Assembly (NCBI GenBank): GCA_038322045.1
Contig: JBBQFP010000001.1
Span: 38,409-102,408 of the forward strand
Source of the DNA: Actinomycetes bacterium
Lineage (GTDB): Bacteria; Actinomycetota; Actinomycetes; JBBQFP01
DNA: 64,000 bases
Reading direction: 5' to 3'
A model generated the notes under the pieces. It ran no database searches, was not told the DNA's origin, and was given only the letters and a program-made list of their open reading frames with translations. Made by a program: the position numbers and the translations under genes. Below, one piece after another: positions 1 to 64,000 of this stretch (positions within the stretch are counted from its first letter, which is position 1; each line of letters opens with the position of its first letter).

Positions 1-1192
1 GCCCGACGACGACGAGCTGGGAGACGTTGAGCCGGACGGCGAGCCGGCCGATGGCGTCGTGCTCGCGGAGGTGGTCCTCACCGAGCTCGAGCATCTCGCC
101 GAGGACGGCGACGGTGCGGCGGCCCTGGGCCATGGCCACGAGCGACTTCAGCGCGGCGCGGACCGACTCCGGGTTGGCGTTGTAGGCGTCGTTGACGACG
201 GTGAGCCCGTCCGCGCGCTCGGTGACCTCCATCCGCCACCGGCTGCGAGCCACGGAGCTCGACAGCGCCGCGGCCACGTCAGGAAGGGTCATCCCGACGG
301 ACACCGCGACCGCGGCCGCTGCCAGGGCGTTGGACACGTGGTGCTCCCCCACCAGCCCGAGCCGGACGGGCGCCGAGCCTTGGGGGGTGACGAGGTCGAA
401 CCCCGCGCGACCGTGGGAGTCGAGCCGGACGCTCTCGGCGCGGACCTGCGCCTGCGCGTTCTCGCCGAAGAAGACGACGCGGCGGGCCCGGGTGCGCGAC
501 GCCATGGCCCGCACCGCCGGGTCGTCGCCGTTGAGCACCGCCGTGCCGTCCTCGGGCAGCGCCTCGGGCAGCTCGCCCTTGGCCGCGGCGATGGCCTCCC
601 GGCTGCCGAACTCCCCGAGGTGAGCGCTACCGACGTTGAGGACGACGCCGACCTGGGGCGGGGAGATGCGGCACAGGTGCGCCACGTGGCCGATGCCCCG
701 CGCACCCATCTCGACGACGAGGAACCGGGTGGACGCGTCGGCCTGCAGCACGGTGAGGGGGACACCGAGCTCGTTGTTGTACGACCCCTGCGGCGCGACG
801 GTGGGCCCGTGCACCGCGAGCACCTGCGCGAGAAGGTCCTTCGTGCTCGTCTTGCCCGACGAGCCGGTCACCCCGACGACGGTGAGCTCGGCCAGCGAGT
901 CGAGGTGGGCGGTGGCGAGCCGGGAGACCGCGACGAGGACGTCGTCGACGACGACGCACGGCACCCCGGGCACCGGGCGGCTCACGAGGGCCGCCACCGC
1001 CCCGGCCGCGACGGCGGCGGCGGCGTGCTCGTGGCCGTCGGCGTGCTCGCCGGCGAAGGCGAGAAAGAGCCCGCCGGGACCGCTCTCGCGCGAGTCGGCG
1101 ACCACCGGACCGGTGACCCGCTCGTCGCCCGTGGCGCCCACCAGCGCCCCGCCGGTGACGGCCACGATGGCGGAGAGAGTCAGGTCGAGCAC
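1..1192 (-). CDS. murF: UDP-N-acetylmuramoyl-tripeptide--D-alanyl-D-alanine ligase (MurF), 3' end beyond window
   Basis: Minus-strand translation from GTG 1192 reads VLDLTLSAIVAVTGGALV...VVGVTGSSGKTSTKDLL...VVNDAYNANPES, with a Mur-ligase P-loop and a MurF-type C-terminal motif. There is no stop inside the window, so it is absent from the ORF track. The start overlaps the murE stop by 13 nt, in dcw order murE-murF. Confidence 0.9.
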   Translation of the reverse strand, partial: MLDLTLSAIVAVTGGALVGATGDERVTGPVVADSRESGPGGLFLAFAGEHADGHEHAAAAVAAGAVAALVSRPVPGVPCVVVDDVLVAVSRLATAHLDSLAELTVVGVTGSSGKTSTKDLLAQVLAVHGPTVAPQGSYNNELGVPLTVLQADASTRFLVVEMGARGIGHVAHLCRISPPQVGVVLNVGSAHLGEFGSREAIAAAKGELPEALPEDGTAVLNGDDPAVRAMASRTRARRVVFFGENAQAQVRAESVRLDSHGRAGFDLVTPQGSAPVRLGLVGEHHVSNALAAAAVAVSVGMTLPDVAAALSSSVARSRWRMEVTERADGLTVVNDAYNANPESVRAALKSLVAMAQGRRTVAVLGEMLELGEDHLREHDAIGRLAVRLNVSQLVVVG

Positions 1193-2739
1193 GTGGAGCT
1201 CCTCGTCTGGATCGCCGACCGCAGCACCTCGCGGTCGTCGAAGGGGCGCACGACCCCCTCGACCTCTTGACCTTGCTCGTGGCCCTTGCCTGCGACGACG
1301 ACGGTGTCGCCCGCGCCGGCGCGTTGGACCGCGGTGGCGATGGCTCTCGCGCGGTTGCCCTCGACGACGACCTCCCCGTGACCGCCGTCCGCGCCGCGGG
1401 CCAGCGCGTCGAGGATCTCGTGCGGCTCCTCGCTGCGCGGGTTGTCGTCGGTGAGGATGACGACGTCGGCGCCTGCTGCGGCGGCGGCCCCCATCAACGG
1501 CCGCTTGTCGCGGTCGCGGTCGCCGCCGGCACCGACGACGAGGAACACCTGGCCCGTCGTCAGCGCGCGCACCGTGCCCAGCAGCGTCGCCAGGGCGTCC
1601 GGGGTGTGGGCGTAGTCGACGAGGGCGAGGAACGGCTGCCCGGCGTCGATGCGCTCCATCCGTCCGGGGACGCCGGCGCACGACGAGACCCCTGCGGCAG
1701 CCTGCTCGAGCGGGACGCCGCCGCGGACGAGCGTGACGACCGCGAGCGCGGCGTTCGCGACGTTGAACTCCCCCGGCAGCTCGATGGCCACCTCCGCGCG
1801 CTGGTGGTCCGGGCCGTGGAGGAGGAACCGGCTGCCCGCGGCTCCGAGGACGACGTCCTCCGCCTGCCAGTCCGCCGGGTTGCCCGCACGGGACACCGTC
1901 GTCACGGGGATCGAGGCCTCGTCGGCGAGCCGCCGGCCCGCGTGGTCGTCGACGCACACCACCCCCGCAGCGGCGTAGCCGGGCGTGAACAGGCTCGCTT
2001 TGGCCTGGTAGTAGCTCTCGAGGTCGCCGTGGAAGTCGAGGTGGTCGCGTCCGAGCTGGGTGAACGCGACGACGGAGAACCGGGTGCCGGTGACCCGGTG
2101 CAGCGCCAGGGCGTGGCTGGAGACCTCCATCGCCGCGCCGGTGACCCCGCCGTCGCGCATCCGGGCGAAGAGCGCCTGCAGGTCGGTGGCCTCGGGGGTC
2201 GTCCGAGCGCTAGGGACGACGTCGCCGCCGACGCGGGTCTCGACGGTGCCGATGAGCCCGGTGCGGTGCCCTGCCGCTCGGAGACCGGCCTCGAGCAGGT
2301 ACGTCGTCGTCGTCTTGCCGTTCGTGCCCGTGACGCCGAGGAGGAGCAGCGCCTCGCTGGGGCAGCCGTGGACAGCTGCGGCGACGGGTCCGAGGACGGC
2401 GCGAGGGTCCTGCGCGACGAGGAGGGGCAGGCCCGAGCCTTCGGCGCGCGCCGCTCCCCCGGCGTCGGTGAGCACGGCCACGGCCCCGCTGTCGCGCGCG
2501 GCCCCGGCGAAGTCCGCGCCGTGGAACCGGCCGCCGGGCAGCCCCGCGTAGAGGTCGCCCGCGACGACGGCTCGCGAGTCGTGCGTGACACCCGTGACGA
2601 GCGGGTCGGGTGCCGCCGTCGGTACGGGGGTCCCGGCGAGGACGGCGAGCTCGGCGAGGGGGACGCCCACGGCGGCCCCGCCGCTGCCCGGGTCTGGGCT
2701 GCGCGCGGGCCCCTCGAGGTCTCGGGGCGGCGTCGGCAC
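1180..2739 (-). CDS. murE: UDP-N-acetylmuramoyl-L-alanyl-D-glutamate--2,6-diaminopimelate ligase (MurE)
   Basis: 519-aa ORF with VTHDSRAV, a GVTGTNGKTTT P-loop and a DNPRSE (DNPR) motif typical of DAP-adding MurE. It lies between ftsI and murF. Confidence 0.95.
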   Translation of the reverse strand: MPTPPRDLEGPARSPDPGSGGAAVGVPLAELAVLAGTPVPTAAPDPLVTGVTHDSRAVVAGDLYAGLPGGRFHGADFAGAARDSGAVAVLTDAGGAARAEGSGLPLLVAQDPRAVLGPVAAAVHGCPSEALLLLGVTGTNGKTTTTYLLEAGLRAAGHRTGLIGTVETRVGGDVVPSARTTPEATDLQALFARMRDGGVTGAAMEVSSHALALHRVTGTRFSVVAFTQLGRDHLDFHGDLESYYQAKASLFTPGYAAAGVVCVDDHAGRRLADEASIPVTTVSRAGNPADWQAEDVVLGAAGSRFLLHGPDHQRAEVAIELPGEFNVANAALAVVTLVRGGVPLEQAAAGVSSCAGVPGRMERIDAGQPFLALVDYAHTPDALATLLGTVRALTTGQVFLVVGAGGDRDRDKRPLMGAAAAAGADVVILTDDNPRSEEPHEILDALARGADGGHGEVVVEGNRARAIATAVQRAGAGDTVVVAGKGHEQGQEVEGVVRPFDDREVLRSAIQTRSSTCST

Positions 2740-2749
2740 GGCTGCGAGG

Positions 2750-4642
2750 CTACCGGTCGAAGGTCAGGCGCAGGTGCGGCGCGGCCGTGCCCGTCGGGGG
2801 GACGCCGAGGCTCTTGAGGGCGAAGGACATGACGTCTTTGAACACTGGACCACCGAGCATGCCGCCGTAGTGGACCCCCTTGGGGTCCTGCAGCGTCACC
2901 GAGACGGCAAGCCGAGGGACGTCGGCCGGGGCGATCCCGATGAACGACGCCGTGTACCCGCGGTAGCAGCCGCAGGTCGGGTCCGCACGCTGCGCGGTGC
3001 CGGTCTTGCCCGCCACCCGGTAGCCGGGGATCTGGTCCTGCGGGGCCGTCCCCTCGGAGCTGACGACGCCCTCGAGCATCGCCCGGACGGCACGAGCGCT
3101 GGCGGGGCTCACGACGGTGGTGCGGGCCGGTGCCGGGGCCGGGGTGAAGACCCCGTTGGCGTCGCGCGTGCCGGCGACGAGCTGCGGGGCGACCCGGACG
3201 CCGTCGTTGGCGATGGTCGCGAACACCGACGTCGCCTGCATCGCCGTGAGCGAGAGGCCCTGGCCGAAGGCGATCGTGTACCCCTGGGTCCCCGACCAGT
3301 CCTTCGGCTGGGCCAGCAGGCCGCGGCTCTCGTAGGGGAAGTTCAGGCCGGTGGGCTGGCCGATCCCGAACTTCGTCAGGTACGAGTAGAGCCGCTCCGG
3401 CCCGATCTTGCGATAAGTGAGGATGGTGCCGATGTTGCTCGACTTCGCCAGCACGCCCGCGAACGTCAGGTGCTCGGTCGGGTGCGGCTCGCTGTCGTGG
3501 AAGGTGTGTCCGGCCAGGGAGAGCGTCGGAGGCACGGTGACCGGGCTCGCCGGGGTGACGACGCCCTCCTCGATCGCCGCAGCAGCCGTCATGATCTTGC
3601 TCGTGCTCCCGGGCTCGTAGATCTCGGTGAGAGCGCGGTTGCCCACGCTGCCGGGCGTCGCCTTGCTCGGGTGGTTGGGGTCGAACGAGGGGGCGCTGGC
3701 CATGGCGAGCACCTTGCCGGTCCGCACGTCCATGACGACGACGGTCCCGCTCGCCGCGTTGGCCTGCGCCACCCGGGTCGCGATCGCCTGCTGGGCCACC
3801 CACTGGAGGTCGCGGTCGATGGTGAGGACGACGTCCTCGCCGGCGACCGGCGGCACCTCGACGTCGATGCCCGTAGGGATCCGACGGCCGAGCCGGTCGT
3901 GCTCGAAGGTCGACTTGCCCGCCGTCCCCGAGAGCGTCGAGTCCAGCGACGACTCGAGGCCGGCCCCCGGCGTGCCGTCGGGGCGCAGGTAGCCGATGAC
4001 GTTGGACGCGAGCTCGCCGTTGGGGTAGACCCGCAGGCTCGTCTTCTCTGTGAAGATGCCCTGCAGCCCCATCGCCGTGACTCTTCGGGCAACGGCGGGG
4101 GTCACCTCGCGCGCCACGTAGGCGAACTTCCTCGTTCCCGACAGCCGACCGACGAGGACGTCGGTGGCGATGCCGAGCACCCGGGCCAGGCGCGATGCCG
4201 TGGCAGCCGGATCGGTGACGAGCGTCTGGTCGGTCGTGATGTCACGTGCGTCGAGGCTCGTCGCGAGGGGGACGCCGTCGCGGTCGAGGATCGCGCCGCG
4301 GGTCGCCGGAAGCACCACCGTGGTCATCCGCTCGGCCTGGGCCGTCGCCGCGTACGCCGAGGCGTCGATCCCCTGCAGCTGCACGAGCCGGCCGGCGAAG
4401 AGCCCGAAGACAAGCAGGACGACGACGAGCATCGCCCGCAGCCGCCGGCGCGTGTCGGCCATGCGCAGGTGACGGCGCGGGCGTCCGGGCGGGCCGTCAC
4501 GGCCGCCGGGGCCGCGGTGGCCGGGGCCGGGACGCGGCGCGACTCGCTCGGCCGGCACCGGACGACGGCGGCTGGGCGCGGGACGGTGCGCCGGCGCGCG
4601 TCCCCGGGCACCGCCGGCGCCGCTGGCCGGGCGCGAGCTCAT
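2750..4642 (-). CDS. ftsI: Class B penicillin-binding protein / peptidoglycan D,D-transpeptidase FtsI
   Basis: C-terminal 630 aa of the 1039-aa run-on ORF. ATG 4642 forms an ATGA overlap with the ftsL stop. It has an Arg-rich tail, one TM segment (LRAMLVVVLLVFGLFAG) and the transpeptidase motifs STSK, SSN and KTGT. Confidence 0.93.
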   Translation of the reverse strand: MSSRPASGAGGARGRAPAHRPAPSRRRPVPAERVAPRPGPGHRGPGGRDGPPGRPRRHLRMADTRRRLRAMLVVVLLVFGLFAGRLVQLQGIDASAYAATAQAERMTTVVLPATRGAILDRDGVPLATSLDARDITTDQTLVTDPAATASRLARVLGIATDVLVGRLSGTRKFAYVAREVTPAVARRVTAMGLQGIFTEKTSLRVYPNGELASNVIGYLRPDGTPGAGLESSLDSTLSGTAGKSTFEHDRLGRRIPTGIDVEVPPVAGEDVVLTIDRDLQWVAQQAIATRVAQANAASGTVVVMDVRTGKVLAMASAPSFDPNHPSKATPGSVGNRALTEIYEPGSTSKIMTAAAAIEEGVVTPASPVTVPPTLSLAGHTFHDSEPHPTEHLTFAGVLAKSSNIGTILTYRKIGPERLYSYLTKFGIGQPTGLNFPYESRGLLAQPKDWSGTQGYTIAFGQGLSLTAMQATSVFATIANDGVRVAPQLVAGTRDANGVFTPAPAPARTTVVSPASARAVRAMLEGVVSSEGTAPQDQIPGYRVAGKTGTAQRADPTCGCYRGYTASFIGIAPADVPRLAVSVTLQDPKGVHYGGMLGGPVFKDVMSFALKSLGVPPTGTAAPHLRLTFDR

Positions 4643-5214
4643 CGGGCCACCGTTGCGGCGGAGGCGCGCGGCTTGGGGGCCGGTTTGGTGGTGGGCCTGG
4701 CAGTGGCGGGCTTGGGGGCCGCAGCGGCCGCGGTGCTCCCTGGCGCCGGTGACGGCGCCGGCACCGGCCGGGCCTTGGCGGGGCTGGGCACGCCGAGGAC
4801 GCGTCCGTCGGAGAGCCGCAGGAACGCCGGCGACCCCCCGGGGACCATGCCGAGCGCCTCCGCGCGGCCGGCGAGCCGGGCCGGCGAGGCCTCGACGGCG
4901 AGGACCCGCTCGAGCGCCTCCTGCTGGTCGGCGAGCACCACGGAGCGCGCGGTGAGGTCGTGCATCTGGAACGAGCTCTCGGCCAGGACGGTGTTGAGCA
5001 TGAGCAGCGTGAGCAGCCCGGCCGTGAGGAGGATCGAGACGAGGACGACGAACGGTGCACGGCGGGCCGAGGCCTGCTGGCGGGCGACGACCCGCAGGTC
5101 GGGGCGGGCCTCGGGCCGCCCCCGCCGGTCGGCGGGGGCGGTGCGCAGCGGAGCTCGCAGCGTCGACGCGCCGACGGCATCCTCCCGCAGCGACACCGCT
5201 AGGTCCTGGCTCAC
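4639..5214 (-). CDS. ftsL: FtsL-like cell division membrane protein
   Basis: 191-aa ORF. GTG 5214 overlaps the rsmH stop (GTGA). It has a single TM segment ([24 protein letters not shown]), then a helical segment and a Pro/Ala-rich tail. The rsmH-X-ftsI position is that of ftsL. Family membership is not verifiable here. Confidence 0.75.
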
Positions 5215-6185
5215 GCGGCCTCCTTGATGCGTTCTGCGGCGCGCAGCCGGGCTGACGCGGCGCGCGGGTTCTCGGCGATCTCCTGCTCCGAGGGCCCCTC
5301 GGCCCCGCGGGTGAGCAGGCGCAGCCGAGGGGCCATCGACTCGGGCACGACGGGCAGGCCGGGCGGGGCCTGCGTCGTCGCCTGGGCTGCGAGGACCCGC
5401 TTGACGAGCCGGTCCTCGTGCGACTGGTAGGAGAGGACGACGATGCGACCGCCGAGGCGCAGGGCCGCGACGGCCGCGGGCACCGCGACGGCGAGCGCGT
5501 CGAGCTCGCCGTTGACCTCGACCCGCAGCGCCTGGAAGGTCCGCTTGGCCGGGTGCCCGCCGGTGCGCCGGGTCGCGGCGGGGATCGAGGAGCGCACGAG
5601 CTCGGCGAGGCGGGCCGTCGAGAGGAACGGCTCCTCCACGCGCTCACGTGCGATCGCGGCGGCGATCCGCGAGGCAAAGCGCTCGTCGCCGTGCTCGCGC
5701 AGGACCCGGGCGAGCTCCCGCGGCGGGTACCCGTTGACGACGTCGGCAGCCGTGATGCCGGTTGTGGGGTCCATCCGCATGTCCAGCGGGGCGTCCTGGG
5801 AGTAGGCGAAGCCGCGCTCGGCGTCGTCGAGCTGCATGGACGAGACGCCGAGGTCGAAGAGCACAGCATCGACCCGGCGGTAGCCCAGCCGGTCGAGGAC
5901 CGCGGGGATGGCGTCGTAGACGGTGTGGACGAGCTCGACCCGGCTCGCGAAGGGGGCCAGCCGCTGCTCGGCCAGAGCCAGGGCGCGCGGGTCCCGGTCG
6001 AGCCCGACGAGGCGGACGTCGGAGAACCTCGCGAGGATCGCCTCCGCGTGACCGGCCAGCCCGAGGGTCGAGTCGACGACGACGGCGTCAGCGCGCGAGA
6101 GCGCCGGGGCGAGCAGCTCGAGGCACCGCTGGAGCATGACGGGGACGTGACGGAACGCCGGAGTCCCCGAGGCGGCCGCCGTCAC
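5211..6185 (-). CDS. rsmH: 16S rRNA (cytosine1402-N4)-methyltransferase RsmH/MraW
   Basis: Motifs [27 protein letters not shown] and [12 protein letters not shown]. The ORF is open to 6383, but codons 6383-6300 have many A/T third positions. GTG 6185 is preceded by GAGGAG-N7 and gives a typical 324-aa RsmH. The start is uncertain (6185 or up to 6383). Confidence 0.9.
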
Positions 6186-6250
6186 CGGCGTGCTCCTCGG
6201 GGCTCGGCCGCGGAGGTCCGCGGCGACGGCGATCCCTGCATGTGACCCCT

Positions 6251-6300
6251 CGCTGGTGGTGCGACTGGTGGTGCGACTGCTGGTGCGGCTGGTGGTGGCA
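6251..6300. repeat. Four tandem copies of a 12-nt unit (minus strand CGCACCACCAGT-like)
   Basis: Plus strand reads cgctggtggtgcgactggtggtgcgactgctggtgcggctggtggtggca. It lies in the mraZ-rsmH spacer, or in an RsmH N-terminal extension if the 6383 start is used. Confidence 0.8.
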
Positions 6301-6349
6301 CTGCGTCCAACGCGTCGATGGAGCGATGTGGGGAACGGCCGTCCGGTCA

Positions 6350-6421
6350 GGTCTCCAACCGCGATCCGTGCCCGTCCTGGCACCGGGGAAGGTGCGCCAG
6401 GGCGGTACGCGGGTGGAGACC
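6350..6421 (-). ncRNA. Structured RNA hairpin in the mraZ-rsmH intergenic region (candidate mraW-type motif)
   Basis: Minus-strand GGUCUCCACCCGCG (6421-6408) pairs with CGCGGUUGGAGACC (6363-6350) at 13 of 14 positions, enclosing a second imperfect stem. A conserved mraW RNA motif is known at this position in Actinomycetales. I cannot confirm a match to that covariance model. Confidence 0.35.
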
Positions 6422-6452
6422 TCGCCGGAGGGACGACATCCGGGTCTCGTGC

Positions 6453-6881
6453 TCAGTGGCCCGGCCACACCTCCTCGCTGAGGTCGGCGAAGTGCTGCTC
6501 CTGCTCCTCGACGTAGGCCTCCCACGCCGCGGAGTCCCAGATCTCGACCCTGCTGTTGGCGCCGATGACTGCGCAGTCCCGCGTGAGTCCCGCGTACGAG
6601 CGCAGCCCGGACGGGACGGTGATCCGCCCCTGGCGGTCGGGTACCTGGTCGAACCCGCTCGCGTACATGACCCGGACGTAGTCGCGAGCCCCCTTGCGCG
6701 TCACGGGTGCCTGCCGCATCGCCTCGGTCATCGCGAGGAACTCGGCCTTGGGCCACACGTAGATGCAGTGCTCCTGGCCCTTGGTGAGGACGAGGCCGTC
6801 GGCGAGCTCGTCACGGAACTTCGCCGGCAGGAAGAGCCGGCCCTTCTCGTCGAGGCGCGGGGAGTGGGTACCGAGGAACAC
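6453..6881 (-). CDS. mraZ: Transcriptional regulator MraZ
   Basis: From GTG 6881 (GGAGG 7 nt upstream) the product reads [26 protein letters not shown]...[10 protein letters not shown]. These are the two MraZ/SpoVT-AbrB repeats. Length is 142 aa. Confidence 0.95.
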
Positions 6882-6895
6882 CCGACACCTCCGCT

Positions 6896-6945
6896 CCCAC
6901 GACCTCCCGAGGCGCCCACGGTACCCCACTTTGCTCCACCGTCAA
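6896..6945 (-). promoter_or_regulatory. Putative dcw (mraZ) promoter overlapped by GTGGG direct repeats (MraZ-box-like)
   Basis: Minus strand has TTGACG (6945-6940), a 16-nt spacer and TACCGT (6923-6918). GTGGA/GTGGG pentamers start at 6939, 6929, 6919 and 6900; the first three have 10-bp phasing. This resembles the TGGGN repeats bound by MraZ in E. coli. Confidence 0.5.
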
Positions 6946-7009
6946 CGGTCCCGATGCCTCATTTCTGGTGCGAGGTCGCTGTCGATGCAGGTCAGGGCGG
7001 TGGTGCGAA

Positions 7010-7036
7010 GTGGAGGAAGTTCCCGACTTCCTCCAC
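7010..7036 (-). terminator. Second hairpin (11-bp stem) downstream of ppk2
   Basis: gtggaggaagt-tcccg-acttcctccac is a perfect stem in tandem with the 7049-7080 hairpin. It insulates ppk2 from the mraZ promoter region. Confidence 0.4.
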
Positions 7037-7048
7037 CCCGGGCAGGAC

Positions 7049-7080
7049 GAAGGCCCGGACGCCGTGGCGTCCGGGCCTTC
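7049..7080 (-). terminator. Perfect 14-bp GC-rich hairpin downstream of ppk2
   Basis: gaaggcccggacgc-cgtg-gcgtccgggccttc lies 39 nt after the ppk2 stop. There is no U tract, which is common in high-GC actinobacteria. Confidence 0.6.
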
Positions 7081-7118
7081 CTGGGAAGCGTTCGCCCGCC
7101 GGGGAGGCGGGTGCTGGG

Positions 7119-7994
7119 TCAGCCCTTCGCGTCGCCGTGGCTGCGCTTGGCCGACTTCTTCGAGACCTTCACGTTCCGCGGGAGCCGTGCCGCGACGTCG
7201 GGCACGTACGAGGCGAGCTCCCGCGGGGGCCGCTGGTAGTCCTGGCCGGCAGGTCGCGGCGGCAGGACGATCTTCTCCTTCTTGCCCGGGGTGTACGGGA
7301 CCGCGGAGATCAGGTGGCTGATGCAGTTGACACGGGCCGCCCGCTTGTCGTCGGCCTCGACGGTGTACCACCGGCACTCGGGGATGTCGGTGTGGACGAA
7401 CATCTCGTCCTTGGCGCGCGAGAAGTCGACCCAGCGCAGCCGGGACTCGAGGTCCATCGGGGAGAGCTTCCAGCGCCGTAGTGGGTCCTCGAGCCGGGAG
7501 CGGAACCGTCGTTCCTGCTCCTCGTCGCTCACCGAGAACCAGTACTTGATGAGGATGACGCCGTCGTGGACGAGCAGCCTCTCGAAGATGGGGCACTGCT
7601 GGAGGAAGGCGCGGTACTCATCCGGGGTGGCGAAGCCCATGACACGCTCGACGCCGGCCCGGTTGTACCAGCTGCGGTCGAACAGGACGATCTCGCCGGC
7701 GGTCGGCAGGTGGTCGACGTAGCGCTGGAAGTACCACTGCCCCTTCTCGCGCTCGGTCGGCGCCGGGAGGGCGGCGATGCGGCAGAACCGCGGGTTGAGG
7801 TACTCGGCCACCCGCTTGATCGTCCCGCCCTTCCCGGCGGCGTCACGGCCCTCGAAGATCACGACGACCCGCGCACCCGTGCGCCTGACCCAGGTCTGCA
7901 TGACGACGAGCTCGCGCTGCAGACGCAGGAGCTCGTCTTCGTACGCCTGCCTCGCAACCCTGCCCGGACCGCCCTCTTCAGCCATGGACCGCAC
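7119..7994 (-). CDS. ppk2: Polyphosphate kinase 2 (PPK2 family)
   Basis: 291-aa ORF with FEGRDAAGKGGTIKR (Walker A), a FDRSWYNRAGVE lid and SDEEQERRF. The start may be the ATG at 7985. Confidence 0.93.
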   Translation of the reverse strand: MRSMAEEGGPGRVARQAYEDELLRLQRELVVMQTWVRRTGARVVVIFEGRDAAGKGGTIKRVAEYLNPRFCRIAALPAPTEREKGQWYFQRYVDHLPTAGEIVLFDRSWYNRAGVERVMGFATPDEYRAFLQQCPIFERLLVHDGVILIKYWFSVSDEEQERRFRSRLEDPLRRWKLSPMDLESRLRWVDFSRAKDEMFVHTDIPECRWYTVEADDKRAARVNCISHLISAVPYTPGKKEKIVLPPRPAGQDYQRPPRELASYVPDVAARLPRNVKVSKKSAKRSHGDAKG

Positions 7995-8048
7995 CGTAGC
8001 CTCAGGGAGCCGATCAGCGGCAGAGGCTGGTGACGTCGGACTCGACGC

Positions 8049-8960
8049 TCAGCCGGAAGCGCCGACGAGGCGCACCTCGACCTCTCCGGCGACGACGCGG
8101 GCCTCGAGCGTGGGTGCCGGTGCCGTCGCCGGCCCGTGCACGACTGCGCCGTCCGCCAGCCGGAAGATGCTGCCGTGCCAGGGGCAGACGATGCACGCGG
8201 CCCCGCGCTCGGTGACGACGCTCCCGCCGGAGAGCGGGCCCGCGAGGTGCGAGCACTGGTCGGCGAGGACGTCGGCCCCCGCACCCCGCCGGACGACGAC
8301 GACCGGCACGCCGGCCACCTCGGCGCGGCGGGGCTCGCCGTCGGCGAAACCCGCGAGCGGCCCGACCGGGTGCCAGCCTTCGGCGATGAGGTGAGGCACC
8401 GCCTCGACGTGATTGGCTCCGAGGGCGAAGCGGTAGGCCAGATGCCCACCCATGGCGCCCCCGACCCCCACGACGAGGGCCCCGAGCACGCGCAGCCGCC
8501 GTCGGCTCCGGGCCGGGCCGATGAGGGAGGCGGCGTAGAGCAGCAGCCCCGCGGCGTTGCTCCCGGCGTGGACGAGGCCGAGCCGCTGGTGGGTCCGCTG
8601 GCCCTGCGACCAGTCCGCCCAGCCCGCGAGAGCCGTAGGGACGGCGGCGGCGATCCCGGCGAGCGTCAGCACGTCGCCGGCCCTCTCGGTCCCCGGGACG
8701 ACGGTGAGGAGGCTGGCCGACGTCAGCGAGCCGAGGGCAGCCTGCGCCAGCGACGGGTGCAACGGGTGGCCGATCGGCACGCCGTGGAGGATGTCGCGGA
8801 TCACCCCTTGCGGGAGCCGCTCCGCGACGATCCCGCTGACCTTGTCGACGAGCCCGTCGAGCGCGGGGTTCTCGGCGAGGCGGTCCAGCGGCGCGCTGAG
8901 CAGCGCGGAGGCGGAGGAGAGGGGCCCGGGGGTGCCGGGGGTGGGCGCGTTCGTCGTCAT
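8049..8960 (-). CDS. Membrane-anchored Rieske [2Fe-2S] domain protein (N-terminal DUF2231-like TM domain)
   Basis: 303-aa ORF. The C-terminus carries the Rieske ligand boxes CSHLAGPL and CPWHGS. The N-terminal half is hydrophobic with several predicted TM segments. Confidence 0.85.
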   Translation of the reverse strand: MTTNAPTPGTPGPLSSASALLSAPLDRLAENPALDGLVDKVSGIVAERLPQGVIRDILHGVPIGHPLHPSLAQAALGSLTSASLLTVVPGTERAGDVLTLAGIAAAVPTALAGWADWSQGQRTHQRLGLVHAGSNAAGLLLYAASLIGPARSRRRLRVLGALVVGVGGAMGGHLAYRFALGANHVEAVPHLIAEGWHPVGPLAGFADGEPRRAEVAGVPVVVVRRGAGADVLADQCSHLAGPLSGGSVVTERGAACIVCPWHGSIFRLADGAVVHGPATAPAPTLEARVVAGEVEVRLVGASG

Positions 8961-9046
8961 AGGGTCGCTCTACCCCTCAGCGCGGCGCGCACGCAAGGCC
9001 CGCCGTCCTGCCGTTTCCCGCGCCCGGCTGCGGGGAGAGGGCTCTC

Positions 9047-9328
9047 ATGAGCGACTCCCCCAGCGAATCCCCCAACGACTCCCCCAGCGACCCGTCAGAC
9101 GCCCCGGACGCGACCGCCGAGCCCACCACCGCCACCCCCGATGACGACGCCCGCATGGACCGACCGGTCACCGACGCGGAGATCAGCTCGGCGATGGCCG
9201 TGGACGCCCTGCCCGACCAGGTGCGTACCCACGGGTTCAACGACGAGACCGACCAGACGGTGACGAGCGCCGGCGAGCTCGCCGCCGTCGAGGGCGACCA
9301 CCTCGCGGCCACGCGCGACGAGGGGTAA
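9047..9328 (+). CDS. Hypothetical small acidic protein
   Basis: 93-aa ORF with ATG preceded by GGGGAGAGGG. Third-position GC is high throughout. It is Asp/Ser/Pro-rich and I recognise no family. Confidence 0.6.
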   Translation: MSDSPSESPNDSPSDPSDAPDATAEPTTATPDDDARMDRPVTDAEISSAMAVDALPDQVRTHGFNDETDQTVTSAGELAAVEGDHLAATRDEG

Positions 9329-9471
9329 CCCCGGCGGTCCCCTCATCGGGTGAGCGGCACGCGCTGCTGCGCGGACGTACTCTGACGCCACCACGGTCGG
9401 CACTGCGGTGCGGGTGCTCGACGCGTCAGAGGACCGCGCGCCGCGAGGCGCACCGCAGCGAGGAGCCCAGC

Positions 9472-10458
9472 GTGACCGTCAGCGCCGACGAGATGAGCCT
9501 CGCCGAGCTGTCCGGCACGGTGGGCCGGATCCGCGCCTGCGTCGAGGGGGTCATCGAGGGCAAGCCCGAGGTCGTCCGGATGGCGCTCACCGTCCTGCTC
9601 GCGGAGGGCCACCTCCTCGTCGAGGACGTCCCCGGCGTCGGCAAGACCATGCTCGCCAAGGCCCTGGCACGCTCCATCGACTGCACGGTGCGCCGAGTCC
9701 AGTTCACCCCGGACCTCCTGCCCAGCGACATCACCGGCGTCAGCGTGTTCAACCAGGAGCGGCACGACTTCGAGTTCAAGCCCGGCGCCGTCTTCGCCAA
9801 CGTCGTCGTCGGTGACGAGATCAACCGGGCCTCGCCCAAGACCCAGTCCGCGCTGCTCGAGTGCATGGAGGAGCGGCAGGTCACCGTCGACGGCACGACC
9901 TACGTCCTCGACATGCCCTTCATCGTGCTCGCGACCCAGAACCCCATCGAGATGGAGGGCACGTACCCGCTGCCCGAGGCCCAGCGCGACCGGTTCATGG
10001 CTCGCATGTCCATCGGCTACCCCTCCGTCGAGGCCGAGCTGGCGATGATGGACACGCACGGCTCGAGCTCGCCCCTCGAGGACGTCGAGCCGGTCGCCGA
10101 CGCCCGCGAGGTCGCCAAGCTCATCGAGACGGTACGCACGGTCCACGTCTCGGACCCGGTCCGCCGCTACGTCGTCGACCTCATCGGCGCCACCCGAACG
10201 AGCCCGGACCTCCGGCTCGGGGCCTCACCACGCGCGACCCTCCACCTGCTCCGGGCCGCACGCTCCGCCGCCGCCCTCGACGACCGTGACTTCGTCCTCC
10301 CCGACGACGTCCAGGGGCTCGCCGTCGCCGTCCTGTCCCACCGGCTCCTGCCCACGGCCGAGGCGCAGATCGCCCGTCGCACCCCGGAACGGGTTGTCGA
10401 GGAGCTCCTCGACTCGATCCCCGTGCCCGGGGGTGCCACCCGCGGCCGGCGCGACTGA
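9472..10458 (+). CDS. moxR: MoxR-family AAA+ ATPase
   Basis: 328-aa ORF with GVPGVGKT (Walker A), VVVGDEINRA (Walker B) and ATQNPIEMEGTYPLPEAQRDRF. GTG 9472 is preceded by GAGGAG. Confidence 0.93.
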   Translation: MTVSADEMSLAELSGTVGRIRACVEGVIEGKPEVVRMALTVLLAEGHLLVEDVPGVGKTMLAKALARSIDCTVRRVQFTPDLLPSDITGVSVFNQERHDFEFKPGAVFANVVVGDEINRASPKTQSALLECMEERQVTVDGTTYVLDMPFIVLATQNPIEMEGTYPLPEAQRDRFMARMSIGYPSVEAELAMMDTHGSSSPLEDVEPVADAREVAKLIETVRTVHVSDPVRRYVVDLIGATRTSPDLRLGASPRATLHLLRAARSAAALDDRDFVLPDDVQGLAVAVLSHRLLPTAEAQIARRTPERVVEELLDSIPVPGGATRGRRD

Positions 10459-11753
10459 TGCGATCGGCGCTCGCGGGGCTCACCCGTCGCGGGCAGGCCT
10501 TCCTCCTCGTGGGGATCGCCGGGGTGACGACTGCCGTCCTCTCGGGGCAGCGCGACCTCCTCCGGGTGGGCATCTTCCTGCTCGCCCTCGTGGCGATGAG
10601 CGTGGGGGTGGTCGTGCGGACCCGCTACCGCGTCGCCTCGCAGCGCACGCTCGAGCCGGCCCGCACGACGCTCGGCAGCACCACCGAGGTCATGCTCACC
10701 CTCGACAACGTCTCGCGGCTGCCCACGGGCCTGCTCCTCGTCGAGGACCGCATCCCCTACGCGCTGGGGCCGAGGCCGCGCTTCGTCCTCGACCGCGTCG
10801 AGCCGCGAGGCACCCGTCATGTGCACTACCCCGTGCGCTCCGACGTCAGGGGGAAGTTCTCGCTCGGGCCGTTGACGCTGCGCCTCACCGACCCCTTCGG
10901 CATGTGTGAGCTGACGAGGTCCTTCACCGCGCAGGACGTCCTCGTCGTCACCCCAGCGGTCCACCCGCTGCCCCCCGTGGCGCTCGGCGGGGAGTGGGCA
11001 GGCAACGGCGAGAGCCGGTCACGCTCGGTGGCCGCCGCTGGCGAGGACGACATCGCGACCCGCGAGTACCGCCACGGCGACGAGCTGCGGCGGGTCCACT
11101 GGCGCTCCACCGCGCGGCTGGGTCAGCTCATGGTCCGCCGGGAGGAGCAGCCCTGGCAGTCCCGCGCCACCGTCCTGCTCGACACCCGCAGTACCGCGCA
11201 CGCCGGGGACGGCGCGACGTCGTCGTTCGAGTGGGCCGTGAGCGCTGCGGCGTCGGTCTCCATGCACCTCGTTCGGCGTGGCTACGCCGTCCGGCTCACC
11301 ACCGACACCGGCTCCGGCACGCTGTCGAGCGCAGGGCGGGAGGCCGACGCGGTCGGCGGGGACTTCGAGGGGATGCTCCTCGACAGCCTCGCCGTCGCCG
11401 AGACCTCCGCGGGACGGACGCTGCGCGCGGCCTCGGCCTCGGTCCAGCGCTCCGGCGGTGACGGCCTGCTCGTCGCCGTCGTCGGCATGCTCGACCTCGA
11501 CGTCGCCGGGGAGCTTGTCCGGCTGCGCAGCGGGACGACGACCGGCGTCGCCCTCCTCATGAACACCTCGACGTGGGTGGCGCTGCCGCCAGGGGTGGCC
11601 GAGGTGCGCGCCGGGTCCGTCGCCGCCGTCTGCGACCTCCTTCGCCACGCGGGCTGGCGGGTCGCCGTCGTCTCCCGCGGAGACACCGTCGCGGGGGCCT
11701 GGGAGCGCGTGGCCCGTCACCTCCAGACTGCCGCGGCGGCGGTGGCCCGATGA
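10458..11753 (+). CDS. DUF58 domain protein (MoxR-associated, vWA-like)
   Basis: 431-aa ORF whose ATG overlaps the moxR stop (TGATG). It has two N-terminal TM segments and the DUF58 signature REYRHGDELRRVHWRSTAR. Confidence 0.88.
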   Translation: MRSALAGLTRRGQAFLLVGIAGVTTAVLSGQRDLLRVGIFLLALVAMSVGVVVRTRYRVASQRTLEPARTTLGSTTEVMLTLDNVSRLPTGLLLVEDRIPYALGPRPRFVLDRVEPRGTRHVHYPVRSDVRGKFSLGPLTLRLTDPFGMCELTRSFTAQDVLVVTPAVHPLPPVALGGEWAGNGESRSRSVAAAGEDDIATREYRHGDELRRVHWRSTARLGQLMVRREEQPWQSRATVLLDTRSTAHAGDGATSSFEWAVSAAASVSMHLVRRGYAVRLTTDTGSGTLSSAGREADAVGGDFEGMLLDSLAVAETSAGRTLRAASASVQRSGGDGLLVAVVGMLDLDVAGELVRLRSGTTTGVALLMNTSTWVALPPGVAEVRAGSVAAVCDLLRHAGWRVAVVSRGDTVAGAWERVARHLQTAAAAVAR

Positions 11754-14209
11754 GCACCCGGGTGCGGCTCACCGTGCTCTCGGCCCTGTCCGTCGTCCTC
11801 GTCAGCCTGAGCCTCACGACGGTGTTCGCCGACGCGTCGTGGCTCAACCCCGCTCTCGCCGCGATCGCCGTCGTGGCCCTGACGTGCTCGCTGGCGCGGG
11901 CGTGGCGGCTGCCGCGATGGGCGGTGCCGCTCGCCGGGCTCGTCGGTCTCGTCCTGCTCCTCACCACGCTCTTCGTGCCCGAGCCCGCCGTCCTGCGGCT
12001 CTGGCCCGGCCCGGGGGCATGGCGCGCGGCGTGGCAGCTCGTGCTCGAGGCGAACGACGACGTCGTCCGCTACCGCGCGCCGCTCTCGCCCGGCACGGGG
12101 CTCACGGCAGTCACGGTCGCCGGCATCGGCCTCGTCGCCCTCGCCGTCGACACCGCGACGGTCACCTACCGCCGCGCCGTCTACGGCGGCGTGGCCCTGC
12201 TCGGCCTGTTCGCCGTCCCGGCCACGCTGTCGCCGTCGGGGGTCGGCCCCTGGCTGTTCCTCCTCGCCGCGAGTGGCTGGCTCGTGCTGCTCGTCGCCGA
12301 GTCCCGCGACCGGCTCGCCCGCTGGGGACGGCCGCTGGGCTACCGCGCCTCAGACGCCGCTCGGGAGCGCCGCTACGTCGCGGGCACGAGCGACCCCGTG
12401 TCGGCCGTCGGGCGTCGGGTGGGCCTCGCCTCGCTCGGCATCGCCCTCGTCGTGCCGATCATGCTCCCGGGGCTCGACACGCCGCTGATCTCCGGAGCAG
12501 GCCCGGGCCGCGGGAACGGCGGTGGGCACCGGACGGTCGCCGTCGTCAACCCGATCATCGACCTGCGCTCCGACCTCGTGCGGGGCACCGACACCGAGGT
12601 CATCCGCTACCGAAGCACCGACACCTCGCCGGACTACCTGCGCATGGTGACCCTCGACTCCTTCACCGGGGACTCCTGGGCGCCGCTGCCGCTGGAGAAC
12701 ATCCCGTCGAGCCAGCGGGTCGACAAGGGCATCCCACGGGTGCCGGGGCGCGGTGACACCGTCGTCGCTGAGCGCGTGCAGACGACCGTCGCCGTGCGCG
12801 ATCTCGCGCAGCGTTGGCTGCCCCTTCCCTACGGGTCGACGTTCGTCGACATCGACGGCACCTGGCTCTACGACCGCGACTCGCGCAACGTCTTCTCGAC
12901 CGACACGACGACCCAGCGCAAGACCTACGCGGTGACGAGCGAGCGGGCCAAGCCGAGCGCGGCGCAGCTGGCCCGAGCGACCTCGTCCGGGCCCGGGGGT
13001 CGGAGAACCCTCGAGCTTCCACCGTTGCCGGCCGTCGTCACGGAGACGGCGCGCACGGTGACAGCGAAGGCGACGACCCCCTACGACAAGGCGCTAGCCC
13101 TGCAGGACTGGCTGCGCTCGCCCACCTTCACCTACTCCACCGACGCACCGAACTCCAACGGGACGAACGCGATCGAGGCGTTCCTCCGAGACCGCCGTGG
13201 GTTCTGCGTCCACTACGCCTCGGCCATGGCCGTCATGGCGCGCAGCCTCGGGATCCCTGCCAGGGTCGACGTGGGGTTCACCCCCGGACGTCGGCAGCCT
13301 GACGGCAGCTGGGTCGTCACGCTGGCCGACGCCCACTCCTGGCCGGAGCTGTGGTTCGACGGGGTCGGGTGGGTGCGCTTCGAGCCGACGCCGTCGGTGC
13401 GCTCCCAGACCGTGCCCACCTACGCGCAGGGCCGCACCGGCACTCTGCCCGGTGGCGGCACCACCCCGCAGTTCCCCACGGCTGCCGGAGGCCGTGCCAC
13501 CGACGGCCTCGACCCGCGGCTGTCGCGCGCGGACCGTCAGCTCGACGGCAAGGACCCGGACGCGCAGGGCTCCCCCACGGGCGGGCCGTCCGGCGGTGTC
13601 GGGGTGACGACGGCGCAGCGGCCGGACCGGTCGTGGGCGCCGATCGTGGGAGTCGGCGCCGGTCTCGTGCTGCTGCTCGCGCTGCCGGGGCTCCTCGGCG
13701 CCGGACGGTCGCGCTGGCGGTGGCGTCGCGCGGCTCGCCCGGGGGCCGAGACGGCGTGGGAGCAGCTGCGCGACGACGCTCGTGACCTCGGGTTCCGCTG
13801 GGGCCGCGGCGAGACGCCGCGGCAGGTCGGGGCGCGGCTCTGCGCGGAGGCTCCACTGCTGCCGGGCAGCGAGGCGGCCACGGCGCTCGCCGGGCTGGTG
13901 CGGGGGGTCGAGCGGGAACGGTACGCGCCGAGGCCTGCCGGTGACGGGCCGGCGAAGCGGACGGCGGGCGGGGATGCCGCGGCCCTGCGGGTGCTCGCCG
14001 CGGCGGCGCGGGCGGGGCTCGCGGCACGCAGCACGCGCGGGCAGCGGTGGGCCTCCCGGGTGGCACCCCGATCCGTGCTCGATGCGGGGCTCGACGCCAC
14101 TCACCGGCTCGGCGCCCGCATCGCCGACGCCCTCGACTGGGCGGACTCACTCGGGCAACGTCGTCCGGGACGCCGCCCCGCTCACGACGGAGCCTCGGCC
14201 GTCCGCTGA
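11750..14209 (+). CDS. Transglutaminase-like membrane protein (TgpA-type)
   Basis: ATG 11750 forms an ATGA overlap with the DUF58 stop. It has a multi-TM N-terminus and a transglutaminase core: GFCVHYASAMAVMARSLGIPARV...DAHSWPELWF...WVRFEPT (Cys-His-Asp type). Confidence 0.9.
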   Translation: MSTRVRLTVLSALSVVLVSLSLTTVFADASWLNPALAAIAVVALTCSLARAWRLPRWAVPLAGLVGLVLLLTTLFVPEPAVLRLWPGPGAWRAAWQLVLEANDDVVRYRAPLSPGTGLTAVTVAGIGLVALAVDTATVTYRRAVYGGVALLGLFAVPATLSPSGVGPWLFLLAASGWLVLLVAESRDRLARWGRPLGYRASDAARERRYVAGTSDPVSAVGRRVGLASLGIALVVPIMLPGLDTPLISGAGPGRGNGGGHRTVAVVNPIIDLRSDLVRGTDTEVIRYRSTDTSPDYLRMVTLDSFTGDSWAPLPLENIPSSQRVDKGIPRVPGRGDTVVAERVQTTVAVRDLAQRWLPLPYGSTFVDIDGTWLYDRDSRNVFSTDTTTQRKTYAVTSERAKPSAAQLARATSSGPGGRRTLELPPLPAVVTETARTVTAKATTPYDKALALQDWLRSPTFTYSTDAPNSNGTNAIEAFLRDRRGFCVHYASAMAVMARSLGIPARVDVGFTPGRRQPDGSWVVTLADAHSWPELWFDGVGWVRFEPTPSVRSQTVPTYAQGRTGTLPGGGTTPQFPTAAGGRATDGLDPRLSRADRQLDGKDPDAQGSPTGGPSGGVGVTTAQRPDRSWAPIVGVGAGLVLLLALPGLLGAGRSRWRWRRAARPGAETAWEQLRDDARDLGFRWGRGETPRQVGARLCAEAPLLPGSEAATALAGLVRGVERERYAPRPAGDGPAKRTAGGDAAALRVLAAAARAGLAARSTRGQRWASRVAPRSVLDAGLDATHRLGARIADALDWADSLGQRRPGRRPAHDGASAVR

Positions 14210-14288
14210 GGGCTCTCCCGTCCCGCGGTGCGATGACCCGATGAGCCCGCCCCGTCCGCCACGCCGACCTGCGCACCGGCCCCAGGTC

Positions 14289-14352
14289 CGCCGATCTACG
14301 TCTGAACGTTGATCATCGGCGTTGTGGAGCAACGTTCAGACGTAGATCGGCG
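14289..14352. terminator. Perfect 22-bp inverted repeat with 20-nt loop between convergent genes (probable bidirectional terminator; function unproven)
   Basis: cgccgatctacgtctgaacgtt (14289-14310) is the exact reverse complement of aacgttcagacgtagatcggcg (14331-14352). The arms are about 55% GC, visibly below the local background. Confidence 0.5.
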
Positions 14353-14430
14353 CCAGGGGGCGCCAGGCGGCGCAGGGGTCGCCAGGGGGCGGCCAGGGGC
14401 GGCGCAGGGGCGCCAGGGGGCGCCAGGGAT
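14351..14430. repeat. About 8 degenerate tandem copies of a 10-nt G-rich unit (CGCCAGGGGG)
   Basis: cgccaggggg cgccaggcgg cgcaggggtc gccagggggc ggccaggggc ggcgcagggg cgccaggggg cgccagggat. There are six G4-5 runs, and with the terminal GGG seven runs of G3 or more, spaced by 5-6 nt (one larger gap of 14 nt). It ends 11 nt from the DUF3040 stop codon. Confidence 0.85.
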
Positions 14431-14440
14431 ACGGAGTGGC

Positions 14441-14866
14441 CTAGCGGCCTTGCTGCTCGTCGCGACGGCGGTTCCAGCGGTCCTCGACCCGGCTCATGAA
14501 GCCCTTGCGGGAAGCACGCGACGCCGTGCGGTCAGAGGAGCGACGACCTCCTGCGGGCCGTGTCTTGCCGGCAGCGGCATCCCCGGGGACGGCAACGTGG
14601 CTCCGGCTCGTCACGGCGAACAGGGCGGCCGCCAGCATGACGACGAAGCCGAGGACGCTCACCGCGATGAGCTTCGTGGCCACCCCGAGAAGGAGCAGGA
14701 CGATGCCGAGGAGGAAGGCGACGCCGGCGAGCGCTAGGCGACGGCGGTAGCGGCGCCTGATGTCAGCCCCGCGCAACGTGGAGGCGAACTTGGGGTCCTC
14801 GGCGTAGAGGGCCTGTTCCATCTGCTCGAGCAGACGCTGCTCATGCTCAGAGAGTGGCACCGGCAC
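14441..14866 (-). CDS. DUF3040 domain membrane protein
   Basis: 141-aa ORF. N-terminus reads PLSEHEQRLLEQMEQALYAEDPKFA, followed by two TM helices and a basic tail. Confidence 0.85.
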   Translation of the reverse strand: MPVPLSEHEQRLLEQMEQALYAEDPKFASTLRGADIRRRYRRRLALAGVAFLLGIVLLLLGVATKLIAVSVLGFVVMLAAALFAVTSRSHVAVPGDAAAGKTRPAGGRRSSDRTASRASRKGFMSRVEDRWNRRRDEQQGR

Positions 14867-14988
14867 CTCCTACGGAACGGCCCTCGTGGCGAGGGCGCCC
14901 GGTCGCTGTTTGCCCAGGATAAGCAGCGATGCCGCCAGGCGAAACCCAGCATCGGCCCTGAGCTGTCACGACCTGGTCACGGATGTCC

Positions 14989-16185
14989 TCACGGGGGGCC
15001 CGCGAGGGGTCGGACCGGCACCAGGGCGGCGGGTCGCAGGGCTCGTGAGCCGAACCGGGTGACCGCCCGGTCGACCGCAAGCTCTGCTTCGCGCCACCCC
15101 TTCTCGCGGGAGCCCAGGAGCAGCTGGCGGGGTGCGGCGGCGGCGTCGACCAGGCTCTCGACACGGACCCCGACGAGCCGCAGACGAGCCCGCTGCAGCC
15201 CGAGGGCGAGGAACAGCTCACGCGCACAGGCGTAGATCTCCTGGCCGACGTCGGTGGCCTCCGAGCGGGTGCGCGACCTCGTGATCGTCGTGAAGTCGGC
15301 GAACCTCACCTTGATGGAGACGGTCCGTCCGGCCAGGCCCCGCCCGCGCATCCGTGCCGCGGTGCGCTCGCACAGGCCGAGCAGCTCACGCAGGACCACG
15401 TCAGGGTCGTCGATGTCGGTCGGGAAGGTCTCCTCGGCACCGACGCTGCGGTCGGGCTCGACCGGGACGACCGGCCGATCGTCGATCCCCCAGGCCAACG
15501 TGTGGAGATGGGCACCCGCCGCAGGGCCGAGGGCACGCTGGAGGGTGCCGCGGGGAGTCGCTGCGATGTCGGCCACGGTGCGCAGCCCGAGACGCACGAG
15601 GACCTCCTCTGTGCGTTCCCCCACCCCCCACAGCGCACCCACGGGCAACGGGTGCAGGAAGGAGATGACCTCCTCGGGAGGGACGACCAGCAGGCCGTCG
15701 GGCTTGCTCCGGGTCGAGGCAAGCTTGGCGACGAACTTCGAGGCGGCCACGCCGACCGAGGCGGTGATGCCCTGCTCGTCGGCGATCCGGTCGCGCAGCC
15801 GGTGGGCGATGGCGACCGGGCTGCCGAGGCGTCGTCGGGCACCCGTGACGTCGAGGAACGCCTCGTCGAGGGAGAGCGGCTCGACCAGCGGGGTGACGTC
15901 GCGGAAGATCTCCATCACCCCTGCGGAGACCTCGGCGTAGCGGTCGTGGTCGGGCGGCAGCACCACCGCGGGTGGGCACAGCCGTCTCGCCCGTGCCATC
16001 GGGATGCCCGCTGACACCCCGAAGCGGCGGGCCTCGTAAGTGGCCGAGAGCACCACCCCCCGGGTACCGGCACCCCCGACGATCACCGGGAGGCCGCGCA
16101 GCTCCGGTCGGGTCAGCAAGGACACCGAGGCGTAGAAGGCATCCATGTCGATGTGAAGGATCGTCGTGCGGGCGTCCTCAGCCAC
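14989..16185 (-). CDS. dinB: DNA polymerase IV (Y-family), last gene of the dnaE2 operon
   Basis: ILHIDMDAFYASV and SLDEAFLDV show an intact catalytic Asp/Asp-Glu set. The little-finger region ends in QLLLG. GTG 16185 overlaps the dnaE2 stop by 8 nt; ATG 16242 is an alternative start. Confidence 0.92.
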   Translation of the reverse strand: MAEDARTTILHIDMDAFYASVSLLTRPELRGLPVIVGGAGTRGVVLSATYEARRFGVSAGIPMARARRLCPPAVVLPPDHDRYAEVSAGVMEIFRDVTPLVEPLSLDEAFLDVTGARRRLGSPVAIAHRLRDRIADEQGITASVGVAASKFVAKLASTRSKPDGLLVVPPEEVISFLHPLPVGALWGVGERTEEVLVRLGLRTVADIAATPRGTLQRALGPAAGAHLHTLAWGIDDRPVVPVEPDRSVGAEETFPTDIDDPDVVLRELLGLCERTAARMRGRGLAGRTVSIKVRFADFTTITRSRTRSEATDVGQEIYACARELFLALGLQRARLRLVGVRVESLVDAAAAPRQLLLGSREKGWREAELAVDRAVTRFGSRALRPAALVPVRPLAGPP

Positions 16186-19100
16186 CGGAGCTCCCTGCGC
16201 TGGAGTGCCACAGCTTGCGTGGTGCCGACTTGCCGTCTTCACCGGCCGGCTTGATGTCGGCGTAGGGCGACTGACGGAACCCCGTCGGGTGGACGAGGAC
16301 CCGACGTGGGCCCATGCCCCCCGCCGTCGAGCTGCTGGGGTCGCGAGGCTCGTACCCCCCTGGCGGGGAGCCCACCGGTGGCCGCACCATGACCGGTCGG
16401 CTCGCCCTGCTCTCCGCCGCCGCGAGGACCGCCTCCTCGCTGAGCAGCTCGACCGGAGCCGTCATGAGCTCGGCCACCGCCGGCAGGCCATCGCGCTCCC
16501 AGGCCGCGTGCAGCACGGGCAGCTCCCAGCACCCGGTGGCCCGGATGGAGATCCCCCGGGGTCCCGTGCGCCGGAGGAACCCCCGGACGACGAGGAGCCA
16601 GGTGTGGAACAGTGTCGCGGCGTAGGGGCCCTGGGCATCTTCGAAGAAGGTGGCGTCGAGCGGACCGGTGGCGTCGTCGAGGGTGAGGAACACGACCCGC
16701 CGTCCGGATCGGATCGGCGGTGTCTGGGTGGCCACCTTGACCCCTGCGACGAGGACCTCGGCCTGAGAGCGCCGGGAGAGCAGGTCACGGGCCCGGGTGA
16801 CCTCGAGGGCGTCGAGGAACGGGACGTAGAAGTCGATCACATGCCTGCTGGCGTCGAGGCCGAGCACCTCGAGCTGGGCGCGCACCTGCTCGGCCGAGGT
16901 GAGCTCGGGCAGGCCGCTGACCCCGGGGGCGTCAGGGGCGTCACCGAGGTCGAGGCCGAGCTGGACCCCCGGCTCGGCCCGGACGGCTACAGGGGCCTGG
17001 GATTGACGTGCGGCCTGCTCACGGACCCCGGTCGGGCCGCCGGCTCCCCCGCCCAGGGGCTCGGCCCGGCGCCGTCGTCCGACACCCGGGCTGCGGCTGG
17101 CCCTCGTCCACCGCTCGAGGTCGGCGACCTGGAGGAGGAGGTCCCGCCTCGTGACGCTGCCGCGGCGACGGGTCTGCGTGCCCGGACCCAACCCGTAGAG
17201 GGAGTCGAAGGCGCCGGCGAGGACGAGCCGCTCGACGACCGGCCGGGAGACCGCAGCCCGGTGCCAGAAGTCGGCGAGGGACCCGTAGGGGCGACCGGCC
17301 ACCGCCCGCGCCACCTCTGCCTCGGAGATGCCCTTGACCTCCGAGAGGGCCAGCCGGATGCCATAGCCCCGGGCGTCGGGCAGGCCGGGGACGGTGGGCG
17401 CTGCCGGAAGGAAGGGCATCCCCAGCACGTCAGGGAGCTCCTCCGGCGGACCGAGCCGCTCGACCCGGTAGGAGGAGTCCGAGGCGTTGACGTCCAGACC
17501 GAGGACGCTGATCCCGAGCAGGCGTGCGTCGTCGAGGATCAGCCGCTTGGGGTACATGCCCGGGTCATGGGTGAGCACCCCGGCGAGGAACGCCGCGGGG
17601 TGATGGGCCTTGAGCCAGGCCGACTGGTAGGTGGGCAGGGCGAACGCCGCGGCATGGGCCTTGCAGAAGCCGAACGAGGCGAAGGCCCGCAGCACCTCCC
17701 AGGCCCGCTCCACCGTCGGGACGTCGTACCCCTTGGCTCTCGCGGCAGGGACGAACCACTCCCGGACCGAGGGCTGGCTCCCCGCGTCACCGATGGCCCG
17801 GCGAGCCTCGTCGGCCTCGGCCAGGGTGCACCCGGTGAGCGTGGCGATGATGTGGAGCACCTGCTCGTGGAACACGACGACGCCGTAGGTCTCGGCCAGG
17901 GCGAACTCGAGATCGGGGTGGAGGTACTCCGGCTGCGACCACCCCTGCCTGGCTCGCAGGAAAGGGGTGACCATGTCGCTCTTGACGGGCCCGGGCCGGA
18001 ACAGCGAGATGTCGATGATGAGGTCGGTGAAGGTCTCGGGGGCGAACTTGCCCACGAGCTCCCGTTGACCCGGGGACTCGATCTGGAAGCAGCCGAGCGT
18101 GTGCGTCGACTGCACGAGCGCGAACGTCGCAGGGTCGTCGAAGGGGACGGCGTCGAGGTCGACGTCCTGCCCGTCGACGCGGGCAACCTCGGCGACGGCG
18201 TGCGACATCGCCGACTGCATCCTGATGCCGAGGACGTCGAGCTTGAGCAGGCCGAGGTCCTCGACGTCGCCCTTGTCGAACTGGCTCATCGGGAAGCCCA
18301 GCCAGCTCGCCTCGACCGGGGTGCGATCGAGCAGCGTCGCGTCGGAGAGGAGCACTCCGCAGGGATGCAGGGCGACGTGGCGCGGCAGGCCGTCGAGCCG
18401 CTCGACCAAGGAGAACAGGAGGTCCAGCCGCGGGCCGGCCAACCCGCTCCGCCGCAGCTCCGGCAGCTCGTGCAGGGCGTTGCGGACGTCGCGGGCGCGG
18501 ATGTGCGGGAAGGACTTCGCGAGCGTGTCGATCTCTCCGGGCGGGAGCCCCAGCGCGGCGCCGACGTCGCGGATCGCATGACGCGCGCGGTAGGTGTCCA
18601 TCATCGACACGCAGGCGCAGCGGTCGCCGCCGAACCGCTCGAGGATGCGCTCGTAGATCTCGGTGCGCCGGTCGGACTCGACGTCGATGTCGACGTCGGG
18701 CAACGCACCGCGCAGTGGGGAGAGGAACCGCTCCATGAGCAGGCCGTGGCGCATCGGGTCGACCCCGGAGATGCCCAGCGCGTAGGTGACCAGGCTGCCG
18801 GCCCCGGACCCGCGCGCCGCCACCCGGACCCCCATGCCGCGGATGAGATCGACGACGTCGGCCACGGTGAGGAAGTACGTCGGGTAGCCCAGGTGCCGGA
18901 TGACATCGAGCTCGTCGTCGAGGCGCCGGCGGACCTCGGCCGTGAGCGTCATCGCCCGGCCGTGCAGGCCTGACTCGCACCGTGCGCGCAGCACGGCATC
19001 GGCGGCTGCCGTGCTCGGCGTCGGTGACCCGCCAGCTGCCGCTGCGAGCCCCAGGCCGCCTGCGGAGACCTCGAGCTCGGGGAAGTGGACCTCACCGATG

Positions 19101-20032
19101 CCGAGGTCGGCCTGGGGATCGAGCACGCAGGACTCGGCGAGCTCCCGGGTCGCCTCGAGCAGCGCACGCGCCCTCCCCCGCTCGCAGGCACCTGCTGCAA
19201 CCACCTCACGGGCGACCACGGCCATCTGCGCCCCCGACTTGAGGTAGCCCTCGGCAGTGGTGCGGTCGACGTGGCGCAGGTCGAGAGCGACGAGCCGGCG
19301 AGCCGCGTCGAGGACGTCGGCGACCGGGGCGTCGCCACGGGTCGCGTAGCGCACCGCGTTGGTGAGGACCGAGGACAACCCCTGCTCGTCGGCGAACCCC
19401 GCGAGCCGGGCAGCCGCGACCGACTCCCCCTGGGCGCGGTGCGAGACCACCTCGACGACGAGGTTGTGCCCCGGGACCGCGTCTCGCCACTGCCGCAGCA
19501 CCGCCGCAGCGAGGTCCGGACGTCGGACGGCGAGGGCACGCCCCACCTCCGAGGACGGTCCCAGCAGCATCACGAGGTCGCCGTCGCCGGCGTGCTCAGC
19601 CACCAGCTCGAGAGAGGAGACCGGTCGGCCCCGCTCACCCCGCAGGTGCGTGGCGCTGACCAGCCGGCACAGCGCCGCCCACCCGCTGCGGCCTCGGGCG
19701 AGGACGGTGAACCTCGGATGGCGCTGGTCGACCGTGGCGCCCCCGCGGACCGGTGCCCTGCGGGGTACGTGCGGCAGCGAGGGATCTGCACCCCCGAGCA
19801 GCCCAGAGCGCTCGAGAGCGAGATCGACGCCGAGGACCGGGCGGATGCCTGCCTGGGCGGCCGCCTTGACGAAGCGGACGGCACCGTAGACGCCGTCGCG
19901 GTCGGTCAGCCCGAGGATGTCCATCCCCACGGCCGCGGCGCTCTCGACGAGCACCCGAGGGTGTGACGCCCCGTAGCGCAAGGAGTATCCCGAGGCGACG
20001 TGGAGGTGGGCGAAAGGGTCAGGACGTGGCAC
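16178..20032 (-). CDS. dnaE2: Error-prone DNA polymerase III alpha-type subunit DnaE2
   Basis: 1284-aa ORF with an N-terminal PHP motif FAHLHVASGYSLRYGAS (DnaE2-like rather than the DnaE1 HVHTEYSMLDGA). The Pol III alpha core includes FCKAHAAAFA. A LexA box lies upstream of the operon. Confidence 0.9.
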   Translation of the reverse strand: MPRPDPFAHLHVASGYSLRYGASHPRVLVESAAAVGMDILGLTDRDGVYGAVRFVKAAAQAGIRPVLGVDLALERSGLLGGADPSLPHVPRRAPVRGGATVDQRHPRFTVLARGRSGWAALCRLVSATHLRGERGRPVSSLELVAEHAGDGDLVMLLGPSSEVGRALAVRRPDLAAAVLRQWRDAVPGHNLVVEVVSHRAQGESVAAARLAGFADEQGLSSVLTNAVRYATRGDAPVADVLDAARRLVALDLRHVDRTTAEGYLKSGAQMAVVAREVVAAGACERGRARALLEATRELAESCVLDPQADLGIGEVHFPELEVSAGGLGLAAAAGGSPTPSTAAADAVLRARCESGLHGRAMTLTAEVRRRLDDELDVIRHLGYPTYFLTVADVVDLIRGMGVRVAARGSGAGSLVTYALGISGVDPMRHGLLMERFLSPLRGALPDVDIDVESDRRTEIYERILERFGGDRCACVSMMDTYRARHAIRDVGAALGLPPGEIDTLAKSFPHIRARDVRNALHELPELRRSGLAGPRLDLLFSLVERLDGLPRHVALHPCGVLLSDATLLDRTPVEASWLGFPMSQFDKGDVEDLGLLKLDVLGIRMQSAMSHAVAEVARVDGQDVDLDAVPFDDPATFALVQSTHTLGCFQIESPGQRELVGKFAPETFTDLIIDISLFRPGPVKSDMVTPFLRARQGWSQPEYLHPDLEFALAETYGVVVFHEQVLHIIATLTGCTLAEADEARRAIGDAGSQPSVREWFVPAARAKGYDVPTVERAWEVLRAFASFGFCKAHAAAFALPTYQSAWLKAHHPAAFLAGVLTHDPGMYPKRLILDDARLLGISVLGLDVNASDSSYRVERLGPPEELPDVLGMPFLPAAPTVPGLPDARGYGIRLALSEVKGISEAEVARAVAGRPYGSLADFWHRAAVSRPVVERLVLAGAFDSLYGLGPGTQTRRRGSVTRRDLLLQVADLERWTRASRSPGVGRRRRAEPLGGGAGGPTGVREQAARQSQAPVAVRAEPGVQLGLDLGDAPDAPGVSGLPELTSAEQVRAQLEVLGLDASRHVIDFYVPFLDALEVTRARDLLSRRSQAEVLVAGVKVATQTPPIRSGRRVVFLTLDDATGPLDATFFEDAQGPYAATLFHTWLLVVRGFLRRTGPRGISIRATGCWELPVLHAAWERDGLPAVAELMTAPVELLSEEAVLAAAESRASRPVMVRPPVGSPPGGYEPRDPSSSTAGGMGPRRVLVHPTGFRQSPYADIKPAGEDGKSAPRKLWHSSAGSSGG

Positions 20033-20612
20033 TGCTCACCACACGAGGCGGGCACGGCGCGTGCGAGAGCAGCCCCAGGGTGGTCTCGACGAGGGCGAGG
20101 AAGGTCGTGGAGTCGCGCACGAGGTCGTCGGCCTCACGGCAGGTGACCGCGCGCGCGATGCCGGCCTCGGCAGCCGCACGCTTGGCAGCTCCGGCAGCGA
20201 AGAACGCCGTCCACTCGGAGAGCTCCGGTGCCACCTGCGGCACGAGCTCCCACGCGCTGCGCGGACCACGACGCCGACTCGCCGGGCGGCCCCGGACCGC
20301 GAGCACCGCAGCTGCGCTGCGCAGGGCAGCCAGGTGCGCCGCTGCGTACCGCTCGGTGGGGACGGATGCAGCCATCGCCTCGCCGAGCCCGGCGCGGGCG
20401 AGGTCGAGCAGGCTCAGAGCAGCATCGACGCCGGCCCCCCCGCGCTGGGGAAGCGGCCGCTGCGCGGCGGCTCGTCCGGACCGGTGCGCGAGAGGTGCCG
20501 GCCGGACGCCGGTGCGCTCGGGGCTGCGCACGGCAGCAGGGCTGTGCACGGCAGCAGGGCTGCCCACGGCAGCGGTGGCGGTGGCGGTGACGGTGACGGT
20601 GGCGGCTGCCAT
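20019..20612 (-). CDS. HEPN-like protein (resembles the family annotated SAV_6107 HEPN)
   Basis: ATG 20612 lies 2 nt after the upstream TAG. The 197-aa product contains ERYAAAHLAALR, an Rx4H motif at 20334-20351. Its end overlaps the dnaE2 start by 14 nt. The family name is from memory, not from a search. Confidence 0.7.
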   Translation of the reverse strand: MAAATVTVTATATAAVGSPAAVHSPAAVRSPERTGVRPAPLAHRSGRAAAQRPLPQRGGAGVDAALSLLDLARAGLGEAMAASVPTERYAAAHLAALRSAAAVLAVRGRPASRRRGPRSAWELVPQVAPELSEWTAFFAAGAAKRAAAEAGIARAVTCREADDLVRDSTTFLALVETTLGLLSHAPCPPRVVSSATS

Positions 20613-20614
20613 GA

Positions 20615-20992
20615 CTAGTCCAGCGCCTGGGCGAGGGTCCAGGACCCGGCCCGGCGGTCCAGGCTCAGGTCGAACACCCCGGTGCCCAGCACCCGACCGG
20701 CGCTGGCCTCGACGCGCCACAGCTCGCGCTCCTCGGCCAGCGCTGCCGAACCCCGTCCGTCGACGTCGAGGGCTCCAGGTGCTCCCGAGGCCGGTGAGGT
20801 TGCGCCTGGTTGATCGTCGATCCCCGACGTGCTCGCCGCAGCAGAACGCCACCAGGCGCCCGTCTCGACCCAGTGGGCGAGCACCTCACGGACGACGTAG
20901 AGGCGGCCATGCCACAGGAACTGCGCGGGCACCGGCGAGACCTCGTCAGCAGCAGGCTTGACGTGGACCGGGTCGTCGTAACGTCGTGCCAT
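20615..20992 (-). CDS. Small conserved protein, first gene of the SOS operon (resembles DUF6504)
   Basis: ATG 20992 is preceded by GGGAGG-N5. The 125-aa product reads MARRYDDPVHVKP...FLWHGRLYVVREVLAHWVE...ELWRVEA...GVFDLSLD. The longer 212-aa ORF version is Arg/Ser-rich junk. Confidence 0.65.
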   Translation of the reverse strand: MARRYDDPVHVKPAADEVSPVPAQFLWHGRLYVVREVLAHWVETGAWWRSAAASTSGIDDQPGATSPASGAPGALDVDGRGSAALAEERELWRVEASAGRVLGTGVFDLSLDRRAGSWTLAQALD

Positions 20993-21160
20993 CGGTGCCT
21001 CCCAGGCTTCAGCAGCGGACGTCGCGCTCGTGGCACGAGCACGCAAGCCGGGGGAAGGCGGCTGATGAGAAGGCGCTGCCCGCAGGGTCGAGGGGGCTTC
21101 CCCACCTCCCCGGCCCTGCCGGCTGCACCGTGCCCGAGCAGATACCCGAGATTCGTCATC

Positions 21161-21176
21161 TCGAACATCTGTTCGA
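21161..21176. promoter_or_regulatory. LexA (SOS) box, actinobacterial Cheo-type
   Basis: TCGAACATCTGTTCGA is a perfect palindrome matching TCGAAC-N4-GTTCGA. It lies 169 nt upstream of the 20992 start and 126 nt upstream of the divergent 21302 start. Confidence 0.85.
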
Positions 21177-21301
21177 ACACGTCCGACAGTACACCGGGCC
21201 ACGCAGCGGTCGTCAACGCCCGAAGAGGGCCGACGGGCCGACGCACCACCCAAGTCGTCCGGCTGGCGAGGGGAAGCGGTGTGCTGGCACCCTGCTCCCC
21301 C

Positions 21302-21859
21302 ATGACCGACACCTCACCCGCCGCGGACCCCGGGGCGCCGTCGGGCCCGACGGCGCCCCGTGCGACAGCGCCACTGGCGGCTCCGACCCCGCCGTCCCAC
21401 CCCGCGGTCGCCATGGTCGCCGCGACGCTGGCCGCTGCCGGGTGCCGCGGTGAGGTCCGCTGGCTCGACGACTCCGCCCGCACGGCCGCCGAGGCCGCTG
21501 CGGCTCTCGGGGTCTCCCCCGCGGCCATCGCCAACAGCCTCGTCTTCCTTGCTGACGGCGAGCCGGTGCTCGTGCTGGCAAGCGGGGGCCACCGGGTCGA
21601 CACCGCGCTCGTCGCGGCGCTGCTCGGCGCGAGCCGGGTCACGAGGGCCGACCCCGCGACGGTGCGTACCGCGACCGGCGTGGCCATCGGCGGCGTCGCC
21701 CCGATCGGTCACCCGGCGCCGTTGCGCACGATCGTCGACGAGGCCCTGGCGGCCCACGACGTCATCTGGGCGGCCGCCGGGCACCCCCACGCGGTGTTCC
21801 CCACGACCGCGGCCGAGCTCGTGACGATCACCGGAGGGACGCTGAGCACGGTCGCCTGA
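21302..21859 (+). CDS. YbaK/EbsC-type aminoacyl-tRNA editing domain protein
   Basis: This is the C-terminal 185 aa of the 349-aa ORF. AAEAAAALGVSPAAIANSLVF...VLVLASGGHRVD...GGVAPIGH is a typical YbaK-fold sequence. The start could instead be the ATG near 21410. Confidence 0.75.
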   Translation: MTDTSPAADPGAPSGPTAPRATAPLAAPTPPSHPAVAMVAATLAAAGCRGEVRWLDDSARTAAEAAAALGVSPAAIANSLVFLADGEPVLVLASGGHRVDTALVAALLGASRVTRADPATVRTATGVAIGGVAPIGHPAPLRTIVDEALAAHDVIWAAAGHPHAVFPTTAAELVTITGGTLSTVA

Positions 21860-21969
21860 CCACCGCCCGGTTGCTCCGCAGTCCGACGGTGCGCAGCGGC
21901 CAGAGGCGGCGGCCGCACCGCGGCGACCGCGCCACGCCCCCCGGGACCGGCTGGACGGGCGGGTCGGAC

Positions 21970-24051
21970 TCAGGCGTCGATCGCCTCGCGGTTCACCTGG
22001 TCGGCCGAGGAGACGAGGAAGTCCCTGCGGGGGGCGACGTCGGAGCCCATGAGCAGCTCGAAGACCGCCTCGGCGGCGGCGGCGTCCCCAGCGGTGATCC
22101 GTCTCAGGGTCCGGCGTCGGGGGTCCATCGTCGTCTCGGCGAGCTGGGCGGCGTCCATCTCCCCGAGCCCCTTGTAGCGCTGGACCGGCTCCTTCCATCG
22201 CTTGGTGCGACGGGTGAGCTCGCCGAGCACCCGGTGCAGCTCGGCGTCGGAGTACGTGTAGACGTACTCGTTCTTCTTGCCTCCGGCCCCGACGACCTCG
22301 ATGCGGTGCAGCGGGGGCACGGCGGCGAAGACCCGTCCCTGCTCGAGCATCGGCCGCATGTAGCGGTACACGAGGGTGAGCAGCAGGCAGCGGATGTGGG
22401 CGCCGTCGACGTCGGCGTCGGCCATGAAGATGAGCTTGCCGTAGCGCGCCTGCTCGAGGTCGAAGGTGCGGCCGGACCCCGCTCCGAGGACCTGGATGAT
22501 CGCCGCGCACTCGGAGTTGTTGAGCATGTCGGCCAGCGAGGACTTCTGGACGTTGAGGATCTTGCCGCGGATCGGCAGGAGCGCCTGGAAGTCGGAGTTG
22601 CGGGCGAGCTTGGCCGTGCCCAGCGCTGAGTCACCCTCGACGATGAACAGCTCGCTGCGCTCGACGTCGCCGCTGCGGCAGTCCGCGAGCTTCGCCGGCA
22701 GCGACGACGTCTCGAGGGCGTTCTTGCGCCGCTGGAGCTCCTTGTGGGCCCGGGCGGCAAGCCGGGTGCGTGCGGCCCCGAGGACCTTGTCGAGGATCGT
22801 CCGGGCCTGCGCCTTGTCGTCGCGGCGGGCCGAGGTGAGCGCGGCCTTGAGCTCACCGGAGACGACCTGGGCGACGATGCGCGCGGCCGCCGAGGTGCCG
22901 AGGACCTCCTTGGTCTGGCCCTCGAACTGCGGCTCGGCCAGCCGCACCGTGACGACGGCCGTGGCGCCCTCGAGCACGTCCTCGACGAGGACGCCGTCCT
23001 CGCCCGTCTTGAGCATCCGGGCGCCGCGCAGGACCTCGGTGAGCGTCTCGCGCACCGCTCGCTCGAAGCCCCGGACGTGGGTGCCGCCCTTGGGGGTGGC
23101 GATGATGTTGACGAACGAGCGCACCGTCGTGTCGTACCCGGTGCCCCAGCGCAGGGCGACGTCGACGCCGAGCTCGCGGGTGACCTCGGCCGGGCTCAGG
23201 TGCCCGCGGTCGTCGAAGATCGGCACGGTCTCCTTGAACGAGCCGCTCCCGGTGAGCCGCAGGACGTCGCTGACGGGCTGGTCGGGGGCGAGGTACTCGC
23301 AGAACTCGCTGATGCCGCCGTCGAACCGGAAGGTCTCCTCCTCGACCTCGCCGGTGCGCTCGTCACGGACGACGAGGGTCAGCCCGGGGACGAGGAACGC
23401 CGTCTGCCGTGCTCGGTCGTGGAGCTCCTCGATCGACACGGCGGCCTCGCGGAGGAACACCTGCCGATCGGCCCAGAAGCGCACCCGGGTGCCGGTGACC
23501 CCACGCTTGACCTTCCCGCCCAGGCGCAGGCCACCGCCGGGGGTGAAGGGTGCCGACGGACCGTCGCCGTCGAAGGTCCCCGGGGCCCCGCGGCGAAAGC
23601 TCATGAGGTGGGTGCGCCCGTCCCGGTCGACCTCGACGTCGAGGCGGGAGGAGAGGGCGTTGACGACGGACGCGCCGACGCCGTGCAGGCCGCCGGACGC
23701 CGCGTACGAGCCGCCCCCGAACTTGCCTCCGGCGTGCAGACGGGTCATGACGACCTCGACGCCGGACAGCCCCGTCTTGGGCTCGACGTCGACGGGGATC
23801 CCGCGGCCGTCGTCGCGCACCTCGACGGAGTGGTCGGGATGGACGAGGACGTCGATCCGCGTGGCGTGGCTCGCGAGCGCCTCGTCGACCGAGTTGTCGA
23901 TGATCTCCCAGACGCAGTGCATGAGGCCGCGGGAGTCGGTGGACCCGATGTACATGCCCGGACGCTTGCGCACGGCCTCGAGGCCCTCGAGGACGGAGAG
24001 GTTGCGGGCGGTGTAGGCCGAGGGGTTGAGGTCTGCGGGCTGCGCGCTCAC
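21970..24051 (-). CDS. parE: Type IIA topoisomerase subunit B (topoisomerase IV ParE / GyrB paralogue)
   Basis: GTG 24051 is preceded by GGAGGAG. Motifs include LEGLEAVRKRPGMYIGS, a GHKL ATPase (HCVWEIIDNSVDE, GLHGVG), TOPRIM (ELFIVEGDSA) and PLRGKILNV. Synteny with the principal sigma gene matches Streptomyces parE. Confidence 0.88.
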   Translation of the reverse strand: MSAQPADLNPSAYTARNLSVLEGLEAVRKRPGMYIGSTDSRGLMHCVWEIIDNSVDEALASHATRIDVLVHPDHSVEVRDDGRGIPVDVEPKTGLSGVEVVMTRLHAGGKFGGGSYAASGGLHGVGASVVNALSSRLDVEVDRDGRTHLMSFRRGAPGTFDGDGPSAPFTPGGGLRLGGKVKRGVTGTRVRFWADRQVFLREAAVSIEELHDRARQTAFLVPGLTLVVRDERTGEVEEETFRFDGGISEFCEYLAPDQPVSDVLRLTGSGSFKETVPIFDDRGHLSPAEVTRELGVDVALRWGTGYDTTVRSFVNIIATPKGGTHVRGFERAVRETLTEVLRGARMLKTGEDGVLVEDVLEGATAVVTVRLAEPQFEGQTKEVLGTSAAARIVAQVVSGELKAALTSARRDDKAQARTILDKVLGAARTRLAARAHKELQRRKNALETSSLPAKLADCRSGDVERSELFIVEGDSALGTAKLARNSDFQALLPIRGKILNVQKSSLADMLNNSECAAIIQVLGAGSGRTFDLEQARYGKLIFMADADVDGAHIRCLLLTLVYRYMRPMLEQGRVFAAVPPLHRIEVVGAGGKKNEYVYTYSDAELHRVLGELTRRTKRWKEPVQRYKGLGEMDAAQLAETTMDPRRRTLRRITAGDAAAAEAVFELLMGSDVAPRRDFLVSSADQVNREAIDA

Positions 24052-24310
24052 GCGAGAACTGCTCCTCCACTGCCGGGCGGGGGCCTCTCCCGAGGGGGAG
24101 GGCCACGCCCGAGGGTACCGGCGGGCACTGACTGCGGACCGACTACGCCGAGGGCGAACAATCCGCGTTGCCGCGCGGGAACGAATGCAGCCTGCGACCA
24201 TGTTGTGCACGGTGTCGGCGCACGCACGGTGCGTCGGCGCCCGGTCGGGGTAGGGACACGGAAAGCCCAGTCCGCTAAAGTCCCCGATCCTGAGACCCGA
24301 AAGAGGCGAT

Positions 24311-24541
24311 GTGACCACTGCTCTAGCACCGAAGGCCACCCTCACCGCTGCTGACCGCTGCGACCGGTGCGGGGCCCAGGCCTACGTGCGGGTGCGGCTC
24401 GGATCGGGAGGCGAGCTGCTCTTCTGCGCCCACCACGCGAAGGCCTACGACGACAAGCTCCGCACCGTAGCGGTCGACATCCAGGACGAGACCGACAAGC
24501 TGACGGCGACCAGGCCGGTGGCTCCAGCCGAAGAACGCTGA
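24311..24541 (+). CDS. Small conserved Cys/His (zinc-ribbon-like) protein
   Basis: 76-aa ORF with RCDRCGAQAYVR...FCAHH. It lies between parE and the principal sigma gene, as in other actinobacteria. I believe this family is annotated as a DUF, but that is unverified. Confidence 0.7.
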   Translation: MTTALAPKATLTAADRCDRCGAQAYVRVRLGSGGELLFCAHHAKAYDDKLRTVAVDIQDETDKLTATRPVAPAEER

Positions 24542-24577
24542 GCCCCGGCTCCGCACCCGGAGCCCACCTGCTCGCCG

Positions 24578-24615
24578 ACGAGGCGGCATCCCCCACCTGG
24601 GGTGCCGCCTCGTCG
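24578..24615. terminator. Bidirectional hairpin terminator between convergent genes
   Basis: gacgaggcggca-N14-tgccgcctcgtc is a perfect 12-bp stem whose loop can extend the pairing (cccca/tgggg). It lies between the 24541 stop (+) and the 24633 stop (-). Confidence 0.6.
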
Positions 24616-24632
24616 CGTCTGTGGTCTTGGTC

Positions 24633-26315
24633 TCAGTCGAGGTAGTCGCGCAGGACCTGGGAGCGCGACGGGTGGCGCAGCTTCGACATCGTCTTGCTCT
24701 CGATCTGCCGGATGCGCTCACGGGTGACCCCGTAGACCTTGCCGATCTCGTCCAAGGTCTTCGGTTGGCCGTCGGTGAGGCCGAAGCGCATGGACACGAC
24801 ACCGGCCTCGCGCTCGGAGAGCGTGTCGAGCACCGAGTGCAGCTGCTCTTGAAGCAGCGTGAACGAGACCGCGTCCGCCGGGACGACGGCCTCGGAGTCC
24901 TCGATGAGGTCGCCGAACTCGCTGTCGCCGTCCTCGCCGAGGGGCGTGTGGAGCGAGATCGGCTCGCGGCCGTACTTCTGCACCTCGACGACCTTCTCCG
25001 GGGTCATGTCGAGCTCTTTGGCGAGCTCCTCCGGGGTCGGCTCGCGGCCGAGGTCCTGGAGCATCTGCCGCTGGACGCGGGCGAGCTTGTTGATGACCTC
25101 GACCATGTGGACCGGGATGCGAATCGTGCGCGCCTGGTCGGCCATGGCGCGGGTGATGGCCTGGCGGATCCACCACGTGGCGTAGGTCGAGAACTTGTAG
25201 CCCTTGGTGTAGTCGAACTTCTCCACGGCGCGAATGAGGCCGAGGTTGCCTTCCTGGATGAGGTCGAGGAAGAGCATCCCGCGCCCGGTGTAGCGCTTGG
25301 CGAGGGAGACGACGAGGCGCAGGTTCGCCTCGAGGAGGTGGTTCTTGGCGCGGCGGCCATCCTCGGAGATCCACTCGAGCTCGCGGCGCAGCTTCGGGGC
25401 GAGCTTGTCGCCTGAGTTGATCTTCTCCTCCGCGAAGAGGCCCGCCTCGATCCTCTTGGCGAGGTCGACCTCCTGCTCGGCGTTGAGGAGCGCGACCTTG
25501 CCGATCTGCTTGAGGTAGTCCTTCACAGGGTCGGCGGTGGCCCCGGCGGAGACGACCTGCTGGGCCGGCGCGTCCTCCTCGTCGTCGTCGGCGATGACGA
25601 AGGCGCTGGCCTCCTCGTCCTCCGCGGCGGCCTCGACCGGGACGACGGCGACGGCGGTGTCCCCGCCCGGGACCGCGACAGCCTGGAGCACCTCGGCGGC
25701 TGCCGCCTCGACCTCGGCGATGTTGGGCTCTTTGTCCATGGCGTCGACCTCGTCGACGCCATCGTCACTGGCGGGTACCCCCGGCGCGGTGGCCGGCGGT
25801 GCGGTCTTCTTCGCCGCGCCCTTGGCGGGCTTCGCCGCTGCCTTGGCGGGAGCTTTGGTGGGCTCGCCCGTTCCTGCGGCAAGCTTCGCGGCGGCCACGC
25901 TGGCCGTCTTCGCGGGGGCCGTCTTCGCGGGGACGGCCTTGGCAGGCGCCGCCTTCGGGGCGGCTGACGACGGTGCCTCGGACGCACCGGCGGCGGCGTC
26001 GGGCTCCTCCGCGCTCACCCGGCTCGTCGTCGTCGCCTTGCGCGTGGCGGCCGCAGCGGCCACGGTCTTGCGCGGCGCCCGAGCGGTCGGCAGAGCCGAG
26101 CCTGCCTCGGAGGCGGTGACGTGGACCGTCACGCCGTTGTCGGCTAGGGCACGCAGCACCGGCTTCATCCGCGAGGCGGGGAGGTCGGCCGAGTGGAACG
26201 CCCGCCGCAGGTCGGCCGAGGAGACCGAACCGCACGCCTGGCCGGCGGCGAACAGCTCAGCCACGGGAGCCAGGGAGAACTCAGGGGGAAACGGGCGGGA
26301 CGTCGGAGCCGACAC
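24633..26315 (-). CDS. sigA: Principal RNA polymerase sigma factor (RpoD/SigA/HrdB type)
   Basis: 560-aa ORF with regions 1.2-4.2 fully recognisable: [49 protein letters not shown] and a C-terminal HTH ([20 protein letters not shown]). It has a long Ala/Lys/Pro-rich N-terminal spacer. Confidence 0.96.
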
Positions 26316-26569
26316 GTACTACCTCTCGACAGGCTGACGGTGCGACGGCCCGTCGAAGCGGCCGCCAGGGTGCGGTGGCCGCGGGCACGCGCGAGGGCGC
26401 GGCGCACGACCGGCCCGCAGAGCGGGCCAACACAGCATTGTGGCACGCCTGTCGGGTCGTCCCGGGTCACCGGCACGGCTCGGGGGCGAGCCCGAGGTCG
26501 GCCGAGCCGCAGGGCACCCGGGAGCACTCGGCCGGAGCAGCCGACCGAGGTCTGCCGATGCTCGCGGGC

Positions 26570-26974
26570 TCAGGCCTGCTCGGCCTTGACCGCGAGCACG
26601 GCGCAGGGGGCCTCGAGGAGGATCCGCTGGGCGTTGCTGCCGAGGATGAGCTTGCCGACGGGGGTGCGGCGCCGCAGCCCGATGACGATGACCTGGGCGG
26701 AGGTCTCCTCGGCGACGGAGATGAGGTCCTCGGAGGGGTCTTGCCCACGGATGAGCTGGCGCACCTCGTGGTCGACGCCCTCGGCCTCGAGGGACTCGCG
26801 GACCTCGTCGAGGGCGCGCTGGTAGACGATCGCATCAGCGGAGTCGTACTCGGCGCCGCCGCGGTGGGAGTTGACGACGACGAGCGTCGTCTTGCGCAGC
26901 TTCGCCTCGTCCGAGGCTCGCTTGAGCGCCGCGCGCCCCTCGGGGGTGGGGACGTACCCGACGACGACCGACAT
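26570..26974 (-). CDS. Universal stress protein (UspA family)
   Basis: 134-aa ORF with VIVIGLRRRTPVGKLILGSNAQRILLEAPCAVLAV, a USP ATP-binding-type C-terminus. An SD (GAGGAAGAGGAG) lies upstream. Confidence 0.88.
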   Translation of the reverse strand: MSVVVGYVPTPEGRAALKRASDEAKLRKTTLVVVNSHRGGAEYDSADAIVYQRALDEVRESLEAEGVDHEVRQLIRGQDPSEDLISVAEETSAQVIVIGLRRRTPVGKLILGSNAQRILLEAPCAVLAVKAEQA

Positions 26975-27146
26975 GGCGGCGGCTCCTCTTCCTCAGGTCT
27001 GGCCCGCGCAGGGGCTGGACGGTGATGCTGGGCGGTACGGCGACCTCAGCCCTTGGATCAGGGGCGTGACGTCAGGTGCTGCCTTGCGATCGTAGCCATT
27101 CGCGGTGCCTCTGGCTTGCTTTCCTTCATGACGAGCCCGCGGCGAC

Positions 27147-27917
27147 CTAGGCGTCGCGCTTCTCGAACAGCACCCAGGCCAGCGCAAGGATGATCACGGC
27201 GAAGGCAGTAAACGTCAACCCCCCTGCGAGCGGCGAGAGCTGGCTGCCGAACTGCGTCCCACCGTCGGCGGAGGCGCTGTCCCAGCTGAACATGCGAGTG
27301 CCCGCAGAGAACGGGAGGTAGTCCCCGATCCCCCGGATGCTCTTGAGAGCGTCGATCTGCAGCAGCCCGAGGACGATGTTCTCGACGACGAGCGGAACGA
27401 CGATGAGGATCCCGAGCGCGGCGGGGACGTTACGGAACAGCAGGCCGTACCCGATCCCCACCATGGCGAACAGCACGGTCCAGGCGATCGCCCCGAGGAC
27501 GACCCGCTCGGTATGGCCGCCAGTCAGGCTCAGCCCGGTCGTGTCCTTGGCGACGACGCTCGTGACGACGTAGGCGACGCCGACACAGGCCACAGCCGTG
27601 ACGAGGGTGAGGCCGAGCACCATGACAACCTTCGCCGCGGCCACCTGGGACCGGCGCGGCAGGGCCGTCAGGGTGGGGCGGATCATGCCGAAGCGATACT
27701 CGTGGCCGAAGGCGAAGACCCCGACGATCCCGAGCAGCAACGGCGGCAGCGACGAGCCTGAGGCCAGAGCCTGGGCGTAGGTCACCTGGTCGCGGTCGAG
27801 GTTGTTGGCCGAGCCCCAGGCGACCAGTCCGGTGAAGACCAGGCACAGCACGACGAGGATGTACGTCGAGCGCACCGTCCTCAGGCGCAACCACTCGTAG
27901 CGCAGCGCCCCGCTCAT
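27147..27917 (-). CDS. ABC-2 type transporter permease
   Basis: 256-aa ORF with about six hydrophobic segments. Its start overlaps the upstream ATPase stop (ATGA-type 4-nt overlap). Confidence 0.85.
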   Translation of the reverse strand: MSGALRYEWLRLRTVRSTYILVVLCLVFTGLVAWGSANNLDRDQVTYAQALASGSSLPPLLLGIVGVFAFGHEYRFGMIRPTLTALPRRSQVAAAKVVMVLGLTLVTAVACVGVAYVVTSVVAKDTTGLSLTGGHTERVVLGAIAWTVLFAMVGIGYGLLFRNVPAALGILIVVPLVVENIVLGLLQIDALKSIRGIGDYLPFSAGTRMFSWDSASADGGTQFGSQLSPLAGGLTFTAFAVIILALAWVLFEKRDA

Positions 27918-28834
27918 GCGACAGCCTCCGACCCGGTCGCGCGGAACTCCTCGGATCCGGCGGTGACCTCGAGGAACGCCTCCTCGAGGGTCGCGGTCTG
28001 CTGGGAGAGCTCGTGGAGCGGGACCCCCGCGTCGAAGGCTCGCTGACCGACGGCAGCCAGAGTGACGCCCTCCCCCGCGACGGTGAGCGAGCCGTCCTGG
28101 GCCTGCGCGACCTCCATCCCGGCCTGCTGGAGCGCCGGCGCGAGGAGATCGGGTCGAGGGCTGCGGACGACGACGTGCGAGCGCGCCCGGGCGATGAAGT
28201 CGGAGACGGGCGCGTCGGCGAGCAGCCTGCCGCGGCCGATGACGACGAGGTGGTCGGCCATCATCGACATCTCGGCGAGCAGGTGGCTGGAGACGAAGAC
28301 GGCTCGGCCCTGCGAGGCGAAGGCCTTGAGGAACCCACGAAGCCAGTTGATGCCCTGGGGGTCAAGGCCGTTGGCGGGCTCGTCGAGGATGAGGACCTTG
28401 GGGTCGCCGAGAAGGGCGCCTGCCAGTCCGAGCCGCTGCCCCATGCCGAGGCTGAAGCCCTTGGGCTTCTTCTTGGCGACCTCGTGGAGCCCGACGAGCT
28501 CGAGAACCTCATCCGCCCGCGTGGCGGGGAGCCCGTTGGAGGCGGCGAGCATCCGCAGGTGGTTGCGGGCGCTGCGGCCCGGGTGGAACGGCTTGGCCTC
28601 GAGCAGGGTGCCGACCTCGCGCAGGGGATCGGGAAGCTCGCGGTAGGCGCGGCCGTCGAACGTCGTCCTCCCGTCCCCGTGGTCGAGGTCGAGCATGAGC
28701 CGCATCGTCGTCGACTTGCCGGCGCCGTTGGGGCCGAGGAAACCCGTGACGACGCCCGGGCGGACGTCGAAGGAGAGGTCGTCGACAGCCAGCTTGCTGC
28801 TGAAGCGCTTGGACAGGGCACGGGCTTCGATCAT
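27914..28834 (-). CDS. ABC transporter ATP-binding protein
   Basis: GPNGAGKST (Walker A), the LSLGMGQRL-type signature (FSLGMGQRLGLA), LILDEPANGLD (Walker B) and SSHLL (H-loop). Confidence 0.93.
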   Translation of the reverse strand: MIEARALSKRFSSKLAVDDLSFDVRPGVVTGFLGPNGAGKSTTMRLMLDLDHGDGRTTFDGRAYRELPDPLREVGTLLEAKPFHPGRSARNHLRMLAASNGLPATRADEVLELVGLHEVAKKKPKGFSLGMGQRLGLAGALLGDPKVLILDEPANGLDPQGINWLRGFLKAFASQGRAVFVSSHLLAEMSMMADHLVVIGRGRLLADAPVSDFIARARSHVVVRSPRPDLLAPALQQAGMEVAQAQDGSLTVAGEGVTLAAVGQRAFDAGVPLHELSQQTATLEEAFLEVTAGSEEFRATGSEAVA

Positions 28835-28853
28835 GCCGTGACCGTACCGTCCG

Positions 28854-31660
<2,807 letters not shown>

Positions 31661-31829
31661 TCACATGCTGGGACGTCGTCTCAGGGCAGTGCCTGCGACA
31701 AGACGAAGAACTGCATCTGCTTGCCCACTCACATCGGCGAGACGCAGCAGGCGATGGACTCGGTCACCCACGTGGGCCTGTGGACAGACCGACGCAGCAC
31801 GACGCCGCTGCCGCCTACCGTCCTCGCTC

Positions 31830-32243
31830 ATGGTCCTCCCGCTCGTCCCGGCTCAGCGGACGCCGGGGCCCGTGCCCTGGCCGCTGCCTCCGGTCGCGCC
31901 CGCCGAAGTGCAGCCGAGGCCGCAGGCCGTGCCGTGGCCCTGGCCGAGCACCACGGGGTCGGCCGTCGTCGTCGCTCTCCCCGACCTCGCCGCGGCGTCG
32001 GCGAGCGCTGCGCGCTCGGCGGAGGCTGCGGCGACGGCCGCGACCCGCCTCGTGCCGTTGGTCGACCTCGTCGGCGGCTGCGGGGAGCCCGTCCTCGCCG
32101 GCGTAGGAGCCGCTCTGATGGCCGCCCTGTCCGCCCGGTGCCTCGATGCGGCGGGGGTGCTCGACGAGCACGCACGGGCGCTCGCCGACGCGGTCGCCAC
32201 CTACGACGCCGCCGAGCGTGCCGCTGCGGCCGACCGAGGGTGA
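31830..32243 (+). CDS. Small Ala-rich helical protein resembling EspC/DUF2580-type type VII secretion-associated proteins
   Basis: The C-terminal 90 aa read LPDLAAASASAARSAEAAATAA...LDEHARALADAVATYDAAERAAAADRG. Third-position GC is high. The start is uncertain (ATG 31830 without an SD, or GTG 31929). The stop overlaps the next gene's start (GTGA). Confidence 0.55.
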   Translation: MVLPLVPAQRTPGPVPWPLPPVAPAEVQPRPQAVPWPWPSTTGSAVVVALPDLAAASASAARSAEAAATAATRLVPLVDLVGGCGEPVLAGVGAALMAALSARCLDAAGVLDEHARALADAVATYDAAERAAAADRG

Positions 32244-33505
32244 GGGTCGACGACGGCGGACTCGGGACGGGTGCTGCCGCCCGCACCGCTGCCGCCCTCG
32301 ACGGCGCCGCGGCGGAGCTCGGCGTCGCCCTGCGTCTCGTCGTCGAGGCCGGCGGGAGCCTGGGTGCGAGCGCGACGGACACCTGGCGGGGCGGCGCGGC
32401 GAGCCGTGCCGAGGAGAGCCGACGGCGGACCACGGCGACGCTCGGGAGCCTGGGAGAGACGATGCGCGCCACCGAGGTCACCCTCGCCGGGCTGGCCGAG
32501 CACTACGCCGGGTGCGCCGCACGGGTCGCGGCTGCCCGCGCGCGCCTGGCCGTCGTCGAGGCGGCGCTGCCGAGGGCCGGCCTGCCTGTCGACGACCTCG
32601 CCCACGCCGTCGCCCTGGCTCGGTGGCGCAGCGCTGTCGCGGACGCGCAAGCAGCGGTGAGCGCGGCCGAGCTCGAGCTCGAGGAGCTCGTGGGCGACGC
32701 CGCGCGCCGGCTGCGCTCGCTCGAGGCGTCGCTCGACCCACTGCTCGGCGTGGGCCGCCAGCTGCTCGACGTCCCCGTCTACGCCGCCCGCAGCGCCGTC
32801 GCGACCGTGCAGGGCGCCATCGACTCCGCCGTCGTCGTCGCCCCCGCGGTGTCACCCCTGGCGCTGGTCGCCATGGCCATCTGGCCACGGGCCAGGCACG
32901 CGTGGCGGCGACGAGTCCTTGACCACCTGGGGTCACTCGCGACGGCGGCGACGCACCCCGTGCAGGCGCTGGGCAGCATGGTCGCGCTGCCCGAGCTGCG
33001 GGACCGAGGGGTGGGCGCCTGGGCGGGGACCCTAGCTCCCACGGTCGCGCTCTCCTTCGTCACCGACGGCGCCTCGCTCGCCGCCCGCGCCTCCGCTCTG
33101 CCGGCTGCGGAGGTCCGCACCGGCGCGCACGTCGCGCGCGTTGCGGCGCGCGGACCCGGCTCGGTGCTCGAGCGCGGCGCGCGGACGGCTGCCGCGGTCG
33201 ACGCCGCTCGGGCGCTGCGCCATGCCGACACCGCTGCGGCCCGACGGGCCGCGTCACGCGAGCTCGCCACCAGCCTGCAGCTCGTGCTCCCGGCGTCCTC
33301 ACGGACGCTGGGCCAGCGCTGCGGCTCCGACCCTCGGGCGGCCGCAGCCTGCTCGCCGCAGTCAGCGGTCATGCGCCGCGACGCCCGGGCGCTGCTCTTC
33401 GGGCCCGAGCCGCTGCGCAAGCCGATGCTCAAGCCGACTGCGCCGCCGAGGCGCAAGCCCACCGAGGCGCCGTGGTGGCCGATCGCCGCCGGCGCAGTGT
33501 CCTAG
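32240..33505 (+). CDS. Hypothetical 421-aa protein with N-terminal WXG-containing helical domain
   Basis: GTG 32240 overlaps the upstream TGA. A W-R-G motif lies at 32384-32392 (SATDTWRGGAAS), followed by LGETMRATEVTLAGLAEHY and Ala-rich coiled segments. There is one hydrophobic stretch (VVVAPAVSPLALVAMAIWP). Upstream of 32240 the listed 594-aa ORF is Arg-rich off-frame sequence. Confidence 0.6.
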   Translation: MRVDDGGLGTGAAARTAAALDGAAAELGVALRLVVEAGGSLGASATDTWRGGAASRAEESRRRTTATLGSLGETMRATEVTLAGLAEHYAGCAARVAAARARLAVVEAALPRAGLPVDDLAHAVALARWRSAVADAQAAVSAAELELEELVGDAARRLRSLEASLDPLLGVGRQLLDVPVYAARSAVATVQGAIDSAVVVAPAVSPLALVAMAIWPRARHAWRRRVLDHLGSLATAATHPVQALGSMVALPELRDRGVGAWAGTLAPTVALSFVTDGASLAARASALPAAEVRTGAHVARVAARGPGSVLERGARTAAAVDAARALRHADTAAARRAASRELATSLQLVLPASSRTLGQRCGSDPRAAAACSPQSAVMRRDARALLFGPEPLRKPMLKPTAPPRRKPTEAPWWPIAAGAVS

Positions 33506-34689
33506 GCCAGCGCCTTGACGACCCGGTCGATGCCCCAGTCGAGGTCCTCACGGCTGATCGTCAACGGGGGCGCGATCCGGATCGTCGTCGAGTGGGTGTC
33601 CTTGACGAGCACGCCGTCGGCGAGCAGTGCCTCGCACCGCAGTCGCGCCGGTCCGGCGTCGGGGTACATCTCCACCCCGGCCCACAACCCGATGCCGCGC
33701 ACCTCCCGCACCGTGGCAGGCGCCTCGTCCCGGAGCCGACGGAGCAGGTGCTCCCCGAGCTCGGCGGAGCGCTGCTGGTACTCGCCGGTCGCGAGCATGG
33801 CGACGACCTCGCGGCCGACCGCGGCCGCGAGCGGGTTGCCCCCGAACGTGCTCCCGTGCTGACCGGCGCCGATAACGGCGAGGACGTCGGCCCGGGTGAC
33901 GATCGCCGAGACGGGCAGGACGCCACCGCCGAGGGCCTTACCGAGGACGAAGACGTCGGGGAGGACGTCCTCGTGGTCGCAGGCGAACGTCCGTCCGGTG
34001 CGCCCGAGGCCCGACTGCACCTCGTCGGCGATGAAGAGGACGTCGCGGTCGCGGCAGATCTCCCGCGCGGCCCGCAGGTACCCGGGGGGAGGCACGACGA
34101 CGCCGGCCTCGCCCTGCACGGGCTCGACGAGGAAGGCGACGGTGGTCTCGTCGATGGCGGCGGCGAGCGCGTCGACGTCGCCGAAGGGGACGGAGCGGAA
34201 GCCAGGGGTGTAGGGACCGAAGTCGTCCCGAGCGCTGGAGTCGTCGGAGAAGCTGATGATCGTCGTCGTGCGGCCGTGGAAGTTGCCCTCGGCGACGATG
34301 ATCGTCGCCTTCCCCGGGGCGACGCCCTTGCTGCGGTAGCCCCAGGCACGCGCCACCTTGATCGCCGTCTCGACCGCCTCTGCCCCGGTGTTCATGGGGA
34401 GCACGGTGTCGAGCCCGCAGAGCTGAGCGAGGTCGCGGCAGAAGGCCCCGAGCTGGTCGTTGTGGAACGCGCGGCTCGTCAGGGTCACCCGGTCGAGCTG
34501 GGCGCGGACGGCGTCGAGGATCCTCGGGTTGCGGTGGCCGAAGTTCAGCGCGCTGTAGGCCGAGAGCAGGTCGAGGTAGCGATTGCCCTCGGCGTCGAAC
34601 ACCCACGAGCCCTCGGCGTGCGAGACGACCACCTCGAGGGGGTGGTAGTTGTGGGCGCCGTAGCGCTCTACCAGAAGACGCGGGTCCAT
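33502..34689 (-). CDS. rocD: Ornithine--oxo-acid aminotransferase
   Basis: From ATG 34689 the product reads MDPRLLVERYGAHNYHPLEVVV...NTGAEAVE...FIADEVQSGLGRTG...LGKALGGG (PLP Lys). ATG 34749 is an alternative start. Confidence 0.92.
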   Translation of the reverse strand: MDPRLLVERYGAHNYHPLEVVVSHAEGSWVFDAEGNRYLDLLSAYSALNFGHRNPRILDAVRAQLDRVTLTSRAFHNDQLGAFCRDLAQLCGLDTVLPMNTGAEAVETAIKVARAWGYRSKGVAPGKATIIVAEGNFHGRTTTIISFSDDSSARDDFGPYTPGFRSVPFGDVDALAAAIDETTVAFLVEPVQGEAGVVVPPPGYLRAAREICRDRDVLFIADEVQSGLGRTGRTFACDHEDVLPDVFVLGKALGGGVLPVSAIVTRADVLAVIGAGQHGSTFGGNPLAAAVGREVVAMLATGEYQQRSAELGEHLLRRLRDEAPATVREVRGIGLWAGVEMYPDAGPARLRCEALLADGVLVKDTHSTTIRIAPPLTISREDLDWGIDRVVKALA

Positions 34690-34844
34690 GGACGCCAGAC
34701 TACCGACCTGGGGACCCCGCCCAGCATCCACAGCAGGGTCCTCCGGCATGGACAACCGACCCCTCCGGTGCCTACGTTCTCTTCTGCGTGCCGTCCCCGG
34801 CACGCCGAACCGTGACGGACGCCGAGTCCTGCCACCGTCGCGGT

Positions 34845-35020
34845 CGGGTGCTCGACACCCAGATGGTAGGAGCGGGGGACCCACCAACCGTGGCCCCACG
34901 CACCGTCGCCGCTTCCCCAGCGGCGGCGATCAGCAGTGGAGCTCCTCGGGGTGAAGCCGCTCGACGCGGCCGGGAGACCATCCCTCCCGAACCCGACAGC
35001 TCACCTCGTAGGCGTCGGAG
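34845..35020 (+). promoter_or_regulatory. Cyclic-di-AMP riboswitch (ydaO/yuaA class)
   Basis: Conserved blocks are GGUAGGAGCGGGGGACCCA (34866-34884), GGGGUGAAGCC (34948-34958) and CCCGAACCCGACAGCUCACCUCGUAGGCGUC (34986-35016). It lies directly upstream of an Rpf-like gene, as for Streptomyces rpfA. The 5' boundary is approximate. Confidence 0.85.
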
Positions 35021-35030
35021 AGGTCCGACC

Positions 35031-35687
35031 ATGCGTCTGCTCAACCACGTGCGCACCAACGCGCGAGCGCACCGCCACGCCCCGACGCAGGACGCCTGCG
35101 ACTCCACCGCCCGGCCCTGCACACGCCGCCGCGGCCCCTCGTTGCGCCACGCCCTCGTCTCCACCGGCGTCGCCACCATCGCCGTCCTCGCTGCCGCACC
35201 CGCGTTCGCCGAAGGCGAGGTGGCCGTCGGGACGGTTCCTGCAGGCGTCTCTGCGGCGGCGGCGACTGCGGCCCCCGTGGCCCCCGTGGCCCCCCTGGCC
35301 ATCGACCAGGCGCCGGCGGCCCCGGCCGTGGCGTCACCGGCTGCCGCTGCCGCACCGGTCGCACCGGTCGCCCTGGCGGCGCGGCCCCGAGCGGTCGCGG
35401 TCTCGCGGGCGGCGGTCCGGCCGCGCGTAGTCATCCCGGCGCGGGTCCTGCGGCTCAACTGGACCGCGCTGGCGCGCTGTGAGTCCGGCAACCGGCCCAC
35501 CGCCGTCAACCGCCGAGGGCGGTACTACGGGCTCTTCCAGTTCAACGTCCGCACGTGGCGGGCTGTCGGCGGCGCGGGCTACCCGCACCGGGCGCCGCGG
35601 GCGGAGCAGACGCTGCGCGCCCAGAAGCTCTTCCTCAGCCGCGGCTCACGGCCGTGGCCGGTCTGCGGCAGGAGGCTCTACCGCTGA
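35031..35687 (+). CDS. Secreted Rpf-like transglycosylase domain protein (resuscitation-promoting factor family)
   Basis: ATG 35031 is preceded by GGAGAGG. It has a signal peptide (LVSTGVATIAVLAAAPAFAEG), an Ala/Pro linker and a C-terminal WTALARCESGN...YYGLFQFNVRTW...PWPVCG (Rpf fold with catalytic Glu). Confidence 0.85.
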   Translation: MRLLNHVRTNARAHRHAPTQDACDSTARPCTRRRGPSLRHALVSTGVATIAVLAAAPAFAEGEVAVGTVPAGVSAAAATAAPVAPVAPLAIDQAPAAPAVASPAAAAAPVAPVALAARPRAVAVSRAAVRPRVVIPARVLRLNWTALARCESGNRPTAVNRRGRYYGLFQFNVRTWRAVGGAGYPHRAPRAEQTLRAQKLFLSRGSRPWPVCGRRLYR

Positions 35688-37141
35688 CGAGCGGTCCCCC
35701 AGCAGACCCCCAGGGCGCCGGCGCGACCGGCGCTGCGGCACCCGGCTGCGTCCTGCACCTCGACCTCGACGCCTTCTACGCCGCGGTCGAGCAGCGCGAC
35801 AAGCCCTCGCTGCGCGGCAGGTCCGTCGTCGTCGGCGGGGTGGGCGGCCGCGGGGTCGTGGCGACGGCGAGCTATGAGGCTCGGGCCTTCGGCGTCCACT
35901 CGGCGATGCCGACCGCCCAGGCCCGCCGTCGATGCCCGCACGCGGCGTTCCTCACGCCCCGCTTCGCGGCCTATCGCGAGGCGAGCGAGCGGGTCATGGA
36001 GCTCCTCCGCGAGCTCTCACCACTCGTCGAACCGCTCTCGCTCGACGAGGCCTTCGTCGACCTCGTCGCCGGCGGACTGGACCCCGGAGACCTCGGCCGG
36101 CTCCACGACACCGCCCAGGTGCTGCGGGGCGCCGTCAAGGACTCCACCGGGCTCACCGCTTCGGTGGGCATCGCCCGCACGAAGCACGTCGCGAAGATCG
36201 CGAGCGACCTGTGCAAGCCCGACGGACTGCTCGTCATCGGGGTCGACGAGGAGTCCGCGTTCCTCGACCCGCTGCCGGTCGAGCGGCTCTGGGGCGTCGG
36301 GGCGGTCACCGCGCAGCGCCTGCGCCGGGCAGGCATCACGACCATCGGGGAGCTCGGCGAGCTCGCCGAGGACGACGCCGTCGGGCTGCTGGGCGAGGCC
36401 CATGGTCGCGGGCTGCACCGGCTGGCTCACGGGGTCGATGACCGCCGGGTGGTCGCCGAGCGAGAGACGAAGTCGGTGAGCGCCGAGGACACCTTCGAGC
36501 GCGACCTCACGAGCCCCGCGGCGATGCACGCCGTCCTCGACGTCCTCAGCGCCCGCGTGGGCGAGAGGCTGCGCGGCTCCCGCAGCGCCGGCCGCACGGT
36601 GACGGTGAAGGTGCGCGGCCCCGACTTCACGACGACGTCGCGCTCGCGGACCGTGGACGGCGCCACCGACGAGACGCGGCTCATCGCCCGGACGGCACGC
36701 GAGCTGCTCGCCGAGCTTGCGCCGCCCGACGGGGTCCGGCTGTTGGGCGTCGGGGTCTCGGGGCTCACCGAGTGGGCCCAGGACCAGCTCGGCTTCGAGA
36801 CCGGACGGACGCCGGATGCCCTCGAGAGCGCTCAGGAACCCTCCGCCGCCGCTGCACCGGGGGAACCCCCCGCCGCCGCACGGGGTGCCCCAGCCGACGA
36901 GGTCGCTCCGGCGCCGGTGGAGCAACCGCCGCGCAGCAGCGGCTCGTGGCTGCCCGGGCAGGACGTCGTCCACGACGAGCACGGCCGAGGCTGGGTGTGG
37001 GGTGCAGGGCTCGGCCGGGTGACCGTGCGCTTCGAGACCGCTGACACCGGCCGAGGCCCGGTGCGCACCCTCGCGGCCGACGACCTTGCCCTGCACCCGG
37101 CTGCGCCACGGCCTCCGTCGTCCCCTCGGTCGTTCGGCTGA
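35654..37141 (+). CDS. dinB: DNA polymerase IV (Y-family) with C-terminal extension
   Basis: LHLDLDAFYAAVEQRD and SLDEAFVDL show an intact catalytic set. The start is uncertain: GTG 35654, or CTG 35684 (GGAGG-N8, CTGA overlap with the rpf stop). The last 65 aa form an extra small domain (see findings). Confidence 0.9.
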   Translation: MAGLRQEALPLTSGPPADPQGAGATGAAAPGCVLHLDLDAFYAAVEQRDKPSLRGRSVVVGGVGGRGVVATASYEARAFGVHSAMPTAQARRRCPHAAFLTPRFAAYREASERVMELLRELSPLVEPLSLDEAFVDLVAGGLDPGDLGRLHDTAQVLRGAVKDSTGLTASVGIARTKHVAKIASDLCKPDGLLVIGVDEESAFLDPLPVERLWGVGAVTAQRLRRAGITTIGELGELAEDDAVGLLGEAHGRGLHRLAHGVDDRRVVAERETKSVSAEDTFERDLTSPAAMHAVLDVLSARVGERLRGSRSAGRTVTVKVRGPDFTTTSRSRTVDGATDETRLIARTARELLAELAPPDGVRLLGVGVSGLTEWAQDQLGFETGRTPDALESAQEPSAAAAPGEPPAAARGAPADEVAPAPVEQPPRSSGSWLPGQDVVHDEHGRGWVWGAGLGRVTVRFETADTGRGPVRTLAADDLALHPAAPRPPSSPRSFG

Positions 37142-37198
37142 CCCCGCTCACCCGTCCGGCTCAACACCGGACCGGGCGCCGGTGCCGATCTCTGGGCC

Positions 37199-37501
37199 AT
37201 GACACGCAGCGGCGCAGCAGAGGACCTGCCGGTCCGAGGTCCGCAGGCTCCGGCGACCCCGAGCGCGGCCGGGCGGCCGGAGCCGCCGGAGTCGCCGGCA
37301 TGCCTCGTGCCGGTGCTCGACTGGCTCCATGCCGGGGTGCCCATCACCCTGCTCTGCGACCTCGCGGGGCCTCGCCGGATCCCCTCGAGGGCGATCATGG
37401 AACGGGAGGGGCAGCCGGACGACCACTGGTGGCGCGCGGTCGCTCACGGCCAGGCGACGGCGCCTCTGGCCGACGGCAGTCAGGCGGCGGAGCGGATTTA
37501 G
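37199..37501 (+). CDS. Hypothetical small protein
   Basis: 100-aa ORF with high third-position GC and a conserved-looking core CLVPVLDWLHAGVPITLLCDLAGP. Its end overlaps the convergent HD-HAD gene by 4 nt. I recognise no family. Confidence 0.5.
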   Translation: MTRSGAAEDLPVRGPQAPATPSAAGRPEPPESPACLVPVLDWLHAGVPITLLCDLAGPRRIPSRAIMEREGQPDDHWWRAVAHGQATAPLADGSQAAERI

Positions 37502-38691
37502 GCCGCCGCGAGCCAGGTGCCGACCTCGTCGACCCACGCGTCGGCCCCGCCGCGCGCGTAGACCCCGAACATCCCCGCGTGCTGGGCCGCCGTCATGTTC
37601 GCCGCCTGGTCGTCGGCGACGAGGACCTCGTCGGCGCGTCCACCCCACTCGGCGAGCACGGCCTCGAACATGGCGGGCTCGGGCTTGGCAACACCGAGCT
37701 CGTCGGAGACGAAGACCCGGCTCACGTGCTCGGCGATCCCGTACTGCTTGAGGGCTCCCTCCAACCACGCACGGCGGTGGTTGCTGAGGATCCACACCTC
37801 TCCGAGCCGGGACCACTCTGCGAGGTGGTCGACGCCGTGGAAGGGGCGCAGGTGGTCCTCGATGATGGCGGTGAGCCGCTCCTCGGCCCCCTCGACGGGG
37901 AGCCCGGCCAGCGCGGCGAAGTGCCGGCCGACCTCGGGTCCCAGGCGACCAGTCCAGAGGTCGTCGCGGATGGTTCGGTGGAAGTCGTTGACGAGGTCGG
38001 CCCGCGGGCGCCCGGAGACGCGCGCGAGGTGGGAGAACAGGGCGGGCATCGGGTCGGTGAGCAGGACGCCGCCCGCGTCGAGGACGAGCAGTCTCGGCCG
38101 CAGCGAGCCGTCGGCGTTGCGGCGCGCCAGCGCCTCGCCGGCGGCGATCTGCCCGGCGGCCGAGCGGAACGACACCGCAGCGGGGGCCATCGGTCCGCGT
38201 CGCACGACGATGTCGGCCAGGCGCTGACGGGGCGTCATGAGGTAGCCGGCACCGGCCGTCGTCGCGTTGACCCAGCTGAGCAGCGCGAGCAGCTCGGGGT
38301 CCGGCGTCGGCAGGGAGTCCATGACCTCGACGGCGAGCTGCTCCTGGCCGAGCAGCTCGGCCTCGGTGAAGGCGCCGGTGTGCGCGGCCACGAGCGCGGC
38401 GACGTCCGGCAGCCCGGAGTCCGCGAGCAGCTCGGCGCCGCTGGCCGCATGGTGCCGCCGGGCGTCGGGCCCGATGACCCGCCCGACGTCGTGGAGCAGG
38501 GCGGCGAGGACGAACGTCTCCGCGCGCCGGGGCTCGAGCCCTCTGGTGACGGCGATCGCCTCGGCACGCTCGGCCGCGACCTCGGCGTGCCGCAGTCGGG
38601 TCCACTGCCCGCAGGAGGGATAGCTGAAGGCCAGTGAGGCCTTCCACGCGGCGATGTCCGTGGGATCCGAGGGCACATCGAGACGCGGCAT
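37498..38691 (-). CDS. HD-domain / HAD-family hydrolase fusion protein
   Basis: Called from ATG 38691. The N-terminal HD domain has AALLHDVGR...HH. The C-terminal HAD domain has LVLDAGGVL (DxG-type motif I variant) and LVADDQAANMTAA (motif IV). Confidence 0.8.
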   Translation of the reverse strand: MPRLDVPSDPTDIAAWKASLAFSYPSCGQWTRLRHAEVAAERAEAIAVTRGLEPRRAETFVLAALLHDVGRVIGPDARRHHAASGAELLADSGLPDVAALVAAHTGAFTEAELLGQEQLAVEVMDSLPTPDPELLALLSWVNATTAGAGYLMTPRQRLADIVVRRGPMAPAAVSFRSAAGQIAAGEALARRNADGSLRPRLLVLDAGGVLLTDPMPALFSHLARVSGRPRADLVNDFHRTIRDDLWTGRLGPEVGRHFAALAGLPVEGAEERLTAIIEDHLRPFHGVDHLAEWSRLGEVWILSNHRRAWLEGALKQYGIAEHVSRVFVSDELGVAKPEPAMFEAVLAEWGGRADEVLVADDQAANMTAAQHAGMFGVYARGGADAWVDEVGTWLAAA

Positions 38692-38962
38692 GCGGACATG
38701 CTGTCCTACCGGGTGCGCCCGTGTCCTGGACTTCGCACAGGTCGGGGACGCAGGAGCCGCAGGCCTGTGGAGTCCCGGCGGTGTCAGGTCCCACATGTCT
38801 CGATTGTCCCTAAGCGACCGGCTATGCTCGGCTCGTGGCTCTCGTCGGGGGAGCACATGTTGTCGGGCTGGCCACGACGCCCGCGCGCGCTCCCTGGGGT
38901 CCGATCCCCGTGCGCGCGCCGGTGGCGTCATCGGCCACCCCCGGACGGGAGCCGCTGCGCGC

Positions 38963-41130
38963 ATGACGATCCGCCGACCCGCCAAAGGGCCGAACGCTCC
39001 GGTGACTGCTGAGGCTGTGGCGGTGACGGAGATCGGGGTGCTCGCGGCCCTCTGCGCCGTCTCGACCGCTCCCGCCGCCGACCTCGAGCAGGCCCTTCAG
39101 GCGATCACCGACGCCGCCGTCGCCCACCTCGGGTTCCGGACCGCCTCGATCGCCACCGTCCAGGTCGACGGCAGCATGCAGACCGCCGCGGTCAGCGGCG
39201 ACGGGACGCCCTCCTGCGAGGCGCTCTCCGCCCCCCTGCAGGGGTCCGACGGCGCGATGGTCGGCGTGCTCACCGTGGGCGAGCCGCGGGAGGGGTGCAC
39301 GCCCCCCGCCCACTGCCCCGAGCTCCTCGGCGTCCTCGCAGCACAGGCGGCCAACGTTGTCGCCACCGCGCAGCTGCGTGCCAGCCTCGAGGCGAGCGTG
39401 CAGACGGCCCGTGCGAGCGAGGAGCGGCTGCGACGGCTCTTCGACGACAGTCCCGTCGGGAAGGCCATGACCGATGAGAGCGGCAGGCTCGTCGAGGTCA
39501 ACGCCAGCTTCGCGAGGATGCTCGCCGTCAGGGCCGAGGATCTGCTCGGCCGGCCCTACCTCACCCTTACCCACGCCGACGACTGGACGGCGACCGAGCA
39601 CGCCATGCGACGAGTGCGGGTCGACGAGGCGCCGGTGAGGCTCAGTACCCGACTCATCCGACCGGACGGCTCGCTGCGCTGGGCCGACGTGACGATGACG
39701 CCGTCCGGCTCGGGCACCGGGACGCGCACGGTGCTCCTCCAGGTCGAGGACATCACCGAGCGGGTCACCTCCGTCCAGGCGCTGGAGCAGCACAGCCGCA
39801 GCGACCCGCTGACGCGGCTGGCGAACCGATTCGCTCTCACCCGTGCGCTCGCCTCGTTGCAGCCGGCGGCCGGCCCCGACACCCCGGCGGCGCTCGTCGT
39901 CGTCGACCTCGACCACTTCGCGAGGGTCAACGAGGGGCACGGCCGCGCCGGGGGCGACGTCGTCCTCGTGGCGACGGCGGAGACGCTCCGTGCCGTCCGC
40001 AGCCGCCACCGCGAGGTCGTCGAGGTGGCGAGGCTCGGCGCTGACGAGTTCGCCGTCCTGGTCGCGCCGTGCACCGAGGCTCAGGCGGCCTCGCTGGCCG
40101 ACGAGATCCTCGCCCAGATCTCGGCACCGGTGCACTTCCTCGGGGGTGGCCTCGTCGTCACGGCGAGCGCCGGGGTCGCGGTCGCGCGCGAAGCGTGCAC
40201 CTGGCCCGAGCAGCTGCTGGGCGACGCCGACGCCGCGATGCACCTGGCCAAGAACCGAGGCGGTGACCGCTGGGAGGCCTTCGCGCCGTCGATGCGCGTC
40301 CAGGCGCAGTCACGGGCCGAGCTCGAGGCCGACCTGCGAACCGCGATGCTCGACGGCGGCGTCGTGGTCCATTACCAGCCGGTCGTCGACCTGGACTCGG
40401 GGTCGCTCGTCGGCTCGAGGCGCTCGTCCGGCTGGACTCGCCCTCGCGGGGGCTCGTCCTGCCCGGCGAGTTCATCGCCATCGCCGAGCACACGGGGCTC
40501 ATCGTCCCCCTCGGCGCCCACGTTCTCGAGACGGCGTGCCAACAGGTCGCCGAGTGGTCGCGCGCGCACGGCAGCGCACTCGTCCTCGCGGTCAACGTCT
40601 CCGCCCGCCAAGCGGCTCGGGCCGGGTTCTCCGACCTCGTGCTCTCCGCCCTGGAGCGCTCCGGCCTGCCGCCGCACCGGCTCTCCCTGGAGCTCACCGA
40701 GTCCGCGCTGCTCGAGGCGGCCCCCGCGACGATCAGCCAGCTCCGCGGGCTGCGCGCCGCTGGCATCGGGCTCGGCATCGACGACTTCGGCACGGGCTAC
40801 GCCTCGCTGACCTACCTGCGCAACCTGCCGGTGAGCTTCATCAAGGTCGACCGATCGTTCGCCGCGAGCCTGCCGCACGACGCGCACGCCCTGGCCATCG
40901 TCCGGGCGGTCACCACGCTGGCGACCGACCTCGGCCTGGGCTGCGTGGTCGAAGGCATCGAGCGCACCGAGCAGCTCGAGGTCCTGCGTGGACGGGGGCT
41001 GCTCGCCCAGGGCTACCTGCTCGGCCGGCCGGCCCCTGCGGCTGAACTCGAACCGCTGCTGGCGGCGGCGGCGCGCCGAGCCGACGGACGCCGCGGCGAC
41101 GGCACCGCCTTGGGGTCGCTGGCCGGCTGA
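38963..41130 (+). pseudogene. GAF-PAS-GGDEF-EAL protein interrupted by a 1-nt frameshift near 40413/40414
   Basis: Frame 2 encodes the GAF, PAS and GGDEF (degenerate RLGADEF) domains up to HYQPVVDLDSGSLVG. The EAL domain (LEALVRLDSPSRGLVLPGEFIAIAEHTGLI...ELTES...DDFGTGYASL...KVDRSF...EGIE) continues in frame 1 from 40414. The Gly codon at 40412-40413 lacks its third base. Confidence 0.85.
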
Positions 41131-41149
41131 GCCGTCCGCCGAGAGACCC

Positions 41150-41944
41150 TCAGCTCTCGCCGTCGTCGATGTCGATGACGACGGGGGCGTGGTCGGAGGG
41201 ACCCTTGCCCTTGCGTGCCTCGCGGTCGACATAGGCGCCCCGGACGTCGGCCGCCAGCGGCGCGGAGGCGTAGACGAGGTCGATGCGCATCCCCATGTCC
41301 TTGTGGAAGCACCCCGCCCGGTAGTCCCAGTACGTGTAGGGGTGCGGGCCCTTCTGCGGCGTCGGGACGACGTCGACGAGGCCCAGCGCTCGCAACGACG
41401 CCAGCGCCTCCCGCTCCGGCGCGGTCACGTGGGTGGACCCGACGAACGCCGTCGGGTCCCACACGTCCTCGTCGGCAGGGGCGACGTTGAAGTCCCCGCA
41501 CAGGGCGAGCCGCGCGACGTCGCGAAGCTCGGCCTCGGTGGCGTCGCGCAGGGCGGCGAACCAGTCCAGCTTGTAGGCGTAGTGGGGGTCCTCCGGGGTG
41601 CGCCCGTTGGGGACGTAGAGGGACCAGACCCGCACGCCGCCGCACGTGGCACCCACGGCACGGGCCTCGACCGAGGGCGGCTCGCCGAAGGCCGGCTGGC
41701 CCGGCAGGTGACGGGTCACGTCATCGAGCCCGACCCGGGAGAGCAGGGCGACGCCGTTCCACCGGCCGTCGCCGTGTGAGGCCACCGTGTAGCCCAGGGC
41801 CTCGACCTGCGCGGCGGGGAAGGCGTCGTCGGCGCACTTGGTCTCTTGCAGGCACACGACGTCCGGGGCGGCCGACTCGAGCCAGTCGAGCAGTCTCGGC
41901 AGCCGGGCCCCCACGGAGTTGACGTTCCACGTCGCGAGTCTCAT
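41150..41944 (-). CDS. xthA: Exodeoxyribonuclease III
   Basis: From ATG 41944 the product reads MRLATWNVNS...VVCLQETK...GDFNVAP...SDHAPVVIDI (EEP nuclease motifs). Length is 264 aa. Confidence 0.94.
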   Translation of the reverse strand: MRLATWNVNSVGARLPRLLDWLESAAPDVVCLQETKCADDAFPAAQVEALGYTVASHGDGRWNGVALLSRVGLDDVTRHLPGQPAFGEPPSVEARAVGATCGGVRVWSLYVPNGRTPEDPHYAYKLDWFAALRDATEAELRDVARLALCGDFNVAPADEDVWDPTAFVGSTHVTAPEREALASLRALGLVDVVPTPQKGPHPYTYWDYRAGCFHKDMGMRIDLVYASAPLAADVRGAYVDREARKGKGPSDHAPVVIDIDDGES

Positions 41945-41985
41945 GCGCCCAGCCTGCCAGCCCCGGCACCTCGACGGCGGGTCGG

Positions 41986-42477
41986 CTAGCGGCGGTGCCG
42001 GAAGGCCGGCGGCACGACGACGACCGGGCACCGGGAGTGCGCGACGCAGTGCTGGCTCACCGAGCCAAGGAGCATCCCGGCGAACTCCCCGTGGCCACGG
42101 CTGCCGAGGACCATGAGCGTGGCGTCGGCCGCCTCGTGGAGGAGTACCGGAGAGGGGTGCCCCTCGAGGACGCTGCCGCGGACGACGACGTCGCCGGCAC
42201 CGCCCTCGCCGACGACCTCCGCCAGGACGGCGTCCTGGACCGCCTTGGCGTCGCTGCTGAGGTCGACGTCGAGCGGGACGGCGACGCTCCACCCGTAGGC
42301 CGTCGGGTACTCCCACGTCGTGACGAGGTGCACGGTGAGGCCGGTGAGCCGCGCGTAGACCAGCGCCCAGCGCAGCGCGTCCTTGGACGACTCCGAACCG
42401 TCGATGCCGACGACGACGACCGGCTGCACGGCCGCGGGGGGCCGGGGCTCACGGGACTGGCTCTGCTGCTGGGACAT
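41986..42477 (-). CDS. Universal stress protein (UspA family)
   Basis: Called from ATG 42477. The product has VVVGIDGSESSKDALRWA...LMVLGSRGHGEFAGMLLGSVSQHCVAHSRCPVVVV. Confidence 0.88.
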   Translation of the reverse strand: MSQQQSQSREPRPPAAVQPVVVVGIDGSESSKDALRWALVYARLTGLTVHLVTTWEYPTAYGWSVAVPLDVDLSSDAKAVQDAVLAEVVGEGGAGDVVVRGSVLEGHPSPVLLHEAADATLMVLGSRGHGEFAGMLLGSVSQHCVAHSRCPVVVVPPAFRHRR

Positions 42478-42541
42478 GCCGCCTCCTCGGTCGTCAGGTG
42501 CGGGCCACCTGGCACCCGCAGGACCCATGCTGCCCCTTCGC

Positions 42542-45500
42542 TCAGTCGCTGGGGGCGGGACGTCCGAAGAGCCAGCCTTGACCTGCGTCACACCCCAGCG
42601 CGGTGAGGACCTGCGCCTGCACCTGGGTCTCGACGCCCTCGGCGATGACCGTCATGCCGTGAGCGTGGGCGAGGTCGACGATCGCGGTGACCACGACCTC
42701 GGCCCGCGGCTCGATCCCCAGACGCGAGACGAAGCTCCGGTCGATCTTGAGGAAGTCGAGCTCGAAGGCCTGGAGGTACGCCAGGGCGGAGTACCCCGTG
42801 CCGAAGTCGTCGATCCCGACGGCGACGCCGAGCTCGGAGACCCGCCGGATCGACTCCTTCACCGCGGGGTTGCCGAACATGAGCACGCTCTCGGTGAGCT
42901 CTACCGAGAGGCGGTCCGGCGCCACCGCATGGTGCCGCAACGCCCGCTCGAGCTGGACGACGAAGCCGGGCTGCTCGAGGGTGCGACCCGAGACGTTGAC
43001 GGCGACCCGGCCCCTGCTGGCCGGATGAGCCGCCAGCCAGGTGACCGCCTCCTCCATGACCCAGGCGTCGACCCGGGAGACGAGCCCGCTGTCCTCGGCG
43101 ACCTCGATGAAGTCCGCAGGCATGACGACCGAGCCGTCGGCGTCGAGCAGCCGGACGAGGGCCTCGGCCCCCTGGACCTCGCCCGTCGCGAGCCCGACGA
43201 CCGGCTGGAGGTACATCCGTAGACCGCCCTCGTCGAGGGCCCGGCGCAGCACCGACTCGACGCCCACCCTCTCGAGCGCCCGCGCCCGCAGCGCCGAGTC
43301 GAAGACGGCGACCCGGTCACGGCCGGTGTCCTTGGCGTGGTAGAGCGCGAGGTCTGCCTCGCGGACGAGGTCGTCCGGGGTGACCCCGGCCTGGGTAGCC
43401 ACGGCGATGCCGACGCTCACCGTGGCGACGACGACGTCGCCCGTCGGCAGCTCGTACGGCAGGCGCATCGTCTCGACGACGCGGGCGGCGACCTGCCCCA
43501 CGTCGAGGGCGGACCTCGCCTGGTCGATGAGGACGACGAACTCGTCGCCGCCCTGCCGGGCCACGGTGCTCCCCCGGCGGCACACCGACGTCAGCCGCCG
43601 GGCCACCTCGACGAGCAGGGTGTCACCGACCTGGTGGCCCAGGCTGTCGTTGACGAGCTTGAAGCGGTCGACGTCGAGGAGCAGGAGGCCGACGACGGCG
43701 CCGGGGTGCCGAGGCAGCTGGTCGATCGCGTGCCGGAGCCGGTCGTCGAGCAACGTCCGGTTCGCGAGGCCGGTGAGCCCGTCGGTGAGGGCCAGGCGCG
43801 AGAGCTCGGCCTCCTGCTCGCGGCGGGCCGTGACGTCGAGGACGTGGGAGATGAGGTAGAGCGGCTGACCGTCGTCGTCGAGCACCGTCGACTCGGTCAC
43901 CCACGCGTGCACCCAACGGCCGTCCGGGTGCTGAAAGCGCCGCTCGAAGGCGTGGGCGGGCTCCCCCGCGACGAGTCCGCTCAGCCGGTCGCCGGCGTCG
44001 TGCGGGTCCGGAGAGAGCACGAGCGCGGACCCCGCGAGCAGCTCGTCGCGGCTACGACCGAGCATCTCGGCCAGGGCGGCGTTGACCCGCATGAGGGTGC
44101 CTGTGCCCCCCGGCCGTAGGTCGGTCATCGCCATCCCGATGGGTGCCTCGTCGAAGGCCGCCCGCAGCTGTCGCTCCCGCATCTCGACCTCGTGGACGCC
44201 GAGCTCGCGCTCGGTGACGTCGAGCGTCGCCCCGCGCAGGCCGACGATGTGCCCGTCGTCGTCCTGGGTGGCGTCGGTCCACGCCTGGAGGAACCGGATC
44301 TCGCCGTCCGGACGGATGATCCGGAAGACGTGGTGGAAACCGATGCCCTCGGCGACGGCCCGCTGCTCCAGGTCGTCGCAGGAGTGGCGGTCCTCGGGGT
44401 GCTTGAGCTCCCGCCACCGGTCGGCCGTCATCCTCGACCCGGGCGTTTCCCCGACGAGGCGGTACATGCCCTCGGACCAGTCGAGGTCGCCGGCATCGAG
44501 GTCCCACGTCCAGAAGCCCACCTGCAGCAGGCCCTGGGCGTCGGCGAGCCGGTGCTCGGAGTCGCTGAGGGCAGGCCCGAGCGCGACCTGCTCGGCGATG
44601 TCGAGGACGGTGCCGAAGGAGCGGCTCGGGAGCTCCTCCCCCGGCAAGGTCTGCAGCGAGTGCCACATCTTGAGGACGCGGTAGTGGCCGTCGTTTCCCA
44701 GCACGCGCAGGACGAGGCTGCGCGGCTCGATCTCGCCCCGCTCGCGGTGGACCGTGGCGGCGAGGGCGGTCCGGTCGTCGGGGTGGACGAGCTCCCGAAA
44801 CTCCTGCGCCGTGGGCGCCGGGGAGGACGGGTCGCGGCCGACGAGCGCGTACATCTGCGGGCTCCACGTGTGCGTGTCCGCCCGCAGGTCGCGCTCCCAC
44901 CACGCCAGCCCGGTGAGCTCCCCTGCGGCCTCGAGCCGCCTGCGGCTCACCTCGAGGGCCTGGGCCCCGCGCCCGGGCCGCGGTGACGTCGGTGAAGGTG
45001 ACGACGACGGCGGCCGGCCGACCCTCTGGTGTCGCGGGCGGCGCCGGCGACGGGGCCAACGGCACGGCGTTGACCTGCAGCCAGCGCACCGTCCCCCCGA
45101 CGTCGAGGCCGATGACCCGGTGCTTCTGGGAGGTGCCGGCCGCCATGGCGGCGCGGACCGGGCCGGTGCCGGCCTCCAGGGGCCCGCCGTCCTCCCCGAG
45201 CAGCCTGCCCCAGTCACCGAAGAGCTTCTGCCCGGCCATCCAGCCGGGGGGGACGTCGAGCAGGGCGTTCGCGGCGACGTTCGCCATGATGACGACGCCC
45301 TCGCGGTCGAGGAGCAGCACCCCCTCGTCGAGGGAGGCGAACACCGTCTCCATGAGCAGCTCTCGCTCGTGGAGCGCCTCGGTGGCCGCGGCCTCTCCCT
45401 GAGAGGCGAGGACCCGCTCCAGCCGCGCGGCCGCGAGGTCACCGAGCATGCTCAAGAGCCGCAGGTGCACCTCGTCGAAGCGTCCCGGCGACGGCGAGGA

Positions 45501-45962
45501 CGCCTTGAGCAGGCCGATGACCTCGCCCCCGAGACGCAGCGGAGCCGTGACGGAGGAGAGCACGTCGCGCTCGCGCGAGAGCCGGACGTCGGTGCGCGGG
45601 TCGGTACGGACGTCGGTGCACAGCACCGGCTCGCCGGTGAGCAGGACGAGGCCGGAGATCGTCCCGACGACGGGCATGACATCGCCGACGCGCGCCACGG
45701 GGTGGCCGGCCACGGCCTTGGCGACGATGGTGTCCCCGACCTGCGTCGCCACCGCGGCGAACTCGCTGCCGAGCAGGGCGGTGATCTGCCGGCACGTCAC
45801 GTCGAGGACGGCGTCGTCGGGGGCGGCGACGATCGCGGAGTGCGCCTCGTGGAGGCGCTGGAGCGCCCGGAGGGTGTCAGCGTCCGCTGACACGGCCGAC
45901 GCGGGGAGGCTGCTCACCGAGGCATCGTCCTCCCCGACGCGTCCCGGGGGCCAACCAGGCAC
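42542..45962 (-). pseudogene. GAF-PAS(x3-4)-GGDEF-EAL protein interrupted by a 1-nt frameshift in the C4 run 44965-44968
   Basis: The N-terminal 330 aa (GAF plus the first PAS, ...VVVTFTDVTAARAR) are in the frame of ORF 44052..45962. The remainder (AQALEVSRRRLEAAGEL..., further PAS domains, RQGGDEF, EALVRL, DDFGTGYSAL) is in the frame of ORF 42542..45442. Removing one C from 44965-44968 restores a single about 1139-aa ORF. Confidence 0.85.
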
Positions 45963-45988
45963 ACGGCGGCCACTGCGGCCCGTCGGGC

Positions 45989-46975
45989 TCAGGCTTCCTC
46001 ACCATCGACGCGACAGGTGTCGCGACCGCCGATCTTGGCCTGGTAGAGCAGCCTGTCTGCACGGCGCAGCAGCGCGGAGGCGTCGTCGTCTGCCGTGACC
46101 AGGGAGCCGCCGACGGAGACCCGCAACGGGACCTCGACGCCGGAGGCGACGAGCCGGGTGCTGGCGACCAGCGCGCGCAACCGCTCCGCGGTCGCGACGA
46201 GCTGGGGCCGCTGGACGTGCGGCAGGACGACGACGAACTCCTCGCCACCGATGCGGGCGACGGTGTCGCTGGGCCGCACGCCGTAGCCGAGGGTGCGTCC
46301 GACGAGGCGCAGGGCCTCGTCGCCGACGCCGTGACCGAAGCCGTCGTTGACCGACTTGAACCGGTCGAGGTCGAGGAAGAGGACGCCGAAGGCCACGTGG
46401 TAGCGACGCCAGGCGTCGAGCCGCGCCTCGAGCTCGCGGTCGAGCCTGCGGCGGTTGCCGACGCCGGTGAGGGCATCGGCGAGCGAGAGCTCCTCGAGCT
46501 CGGCCAGCCGTCGGGCCGCCGCCACGGCGGCCGTGTCGTCGCTGAACACCTCGACCGCACCGGTGACCTGGCCGGTCGCCGCGTCCCGCAGGGGCGAGGC
46601 CCGCACGCTCACCGGCTGCAGGTGACCCTCGCGGTGGTGCATCCAGATCCGGGCGTCCCGGTCGACGCCGTCGCGCATCGACGCCAGCAGGGGGCATCGG
46701 CTGCCGCAGAGCCCGACGCCCTGGTCGTCGACGTGGTTGAGCGTGGCGTCCCAGCAGTGCCGGCCGACGACGTCCTCGGCCCGGAAGCCGGAGAGCCGCT
46801 CGGCGCCCTTGCTCCAGTAGGTGATCCGCCGCTCGCGGTCGACGAAGTACACCCCGTCGCTCATCGCATCGAGCACCTGGGCGAAGAAGGTGTCGTCGTC
46901 GGTCACCGGTCGGCCTCTCGCGTAGGCGGCGGCATGCTCGCCCAGGGGGCCGGGAGACGCACGCCTCCCCTCCAT
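45989..46975 (-). CDS. PAS-domain diguanylate cyclase (GGDEF)
   Basis: Called from ATG 46975. It has a PAS domain (VYFVDRERRITYWSKGAERLSG), a GGDEF domain with RIGGEEF and an I-site RPSD five residues upstream. Confidence 0.9.
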   Translation of the reverse strand: MEGRRASPGPLGEHAAAYARGRPVTDDDTFFAQVLDAMSDGVYFVDRERRITYWSKGAERLSGFRAEDVVGRHCWDATLNHVDDQGVGLCGSRCPLLASMRDGVDRDARIWMHHREGHLQPVSVRASPLRDAATGQVTGAVEVFSDDTAAVAAARRLAELEELSLADALTGVGNRRRLDRELEARLDAWRRYHVAFGVLFLDLDRFKSVNDGFGHGVGDEALRLVGRTLGYGVRPSDTVARIGGEEFVVVLPHVQRPQLVATAERLRALVASTRLVASGVEVPLRVSVGGSLVTADDDASALLRRADRLLYQAKIGGRDTCRVDGEEA

Positions 46976-47006
46976 CGACCATGGCGGGGGGCTCCTTGAG
47001 CCGTGA

Positions 47007-47342
47007 AGGGCGTGCGCGCGGTCCGCTCGCGGACCGCGCGACACCGGCGACGAGCCGATCGCCGGGGACGGGGACGCCGCACTCCTGGCGCGGTGCCGGG
47101 AGGAGCTCGCCGAGTACTTCGACGGCCGGCGCGAGCGGTTCACCGTGCCGCTCGAGGCCACCGGCACGCCCTTCCAGCTGCTCGTGTGGCAGGAGCTGCG
47201 GGCGATCCCCTACGGCACGACGATCTCCTACGGTGAGCTGGCTCGCCGCGTCGTCGGCGCCGACGGGTCCCTCACCGGCTTCGGGGGTGGCATGACGGCG
47301 AAGCGGATCCTGCTCGACCTCGAGGCCGCCTCGCTGTTCTGA
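47007..47342 (+). pseudogene. ogt: Remnant of methylated-DNA--protein-cysteine methyltransferase (Ogt/MGMT)
   Basis: The frame opens after the TGA at 47004-47006 with no ATG. It reads ...LAEYFDGRRERFTVPLEATGTPFQLLVWQELRAIPYGTTISYGELARR|VVGADGSLTGFGGG...KRILLDLE. The about 25-30 aa that normally carry the PCHR active site between ELARR and VVGADG are missing, as is the N-terminal domain. Confidence 0.65.
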
Positions 47343-47392
47343 GGGACCTTCGCCCCGGGGGTGCGTCCCTCCCCCACGCCTAGCGTTGCCTC

Positions 47393-48940
47393 ATGGAGAT
47401 GCTCGAGCTGCGCGCCCTCGTCAGCAGTGTCGTCACCGACCCCACCCTGACCTACGCGCAACGGGTGCACCGCCTCGCCGGGCTCGCCGAGAACGCGCTG
47501 GTGGCCCCGCCGGTGAGCGAGGCGTGCCGGGCGGCGCTCGACAAGCGCGTCATCTGCGACATGTACGAGGGAGCGGCGCCGTACCGCCCGCGCTACGTGC
47601 TGCCCGACTACGCCCGGCTGCTCGCTGCGGGCTCGGCGTTCCTCGAGCTACCGGCGGCGCGCGACCTCGACGAGGCGCTGACGACCCTCCTCGTCGCGTA
47701 CACGCAGGTGCCGTCGATCACCGGCTACCCCGTCTACGTCGGCGACCTCGACGTCCTCCTCGAGCCGTTCGTCAGCGGGCTCTCCGACGCCGAGCTCGAC
47801 CGCAGGCTGCGGTTGTTCTGGGTCTCCCTCGACCGGATCCTGCCCGACGCCTTCACCCACGCCGACCTCGGCCCGGACGACGGACGGGTCGTGCGCGCCA
47901 TCCTCCGCCTCGAGCGCGAGCTGCTCCAGGTCGTGCCGAACCTCACGCTCCGGGTCGACCCCGAGCGCACCCCCGGCTCCCTCGTGCTCGACGCCGTCGA
48001 GACGGTCTTCGCGTGCGGCAAGCCGCACTTCGTCAACCACCCGATGATGGTCGCCGACCTCGGCGAGCGCTACGCCGCGGTGAGCTGCTACAACTCCCTG
48101 CCGATCGGGGGCGGGGCGCACACGCTCGTGCGGCTCAACCTGCGCGAGGTGGTCCTCGCCCACAGCGGCAGCATCGAGGAGCTCTTCGCGACGACGATCC
48201 CGCACTACGTCGAGCTGACCGCAGAGCTCATGGAGTCCCGGATCCGGTTCCTCGTGGAGCAGGCTCGCTTCTACGAGCACAGCTGGCTCGTCGACGAGGG
48301 GCTCGTCAGCCCCGACAGGTTCTCAGCGATGTTCGGGGTCTTCGGCCTCGCCGAGGCGGTCGACCTGCTCATGGAGCGGGACGGCAGCGAGCAGACGTAC
48401 GGTCACGGCGCCGACGCCGACGCCGTGTCCTACCGCATCACCCGGCGCGTGGCAGAGATCGTCGCCGCGCGGCCGCAGCCCTACTGCGAGGGCAACGGTG
48501 GCCGCGCGTTCCTCCACTCCCAGTCCGGCATCGACCTCGACGAGGGCACGACGGCAGGTACCCGGATCCCGGTGGGTTCCGAGCCGCCGCTGCCCGACCA
48601 CCTCGCCACCGTGGCGCCGCACCACCGGCTGTTCACCGCGGGCGTCAGCGACGTCCTGGCGTTCGACGACACCGCCCGGGCGAACCCCGAGGCTGTCGTC
48701 GACGTCATCAGGGGCGCCTTCCTCTCAGGCATGCGTGATGTCACCTTCAACCTGGACAGCAACGACTTCGTCCGTATCACCGGCTACCTCGTCCGCAAGT
48801 CCGACCTTGCCCGCACCGAGCACGGTGCCAGGCACGCCAGCACGTTCCTCGGAGCGGGAGCGATGCAGACGGCACACCTGGCCGACCGCCGCCCGAAGCG
48901 GGTGATCAGCCGTGAGAGCGCCCCTCGGGCTGGTGGCTGA
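47393..48940 (+). CDS. yjjI: YjjI-family glycyl-radical enzyme-like protein (DUF3029/TIGR04040 type)
   Basis: 515-aa ORF, the same size as E. coli YjjI. The C-terminal FVRITGYLV contains an RxxG[YF] glycyl-radical-type motif with Gly at 48782-48784. It is followed by a radical-SAM activase. The family call is from memory of YjjI features. Confidence 0.78.
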   Translation: MEMLELRALVSSVVTDPTLTYAQRVHRLAGLAENALVAPPVSEACRAALDKRVICDMYEGAAPYRPRYVLPDYARLLAAGSAFLELPAARDLDEALTTLLVAYTQVPSITGYPVYVGDLDVLLEPFVSGLSDAELDRRLRLFWVSLDRILPDAFTHADLGPDDGRVVRAILRLERELLQVVPNLTLRVDPERTPGSLVLDAVETVFACGKPHFVNHPMMVADLGERYAAVSCYNSLPIGGGAHTLVRLNLREVVLAHSGSIEELFATTIPHYVELTAELMESRIRFLVEQARFYEHSWLVDEGLVSPDRFSAMFGVFGLAEAVDLLMERDGSEQTYGHGADADAVSYRITRRVAEIVAARPQPYCEGNGGRAFLHSQSGIDLDEGTTAGTRIPVGSEPPLPDHLATVAPHHRLFTAGVSDVLAFDDTARANPEAVVDVIRGAFLSGMRDVTFNLDSNDFVRITGYLVRKSDLARTEHGARHASTFLGAGAMQTAHLADRRPKRVISRESAPRAGG

Positions 48941-49820
48941 CACCGTCAGGTTCTCCTGGGTCGACGGCCCGGGCAACCGGTTCGTCGTCTTCCTCCAAGG
49001 CTGCGGCTTCAACTGCGTCGCCTGTCACAACCCGCACACGATCCCGGCGGCATCGGTGCGGGCGCGTGAGGTCAGCGTGACGCAGCTGCTCGACGAGATC
49101 CGGCCGCTCGAGCCTTACCTGTCAGGTCTCACCATGTCGGGGGGTGAGGCGACCAGGCAGGCGGGCTTTGTCAGGGAGCTGTTCGCGGCGGCACGGGATG
49201 ACGCGTCGCTGTCGCGGCTGACGCGCTTCATCGACAGCAACGGCGACACCGACGTCGGCACCTGGCAGGGCTTGGCACCCGTCACCGACGGCGTCATGCT
49301 CGACCTCAAGGCACTCCGCCCTGACACCCACCGATACCTGACAGGAGCTGACAACGCCCGCGTGCTCGACTCCATCAGGTACCTCGCCGGCGCGGGACTG
49401 CTCTACGAGGTGCGGCTGCTGCTCGTGCCAGGGGTCAACGACTCGCCGGCCGAGCTGCGCGAGACGGCGTCCTGGCTGCTCGCCGCGAACCCCTCGGTGC
49501 GGGTCAAGGTCAACGCCTTCCGCCACCACGGGGTGCGCGCCGCGGGTCGGGGCTGGCCGGAGGCAGACTGCGCGACCGTCGATGCCGCGTGCGAGGTGCT
49601 GCGGTCAGCAGGCGTCACCGGTCACGCGGCGACGGAGGAGCCGGCGGCGGCGAGCACCGCGTCCGGACGCTCCTCGGGCACGACGTGCCCGCAGCCGGGA
49701 AGGACCTCGACCTCCCTGTCTGTGGCATGGCCCTCCCAGCCCCGCAGGAGCGCGCCCACGACGCCTGGCTGCTCGACCAGACGGCGGCCGAGCACCGGGG
49801 AGGCGAGCACTACCTGGTAG
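48912..49820 (+). CDS. yjjW: Glycyl-radical enzyme activating radical-SAM protein (YjjW/PflA type)
   Basis: SWVDGPGNRFVVFLQGCGFNCVACHNP has the CX3CX2C motif at 49002-49025. SGGEAT is a SAM-binding motif, and LLVPGVND is present. The start overlaps the yjjI end (GTG 48912, or GTG 48933). The last about 65 aa look like a non-conserved read-through tail. Confidence 0.85.
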   Translation: MRAPLGLVADTVRFSWVDGPGNRFVVFLQGCGFNCVACHNPHTIPAASVRAREVSVTQLLDEIRPLEPYLSGLTMSGGEATRQAGFVRELFAAARDDASLSRLTRFIDSNGDTDVGTWQGLAPVTDGVMLDLKALRPDTHRYLTGADNARVLDSIRYLAGAGLLYEVRLLLVPGVNDSPAELRETASWLLAANPSVRVKVNAFRHHGVRAAGRGWPEADCATVDAACEVLRSAGVTGHAATEEPAAASTASGRSSGTTCPQPGRTSTSLSVAWPSQPRRSAPTTPGCSTRRRPSTGEASTTW

Positions 49821-50202
49821 GCGAGCGCCAGGCGTTGCGCAGCGCGACGGACGACGGCGGCCACGGGTGGACGATGCCCAGCGCCGTGAGGCTTCGGAAC
49901 CGCTCGGGCGCGCGCAGACCTGCGAGGAACCCCACCCAGCCGCCCCAGTCGTGCCCGACGAGGTCGACCTCGTCGAGCCACTCCGCGTCGAGGAGGTCGA
50001 GGAGGTCGTCGACGAGCGTCTCCTTGTCGTACGGGCCATCGGGGACGGAGCTCCAGCCGAGACCCCGGAGGTCGGGCATGATCACCCGGTGGGTCCTCGA
50101 GAGCTCGGGGACGACCCTGCGCCACTCGTACCGGTGCTGCGGCCACCCGTGGAGCAAGACGATCGGCGGACCGTCGCCGGCCTCGGCGACGTGGACGCGC
50201 AC
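49622..50202 (-). pseudogene. Alpha/beta-hydrolase remnant (frameshift near 49824 and probable internal deletion)
   Basis: The N-terminal fragment reads MRVHVAEAGDGPPIVLLHGWPQHRYEW...LVGHDWGG...IVHPWP..LRNAWR, ending at stop 49810. The C-terminal fragment continues in another frame: LAYQVVLASPVLG...LLRGWEGHATDREVEVLPGCGHVVPEERP. The combined length of about 190 aa is roughly 100 aa short of this family. Confidence 0.65.
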
Positions 50203-50206
50203 GGAA

Positions 50207-51979
50207 CTACCGACGCGGGGGCTTCGCCGTGTCGCGGTCGAGGCGCACCGGGACCTTGCGGCCCTTGATCGTCGTCCCTCGCAGCGCCCGGACGACGTCG
50301 TCCGCGGCGGCCTCAGGCACCTCGACGAGGGAGAAGTTGTCGGTGATGTCGATGGCGCCGACGTCGCGACCGCGAAGCTCGGACTCTCCGGTGATCGCGC
50401 CGACGAGGTCCTGCGGCCGGACGCCCACCTTGCGGCCCGCCGCGACGTAGATCTTCGTCATGCCCTCGCCCCGCACCCGACCGGCCTTGCCGCCGCCGCC
50501 GCCGCCCTTGCGCGGTCCCGTGCTCTCCACCCGGTCGGGCCGGTCGGCCCGCAGGGGCGCGTCGGGGATGTCGACGTCGTCCTCCGCGGGCCCGGTCGCC
50601 TCGTGGGCCAGCTTGACGGCGGCGAGCGCGACCTCCATGACGTCGAAGCTGTCGACGAGGGTCTCGACGACCACCCGGTAGGACTCCAGGTCGTCGCCGA
50701 GGAGGATCTCGTGAAGCGAGGCCCGGGTGAGCTCGAGGCGCCGAGCACGCAGGTCGGCGACGCTCGGGACCTTCTCGACGACGATCTTCTGCTTCGTCGC
50801 CCGCTCGATGGTCTTGAGCATCCGGTGCTCGCGGGGCTCGGAGAGGGTGATCGCGACGCCCTCCCGGCCGGCCCGGCCGACGCGACCGATGCGGTGGGTG
50901 TAGGCCTCGGGCGAGGACGGGACGTCGTAGTTGACCACGTGCGTCAGCTGGTCGATGTCGAGCCCGCGGGCGGCGACGTCGGTGGCCACGAGGAGGTCGG
51001 CGGTCCCGGCCCGGAGCCGGCCCATGACCCGGTCGCGCTGCTCCTGGTTCATCCCTCCGTGCAGCGCCTCTGCCCGGTAGCCGCGGCCGTTGAGCGTCTC
51101 GGTGAGGTGGTCGACCTCCTCGCGGGTGCGGCAGAACACGAGGGCGGCGGTGGGCTGCTCGAGGTCGAGGAGGCGGCCGAGCGTCGCAGCCTTGTGCGCC
51201 CGGGCGACGACATAGGCGGTCTGTCGGACCTTTGGCGCCTCCCCCGCGGCGGCAGGCTCCGCGCGCAGCTGGATCCGACGCGGCTCGCGCAGGTGGCGAG
51301 CCGCGATGGCGTTGATCCGGGCCGGCAGGGTCGCCGAGAACAGCAGGGTCTGCCGATCGGTCGGGGTCTCGGTGAGGATCGCCTCGATGTCCTCGGCGAA
51401 GCCCATGTCGAGCATCTCGTCGGCCTCGTCGAGAACGACGACTGCCAGGGCTGAGAGATCGAGAGTGCCACGGTCGAGGTGGTCCTGGGCCCGGCCCGGG
51501 GTCGCGACGACGACGTCCACGCCTCGGGAAAGCTCTCGCAGCTGGCGCACGATCGGCTGACCGCCGTAGATCGGCAGCACCCGGGCACCGAGGCCGCGGC
51601 CATAGCGGTGGATCGCCTGGCTGACCTGCATCGCCAGCTCACGGGTCGGCACCAGCACCAGGGCGCTGGGGGCGTTTCCGCGGTGCCCGACGGCCAGCCG
51701 CTGCAGGATCGGCAGCGCGAAGGCTGCTGTCTTACCGGTGCCGGTGGCGGCCTGGCCGAGCACGTCGTGGCCTTCGATCAGCAGCGGGATCGCCTCGCGC
51801 TGGATCGGCGTGGGCTCCTCATAGCCCAGGTCGGTCAGGGTCGCCAGCAGCTCGTCGCGCAGACCGAGGTCGGCGAACGACGTGTCGGTCGCGCCCGCGT
51901 CGGTGCTCGGCTCGCCGCCGCTCTCGCGTCGGTCGTCGGTGTCGGGGGCGGTCTCTTCTTGCTGATCGGACGAGCTCAT
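50207..51979 (-). CDS. deaD: DEAD-box ATP-dependent RNA helicase with C-terminal DbpA-type RNA-binding domain
   Basis: It has a Q-motif (FADLGL...PTPIQ), AATGTGKT, DEADEMLDMGF, SAT, ARGLDI and HRIGRVGRAG, plus a C-terminal YVAAGRKVGVRPQDLVGAI segment. The start is ATG 51979, or ATG 52006. Confidence 0.93.
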   Translation of the reverse strand: MSSSDQQEETAPDTDDRRESGGEPSTDAGATDTSFADLGLRDELLATLTDLGYEEPTPIQREAIPLLIEGHDVLGQAATGTGKTAAFALPILQRLAVGHRGNAPSALVLVPTRELAMQVSQAIHRYGRGLGARVLPIYGGQPIVRQLRELSRGVDVVVATPGRAQDHLDRGTLDLSALAVVVLDEADEMLDMGFAEDIEAILTETPTDRQTLLFSATLPARINAIAARHLREPRRIQLRAEPAAAGEAPKVRQTAYVVARAHKAATLGRLLDLEQPTAALVFCRTREEVDHLTETLNGRGYRAEALHGGMNQEQRDRVMGRLRAGTADLLVATDVAARGLDIDQLTHVVNYDVPSSPEAYTHRIGRVGRAGREGVAITLSEPREHRMLKTIERATKQKIVVEKVPSVADLRARRLELTRASLHEILLGDDLESYRVVVETLVDSFDVMEVALAAVKLAHEATGPAEDDVDIPDAPLRADRPDRVESTGPRKGGGGGGKAGRVRGEGMTKIYVAAGRKVGVRPQDLVGAITGESELRGRDVGAIDITDNFSLVEVPEAAADDVVRALRGTTIKGRKVPVRLDRDTAKPPRR

Positions 51980-52209
51980 CTGCGGAAAGACTCCTGAGGC
52001 GGCCATGTGGCCACCGGACGACGACGGGGATTCGGCGCAGCAGCACGTGGCTGGCCTGGCGTGCGTCGGAGTCAGCGCAAGAGCGCCGCGCAGCGACCCC
52101 CCATCGTCCCACGCCGATCGCGCCACCGCCGCCGTGCCGCGCTCGCCCGCGGAGCCGGCCAAGCCGGTGAGACGCGACACTAGGCAGTGTCGAACTCAGA
52201 GGAGCCCCC

Positions 52210-52572
52210 ATGTTTGAACGGCTGCACCACATCCAGCTGGCGATGCCGGTCGGCGAGGAGTCGGTAGCCCGCGACTTCTATCGCACGGCGCTGGGCCCGG
52301 CCGAGGTGGCCAAGCCCCCCGTTCTCGCGGCGCGTGGCGGTGCCTGGTTCCGCGCTGGTGGCGTCGAGCTGCACCTCGGCGTCGAGCCGGATTTCCGACC
52401 CGCTCGCAAGAGCCACCCCGGCATCCTGGTCACCGACCTCGACGCGCTCGCGCAGCGGCTGACCGAAGCCGGGCACGCTGTCACCTGGGACGACGACCTC
52501 CCGGGCTTCCGGCGGTTCTACGCTGCCGATCCGTTCGGCAACCGCCAGGAGCTCCTCCAGGCGCGCATCTGA
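52210..52572 (+). CDS. VOC/glyoxalase-family protein
   Basis: 120-aa ORF reading HHIQLAMPVGEESVARDFY...HLGV...HPGILV...RFYAADPFGNRQEL. GAGGAG lies upstream. Confidence 0.85.
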   Translation: MFERLHHIQLAMPVGEESVARDFYRTALGPAEVAKPPVLAARGGAWFRAGGVELHLGVEPDFRPARKSHPGILVTDLDALAQRLTEAGHAVTWDDDLPGFRRFYAADPFGNRQELLQARI

Positions 52573-52663
52573 CCCAGCCGCGGCGCCAGGCATCAGCTGA
52601 CACCTCCGGGGGCAGGAGGTCCTCGGGCACGGCCGTGCCCTCGGTGGTCGACGTGGAGGACGC

Positions 52664-53536
52664 ATGCTCGGTGGACTGGCCCGCACGTGGAGCGCCCGCA
52701 GCCTCGAGGACCGCGTCGTCGTCGTCACCGGGGCCACCGCAGGAGTGGGTCGGCAGACGGCGCTGCGCCTGGCGCGCGGCGGCGCCATCGTCGTCGGCGT
52801 CGCCCGACGCGCCGAGGTGCTCGCGCAGGTCGCTGCCGAGGAGTCACGCGTGCACCCCTGGGTCTGCGACATCACCGATGACGCCGGGCGCGCGGCCCTC
52901 GTCGAAGGCGTCCTCTCCGAGCACGGCCGCATCGACGCCCTCGTCAACAACGTCGGCATCGGGTGGTCAGGGCTCGTCGAGGACATGACCCTCGAACAGG
53001 TGCGCCGGCTCGTCGAGACCAACGTCGTCGCCCCGATCGACCTCACCCGCCTCGTCCTGCCCTGGATGCTTGCTCGCGGCGAGGGCGACGTCGTCCTTGT
53101 CGCCTCGGTTGCCTCGTGGTTCGCCGTCCCTCCCCTCACCGTCTACTCGGCGACGAAGTACGCCGTGGAAGGCTTCACCGAGGGGCTGCGCCGTGAGGTC
53201 ATGGCAAGGGGGGTGCGCGTCCACAGCGTCCACCCCGGCCTCGTTGCGACGGAGTTCGCCGCTCGTTCTGCGGGCGAGGTCCCTGGTGAGGTCGACGGTC
53301 CCCCGGCGCCCGGGCCCGGGATGCCCCCGGACGTCGTCGCCGCGGCGATCGAACGGCTGCTGCGCGGCCGCGGTTCGCACAGCATCGCCGTGCCTCGGAT
53401 CCTCGGTGCCACGCGCCTGACCAAGCTGCCGGGGCTCGCTCCGGTGACCGACGTCGCCATGGCCCTCGGCGCCCGGCCGCTGGCACACGTCGGGCGCATG
53501 GTGGCCGAACGCGCGGCCGGACCCTTCCAGCGGTAG
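52664..53536 (+). CDS. Short-chain dehydrogenase/reductase (SDR)
   Basis: VVVVTGATAGVG is a TGxxxGxG motif. NNVGI is present, and YSATKYAVEG is the YxxxK motif. Confidence 0.92.
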   Translation: MLGGLARTWSARSLEDRVVVVTGATAGVGRQTALRLARGGAIVVGVARRAEVLAQVAAEESRVHPWVCDITDDAGRAALVEGVLSEHGRIDALVNNVGIGWSGLVEDMTLEQVRRLVETNVVAPIDLTRLVLPWMLARGEGDVVLVASVASWFAVPPLTVYSATKYAVEGFTEGLRREVMARGVRVHSVHPGLVATEFAARSAGEVPGEVDGPPAPGPGMPPDVVAAAIERLLRGRGSHSIAVPRILGATRLTKLPGLAPVTDVAMALGARPLAHVGRMVAERAAGPFQR

Positions 53537-53685
53537 GACTGCCACCCTGGCGGACCCCCGCGCCAGCATCCGACGAGGCGAGCACCGGGGCGGCCACGAG
53601 CGCCGCGGGAGATGGACGACGACGCAGCCGGCGAGATGGTGTCCGGGCCGCGCGGCTTCCTCGGTTACCTCGGCCCCACGCCGGG

Positions 53686-54561
53686 CTACAGCTCCCTCGT
53701 GCGCGCCTTCGGCCGTGCGGTCCGGCTACGGGCGGGACGGGGTGTGCGGTCGGGGTCCGAGATCCGGGTCGAGGACTGACCCCTCGGCCCGGGCGCGGCT
53801 GACCCGACGTCCGTCACGAGAGTCAGCCGGACCGGCTCGGGAGCTGCCGTCGTCGGCTCGACGCGGAGCCGACCGGCGGCCGGCACGCCCGGCCATCCGG
53901 CGCGGGAGCCGCCGTAGGCGCCCCGTCGCAGCGCCCGGACCACCGGTGCCCACGTCTGCGCGCCCGCCGGGGTCGCGAAGGGGTCGAAACGCAGGGCGTC
54001 GTCGTCGCCTCGCACCGGGCCGCGAACCTCGAGCGCCCCGACCGGGCGCCAGGGGCCTCTCGGCGTCGCGACGACGACGTCGAAGTCGAGGTCCCGGCCG
54101 CCAAGGCGCAGCGCGAGGGTCCGCAGCGACGGCGGCGCGAAGACCCGGCTCCGCGGGACCAGCCCGAGCAGGAGGAGCCCACGCGAGGTCTCGAAGGGCA
54201 CGAGCGTGGAGTACGCCGAAGCCCAGTCGAGGCCAGGCAGGAGGAGGTGGCGCAGGCCAGGGCTCATGCCGGTCGTGGCGAGCAGCAGGTCGGCGTCGCC
54301 ATCCGCGGCGGGGATGCGCAGCGCGAGACCGAGGACGTCCGGTGACGCGCCCGGCAGTCCGACCGCCTTGGACATCCGCACGAGCACGCTGCGTCGGGAT
54401 GCGTCGTCGAGCAGCGGCACTCCCGTCGCGGCGGTCCCGTCGAGGGCGAGGGTCGCGTCGGCGAGCCACCCCTTCGGGTGCAGCGGCCGCGCCCGGCGCA
54501 GACGGGAGGCCACACCGAAGGTGATGCCGGCCGGGACAGCGACGAGGGAACCGAGATCCAT
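53686..54561 (-). CDS. Hypothetical protein (weak catalase-core-like motifs)
   Basis: 291-aa ORF with good codon bias. The motifs RPLHPKGW...VRMSKAVGLPGASPDVLGLALRI recall the catalase VHAKG / RFS..G..GS.D..RD.RGFA.K pattern. The basic C-terminal tail may be spurious. Confidence 0.55.
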   Translation of the reverse strand: MDLGSLVAVPAGITFGVASRLRRARPLHPKGWLADATLALDGTAATGVPLLDDASRRSVLVRMSKAVGLPGASPDVLGLALRIPAADGDADLLLATTGMSPGLRHLLLPGLDWASAYSTLVPFETSRGLLLLGLVPRSRVFAPPSLRTLALRLGGRDLDFDVVVATPRGPWRPVGALEVRGPVRGDDDALRFDPFATPAGAQTWAPVVRALRRGAYGGSRAGWPGVPAAGRLRVEPTTAAPEPVRLTLVTDVGSAAPGPRGQSSTRISDPDRTPRPARSRTARPKARTREL

Positions 54562-54621
54562 GCAGCGAGGCCTACCCCGGGGCGCCCCCGCCGACGCGAG
54601 GCCTCCGGGACGAGCGCTGCC

Positions 54622-55674
54622 TCAGGGGCCGTAGTGGGCGACGATCCGCCGACCGGGCCCGTCGACCGTCATCCGGCCGCCGTAGGGCAGGACCCACTGG
54701 GGGTCGGTGTGGCCGAGGTCGACGTCGAGGACGACCGTCGCCCCCGGGTTGTAGCGCTCGAAGGCCTCGAGCACGGCCCGGTGCTGGTCATCGCGGAACG
54801 CCGCGCGCTCCGCGGGCGGCCTCGGCGCCTCCAGCGAGGTCGCCCGCGCCAGGCCGACGACCGCGGCGGGGAACTGCTCGAGCAGGCCGCGCTCCCCCAT
54901 CGTGCGCAGCACCCGGAAGACCTCGAGGGCGCTGGGCATCTCCTCGGAGGTCTCGAGCAGGAGGATGCAGCCGGAGTAGCGCTCGACGGGGTGGACCCAG
55001 CGGCTGACGGCGAGCGTCCACGAGAGGATCTCGAGGTTCCCGCCCCACGTCGGTGCCGTGACGACCCGGTCGGCCTGGTGCCATCGCCACGGCGGGCTCG
55101 GCAGGCGGGGCGACGCCTGCGTGAGCGCCTCGGGCCGGTCCCAGGAGACGTCGTCCTCGCCGAACTCCCCGACCGGCTCGACGACGAGGTCGCCACCGTC
55201 GAGCAGCGCCGCCCGAAGGCTGTCCCGGGACACGGGGTGCAGCGCCCCGCCGCGGCCGAGATGCACCTGGGTCGAGCCCCCGTGGTAGCCCGCCACCCCG
55301 TGGAACCACAGCCAGCTGAGGAGGTTGGTGTTGTCGCTGTAGCCGAAGAAGGGCTTGGGGTCGGCCCGCACGACCTCAGGGTCGAGGTGAGCCAGCACGG
55401 TGATCTGGTCGTCGCCGCCGATGCTCGCGAGGACGGCGCGGATCGTCGGGTCGCCGAAGGCCGCCATGAGGTCGGCGGCCCGCGCCTGCGGGGAGGCGCC
55501 GACCTGCCTCGTCGTCGGGTACTCGACCGGCTCGACGCCGATCTCCTCGCGCAGCCGCCGCATGGCGAGCTCATGCACCGCAGGATGGGCCCCAGGCGCC
55601 GCCCACGACGGGGAGACGACGGCGACCCGGTCACCTCGGCGGGCGAGCGGGGGAACGACGGGTGCGAGCGTCAC
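54622..55674 (-). CDS. LD-carboxypeptidase / peptidase S66 (MccF-like)
   Basis: Called from GTG 55674. The product has VAVVSPS, ASIGGDD, the nucleophile motif FFGYSDNTNLL, LLLETSEE and DLGHTDP. Confidence 0.85.
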   Translation of the reverse strand: MTLAPVVPPLARRGDRVAVVSPSWAAPGAHPAVHELAMRRLREEIGVEPVEYPTTRQVGASPQARAADLMAAFGDPTIRAVLASIGGDDQITVLAHLDPEVVRADPKPFFGYSDNTNLLSWLWFHGVAGYHGGSTQVHLGRGGALHPVSRDSLRAALLDGGDLVVEPVGEFGEDDVSWDRPEALTQASPRLPSPPWRWHQADRVVTAPTWGGNLEILSWTLAVSRWVHPVERYSGCILLLETSEEMPSALEVFRVLRTMGERGLLEQFPAAVVGLARATSLEAPRPPAERAAFRDDQHRAVLEAFERYNPGATVVLDVDLGHTDPQWVLPYGGRMTVDGPGRRIVAHYGP

Positions 55675-55724
55675 GGGTCCAGTCTCTCGCACGGCTGCCC
55701 GATTCGAGCACGTTTGGTCAGAGG

Positions 55725-55945
55725 ATGCCCCCGCGCCTTGCCCCGTTGGCTCCGGCCGCGCTCGAGGAGGCGCTGCGCCACCTGCGCGAGCGGCGTCACG
55801 AGCACACCGGCCGTACGCTCGCGAAGCAGCCGAGGACGAGGAGGGCGGCCGTGGCCTGCTCCTCGTCGAGATGATCGCCCAGCGGTGGGGCGTGGACCCC
55901 CTGCCCAGCGGCAAGCGGGTGTGGTTCGAGCTGCCCTGGCCGTGA
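55725..55945 (+). pseudogene. Possible remnant of an HATPase_c-type anti-sigma/ATP-binding protein
   Basis: The final 40 codons (frame of ORF 55400..55945) read EDEEGGRGLLLVEMIAQRWGVDPLPSGKRVWFELPW, the typical C-terminus of RsbW/SpoIIAB-like ATPases. The upstream part is in another frame (MPPRLAPLAPAALEEALRHLRE...), and the central about 70 aa of the fold are absent. Confidence 0.4.
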
Positions 55946-55955
55946 CGGGACCGGG

Positions 55956-56198
55956 TCAGCCGGCCGGCGGCTGGGCGCTGGGCTCCCGCGGCGCCGGACG
56001 GACGACGACGTCGCTGAGCAGCACCTCCGTGGCGCGCACGACGGCCTCGACCGCCGCATCGAACGCCTCCCGGTTGCGCGCCGACGGCTGGCGCATCCCG
56101 GCAATCTTCCTCACGTACTGCAGGGCTGCCGCCTGGACGTCGTCGGCGGTGACGTCATCGGTGTACGGCGGGCGCAGGGTCTTGATGCTCCGGCACAT
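55956..56198 (-). CDS. DUF2277 domain protein
   Basis: 80-aa ORF reading MCRSIKTL...DDVQAAALQYVRKIAGMRQPSARNREAFDAAVEAV, a characteristic DUF2277 N-terminus. Confidence 0.8.
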   Translation of the reverse strand: MCRSIKTLRPPYTDDVTADDVQAAALQYVRKIAGMRQPSARNREAFDAAVEAVVRATEVLLSDVVVRPAPREPSAQPPAG

Positions 56199-56802
56199 GG
56201 CGCGACGCTACGTCCCGACGACGACGCACGACCAGCCACCCAGCGGCACAGGCGCCCAGCGAGCCGAGGAGGAGGTCGCCCAGGGTGTCCTGGTAGGCGC
56301 TCGCCAGCTCGGTGCCATGCCTGATGAACAGCACCCACTCGGCGAGCTCCCAGGCGATGGCCAGCAGCGCTCCGAGCCCGCCGATCAACCACCCCAGCGC
56401 CCACCGCGGCCGCACGTCGGCGGCAGCGAGCAGCAGGCCGACGCCGAGGCTGAGCAGGAACCAGTTGACGAGGTGGTTGGCGTCGTCCCACCAGGCGACC
56501 CGGTCGTAGAGGTCGAGCGTGTTGCCCGAGATGTCGACGAGGAAGGGAAGCATGATGAGCAGGAACGCCGACCACGGGAGCGCCCGTGGAGTCGCGGCGC
56601 GCCGACGTCGCCGGGCGTAGATGGCGGGCACGAGGAGCATGAGGGCCGGGTAGGCGACGAGACGGCCGGCGAAGCCCTTGCCCTGGAACTGGTCGAGGTC
56701 GCTGACAGCGCCCACGGCGAGCTGGAGCACCGTCAGGGCGAGGACGACGACGCACGCGACGCGAGCCCGGTTCTGGGTGCTGACGGCGCTGACGGCGTTC
56801 AC
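56155..56802 (-). CDS. Integral membrane protein (hypothetical)
   Basis: GTG 56802 is preceded by GAGGG-N6. The 215-aa product has 5-6 hydrophobic helices. Its 3' end overlaps the DUF2277 start by 44 nt. The upstream part of the 450-aa ORF is off-frame junk opposite the 56960-58216 gene. Confidence 0.65.
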   Translation of the reverse strand: MNAVSAVSTQNRARVACVVVLALTVLQLAVGAVSDLDQFQGKGFAGRLVAYPALMLLVPAIYARRRRRAATPRALPWSAFLLIMLPFLVDISGNTLDLYDRVAWWDDANHLVNWFLLSLGVGLLLAAADVRPRWALGWLIGGLGALLAIAWELAEWVLFIRHGTELASAYQDTLGDLLLGSLGACAAGWLVVRRRRDVASRHVPEHQDPAPAVHR

Positions 56803-56959
56803 GAGCCACCCTCTTGGTGCCAGGAGCGCTCGGCAGCCTGGCTGCCCCGGGTGCCCGGAGGGTCCTGCATGCCGCCGACCGCGGTCGCCGCGGGAGGGTC
56901 TTCTCGCCCCCAGGGATCGGTCTCCACCCCAGGGACTGTGCCAGAGCCGGCGCCTCCGG

Positions 56960-58216
56960 TCAGCCGCTGAGGTGCCAGGTCGCGCCGTCGGGGGTGTCAC
57001 GGACCTCGACGCCGACGGCGAGCAGGCGGTCACGCACGAGGTCCGACGTCGCGAAGTCCTTGTGCGAGCGGGCCTGCGCGCGCAGCTCGAGGAGCAGCTC
57101 GACGAAGGGCCCGACGACCTCGCGCGGATCTGCGACCCCGGCAGCCGCGGCCTCACCGAGCCGGACGACCATCGCCCGCAGCGCTCGGCGGGCGTAGGCG
57201 TCGTCCCCCTGCTGCATGTCGCTGGACCAGTCCTGTAACGACTGCTCGAGGTCGAGCGCTGCTGCGGCTGCGACGTCGGCGTGCCGCTCCGCGAGCCCTG
57301 CATCGAAGGCGGCGCGCGCCTCGTCGGCGACCCCTCGCAGCGACATGACGGCGTGCTCGGTGCGGCCAGCGGCGTCAGGGTCCGCGGGCGTGGGCACCGG
57401 AGCCAGGCCGCCGCGGTCGTCGTCGCCGTGACCCGCGAGTCGCTGCGAGAGCTCGTCGAGACCGAGCACCAGCCCGCTCTCGAACCAGCGCGACCGGCCC
57501 TGCGCACGCACCGTGAGGCCGCCGGACCCGACGACCTCGGCGGTGCGACCCACGAGGTCGATGACCACGGCCGTGTGCTCGTCGACCCCGAGGACGCCGG
57601 TCCCCTCGGGCAGCTCGGCCTCGAGGGTCTCGAGGCGCCGCTGCCCGAGGTAGCAGAACCTCGTGTCGTAGTGACCGCCCTCGTTGTTGTCGTAGTGCGG
57701 CACGACAGCGGCGCTCAGGCCGGCGAGGGTCTGCATGAGGTCGAGCCCCTCGAGCCAGCAGGGGTCCTCGCCGGCCTTGTAGATCTCGTACACCGGGATC
57801 GCGTGCGAGCCCGCGAGGACTGCTGCCGCGCTGCCGAGGACGAGGGTGCCGCCGCCGGACGCGACGTCGGCCAGTGCACCCGGGACCGGAGTGCCCACCC
57901 ACTGGCGCAGCGCGTAGCTCGGGCTGCCGGGGCCGGCGAACGCCCAGCGCGCGGAGTGCAGCACCGCCAGAGCCTTCTCCTGGTCGACCGTGGCGGCGTC
58001 CCGGCGCCGCCACGACGCGACGGTCACCTCGCGGCCGACGCTGTCGGAGAAGTACGCCCGCGTCTTCTCCACGAGGTCGTCGGCGTTGGCCTGGAAGCCG
58101 AAGGGCGTGTCGAGCAGGGCTGCGGTGCCTGCTCCGAGCTCGTCGAACAGGCGCCGGTGCAGGCGCACCATCGTCGGCGCGGTCTCGCCGGAGCCCATGA
58201 GCACGAGCCGGCTCAT
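56960..58216 (-). CDS. Conserved hypothetical protein; N-terminal amidotransferase/peptidase-S51-like region and C-terminal CysRS-C-terminus-like segment
   Basis: ATG 58216 forms an ATGA overlap with the upstream stop. The N-terminus reads MSRLVLMGSGETAPTMV...FAGPGSPSY. The C-terminus, HKDFATSDLVRDRLLAVGVEVRDTPDGATW, matches the KDWAxADxxRDxLxxxGIxLEDxPxGTxW tail of cysteinyl-tRNA synthetases. Confidence 0.8.
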   Translation of the reverse strand: MSRLVLMGSGETAPTMVRLHRRLFDELGAGTAALLDTPFGFQANADDLVEKTRAYFSDSVGREVTVASWRRRDAATVDQEKALAVLHSARWAFAGPGSPSYALRQWVGTPVPGALADVASGGGTLVLGSAAAVLAGSHAIPVYEIYKAGEDPCWLEGLDLMQTLAGLSAAVVPHYDNNEGGHYDTRFCYLGQRRLETLEAELPEGTGVLGVDEHTAVVIDLVGRTAEVVGSGGLTVRAQGRSRWFESGLVLGLDELSQRLAGHGDDDRGGLAPVPTPADPDAAGRTEHAVMSLRGVADEARAAFDAGLAERHADVAAAAALDLEQSLQDWSSDMQQGDDAYARRALRAMVVRLGEAAAAGVADPREVVGPFVELLLELRAQARSHKDFATSDLVRDRLLAVGVEVRDTPDGATWHLSG

Positions 58217-59082
58217 GCCGCAGCCTCTTCGGCGCGCGCGGCGAGTGCCAGGAGCTCGGCTGCGCACCTGTCAGGGTGCTGCGCGTGCAGGTCGTGGTCG
58301 GCGCCGACGTACCACGACACCTCGGCGTCGGGCAGCGCGTCGAGGGCACGCACGACAGGACCTGACGACGGCGGCTCGTCGACCGCGGCCATGACGAGCA
58401 CAGGGACGTCGGCACGGGGGTAGAGGGCGCTCGGGTCGTCCTGCCACAGCGAGTGAACAATGCTTCGGTGGTGGTCGCGCGACAGGTGCGCCCGCACCGT
58501 CCCGTCGGGAGCGACGCGGAAGTTTGCCAGGGCGCCGTCACGGCTCTCCTGCGGCCAGTCAGGGTGCCACTGCTGAGACCAGGTCGTGACCTGATCGGCC
58601 GTCACGTGGTCGAAGCGCGGTGGGGCCAGGACGTCCCAGCACTGCTCGAAGGAGGGGAACTGCTCGGCGAGGTGGATCCAGCCGCCGTCGACGAGTGCGG
58701 CACCGGCGACGCCGCCGTGCAGCGCCACGAGCGTCAGGACGACGTTGCCGCCCCAGGACTGACCGGCGACGACGGGGGCGCGCCGACCTGTCCACCCGAG
58801 CACGCTCATCAGTGCTGTCAGGTCATCGGCAGCGGTCGCGGTGTCGTACCCCGCGGTGGTCTCCTCGGAGCGCCCGTGGCCACGCTGGTCGACGGCGACG
58901 ACCTCGTGCCCCGCAGCCGCGAGCCGGCGCGCCACCGGGCCCCAGAGGCCAGCATTGCTTGCGAGCCCGTGGACGAGGAGGAACGGCCGCTTCTCGCCGC
59001 CGGCCCGCCGCAGCGCCAGCCGCGGCCCGCCCGGCAGGTCGACGACGTCGTCACGCAGGTCGGGGAGCTCCGGGGATGCCAC
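58213..59082 (-). CDS. Alpha/beta hydrolase
   Basis: 289-aa ORF with FLLVHGLASN, the GQSWGG nucleophile elbow and a C-terminal ADHDLH. Confidence 0.88.
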   Translation of the reverse strand: MASPELPDLRDDVVDLPGGPRLALRRAGGEKRPFLLVHGLASNAGLWGPVARRLAAAGHEVVAVDQRGHGRSEETTAGYDTATAADDLTALMSVLGWTGRRAPVVAGQSWGGNVVLTLVALHGGVAGAALVDGGWIHLAEQFPSFEQCWDVLAPPRFDHVTADQVTTWSQQWHPDWPQESRDGALANFRVAPDGTVRAHLSRDHHRSIVHSLWQDDPSALYPRADVPVLVMAAVDEPPSSGPVVRALDALPDAEVSWYVGADHDLHAQHPDRCAAELLALAARAEEAAA

Positions 59083-59091
59083 CGTGGAAGG

Positions 59092-60009
59092 CTAGGCGAC
59101 GGTCTCGATCCCCACCAACGCGAACGACCCGGGTGCCACGTCGGTCGTCGCCCGGCAGGTCAGCCGCCGTGGAGCAGTCGTCGAGGGCCGGACGAGGACG
59201 ACGACCGGCTGCTCGCCCCCGAGGAGCACCCGCCAGCCGCCGTCACGGCTCGAGGTCACCTCGAGCACCGGCAGATCGTCGAGTCGCACCCGGTCGAGAG
59301 CCCGCATGGCGTGGACCTGGGCGGCCTGCGCGGCCGGCGGCAGGGAGCACCGCCCTCGCAACCAGCGCGGGGAAGCCAGGCCCCGCTCGTGCGCGGCGAG
59401 CACGTCGACCGCGGAGGCCGGGTCGAGCCCCCCGTAGTACAGACCCTCCGGCAGGACGACGACGTTGGCCGCGAACCGGTCGCCGCCGACGTGCGAGCAC
59501 TCCCACACCTCGCCAGGGTGCAGCGCGGCCAGCGCGGCGACGACGGGTCGGCCGCGCGTCGCGCAGCACGTGTCGTGACGCCCGTTGGTGCACACGAGGA
59601 CGAGCGACCTGTCGTGCGGGTCGCCGGTGCGCCCATCGAGGGGCAGTGCGAGCAGCTCCTCGTCGCGGCGGAACCTGCCCGAGCGCACCGAGGTGCGGCC
59701 AGGTCGTGTGTCGACGGCGAACCAGGCGCGCTCCTGGCCCACGCCCGGTGGTGCGCTGGCGTGGCGCCCTGGTCGCCGCAGCAGCAGGAGCCGCACGCCC
59801 GCGTCGCGGCACCGGCGGGCGAGCGCGAGCCCGTGGGTCGGGTCGAGCCGGGACTCGACGACGGGGTCCCAGCCCCACGGCCCGGGCTGCTCGACAAGGA
59901 GGAGGCGCCGCACGACCATCGCGGTCCCGGCGAGCGCGTCGCCGTGCTCGCGCGCCAGCACCGAGCAGGCACCCGCGGACAGTCGGGGCAGGCTCTGCGC
60001 CCGGCTCAC
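59092..60009 (-). CDS. Sucrase/ferredoxin-like (thioredoxin-like [2Fe-2S]) family protein
   Basis: 305-aa ORF with LVCTNGRHDTCCATRGRP and WECSHVGGDRFA (cluster-ligand-type Cys/His). Its start overlaps the cupin stop (ATGA). Confidence 0.75.
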   Translation of the reverse strand: MSRAQSLPRLSAGACSVLAREHGDALAGTAMVVRRLLLVEQPGPWGWDPVVESRLDPTHGLALARRCRDAGVRLLLLRRPGRHASAPPGVGQERAWFAVDTRPGRTSVRSGRFRRDEELLALPLDGRTGDPHDRSLVLVCTNGRHDTCCATRGRPVVAALAALHPGEVWECSHVGGDRFAANVVVLPEGLYYGGLDPASAVDVLAAHERGLASPRWLRGRCSLPPAAQAAQVHAMRALDRVRLDDLPVLEVTSSRDGGWRVLLGGEQPVVVLVRPSTTAPRRLTCRATTDVAPGSFALVGIETVA

Positions 60010-61271
60010 CGACGAGTGCGGACGTCGACGTCGAGGACGAGCACTCCCTCGACGAGGAGCCGTCGACCGAGGACGACGGCGTCGTCGGCCTCGAGCCCGG
60101 CGTCGGCGAGCTCGTGCCGACCGCCGTCGAGGAGCACCGTGAGGCCCTCAGCGAGAGAGCCGGGCAGGGTGAGGGTCCGGTCGGGCAGCGTCAGGCGCAC
60201 GCTGTCGCCCGCGAGCTCCTGACGGAGCAGCAGCCCTCCGCGTCGACGCACAGCGGTCCGCACCGTGAGGCTTGGCAGCGCCGAGGCGGTCGCCAGGGGC
60301 GACAGCGGCGAGGGCCGGGTGCGCGGCAGGACGCGCGCCGCGAGCCGAGGGACCACCGAGGACGCCTCGGTGGTGGCGAGCCGGCGGACCATCGCCTCGA
60401 TCGTCTCGGCGATGAGCGGCTCCAGCGCCGCGTCGTCGCCGAGGTCGAGGCCCGCGGGCAGAGACAGGCGCAGCGCAGGGTCCTCGGCGAGGGCAGCGAC
60501 GACGAGCTCGACGACGTCCCACCGGGTCACCGGGTGGACGCCGAGCGTCAGGTGCGCTGAGACCTCCCCGAGCGCCTCGGCCGCGTGGAGGTAGCCGCGC
60601 GGCAGGTACAGGCAGTCCCCCGGCTGGAGCTCGACGTCGAGCAGCGGCGGGGTGATCGCACGGGCAGCCACCGCCTCGGCGTGACGCGCCCAGGGCTGGT
60701 CGCGCAGGGGGGCGTCGAGCACGGGCGCCCAGACCTGCCACCGCTTGCGCCCGGCCGTCTGGAGGACGAAGACGTCATGGACGTCGTAGTGCGCCGAGAA
60801 GCCGCGGGAGGACGGCGGGGTGATGTAGGCGTTGGCCTGGACGGGGTGCCCGAGGTCGGCAGTGAGCGTCGTCGCGAGGTCGATCACCGGGGGCCACAGT
60901 CGGTGCAGGCCCTGGAGGACGACGGTGGCCCCGTCGGCGAACAGGGCGAGGACCCGGTCGTCGGCGACCTGGTCGCCGATCTCCGCCCCGGCGCCGCCTC
61001 CGCGGGTCCACCGGCTCGGGTCGATGACCGTGCCGTTCTTCGCGATGCGCAGGAACGGGGTCCTCAGCCCGCGGCGGGAGAGCAGCTCGTCGACGTCGGC
61101 GAGACCGAGTAGCCGGGAGAAGTCCTCGGGCAGCTCGTGCGCCCGTGACAGGTGGGGCTGCTTCCCCCAGACGCCGGAGAAGAAGTCCTTCGGCGCAACG
61201 CTGAGGAGACGACGGAGCGCCGGGCGGTCACGGATGACCGCCCGGTGCGAGTCGTCGAGCTCTGCGGTCAG
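60006..61271 (-). CDS. JmjC/cupin-4 family 2-oxoglutarate/Fe(II) oxygenase (YcfD/RoxA-like), non-canonical start
   Basis: The facial triad is present: SAHYDVHDVFVLQTAGRKRW (HxD) and LYLPRGYLHAAEA (His). Conserved N-terminal sequence (PALRRLLSVAPKDFFSGVWGKQPHL...RGLRTPFLRIAKNG...) lies upstream of the first GTG (60887). That frame has no ATG, GTG or TTG back to the stop at 61293-61295. CTG 61271 (AGGAG-N7) is taken as the start. Confidence 0.8.
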   Translation of the reverse strand: MTAELDDSHRAVIRDRPALRRLLSVAPKDFFSGVWGKQPHLSRAHELPEDFSRLLGLADVDELLSRRGLRTPFLRIAKNGTVIDPSRWTRGGGAGAEIGDQVADDRVLALFADGATVVLQGLHRLWPPVIDLATTLTADLGHPVQANAYITPPSSRGFSAHYDVHDVFVLQTAGRKRWQVWAPVLDAPLRDQPWARHAEAVAARAITPPLLDVELQPGDCLYLPRGYLHAAEALGEVSAHLTLGVHPVTRWDVVELVVAALAEDPALRLSLPAGLDLGDDAALEPLIAETIEAMVRRLATTEASSVVPRLAARVLPRTRPSPLSPLATASALPSLTVRTAVRRRGGLLLRQELAGDSVRLTLPDRTLTLPGSLAEGLTVLLDGGRHELADAGLEADDAVVLGRRLLVEGVLVLDVDVRTRR

Positions 61272-61564
61272 ATCCCTGCTCCTGCACCGCCGTCAGCGCC
61301 GCCGTCAGCCCCGGCACCGCCGTCAGCCCCGGCACCGCCGTCGGCGCCACCGTCGTGACCGCCCGGGGTGCCCTGCGCCCCGCCGTCGGCCGGACCCTCA
61401 GCACCGCCGTCGGCGCCACCGTCAGCCCCGGCACCGCCGTCAGAACCGGCGCCGCCGTCGGCGCCACCGTCGTGACCGCCCGGGGTGCCCTGCGCCCCGC
61501 CGTCGGCCGGACCCTCCGCGCCACCGTCCGCGCTCGTGGTGATGTCGTCGTCGCTCAGGGACAT
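61268..61564 (-). CDS. Acidic Gly/Asp/Ala tandem-repeat protein (98 aa), hypothetical
   Basis: ATG 61564 is preceded by GAGGAG-N5. The unique N-terminus, MSLSDDDITTSADGG, has 100% GC3 in its first 13 codons. A 39-aa unit follows (AEGPADGGAQGTPGGHDGGADGGAG[S/A]DGGAGADGG), present in about 1.8 copies. Alternative frames in the repeat are also open, so the frame assignment rests on the N-terminus and RBS. Confidence 0.5.
   Translation of the reverse strand: MSLSDDDITTSADGGAEGPADGGAQGTPGGHDGGADGGAGSDGGAGADGGADGGAEGPADGGAQGTPGGHDGGADGGAGADGGAGADGGADGGAGAGI
61302..61516. repeat. 117-nt tandem duplication (about 1.8 copies) with nested 18-nt sub-repeats
   Basis: Positions 61337-61399 are identical to 61454-61516 (63/63 nt), and the flanks 61302-61336 match 61419-61453 with only 3 mismatches. 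The period of 117 nt equals 39 codons. Confidence 0.9.
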
Positions 61565-61843
61565 GGCGTCTCCTCGTGCTGGGGGGCCGCCCGCCGTCCG
61601 GGGGGCTGCTGCGTCCCTACCCTGGCCGATCACGGCTGAACGCGCTACCGCGAGGCGCCGACCCGAGCCTGGTCACCGCGCCCCGCGAGGAGCAGCCATG
61701 ACCTCGACGACGCCGACGACGCCCCAGCCCGCCGGCCCCCGGCCCAGCCTCGGATAAACGCGTCCGACATCGGCCTCCCCTCGGAGGCCTACCGACGGGT
61801 AACGTGGGGTTCGACGAGCAGGTACCGCGACCGGCAGGCGGCC

Positions 61844-62779
61844 ATGGCAGAGCACCCCGACGAGGCGCAGCGCGACGACGCGTCGGACGACGAGTCGCTG
61901 GAAGGTCCCGCGCTCGCCGACGTGCCCGGCTACCTGGTCAACCTGCACGGCCACGACCTGTTCTACCTCAAGGCCGGCACCGGGCCTCCGCTCGTCCTCC
62001 TCCACGGGGTCCTGTGCAGCGGCAACAGCTGGCACGAGCTCGTCGACGACCTCGCCCAGGACTTCACCGTCATCGCCCCCGACCTGTTCGGGCACGGCCA
62101 GTCCGCCAAGCACCAGGGCGACTACTCCCTCGGCGCCCACGCCGGCGCGCTGCGCGACCTCATCGACCATCTCGGCATCGGCTCCACGACACTCGTCGGG
62201 CACTCCCTCGGCGGCGGTATCGCCATGCAGTTCAGCTACCTGTTCCCCGGACGGGTCGAGCGGCTCGTCCTCGTCGACTCCGGCGGCCTGGGCCGCGAGC
62301 TGTCGTTCATGCTCAAGGCACCCGCGATCCCCGGTGCCGAGCTCGTGCTGCCGGTCCTCGCGTCCTCGTTCGTCCGCAACAACGGCAGCGCGCTCGGTCG
62401 GGGGCTTCGGCGGCTCGGCCTCGGCAGCCCCGACGTCGCCGAGGCCTGGGCTGGTTTCACGACCCTCGGCAACGCCGACGCGCGTCGGGCGTTCCTCTCG
62501 ACGATCCGCAGCGTGGTCGACCCCGGCGGTCAGACCGTCGACGGCCGCGACCGGCTCTACCTCATGGCCGACATCCCGCTGCTCATCGTCTGGGGCGGCA
62601 GGGACCGGCTCATCCCCGTCCGGCACGCGCACGAGACCCATGCCGCCATCTCGGGCAGCCGGCTCGAGGTCTTCGAGAAGGCGGGGCACTTCCCGCACCT
62701 CGCCGACCCCGCGCGCTTCGCCGCGCTCGTGCGCGACTTCGTCAGCACGCCGCGCGAGCAGCAGGCCGACGTCGGCTGA
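61844..62779 (+). CDS. Alpha/beta hydrolase
   Basis: 311-aa ORF with LVLLHGV, the GHSLGG nucleophile elbow and GHFPHL. Confidence 0.9.
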   Translation: MAEHPDEAQRDDASDDESLEGPALADVPGYLVNLHGHDLFYLKAGTGPPLVLLHGVLCSGNSWHELVDDLAQDFTVIAPDLFGHGQSAKHQGDYSLGAHAGALRDLIDHLGIGSTTLVGHSLGGGIAMQFSYLFPGRVERLVLVDSGGLGRELSFMLKAPAIPGAELVLPVLASSFVRNNGSALGRGLRRLGLGSPDVAEAWAGFTTLGNADARRAFLSTIRSVVDPGGQTVDGRDRLYLMADIPLLIVWGGRDRLIPVRHAHETHAAISGSRLEVFEKAGHFPHLADPARFAALVRDFVSTPREQQADVG

Positions 62780-62836
62780 CCCCGGGGTCGCCCGCCGGCG
62801 TGACCGGGCGCGTCGGCCGTCGGCGTGGCGTCGTCC

Positions 62837-63397
62837 TCACGTGCCGGTGGTGAGGTCGACCTCGTCGGTGGTCTGCGTCCCGGCGGTGCGGCCCGGCGCG
62901 CGCTGATGGCTCCAGTAGAGGTTCGTGTGCGCCACGACCTGCTCCGGTGAGGGCGCCCCCCAGGCCGTGAGGTCCTCGGTCGTGTGCGCGTCGCTGACCA
63001 GCGTGGCGTCGTAGCCCCGGACGAGCGCCCCGTGCAGCGTGGAGCGGATGCACGCGTCGGTCTGCGCGCCGACGACGACGAGTCGGCCGACGCCGAGCCC
63101 TGAGAGGACCTGCTCGAGCGTCGTGTCCTCGAAGGAGTCGCCGTAGCCCTTCTCGACGAGCGGCTCCCCGGGGGCCGGGTCGAGCTCGGCGACGAGCTCC
63201 CACTGCTCGCTGCCACGCGGCAGGCGGTCGTCGTGGTGCTGCACCCACACGACAGGGACGCCCTCCTCACGCGCCCGGCCGACGAGGCGCCCCACGTTGG
63301 CGACGACGTCGTCGCGCCGGAAGGCGTCCTCGACGACGCCCCGCTGGACGTCGACGACGAGCAGTGCGGTGCCAGGACGGTCGGTCAGCGTGGTCAC
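62837..63397 (-). CDS. Isochorismatase-family cysteine hydrolase
   Basis: From GTG 63397 the product reads ALLVVDVQRG...VVVGAQTDACIRST (catalytic Cys). Length is 186 aa. Confidence 0.88.
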   Translation of the reverse strand: MTTLTDRPGTALLVVDVQRGVVEDAFRRDDVVANVGRLVGRAREEGVPVVWVQHHDDRLPRGSEQWELVAELDPAPGEPLVEKGYGDSFEDTTLEQVLSGLGVGRLVVVGAQTDACIRSTLHGALVRGYDATLVSDAHTTEDLTAWGAPSPEQVVAHTNLYWSHQRAPGRTAGTQTTDEVDLTTGT

Positions 63398-63540
63398 GGG
63401 CGCTCCCTGTCGATCAGGCTGGTCGTGCGGGTTGTCGACGGAACCCTGGCACGGTCCTCCGACAATCCGCACCCACCGACCGGGACGACCGCCCGCAGGA
63501 CACCGGCGACCCGAGGGCTCTCGCCTCTGTCGCCGCCGCG

Positions 63541-64000
63541 GTGCATGCTGCTCCCGTGGCGGGTCTGCGGTGGATGGCGCGCGGCGAGCACGAGCTGCCC
63601 GCGGGCACGGCGTGGCTGACGCCTCGGGAGTACGCGCGGGCCTCGTCGATGCGCTTCACCAAGCGCCGTACGGAGTACCTGCTCCGCCGGTGGGTCGGCA
63701 AGCAGGCGGTGGCGGCCGCGGCGGGCCTCCTCGGTGACGAGGGCACCCTGGCGCGCGTCGAGGTCGCCAACCACATCGGCGGTGCGCCGTATGTCCTGCT
63801 CGACGGCGAACCGCTCGGACTCGACGTCTCGCTGACCGACCGGGCGGGGTGGGCCGTGTGCCTGCTCGGCAGCGACCTGAGCCATGTGGGGTGCGACCTC
63901 GAGGTCGTCGAGACGCGCTCGGCGGGGTTCGTCTCGGACTTCCTCACCGAGACCGAGCAGCGCTGGGTCGCCGCGCACCCCCCGGGGGACGCACGCGACT
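63541..64000 (+). CDS. 4'-phosphopantetheinyl transferase (Sfp-type), 3' end beyond window
   Basis: The frame reads ...WLTPREYARASSMRFTKRRTEYLLRRWVGKQAV...GAPYVLLDGEPLGLDVSLTDRAGWAV...GCDLEVVE. It is not in the ORF track because it has no stop in the window. The start is uncertain (GTG 63541, GTG 63556 or ATG 63574). Confidence 0.65.
   Translation, partial: MHAAPVAGLRWMARGEHELPAGTAWLTPREYARASSMRFTKRRTEYLLRRWVGKQAVAAAAGLLGDEGTLARVEVANHIGGAPYVLLDGEPLGLDVSLTDRAGWAVCLLGSDLSHVGCDLEVVETRSAGFVSDFLTETEQRWVAAHPPGDARD

Follow-up and report, generated by a model that had tools for sequence, protein, structure and literature searches.

The window, the whole 64-kb stretch of DNA that was analysed, carries on its minus strand four tightly packed genes that probably form a LexA-repressed (SOS) operon for a translesion, mutagenic polymerase module of the split-ImuB, DnaE2B-PolY-ImuB-C-RecA type. 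Counting from the promoter, the genes encode the C-terminal domain of ImuB as a protein of its own (ImuB-C), a HEPN-fold protein, a DnaE2B-type polymerase and a Y-family polymerase (PolY). Drug resistance in mycobacteria is driven by DnaE2-dependent mutagenesis, the accessory factors of which are under study as targets. Many actinomycetes are predicted computationally to use a different module, in which DnaE2B is combined with an active Pol IV and an ImuB that is split; one large clade with this module carries the HEPN-fold protein as well. The DnaE2B-PolY-ImuB-C-RecA module was predicted earlier (Timinskas and Venclovas, NAR 2019, PMC6511836; NAR 2026 polymerase survey, PMC12926913); neither paper, text supplements included, mentions HEPN.

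Operon layout and promoter region

A perfect LexA box (TCGAACAGATGTTCGA on the coding strand, TCGAACATCTGTTCGA on the plus strand) was found upstream of the four minus-strand genes, at positions 21161..21176. It was the sole match in the window even when one mismatch to TCGAAC-N4-GTTCGA was allowed; about 0.09 matches are expected there by chance, and the exact box occurred in 0 of 100 shuffles. The orthologous box, with at most one mismatch, was found in every one of the 81 related loci. Members of the actinobacterial LexA regulon are recognized by this motif in the promoter region and its retention in orthologous promoters, both of which were observed here. An earlier, sequence-only reading of this DNA had placed the operon under SOS-box control, and the conservation of the box argues for the same prediction.

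The gene junctions were as that reading had described them: a 2-nt gap between imuB-C and the HEPN gene, a 14-nt overlap between the HEPN gene and dnaE2, and an 8-nt overlap between dnaE2 and the PolY gene. The order imuB-C, HEPN, dnaE2, (methyltransferase), PolY was found in 20 of 23 complete loci. The HEPN gene directly followed imuB-C in 67 of 68 related loci, and dnaE2 came next after it in 48 of 50. Downstream, on the same strand, lies a gene for a DUF3040 membrane protein (14441..14866; PF11239, E 2e-29), which was the next gene after PolY in each of the 23 complete loci and may or may not belong to the operon.

Alignment of upstream regions and a motif census pointed to a putative promoter on the minus strand, with a -10-like hexamer, TACTGT (21186..21191), 9 nt upstream of the LexA box and a possible -35 element, TTGACG (21211-21216), separated from it by a 19-nt spacer. 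The RecA-NDp promoter consensus, reportedly described by Gamulin and colleagues in 2004, is TGTCRGTG-N8-TAnnnT. In most relatives, an element of this PafBC type sits 30 nt upstream of the LexA box; it was strict in 27 of 81 loci and had no more than one core mismatch in 59. No strict match was present in the window, where the expected site (21200-21207, minus strand) holds the degenerate GCTGCGTG, which agrees at 4 of 8 positions. By this motif, the window operon does not appear to belong to the PafBC/RecA-NDp regulon.

The 168-nt 5' leader (20993..21160, minus strand) contains CTCGACCC at 21085-21092. The same motif forms the invariant loop of a covarying leader hairpin in most relatives; in the window it occurs without the canonical stem, and the leader fold had a z-score of -2.1. 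No Rfam match was found for the leader. Since the PafBC-like element and the canonical hairpin are both missing from the window, its regulation may differ from that of its relatives. The HEPN-bearing clade as a whole appears to be wired to both known actinobacterial damage circuits, LexA and a PafBC-like element, usually with a structured leader. As far as we found, neither this combined promoter nor the conserved hairpin is mentioned in the literature searched.

The polymerases and the standalone ImuB-C domain

The polymerase encoded at 16178..20032 (minus strand; 1,284 aa) has the Pfam PHP, DNA_pol3_alpha, finger, HHH_6 and OB domains and the PDVDID and KLD catalytic motifs. It scored below the NCBIfam cutoffs both for DnaE1 (647 versus 1,002) and for the canonical error-prone polymerase (645 versus 939). 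Its identity was 52% to the N-terminal 400 aa of DnaE2B from Tessaracoccus lapidicaptus and 45% to Streptomyces alboniger DnaE2B; its alignment with proteobacterial DnaE2A sequences covered 62% of the length, at about 31%. By these comparisons, the polymerase appears to belong to the B group of DnaE2 and not to the ImuA/ImuB-associated DnaE2A.

The Y-family polymerase (Pol IV/DinB, PolY-core; 14989..16185, minus strand; 398 aa) has IMS/IMS_C domains. Its GTG start was taken at 16185 and not at 16242, the start of the longest open reading frame. The protein scored 392 on the NCBIfam DNA polymerase IV model NF003015 (cutoff, 367) and, when aligned end to end, shared 57.6% identity with PolY of T. 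lapidicaptus (VEP41451). It contains DMDAF and SLDEAF, both of which, DMD and LDE included, were invariant in 22 orthologues. This bears out the claim that the polymerase, unlike ImuB, keeps its catalytic acids, and it is predicted to be active. The C terminus carries an RQLLLG motif followed by a RecA-NT-like tail, in which GWRxAExAxDRAxxRFGxxAVRPA is conserved among orthologues. The tail, GWREAELAVDRAVTRFGSRALRPAAL, aligns with GWTDAERAIDKAVLRFGPRAVQRARL of the T. lapidicaptus exemplar; its likeness to the RecA N terminus is a judgement made by eye alone. The window holds a single further Y-family gene, at 35555-37141, which encodes a predicted active DinB1-like polymerase.

Profile searches placed the two small products in the families that had been anticipated for them, DUF6504 and HEPN_SAV_6107. 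The DUF6504 protein (20615..20992, minus strand; 125 aa; PF20114, E 3e-21) shared 36% identity (E 2e-15) with ImuB-C of T. lapidicaptus (VEP41449), a protein that also matches PF20114 (1e-13). Its AlphaFold model was all-beta and had no PDB neighbour. The equation of DUF6504 with ImuB-C is based on the C terminus of one proteobacterial ImuB, from Rhizobium, which matched PF20114 exactly at the Pfam threshold (4e-5), and on the ImuB-C assignment made in the NAR 2026 paper itself; sequence comparison did not recover a link to the C termini of actinobacterial ImuB2.

The sequence-only reading had also described the operon as having no ImuA-ImuB. Indeed, neither imuA nor imuB occurs in the 64-kb window, and no RecA-like ImuA/ImuA' gene was found in the operon. 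However, DUF6504 represents a separate ImuB C-terminal domain, so the system is split-ImuB rather than ImuB-free. RecA is the predicted substitute for ImuA because PolY bears the RecA-NT-like tail. The Pfam families and motifs favour a DnaE2-type polymerase whose accessory set is noncanonical and whose Y-family partner is catalytically intact, much as had been proposed.

We envisage the following mechanism. Upon DNA damage, RecA filaments would trigger self-cleavage of LexA and free the box that follows the -10 hexamer; the promoter would, in most relatives, also be acted on by an activator element of the PafBC type. The four coupled genes would then be expressed together. The standalone ImuB-C beta-barrel would dock on the PHP domain of DnaE2B, as ImuB-C does in published models, while PolY would supply a clamp-binding-like RQLxLG motif and a tail that recruits RecA instead of ImuA. 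Jointly, the proteins would bypass lesions and then extend from them.

The polymerase pair might instead be mainly nonmutagenic, serving in gap filling, in telomere or end patching or in tolerance of specific adducts and not in SOS mutagenesis. Deletion of Streptomyces dnaE2 changed neither UV killing nor UV mutagenesis, and linear replicons there require dinB1 and dinB2 for the patching of their ends (Tsai et al. 2012, PMC3273824). We nevertheless regard this as quite unlikely for the window operon, where the catalytic motifs of PolY are intact, unlike those of Streptomyces DinB2, the LexA box is strictly conserved, and ImuB-C is present, as in mutasomes.

The HEPN protein

The HEPN_SAV_6107 protein (20019..20612, minus strand; 197 aa; PF18726, E 1e-37) is composed of a disordered segment (residues 1-57) and a helical, HEPN-like bundle (residues 58-178). 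The AlphaFold model, with pLDDT >90 across the domain, was all-helical and not RecA-like. The best Foldseek matches were 2hsb, 1wol and 3o10, with TM-scores of 0.60-0.67 (normalised to target length) and weak E-values of 0.05-0.3. Together, the Pfam match and the confident model suggest a four-helix HEPN fold.

About 25 residues are invariant in the family, among them E87, R88, H93, K/R144, R145, E149, R159, D162, D163 and R166, which by helix topology rather than coordinates are expected to lie together at one end of the bundle. The Rx4H motif noted in the sequence-only reading, R88-YAAA-H93, was invariant in 195 family members, but in the model it lies at the N terminus of helix 2, away from the place where HEPN catalytic residues are canonically found. 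The canonical site, at the end of helix 3, here reads K144-R145-AAAE-AG151; the arginine is kept, and there is no histidine. HEPN RNases have Rx4-6H at that place with a polar residue after the arginine, whereas in the helix 2 motif the arginine is followed by tyrosine. Anantharaman et al. (2013) listed the SAV_6107 family as having neither a conserved Rx4-6H nor a genomic context (PMC3710099). The invariant E-R-x4-H on helix 2 may constitute an alternative HEPN site, as was proposed for AF0298 and AbiV in the same paper.

One explanation of the association is that the HEPN protein belongs to the DnaE2B mutasome itself, as an integral subunit with an accessory or regulatory function; it would play an ImuA'-like role or gate polymerase access by binding DnaE2B, PolY, RecA or the clamp. 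The short junctions on either side of its gene suggest translational coupling, and the gene almost always follows imuB-C directly. Every non-Streptomyces family member inspected sits in this operon, and in two loci (L040 and L168) the HEPN gene stays with imuB-C and PolY though dnaE2 is missing. Nonetheless, we consider such a subunit role rather doubtful. The module of T. lapidicaptus, whose proteins are encoded by consecutive genes and were modelled as a complete "good tetramer" (PMC12926913), has no HEPN gene between imuB-C and dnaE2, and in Nonomuraea imuB-C adjoins dnaE2, again with no HEPN gene. Conversely, 75 Streptomyces species hold a HEPN gene at the chromosomal site that the operon occupies elsewhere, with no imuB-C, dnaE2 or dinB alongside; DUF6504 was not matched in the 10 kb to either side, and these solo copies have the same invariant residues as the operon copies. 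Among the best 150 representatives of the family, the 10 longest were found to have no second domain. Thus, HEPN is not an obligate DnaE2 accessory. Of the suggestion that the two small proteins and an active Pol IV form an alternative DnaE2 accessory set, the ImuB-C and PolY part stands, although that module had already been described computationally; the HEPN part is not supported as stated.

At the syntenic Streptomyces site, the HEPN gene is followed by a gene for a CmoM-like SAM methyltransferase and then by DUF3040. The methyltransferase shares 60-65% identity with its counterpart between dnaE2 and PolY in most relatives of the window operon, and its best NCBIfam match, over the full length, is the tRNA methyltransferase CmoM (E 3e-30, below the cutoff). 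In 70 of 75 loci, a RecA-NDp-like promoter (with a relaxed -10) belongs to the solo HEPN gene itself. These observations would fit an older, independent damage-inducible module that acts on RNA (e.g., tRNA or mRNA) beside DUF3040, consisting of HEPN_SAV_6107 and, in most lineages, the methyltransferase, with the polymerase genes interleaved and sharing its promoter. We hold this to be a real possibility, if somewhat short of an even chance. The HEPN superfamily comprises mostly RNases and RNA binders (PMC3710099), and the invariant polar residues resemble an active or binding site. On the other hand, the canonical Rx4-6H is missing and no RNA target is known; the window has no methyltransferase, yet its HEPN gene is tightly coupled to dnaE2; and the interleaved gene order is hard to reach by insertion or loss.

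Toxins or defence effectors make up many of the HEPN families (PMC3710099), and the gene could have come to lie in the operon by chance as a toxin or an anti-phage element. This is highly improbable, given that there was no PADLOC match and no MNT or antitoxin partner, that no plasmid copy was found, and that the syntenic position is fixed, with vertical-looking conservation across orders.

The association of HEPN with the DnaE2B operon is real and, as far as we found, unreported. We view the protein as a conserved, presumably damage-regulated passenger of the operon in one large actinomycete clade. Its most likely role is in binding or processing a nucleic acid or in regulating the response, and not that of a structural part of the core. 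A more specific proposal, which we put forward as a speculation with the odds well against it, is that HEPN_SAV_6107 is a hitherto unrecognised, damage-induced regulator of actinobacterial error-prone synthesis. With a relocated site made up of E87/R88/H93 on helix 2 and R145/E149, it would act on RNA, for example the operon's own conserved leader hairpin (with the invariant ACCUCGACCC loop) or a tRNA together with the CmoM-like methyltransferase, and would tie the deployment of the DnaE2B mutasome to control at the RNA level. The operon parts are testable candidates for regulating access of error-prone polymerases.

Comparison with known systems

The HEPN protein is a strong Pfam match to the SAV_6107 family, which is confined to actinobacteria, and its helical bundle is nearest to the HEPN structures of AF0298 (2hsb), ST0689 (1wol) and sacsin. 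Compared with the published family description, a conserved context has now been found: the mutasome operon or, in Streptomyces, a damage-type promoter. This orphan family may thereby gain its first functional context, the DNA damage response.

Like the canonical ImuA(ImuA')-ImuB-DnaE2 mutasome of Mycobacterium tuberculosis, Caulobacter and Pseudomonas, the window operon is apparently under SOS/LexA control and combines a second polymerase of the Pol III alpha type with a Y-family protein and an ImuB-C domain, and the same adaptor and error-prone extender logic is predicted for both. In the canonical cassette, ImuB is catalytically dead and fused to ImuB-C, and ImuA or ImuA' is encoded alongside. 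In the window, by contrast, the Y-family partner appears to keep its catalytic acids, ImuB-C is a separate 125-aa protein, no ImuA/ImuA' gene is present, and the polymerase falls below the NCBIfam cutoff for canonical error-prone DnaE2.

The Streptomyces dnaE2-dinB2 operon (iPolY-DnaE2B-RecA), which is induced about 6-fold by UV and MMS (PMC3273824), resembles the window operon in its SOS box and in the overlap of the DnaE2B stop with a dinB-type start. However, in DinB2 of Streptomyces the catalytic acids are lost, with HLH in place of DMD, no ImuB-C is reported there, and the Streptomyces HEPN gene lies at another locus.

DnaE2B is found in genomes without imuA or imuB, where it associates with ImuB-C and PolYs bearing RecA-NT (PMC12926913). 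Judged by sequence, four hallmarks of that module are present in the window: a standalone ImuB-C encoded with the polymerases, a DnaE2 of the B group, an apparently active PolY and a RecA-NT-like tail. The same parts occur in the T. lapidicaptus module, in the same relative order and, likewise, in actinobacteria only (identities of 36% for ImuB-C, 52% for the DnaE2 N terminus and 58% for PolY). The window operon differs in the HEPN_SAV_6107 gene added between imuB-C and dnaE2. Its relatives mostly add the CmoM-like methyltransferase, a composite PafBC-like and LexA promoter and a leader hairpin, and operons of the window type occupy a fixed site, beside DUF3040 near the dcw cluster.

The LexA-boxed operon and its ImuB C-terminal domain

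The LexA box TCGAACATCTGTTCGA (21161-21176) fits the SOS consensus of actinobacteria, TCGAAC-N4-GTTCGA, and is the sole match in the window with one mismatch permitted, against ~0.09 expected by chance. It lies upstream of four minus-strand genes, which encode a DUF6504 protein of 125 aa (20615-20992; ATG start with an upstream GGGAGG Shine-Dalgarno sequence), a HEPN_SAV_6107 protein of 197 aa (20019-20612), a C-family polymerase of 1284 aa (16178-20032), and a Y-family polymerase, PolY, of 398 aa (14989-16185; probable GTG start at 16185). As an earlier sequence-only reading had stated, the box is perfect, and the genes are joined, in order, by a 2-nt gap, a 14-nt overlap, and an 8-nt overlap. 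A simple promoter and terminator scan found neither in the operon. Pfam returned the two families which that reading had expected for the small proteins, DUF6504 and HEPN_SAV_6107, along with a complete Pol III alpha domain set for the large polymerase and IMS/IMS_C for PolY. NCBIfam identified the 14989-16185 product as DNA polymerase IV with a score above the cut-off. The large polymerase reached neither the cut-off of its replicative DnaE model nor that of its canonical error-prone DnaE2 model, and the two small proteins have no NCBIfam model.

The same reading had proposed an accessory set with no ImuB, a view that we replace. Judged by its sequence matches, ImuB is split rather than absent in the window operon, with the first small protein forming a separate ImuB C-terminal domain (ImuB-C), because DUF6504 matches both the C-terminal 73 residues of a Rhizobium ImuB (E 4e-5, the score being exactly the gathering score) and the ImuB-C of the Tessaracoccus lapidicaptus exemplar module "DnaE2B-PolY-ImuBC-RecA" (E 1e-13). 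The Rhizobium protein is a bona fide ImuB of an imuA-imuB-dnaE2 cassette; the exemplar sequences are given in the NAR 2026 polymerase survey (PMC12926913). The window protein itself is 36% identical to the exemplar ImuB-C (E 2e-15). Apart from a disordered insert, its AlphaFold model is all-beta, and Foldseek found no PDB neighbour for it, which agrees with the novel beta-barrel fold published for ImuB-C (PMC12926913). PDB sequence searches with both small proteins gave no meaningful match. When the DUF6504 alignment was compared with the C terminus of one actinobacterial ImuB2, the hhalign result was not significant and Pfam had no match on the fragment; thus, no direct sequence link between DUF6504 and ImuB2 was established.

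The Y-family polymerase had been called catalytically intact, and PolY indeed retains DMD and LDE. It is 57.6% identical to the exemplar PolY over its full length, and the N terminus of the large polymerase shares 52% identity with the exemplar DnaE2B and 45% with Streptomyces DnaE2B. PolY also has a conserved tail, GWRxAExAxDRAxxRFGxxAVRPA, with RQLxLG just before it. According to the proposal of the polymerase papers (PMC6511836, PMC12926913), the PolY tail's RecA-NT-like motif would be the route by which RecA takes the place of ImuA. The operon probably encodes a LexA-controlled split-ImuB DnaE2B mutasome.

A second Y-family polymerase is encoded at 35555-37141 (plus strand). It is DinB1/DinX-like, with intact catalytic motifs (LDLDAF, SLDEAF) and a long C-terminal extension, and no LexA box was found near its gene. 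DnaE2B-like polymerases also occur on many Streptomyces linear/large plasmids (e.g., H2, NZ_CP108868.1:97961-101398; ~44% identical to the window polymerase), where their genes often adjoin one annotated as encoding a helix-hairpin-helix domain protein.

Gene order, promoters, and leaders in related loci

Related loci (numbered with the prefix L) were gathered by scanning genomes with the HEPN alignment and metagenomes with the DUF6504 alignment, and by inspecting nine locus contexts. Carriers of the operon include Motilibacter, Vallicoccus, and Nocardioides. The genome-collection scan yielded mostly Streptomyces, so the phyletic spread rests on five non-Streptomyces genome loci and metagenome contigs only. 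Among loci with enough sequence, HEPN was next after imuB-C in 67/68 and the polymerase next after HEPN in 48/50. Twenty of the 23 complete loci had the order imuB-C, HEPN, dnaE2, SAM methyltransferase, PolY, DUF3040. The methyltransferase, a class I CmoM/SmtA-like protein encoded between dnaE2 and PolY (e.g., L083:12960-13721 and L009:10646-11416), is missing from the operons of the window and of L151, which have lost it; a search across the whole 64-kb window found no copy. A variant without dnaE2 (imuB-C, HEPN, methyltransferase, PolY) occurs in L040 (9600-12350) and L168 (7647-10421), where the leader hairpin persists and the LexA box is perfect. The locus is syntenic throughout, with a YbaK-type editing gene upstream and DUF3040, transglutaminase, DUF58, MoxR, and the dcw cluster downstream. 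In Nonomuraea gerenzanensis (L082, NZ_LT559118.1, a whole chromosome though entered in PLSDB as an 11.85-Mb 'plasmid'), imuB-C directly adjoins dnaE2 and has a GAGAACATATGTTCGA box at -81; neither HEPN nor PolY was found near these genes.

Each of the 81 related loci having 200 nt or more of upstream sequence keeps a LexA box that deviates at no more than one position. Starting ~30 nt upstream of the box, 59 of these loci (27 strict) contained a TGTCRGTG-N8-TAnnnT element, which we take to be the Gamulin et al. 2004 consensus for RecA-NDp/PafBC promoters. Its TAnnnT ends 7-9 nt ahead of the LexA box (e.g., L003:9458-9479, L019:9340-9361, and L029:9448-9469). The RecA-NDp/PafBC concept, its spread in Actinobacteria, and dually regulated genes are supported by papers, none of which quotes the consensus sequence. 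In the window (21186-21207), the -10 hexamer TACTGT (21186-21191) is kept and the RecA-NDp-like upstream element is degenerate.

In most relatives, the leader between the LexA box and imuB-C contains a ~20-pair hairpin whose loop, A(C)CUCGACCC(C), is invariant (e.g., L003:9505-9570, L019:9420-9490, and L086:7915-7975). Pairs were counted by a loop-anchored method; MAFFT with RNAalifold was dropped, its arms being out of register and only 5 pairs found. Of 59 unique sequences, 58 have G-C as the closing pair, and the hairpin shows clear covariation, since each of pairs 2-6 occurs in four to six pair types and is still 92-100% canonical. A downstream GGGGTCGAG in the Nocardioides-like subgroup is complementary to the loop and may form a pseudoknot with it; the loop of Nocardioides-type leaders is predicted to pair with downstream GGGGUCGAG. 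Only CTCGACCC (8 nt, 21085-21092, minus strand) is retained in the window leader, where the stem is missing. Rfam gave no credible match on the leader, and neither Streptomyces HEPN leaders nor Nonomuraea have the element.

The HEPN protein in operons and in Streptomyces

AlphaFold models residues 58-178 of the HEPN protein with confidence. The closest Foldseek neighbours of the model are HEPN proteins with weak E-values, the top one being AF0298 (2hsb). The Rx4H motif noticed in the sequence-only reading is real: RYAAAH is invariant in 120/120 operon-type sequences. However, it sits at the N terminus of helix 2, not at the end of helix 3, the canonical HEPN position (Anantharaman et al., PMC3710099), which in the window reads KRAAAEAG. 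The same authors listed the SAV_6107 family without Rx4-6H and without genomic context, and proposed alternative histidine sites for AF0298. In Streptomyces, H93 is invariant in 75/75 sequences and R88 is found in 73/75. Further invariant or near-invariant residues are E87, R107, W121, PEL, EW, K/R144-R145, E149, R159, DDL, and R166; from the up-down bundle topology, the conserved clusters should share one end of the bundle.

Among the best 150 of 1191 representative clusters, the 10 longest had long N-terminal tails only and no second domain. In the window, short DNA direct repeats (20500-20612, minus strand) encode TVTVTATATA and AVHSPAAVRSP within the disordered N-terminal part of the protein. 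In P0001, the closest relative at 98% identity, 18 residues of this repeat region are missing; the tail thus varies by indels, and the assigned start codon is provisional. No HEPN match on plasmids was found by tblastn, a weak negative because the low-complexity filter may mask this Ala-rich protein.

In 75/75 Streptomyces loci, a HEPN gene occupies the syntenic position (L001-L080, ~9760-10450), with imuB-C, dnaE2, or dinB within 10 kb in none; the dnaE2-dinB2 pair sits at another locus (PMC3273824). In at least 68/75 loci, the gene is directly followed by the same methyltransferase as in the operons (60-65% identity); among NCBIfam models, that of the tRNA methyltransferase CmoM matches it best, with a score below the cut-off. 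Upstream of the solo HEPN gene, 70/75 loci have TGTCAGTG-N8-nAnnnT, and the short leader has a hairpin (GACGACAGGAGGTTCGTCATG) enclosing the Shine-Dalgarno sequence. Many of these loci have two further RecA-NDp-like sites, ~4-5 kb and ~9 kb upstream. Given the LexA/RecA-NDp-like operon promoters and the RecA-NDp-like element at the solo gene, the HEPN family looks damage-regulated in both contexts.

Tight coupling to the neighbouring operon genes speaks for an integral mutasome subunit. We consider that role rather unlikely, as Streptomyces keeps HEPN away from the mutasome genes, the T. lapidicaptus module genes have consecutive accession numbers that leave no room for a HEPN gene, and operon-type and Streptomyces copies share the invariant core. 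Tentatively, HEPN may instead act on RNA in an independent, damage-induced role. A defence element, very improbable, was dropped since PADLOC had no match.

Comparison with known mutasome modules

The DnaE2B-PolY-ImuBC-RecA module has already been published as a computational prediction (PMC6511836, PMC12926913), and deletion of dnaE2 in Streptomyces gave no mutagenesis phenotype (PMC3273824). HEPN is mentioned neither in the NAR 2026 main text nor in the supplements of the NAR 2019 and NAR 2026 polymerase papers; in the literature searched, the name DUF6504 was not found and SAV_6107 appeared in a single paper. Beside the published module, the conserved HEPN member, the interleaved methyltransferase, the composite promoter, and the leader hairpin appear to be undescribed so far.

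Follow-up and report, generated by a model that had tools for sequence, protein, structure and literature searches.

A conserved actinobacterial cassette joins an acidic repeat ORF to a NO66/ROX-type hydroxylase gene and a Suc_Fer-like gene

Positions 56960–61564 of the window (the whole 64,000-nt stretch of DNA analysed here) hold five co-directional ORFs on the minus strand, which are best explained as two independent units adjoining each other. Unit 1 (59092–61575) is a three-gene cassette kept across Actinomycetota and made up of an acidic repeat ORF, an oxygenase gene and a Suc_Fer-like gene, and Unit 2 (56960–59082) is a separate conserved pair formed by an alpha/beta-hydrolase gene and a cyanophycinase-like/CysS_C gene. 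The full explanation, in which the cassette is translationally coupled, the repeat protein is a likely client of the hydroxylase and the ferredoxin-like protein is an accessory, is given a probability of roughly 55%. Read 5′ to 3′, the junctions are CTGA (repeat ORF/oxygenase), GTGA (oxygenase/ferredoxin), a 9-nt gap (ferredoxin/hydrolase) and ATGA (hydrolase/S51-like gene); a preliminary description of this DNA had listed them as CTGA, ATGA, a 9-nt gap and ATGA, and only its second entry needs correction. That description had been unable to match the region to any described system, and our searches of Pfam, NCBIfam and the literature likewise returned none corresponding to the cassette.

The repeat ORF and the hydroxylase

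The acidic repeat ORF (61268–61564, minus strand) runs from an ATG at 61564 to a TGA at 61268, is preceded by the Shine-Dalgarno sequence GAGGAG (61570–61575, 5 nt upstream of the ATG) and encodes a 98-aa protein of pI 4.05 and net charge −18 that is predicted to be disordered. Its composition (G 40, A 20, D 16, S, T and P 4 each, I, E, Q and H 2 each) reflects an N-terminus MSLSDDDITT followed by EGPADGGA-QGTPGGH-DGGADGG units. Much of the ORF is a tandem duplication (61284–61517) of 117 nt, or 39 codons, whose copies (61284–61400 and 61401–61517) are 95% identical; five of the six differences are synonymous third positions, and this holds in the repeat-ORF frame only. The extent, ribosome-binding site and two His residues thus agree with the preliminary description, which had called the duplication exact.

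Orthologous repeat proteins, 56–230 aa in length, are kept in many genera together with their N-terminal motif, and the family hallmarks are an N-terminus M[AS][LI][ND]DDD[IM]T[TS] and repeats of the form EGPADGGA..G[H/Q/S]DGGADG. Alignment of the family revealed a unit of 21 residues, some of them (E, D, G and A) invariant, with amino-acid conservation spanning orders, and a GGAG-type motif lies ~5–9 nt before the ATG or GTG in nearly all of 64 orthologous ORFs as well as in the window. No Pfam or NCBIfam model matched the family, and our literature search found no paper on it. Three sequence features mark the repeat ORF as a real gene: a conserved protein, a strong Shine-Dalgarno sequence and copy differences that are mostly synonymous, and only in this frame. 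Gene finders usually miss it. The GC-rich repeat is also hard to assemble, with an N-run at the repeat in one locus (L075) and probable indels in two others (L011 and L064).

Conservation of the arrangement was assessed in 80 species-representative actinobacterial loci, 77 of which have usable upstream DNA. In each of the 77 informative loci, a homologous repeat ORF, present and in frame, immediately precedes the oxygenase, a recurrence that exceeds chance, and contigs of Salinispora, Rhodococcus and Streptomyces retrieved by way of the repeat protein show the same order. Many relatives start the oxygenase with an ordinary GTG or ATG, always with the upstream partner in place. No other neighbour of the cassette is conserved in more than 12 loci, and the neighbour survey found no protease, exporter or ribosomal gene among conserved neighbours.

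The second gene (60006–61271, minus strand; 421 aa if started at CTG) encodes a NO66/ROX-type JmjC Fe(II)/2OG protein hydroxylase, a full-length structural homologue of human NO66. It matches Pfam JmjC_2 (7e-26), NO66 in the PDB (8.5e-22) and NO66 by Foldseek (8.7e-26 over 450 alignment columns). The HxD...H triad (H161, D163, H229) is intact, as had been read from the sequence earlier, and so is the 2OG-binding Lys (K176, equivalent to NO66 K355). An invariant Y149 corresponds to the substrate-contacting Tyr328 of NO66, and an invariant G244 replaces its Ser421 (residue roles from PMC9994133). With a pI of 6.1 (family median 5.8), the enzyme is not basic overall.

The oxygenase frame opens after a stop just upstream of 61292 and contains no ATG, GTG or TTG before the GTG at 60887, in agreement with the earlier remark that 128 conserved codons lack a start; the NCBI gene call comprises only the 293-aa version from that GTG (60006–60887; P0001). 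These 128 codons are intact, stop-free, 57–67% identical to the closest orthologues and part of the JmjC fold. The start-less first stretch can be aligned to more than 6,300 homologues, and AlphaFold, whose model of the oxygenase has a pLDDT of 85.8, predicts it to be folded. Because it is homologous to NO66 from residue 25 and modelled with pLDDT 72–96 from residue 14, the N-terminal 128 residues must be translated.

Stop/start junctions and the ferredoxin-like gene

At the CTGA junction (61268–61271), the TGA of the repeat ORF (61270–61268) overlaps a CTG (61271–61269) that we propose as the re-initiation start of the oxygenase. At 7 nt upstream of this CTG, the final codons of the repeat ORF contain an internal AGGAG (61279–61283), formed by that ORF's only GCA and GGA codons (codons 94–96). 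Across the loci surveyed, 47 of 77 have a canonical oxygenase start no more than 15 nt from the repeat-ORF stop (a canonical NTGA overlap in 19 of the 47), while 17 of 77, the window included, have no ATG, GTG or TTG before the conserved DRPALRR motif. Thirteen of these 17 carry a CTG overlapping the stop, which in two (L045 and L074) is the only near-cognate codon. The overlap between repeat ORF and oxygenase is CTGA in 24 of 43 NTGA cases, whereas in the same loci CTGA accounts for 4 of 50 overlaps between the oxygenase and ferredoxin genes (p = 7e-7). In Geodermatophilaceae, the distance from stop to motif takes seven different lengths (47–101 nt), and the CTG stays in frame in 10 of 11 loci. 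The CTGA junction of the window recurs in a 67%-identical relative (L081) and, identically, in an independent, 99.9%-identical assembly (L082), so a sequencing error does not explain the missing start in the window. A Shine-Dalgarno sequence is absent from most CTGA and GTGA junctions, and one locus (L065) has a spacer of ~300 nt between repeat ORF and oxygenase. For some start-less loci, e.g., L064 and L011, indel errors in the GC-rich repeat may be the cause.

Of the readings considered for the missing start, re-initiation at the CTG, one of two options raised in the preliminary description, has the most support. Coupling most commonly uses the NTGA overlap (PMC12548453), termination-reinitiation coupling has been demonstrated (PMC6728339) and coupled gene pairs often encode interacting proteins (PMC10666635). 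Ribosomes finishing the repeat ORF would re-initiate on the oxygenase at the overlapping stop and start, which in this genome would use the weak codon CTG, aided by the AGGAG inside the end of the repeat ORF; little enzyme would therefore be made, and only alongside the repeat protein. The junction geometry and its recurrence support the earlier proposal of a tie between the repeat polypeptide and the hydroxylase, a tie that is genetic and, by all appearances, translational.

The third gene (59092–60009, minus strand; 305 aa, pI 9.6) would be coupled likewise, its GTG start overlapping the oxygenase stop in a GTGA junction (60006–60009). Its product matches Suc_Fer-like, a thioredoxin-like [2Fe-2S] ferredoxin family (Pfam PF06999, 2.9e-16), and residues C140, H145, C148, C149, H173 and C285 are conserved (68 orthologues). 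A Suc_Fer-like gene follows the oxygenase in 73 of 80 loci, in keeping with the putative Fe-S partner suggested earlier, and the two stand in the overlapping-frame relation in 50 of 74 loci, 46 of these 50 with a canonical NTGA overlap. It is not obligatory, because it does not adjoin the pair in 7 of 80 loci, nor in Salinispora and Rhodococcus. The ferredoxin-like protein may serve as an accessory redox partner, e.g., by keeping the enzyme iron reduced.

The neighbouring hydrolase pair

Unit 2 begins with an alpha/beta-hydrolase gene (58213–59082, minus strand; 289 aa; Pfam Abhydrolase) and ends with a gene (56960–58216, minus strand; 418 aa) encoding a weakly cyanophycinase-like N-terminal domain and a CysRS C-terminal domain (Pfam CysS_C). 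Assignment of the latter protein, which has more than 7,400 homologues, to peptidase S51 is weak (NCBIfam cyanophycinase, E = 1.7e-4; PDB 6nqc, E = 0.038), and the Pfam search gave no S51 match; the domain searches suggested earlier were otherwise borne out for JmjC_2, Suc_Fer-like and the hydrolase. Tight packing in the window (the 9-nt gap and the ATGA overlap) and the hydrolase-like folds of both products would suit a single five-gene peptide-maturation operon, with this pair supplying processing peptidases for the modified repeat peptide, but that arrangement is very unlikely. The S51-like/CysS_C gene is found at 0 of 80 oxygenase loci and the hydrolase gives two weak partial matches only; neither follows the cassette in L081; the pair stands on its own in L084 and L085, where the hydrolase gene precedes the S51-like/CysS_C gene with a 4-nt overlap; and the cassette has no conserved protease or exporter. 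The observations of the preliminary description thus largely hold, and its five-gene system is retained for the repeat ORF, the oxygenase and the Suc_Fer-like gene, the other two genes being a separate neighbouring pair.

Role of the repeat protein and competing explanations

We propose that the hydroxylase probably has the repeat protein as its dedicated client (substrate). A small gene immediately preceding that of a tailoring enzyme usually encodes the substrate of that enzyme, and many identical repeat sites suit a multi-site substrate. NO66 and MINA53 hydroxylate His. In the repeat proteins Asp, not His, is invariant: 22 of 77 contain no His at all, and DGGADG can be preceded by H, A, G, S, T or Q. 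An invariant Asp is therefore more probably the hydroxylated residue than the variable His. To our knowledge, hydroxylation by characterised ROX enzymes (YcfD, NO66, MINA53) is in every case directed at ribosomal proteins, and these targets are basic, whereas the client proposed here is acidic; with an oxygenase that is not basic overall, a client of charge −18 has no evident electrostatic counterpart. An AlphaFold model of the repeat protein joined to the oxygenase gave no docking signal (residues 1–110, pLDDT <50), which is weak evidence because the repeat part had no alignment. The ribosomal targets of ROX enzymes and the lack of overall basicity in the oxygenase, together with full-length structural homology to NO66 and the unconserved His position, lend some weight to a tentative alternative, clearly less probable than the client reading, in which the repeat protein accompanies the enzyme without being its substrate. 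It might then be an adaptor, chaperone, mimic or inhibitor of an enzyme whose true targets are basic ribosomal or nucleic-acid-binding proteins, or an Fe/Zn/Ca buffer feeding or protecting it. One Streptomyces cassette lies beside a zinc-independent alternative ribosomal protein cluster with a CobW-type metallochaperone, but this is a single case among 88 loci, and ribosomal genes are not among the conserved neighbours. It is also common for coupled gene pairs to specify subunits of one complex (PMC10666635).

Other readings deny the repeat protein a role of its own or question the gene structure. An upstream regulatory ORF, delivering ribosomes to the oxygenase or tuning its expression through a functionless peptide, would account for the strictly conserved stop/start geometry and for weak or absent start codons that make the oxygenase depend on upstream translation, and regulatory ORFs coupled at −4 nt are known (PMC12548453). 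This is unlikely, given that conservation across orders is at the amino-acid level, that the repeat copies differ synonymously and that 56–230 aa behind strong Shine-Dalgarno sequences far exceed the needs of ribosome delivery. Less credible still is one fusion protein made by programmed −1 frameshifting or readthrough, the second option of the preliminary description, in which the repeat region would be an N-terminal extension. In the window, the oxygenase is read in the −1 frame with respect to the repeat ORF, and this frame stays open for 21 nt upstream of the repeat-ORF stop; in 18 loci both ORFs share a frame with a single stop between them, but the 24-nt overlap contains no X XXY YYZ slippery heptamer, and no single recoding mechanism fits because three frame relations (0, −1, +1) occur among lineages. 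Ordinary oxygenase starts are present in 60 of 77 loci, mostly beside the repeat-ORF stop, and 1.84 billion database representatives yielded no clean natural fusion, the long matches being frameshift-ridden assemblies. It is just as improbable that the missing start is a sequencing or assembly indel, or that the oxygenase is a pseudogene yielding at most the 293-aa product. The assembly difficulties of the repeat and the truncated NCBI annotation would fit such decay or error, but the junction is identical in an independent assembly, the nearest species also has CTGA, 13 loci share CTGA with no canonical start, and the 128 upstream codons are intact.

With the repeat protein read as the likely hydroxylase client, the coupling of the repeat ORF to the hydroxylase gene points to an undescribed protein-modification module.

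The conserved three-gene cassette and its neighbours

Five co-directional ORFs occupy the minus strand between 56960 and 61564, as the preliminary description had stated, and their products were compared with Pfam and NCBIfam. The acidic repeat ORF (61268–61564) matched no family in either collection; downstream of it lie the oxygenase (60006–61271; Pfam JmjC_2, 7e-26, and Cupin_8), a Suc_Fer-like gene (59092–60009; Pfam, 2.9e-16), an alpha/beta-hydrolase (58213–59082; Pfam/NCBIfam scan) and a gene with a C-terminal CysS_C domain and a weakly cyanophycinase-like N-terminus (56960–58216). Pfam thus recovered the families anticipated for the second, third and fourth genes (JmjC_2, Suc_Fer-like and alpha/beta-hydrolase). 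The peptidase S51 domain expected in the last gene gave no Pfam S51 match and is reduced to weak cyanophycinase-like similarity (NCBIfam cyanophycinase, 21 bits vs. a cutoff of 126.6; PDB 6nqc, E=0.038). Likewise, the CTGA junction, the 9-nt gap and the ATGA of the last pair are as first described, but the oxygenase/ferredoxin junction reads GTGA, not ATGA. Rfam and promoter/terminator scans of 56–63 kb of the window returned nothing meaningful. Upstream of the cassette lie a second, divergent alpha/beta-hydrolase-like ORF of 311 aa (61844–62779, plus strand) and a minus-strand ORF (62837–63472) that, judged by eye only, resembles the isochorismatase/cysteine-hydrolase family.

Scanning one genome per GTDB species with the oxygenase alignment yielded at least 80 loci. 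When the five window proteins were compared with these by tblastn, the Suc_Fer-like gene lay directly 3′ of the oxygenase in 73 of the 80 loci listed, the hydrolase gave only two weak partial matches among the 80 and the S51-like/CysS_C gene gave none (0/80). On the other side, every listed locus with more than 200 nt of upstream DNA (77/77) carries a same-strand Asp/Gly-rich ORF immediately 5′ of the oxygenase, and the reverse approach, starting from repeat proteins, led to Salinispora, Rhodococcus and Streptomyces contigs with the oxygenase immediately 3′. These comparisons show a conserved three-gene cassette, encoding an acidic disordered repeat protein, an NO66-like oxygenase and a thioredoxin-like ferredoxin-type protein, in which stop/start geometry is predicted to link the translation of each gene to that of the preceding gene. 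The Suc_Fer-like gene is dispensable in some lineages. No further conserved neighbour is common to more than 12 of 81 loci, and those that are shared reflect clade-specific housekeeping synteny.

The proposed five-gene system is therefore not sustained: repeat ORF, oxygenase and ferredoxin-like gene co-occur across relatives, whereas the last two genes do not accompany them and pair up on their own elsewhere. Neither follows the cassette in the nearest other species (locus L081). In two distant actinobacteria, Kineosporia (locus L084, 5075–7305) and the source of a 3.5-Mb MAG contig (locus L085, 5144–7251), an alpha/beta-hydrolase gene precedes an S51-like/CysS_C gene with the same 4-nt overlap and no oxygenase nearby, which indicates that the window juxtaposes two independent conserved units. 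The S51-like/CysS_C family has more than 7,400 matches, carries the JGI label “cyanophycinase-like exopeptidase” and, as a peptidase-like domain joined to a CysRS anticodon-binding tail, is itself uncharacterised.

One Streptomyces locus stands apart. In Streptomyces sp. NPDC059398 (L088:2042–7305), the cassette lies directly 3′ of a zinc-independent alternative ribosomal protein cluster (S14, L28, L33, L31, a CobW_C/COG0523 protein and S18), possibly hinting at a ribosome or zinc link; this alternative ribosomal protein/CobW association is absent from the other 87 loci.

Protein families of the cassette

The repeat protein of the window comprises 98 residues (G40 A20 D16 S4 T4 P4, with two each of I, E, Q and H; pI 4.05), and its ATG is preceded by the Shine–Dalgarno (SD) sequence GAGGAG at a distance of 5 nt. 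The 117-nt duplication noted within the ORF is real, although the copies are 95% identical and not exact. Of their six differences, five fall on third codon positions and are silent when read in the Asp/Gly frame; read in either of the other frames, these differences would alter five residues. Across loci the proteins range from 56 to about 230 aa, share the N-terminus M-[AS]-[LIF]-[DNS]-D-D-D-[MI]-[TS]-[TS] and consist of units of the type E-G-P-A-D-G-G-[AS]-x(1-4)-G-[H/Q/S/E/T]-D-G-G-A-D-G-[GST]-A, often lengthened by (DGGA)n, with K, R and hydrophobic residues almost absent. Nearly all repeat ORFs have a strong SD before ATG or GTG. Judged from these sequence features, the acidic repeat proteins form a true family. 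Scanned against Pfam and NCBIfam, the window protein and five orthologues gave nothing beyond trivial, low-complexity similarity to staphylococcal SD-repeat adhesins. The six Kribbella members (L016, L040, L043, L047, L062 and L078) are 170–225 aa long, contain added Gly/Ser/Tyr-rich inserts and all terminate in ...GNSGSW or ...EGSGSW.

Within 200 nt 5′ of the repeat ORFs of 64 loci, two hexamers are over-represented: GGGTAG, in 22 loci against 3 control loci, and TAGCGT, in 14 against 0. The corresponding area of the window is about 61580–61680. Both are probably −10-type promoter elements (TAnnnT), and the motif search of the same 64 upstream regions revealed no recognisable metalloregulator-like box. 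The 5′ leader of the window repeat ORF folds no better than shuffled sequences (z=−0.35).

A profile of the repeat family retrieved only 126 representative clusters from 1.84 billion proteins, named “hypothetical” or, rarely, “BatC protein”. The window repeat protein is absent from a 15-billion-protein collection that contains its three neighbours, and the source-genome annotation (P0001, the NCBI pipeline call) begins the oxygenase at GTG 60887, giving a 293-aa product (60006–60887) that would lack one third of the fold; both genes have therefore been missed or mis-annotated. The GC-rich repeat is also an assembly hazard, with a run of N within the repeat ORF of L075 (about 9500–9700) and an assembly frameshift in that of L011 (about 9700–9950). 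In L064, an indel probably lies past the repeat ORF stop and ahead of the oxygenase motif (about 9940–10010), since the DPELQ segment is read in a different frame from that of three other Modestobacter loci.

Homologues of the oxygenase number more than 6,300, are about 415 aa long, have an N-terminal DRPALRRC motif in common and align to the query from about residue 15. The alignment with human NO66 begins at residue 25 (8.5e-22), and the JmjC_2 score is 90.6 bits against a cutoff of 22 (Pfam). The Fe(II)-binding HxD...H triad recognised earlier is intact, H161-x-D163 and H229 being invariant in 33 aligned sequences and equivalent to NO66 H340, D342 and H405. Equally invariant are the 2-oxoglutarate (2OG) lysine K176 (GRKRW; K355 of NO66, GRKLW, numbered from the alignment offset) and Y149, the counterpart of the substrate-contacting Tyr328 of NO66. 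These residues, an NxYxTPP motif bearing the substrate-contacting Tyr and an HxT in strand 8 are shared with the ROX enzymes NO66/RIOX1, MINA53/RIOX2, E. coli YcfD/RoxA and Rhodothermus YcfD (PMC9994133; PMC2938197), whereas the position of NO66 Ser421 is an invariant Gly in the window-type oxygenases. The AlphaFold model (pLDDT 85.8) is ordered over residues 14–416, with a helical middle region (280–334) and a beta/alpha C-terminal domain (340–413). In Foldseek comparisons it matched NO66 best (450 alignment columns, TM 0.56, E 8.7e-26), followed by MINA53 and YcfD, over the whole length. The model thus points to the complete three-domain ROX architecture (JmjC, helical dimerisation and C-terminal winged helix).

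The Suc_Fer-like family comprises thioredoxin-like [2Fe-2S] ferredoxins of the yeast Apd1/Aim32 type. The window protein matches PF06999 above the gathering score (60.5 bits vs. a cutoff of 34.9), with only partial coverage of the profile (residues 130–206). Conservation among 68 orthologues reaches at least 90% for C140, C148, C149 and H173 and also for H145 and C285, all of them candidate cluster ligands, with the conserved spacings C-x7-CC and H-x-G-G. A sequence search for a relative of solved structure found none.

Proposed initiation of the oxygenase at the CTGA junction

The open oxygenase frame extends upstream no farther than 61292 and, as had been reported, contains no ATG, GTG or TTG before GTG 60887. 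Because homologues and NO66 align to this start-less N-terminal part and the model is ordered from residue 14, sequence and model together indicate that it must be translated. Sequencing error was rejected as the cause of the CTGA junction on the basis of two loci: L082, a Logan assembly from a different run, is 99.9% identical across 2,427 nt with an identical junction, and in L081 (67% identity) the repeat ORF closes ...CGC TGA with a CTG in the oxygenase frame.

Junctions were parsed in 77 loci, namely the window and 76 GTDB loci among the matches listed. A canonical oxygenase start (ATG, GTG or TTG) lies within 15 nt of the repeat ORF stop in 47 and farther off in 13, and the remaining 17 have no canonical start 5′ of the DRPALRR motif. 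The 47 near-stop starts include 19 canonical NTGA overlaps, the rest lying at −8, −11 or +3 to +14 nt. Among the 17 start-less loci, a CTG overlaps the repeat ORF stop in 13, the window included; in the other four, both ORFs share one frame and a CTG follows 15–18 nt past the stop. Altogether, 43 of the 77 repeat ORF/oxygenase junctions are NTGA overlaps (C 24, G 17, A 1, T 1), whereas the oxygenase/ferredoxin overlaps of the same loci favour G (G 29, A 14, T 3, C 3, and one CTAA), a significant excess of CTGA at the former junction (Fisher p=7e-7). Since the final sense codon of the repeat ORF is usually Ala (GCC or GCG), GTGA could be reached by a silent change, and its frequent absence argues that a strong oxygenase start may not be required or may not be wanted.

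In Geodermatophilaceae the stop-to-motif distance takes seven values from 47 to 101 nt, and the overlapping CTG stays in frame in 10 of 11 loci, as expected if the stretch is coding from this CTG. The third-position excess in the CTG-to-DRP tail of this family is weak (76 vs. 59 and 54), which is consistent with a disordered tail and not decisive. An SD is missing at most GTGA and CTGA junctions, a pattern that fits the termination–reinitiation described at −4 nt overlaps, mostly without a separate SD, in bacteria and archaea (PMC6728339, PMC12548453). The repeat ORF of the window contains GCA and GGA codons solely at the place where they create an AGGAG, 7 nt 5′ of the CTG.

Two options had been advanced for the start-less oxygenase, namely re-initiation at the CTGA junction and fusion to the repeat region. 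A −1 frameshift would join the two frames, and −1 is the commonest frame relation among the loci. Relations 0, 1 and 2 all occur, however, and the overlap GGC GGT GCA GGA GCA GGG ATC TGA contains no X XXY YYZ heptamer. Six long database proteins that would represent natural repeat–oxygenase fusions (P0409, P0377, P0393, P0402, P0403 and P0405) were rejected as in-frame/out-of-frame mosaics from error-rich assemblies. With no slippery heptamer, three frame relations and no clean natural fusion, the frameshift fusion is unlikely. Repeat ORF and oxygenase instead form an NTGA (−4 nt) pair with a geometry conserved among relatives and predicted coupling, and the 13 start-less loci with a CTG on the stop favour the other option, in which the oxygenase of the window re-initiates at CTG 61271–61269. 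Described NTGA coupling differs in that here C occupies the N position in 24 of 43 overlaps and CTG is the sole plausible start in 13 loci; the termination–reinitiation literature searched yielded no gene family described as re-initiating regularly at a near-cognate CTG. In L078 (Kribbella), about 160 codons of Pro/Gly/Ser/Asn/Leu-rich repeat separate the GTGA junction from DRPALRR in the oxygenase frame and would give the enzyme a long N-terminal extension of low complexity.

Proposed function and relation to known systems

The oxygenase and the ferredoxin-like protein belong to known families. Pfam, NCBIfam and the literature searched contain neither the repeat family nor the recurrent CTGA start, nor the obligatory pairing of the repeat protein with a ROX enzyme. 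Literature searches on the repeat cassette and its peptide motifs found nothing, and the cassette does not appear in the Iyer/Aravind survey of bacterial JmjC neighbourhoods. Known ROX members have ordinary starts and hydroxylate C-3 of His or Arg in basic ribosomal proteins encoded elsewhere in the genome, whereas the window-type oxygenase always stands behind a hyper-acidic repeat gene, with predicted coupling, and usually has a ferredoxin-like gene 3′. We know of no link between Suc_Fer-like ferredoxins and JmjC enzymes.

Other hydroxylase systems resemble the cassette in part. In RiPP biosynthesis, a precursor peptide is paired with a tailoring hydroxylase, as in the Asp beta-hydroxylation of cinnamycin and duramycin by CinX and DurX, and JmjC enzymes occur within RiPP clusters. 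The cassette shares with these a small ORF directly 5′ of an Fe/2OG oxygenase (77/77 informative loci) and core-like units repeated behind a conserved N-terminal segment; in contrast, it has no conserved protease, exporter, RRE or immunity gene (81 loci), its repeat product is wholly disordered and cytoplasmic-looking, without a signal peptide, and it sits in housekeeping synteny across hundreds of species, not in a variable biosynthetic cluster. The JmjC enzyme FIH (factor inhibiting HIF) hydroxylates Asn, Asp and His in repeated ankyrin motifs. Its C-3 hydroxylation of Asp and His at many repeated sites (PMC9994133) is the type of chemistry proposed here, but FIH is only a distant structural match to the window oxygenase (Foldseek E about 4e-9, TM 0.34), and its substrates are folded ankyrin repeats that are genetically uncoupled from the enzyme.

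We infer that the repeat protein is the client of the oxygenase and that the system is a protein hydroxylase with a genetically coupled client. Re-initiation at CTG would give little enzyme relative to client, and the ferredoxin-like protein could hold the oxygenase iron in the reduced state. The His of the repeat protein stands in a Gly-rich context, which we take to be like that of NO66 and MINA53 substrates, a lead and not a test. Our preferred guess for the target is nevertheless Asp C-3, which would be hydroxylated at many repeated sites: the Asp of EGPAD and of DGGADG is invariant in the family, His is absent from 22 of 77 repeat proteins and its site varies in residue, and Asp is among the residues that a JmjC enzyme, FIH for example, can hydroxylate (PMC9994133). 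The peptide EGPADGGANPGGHDGGADGSA is put forward as a candidate oxygenase substrate.

In the main rival, the acidic protein serves as adaptor, mimic or metal buffer and the enzyme still targets ribosomal proteins, as known ROX members do. Two results weaken the client reading: the oxygenase is not basic and offers no charge complementarity, and AlphaFold prediction of the joined repeat protein and oxygenase left the repeat part disordered with no docking signal. A fuller but rather unlikely reading, at a probability of about 0.2, is that the repeat is a dedicated non-ribosomal substrate whose many Asp (and His where present) are hydroxylated, yielding a cytoplasmic poly-(beta-hydroxy-Asp) metal buffer or a sensor of oxygen, iron or 2OG in a phylum-wide modification system. 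In this reading the putative [2Fe-2S] protein would act as redox partner, and re-initiation at a CTG on the client stop would keep the enzyme sub-stoichiometric.

To our knowledge, bacterial ROX enzymes have one known type of substrate, L16 Arg81 (YcfD-type enzymes). In a large actinobacterial oxygenase branch (>6,300 protein clusters), a candidate client is encoded together with the enzyme, which makes the substrate question directly testable. Annotation pipelines have mostly overlooked the repeat family, with 126 clusters against thousands of oxygenases. The recurrent CTGA provides a comparative example of near-cognate CTG re-initiation, of use for high-GC start-codon models and gene callers. 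A poly-hydroxylated repeat protein would represent a novel type of modified polypeptide in bacteria and, should the fuller reading hold, the cassette would constitute a so far unannotated modification system spanning the Actinomycetota.
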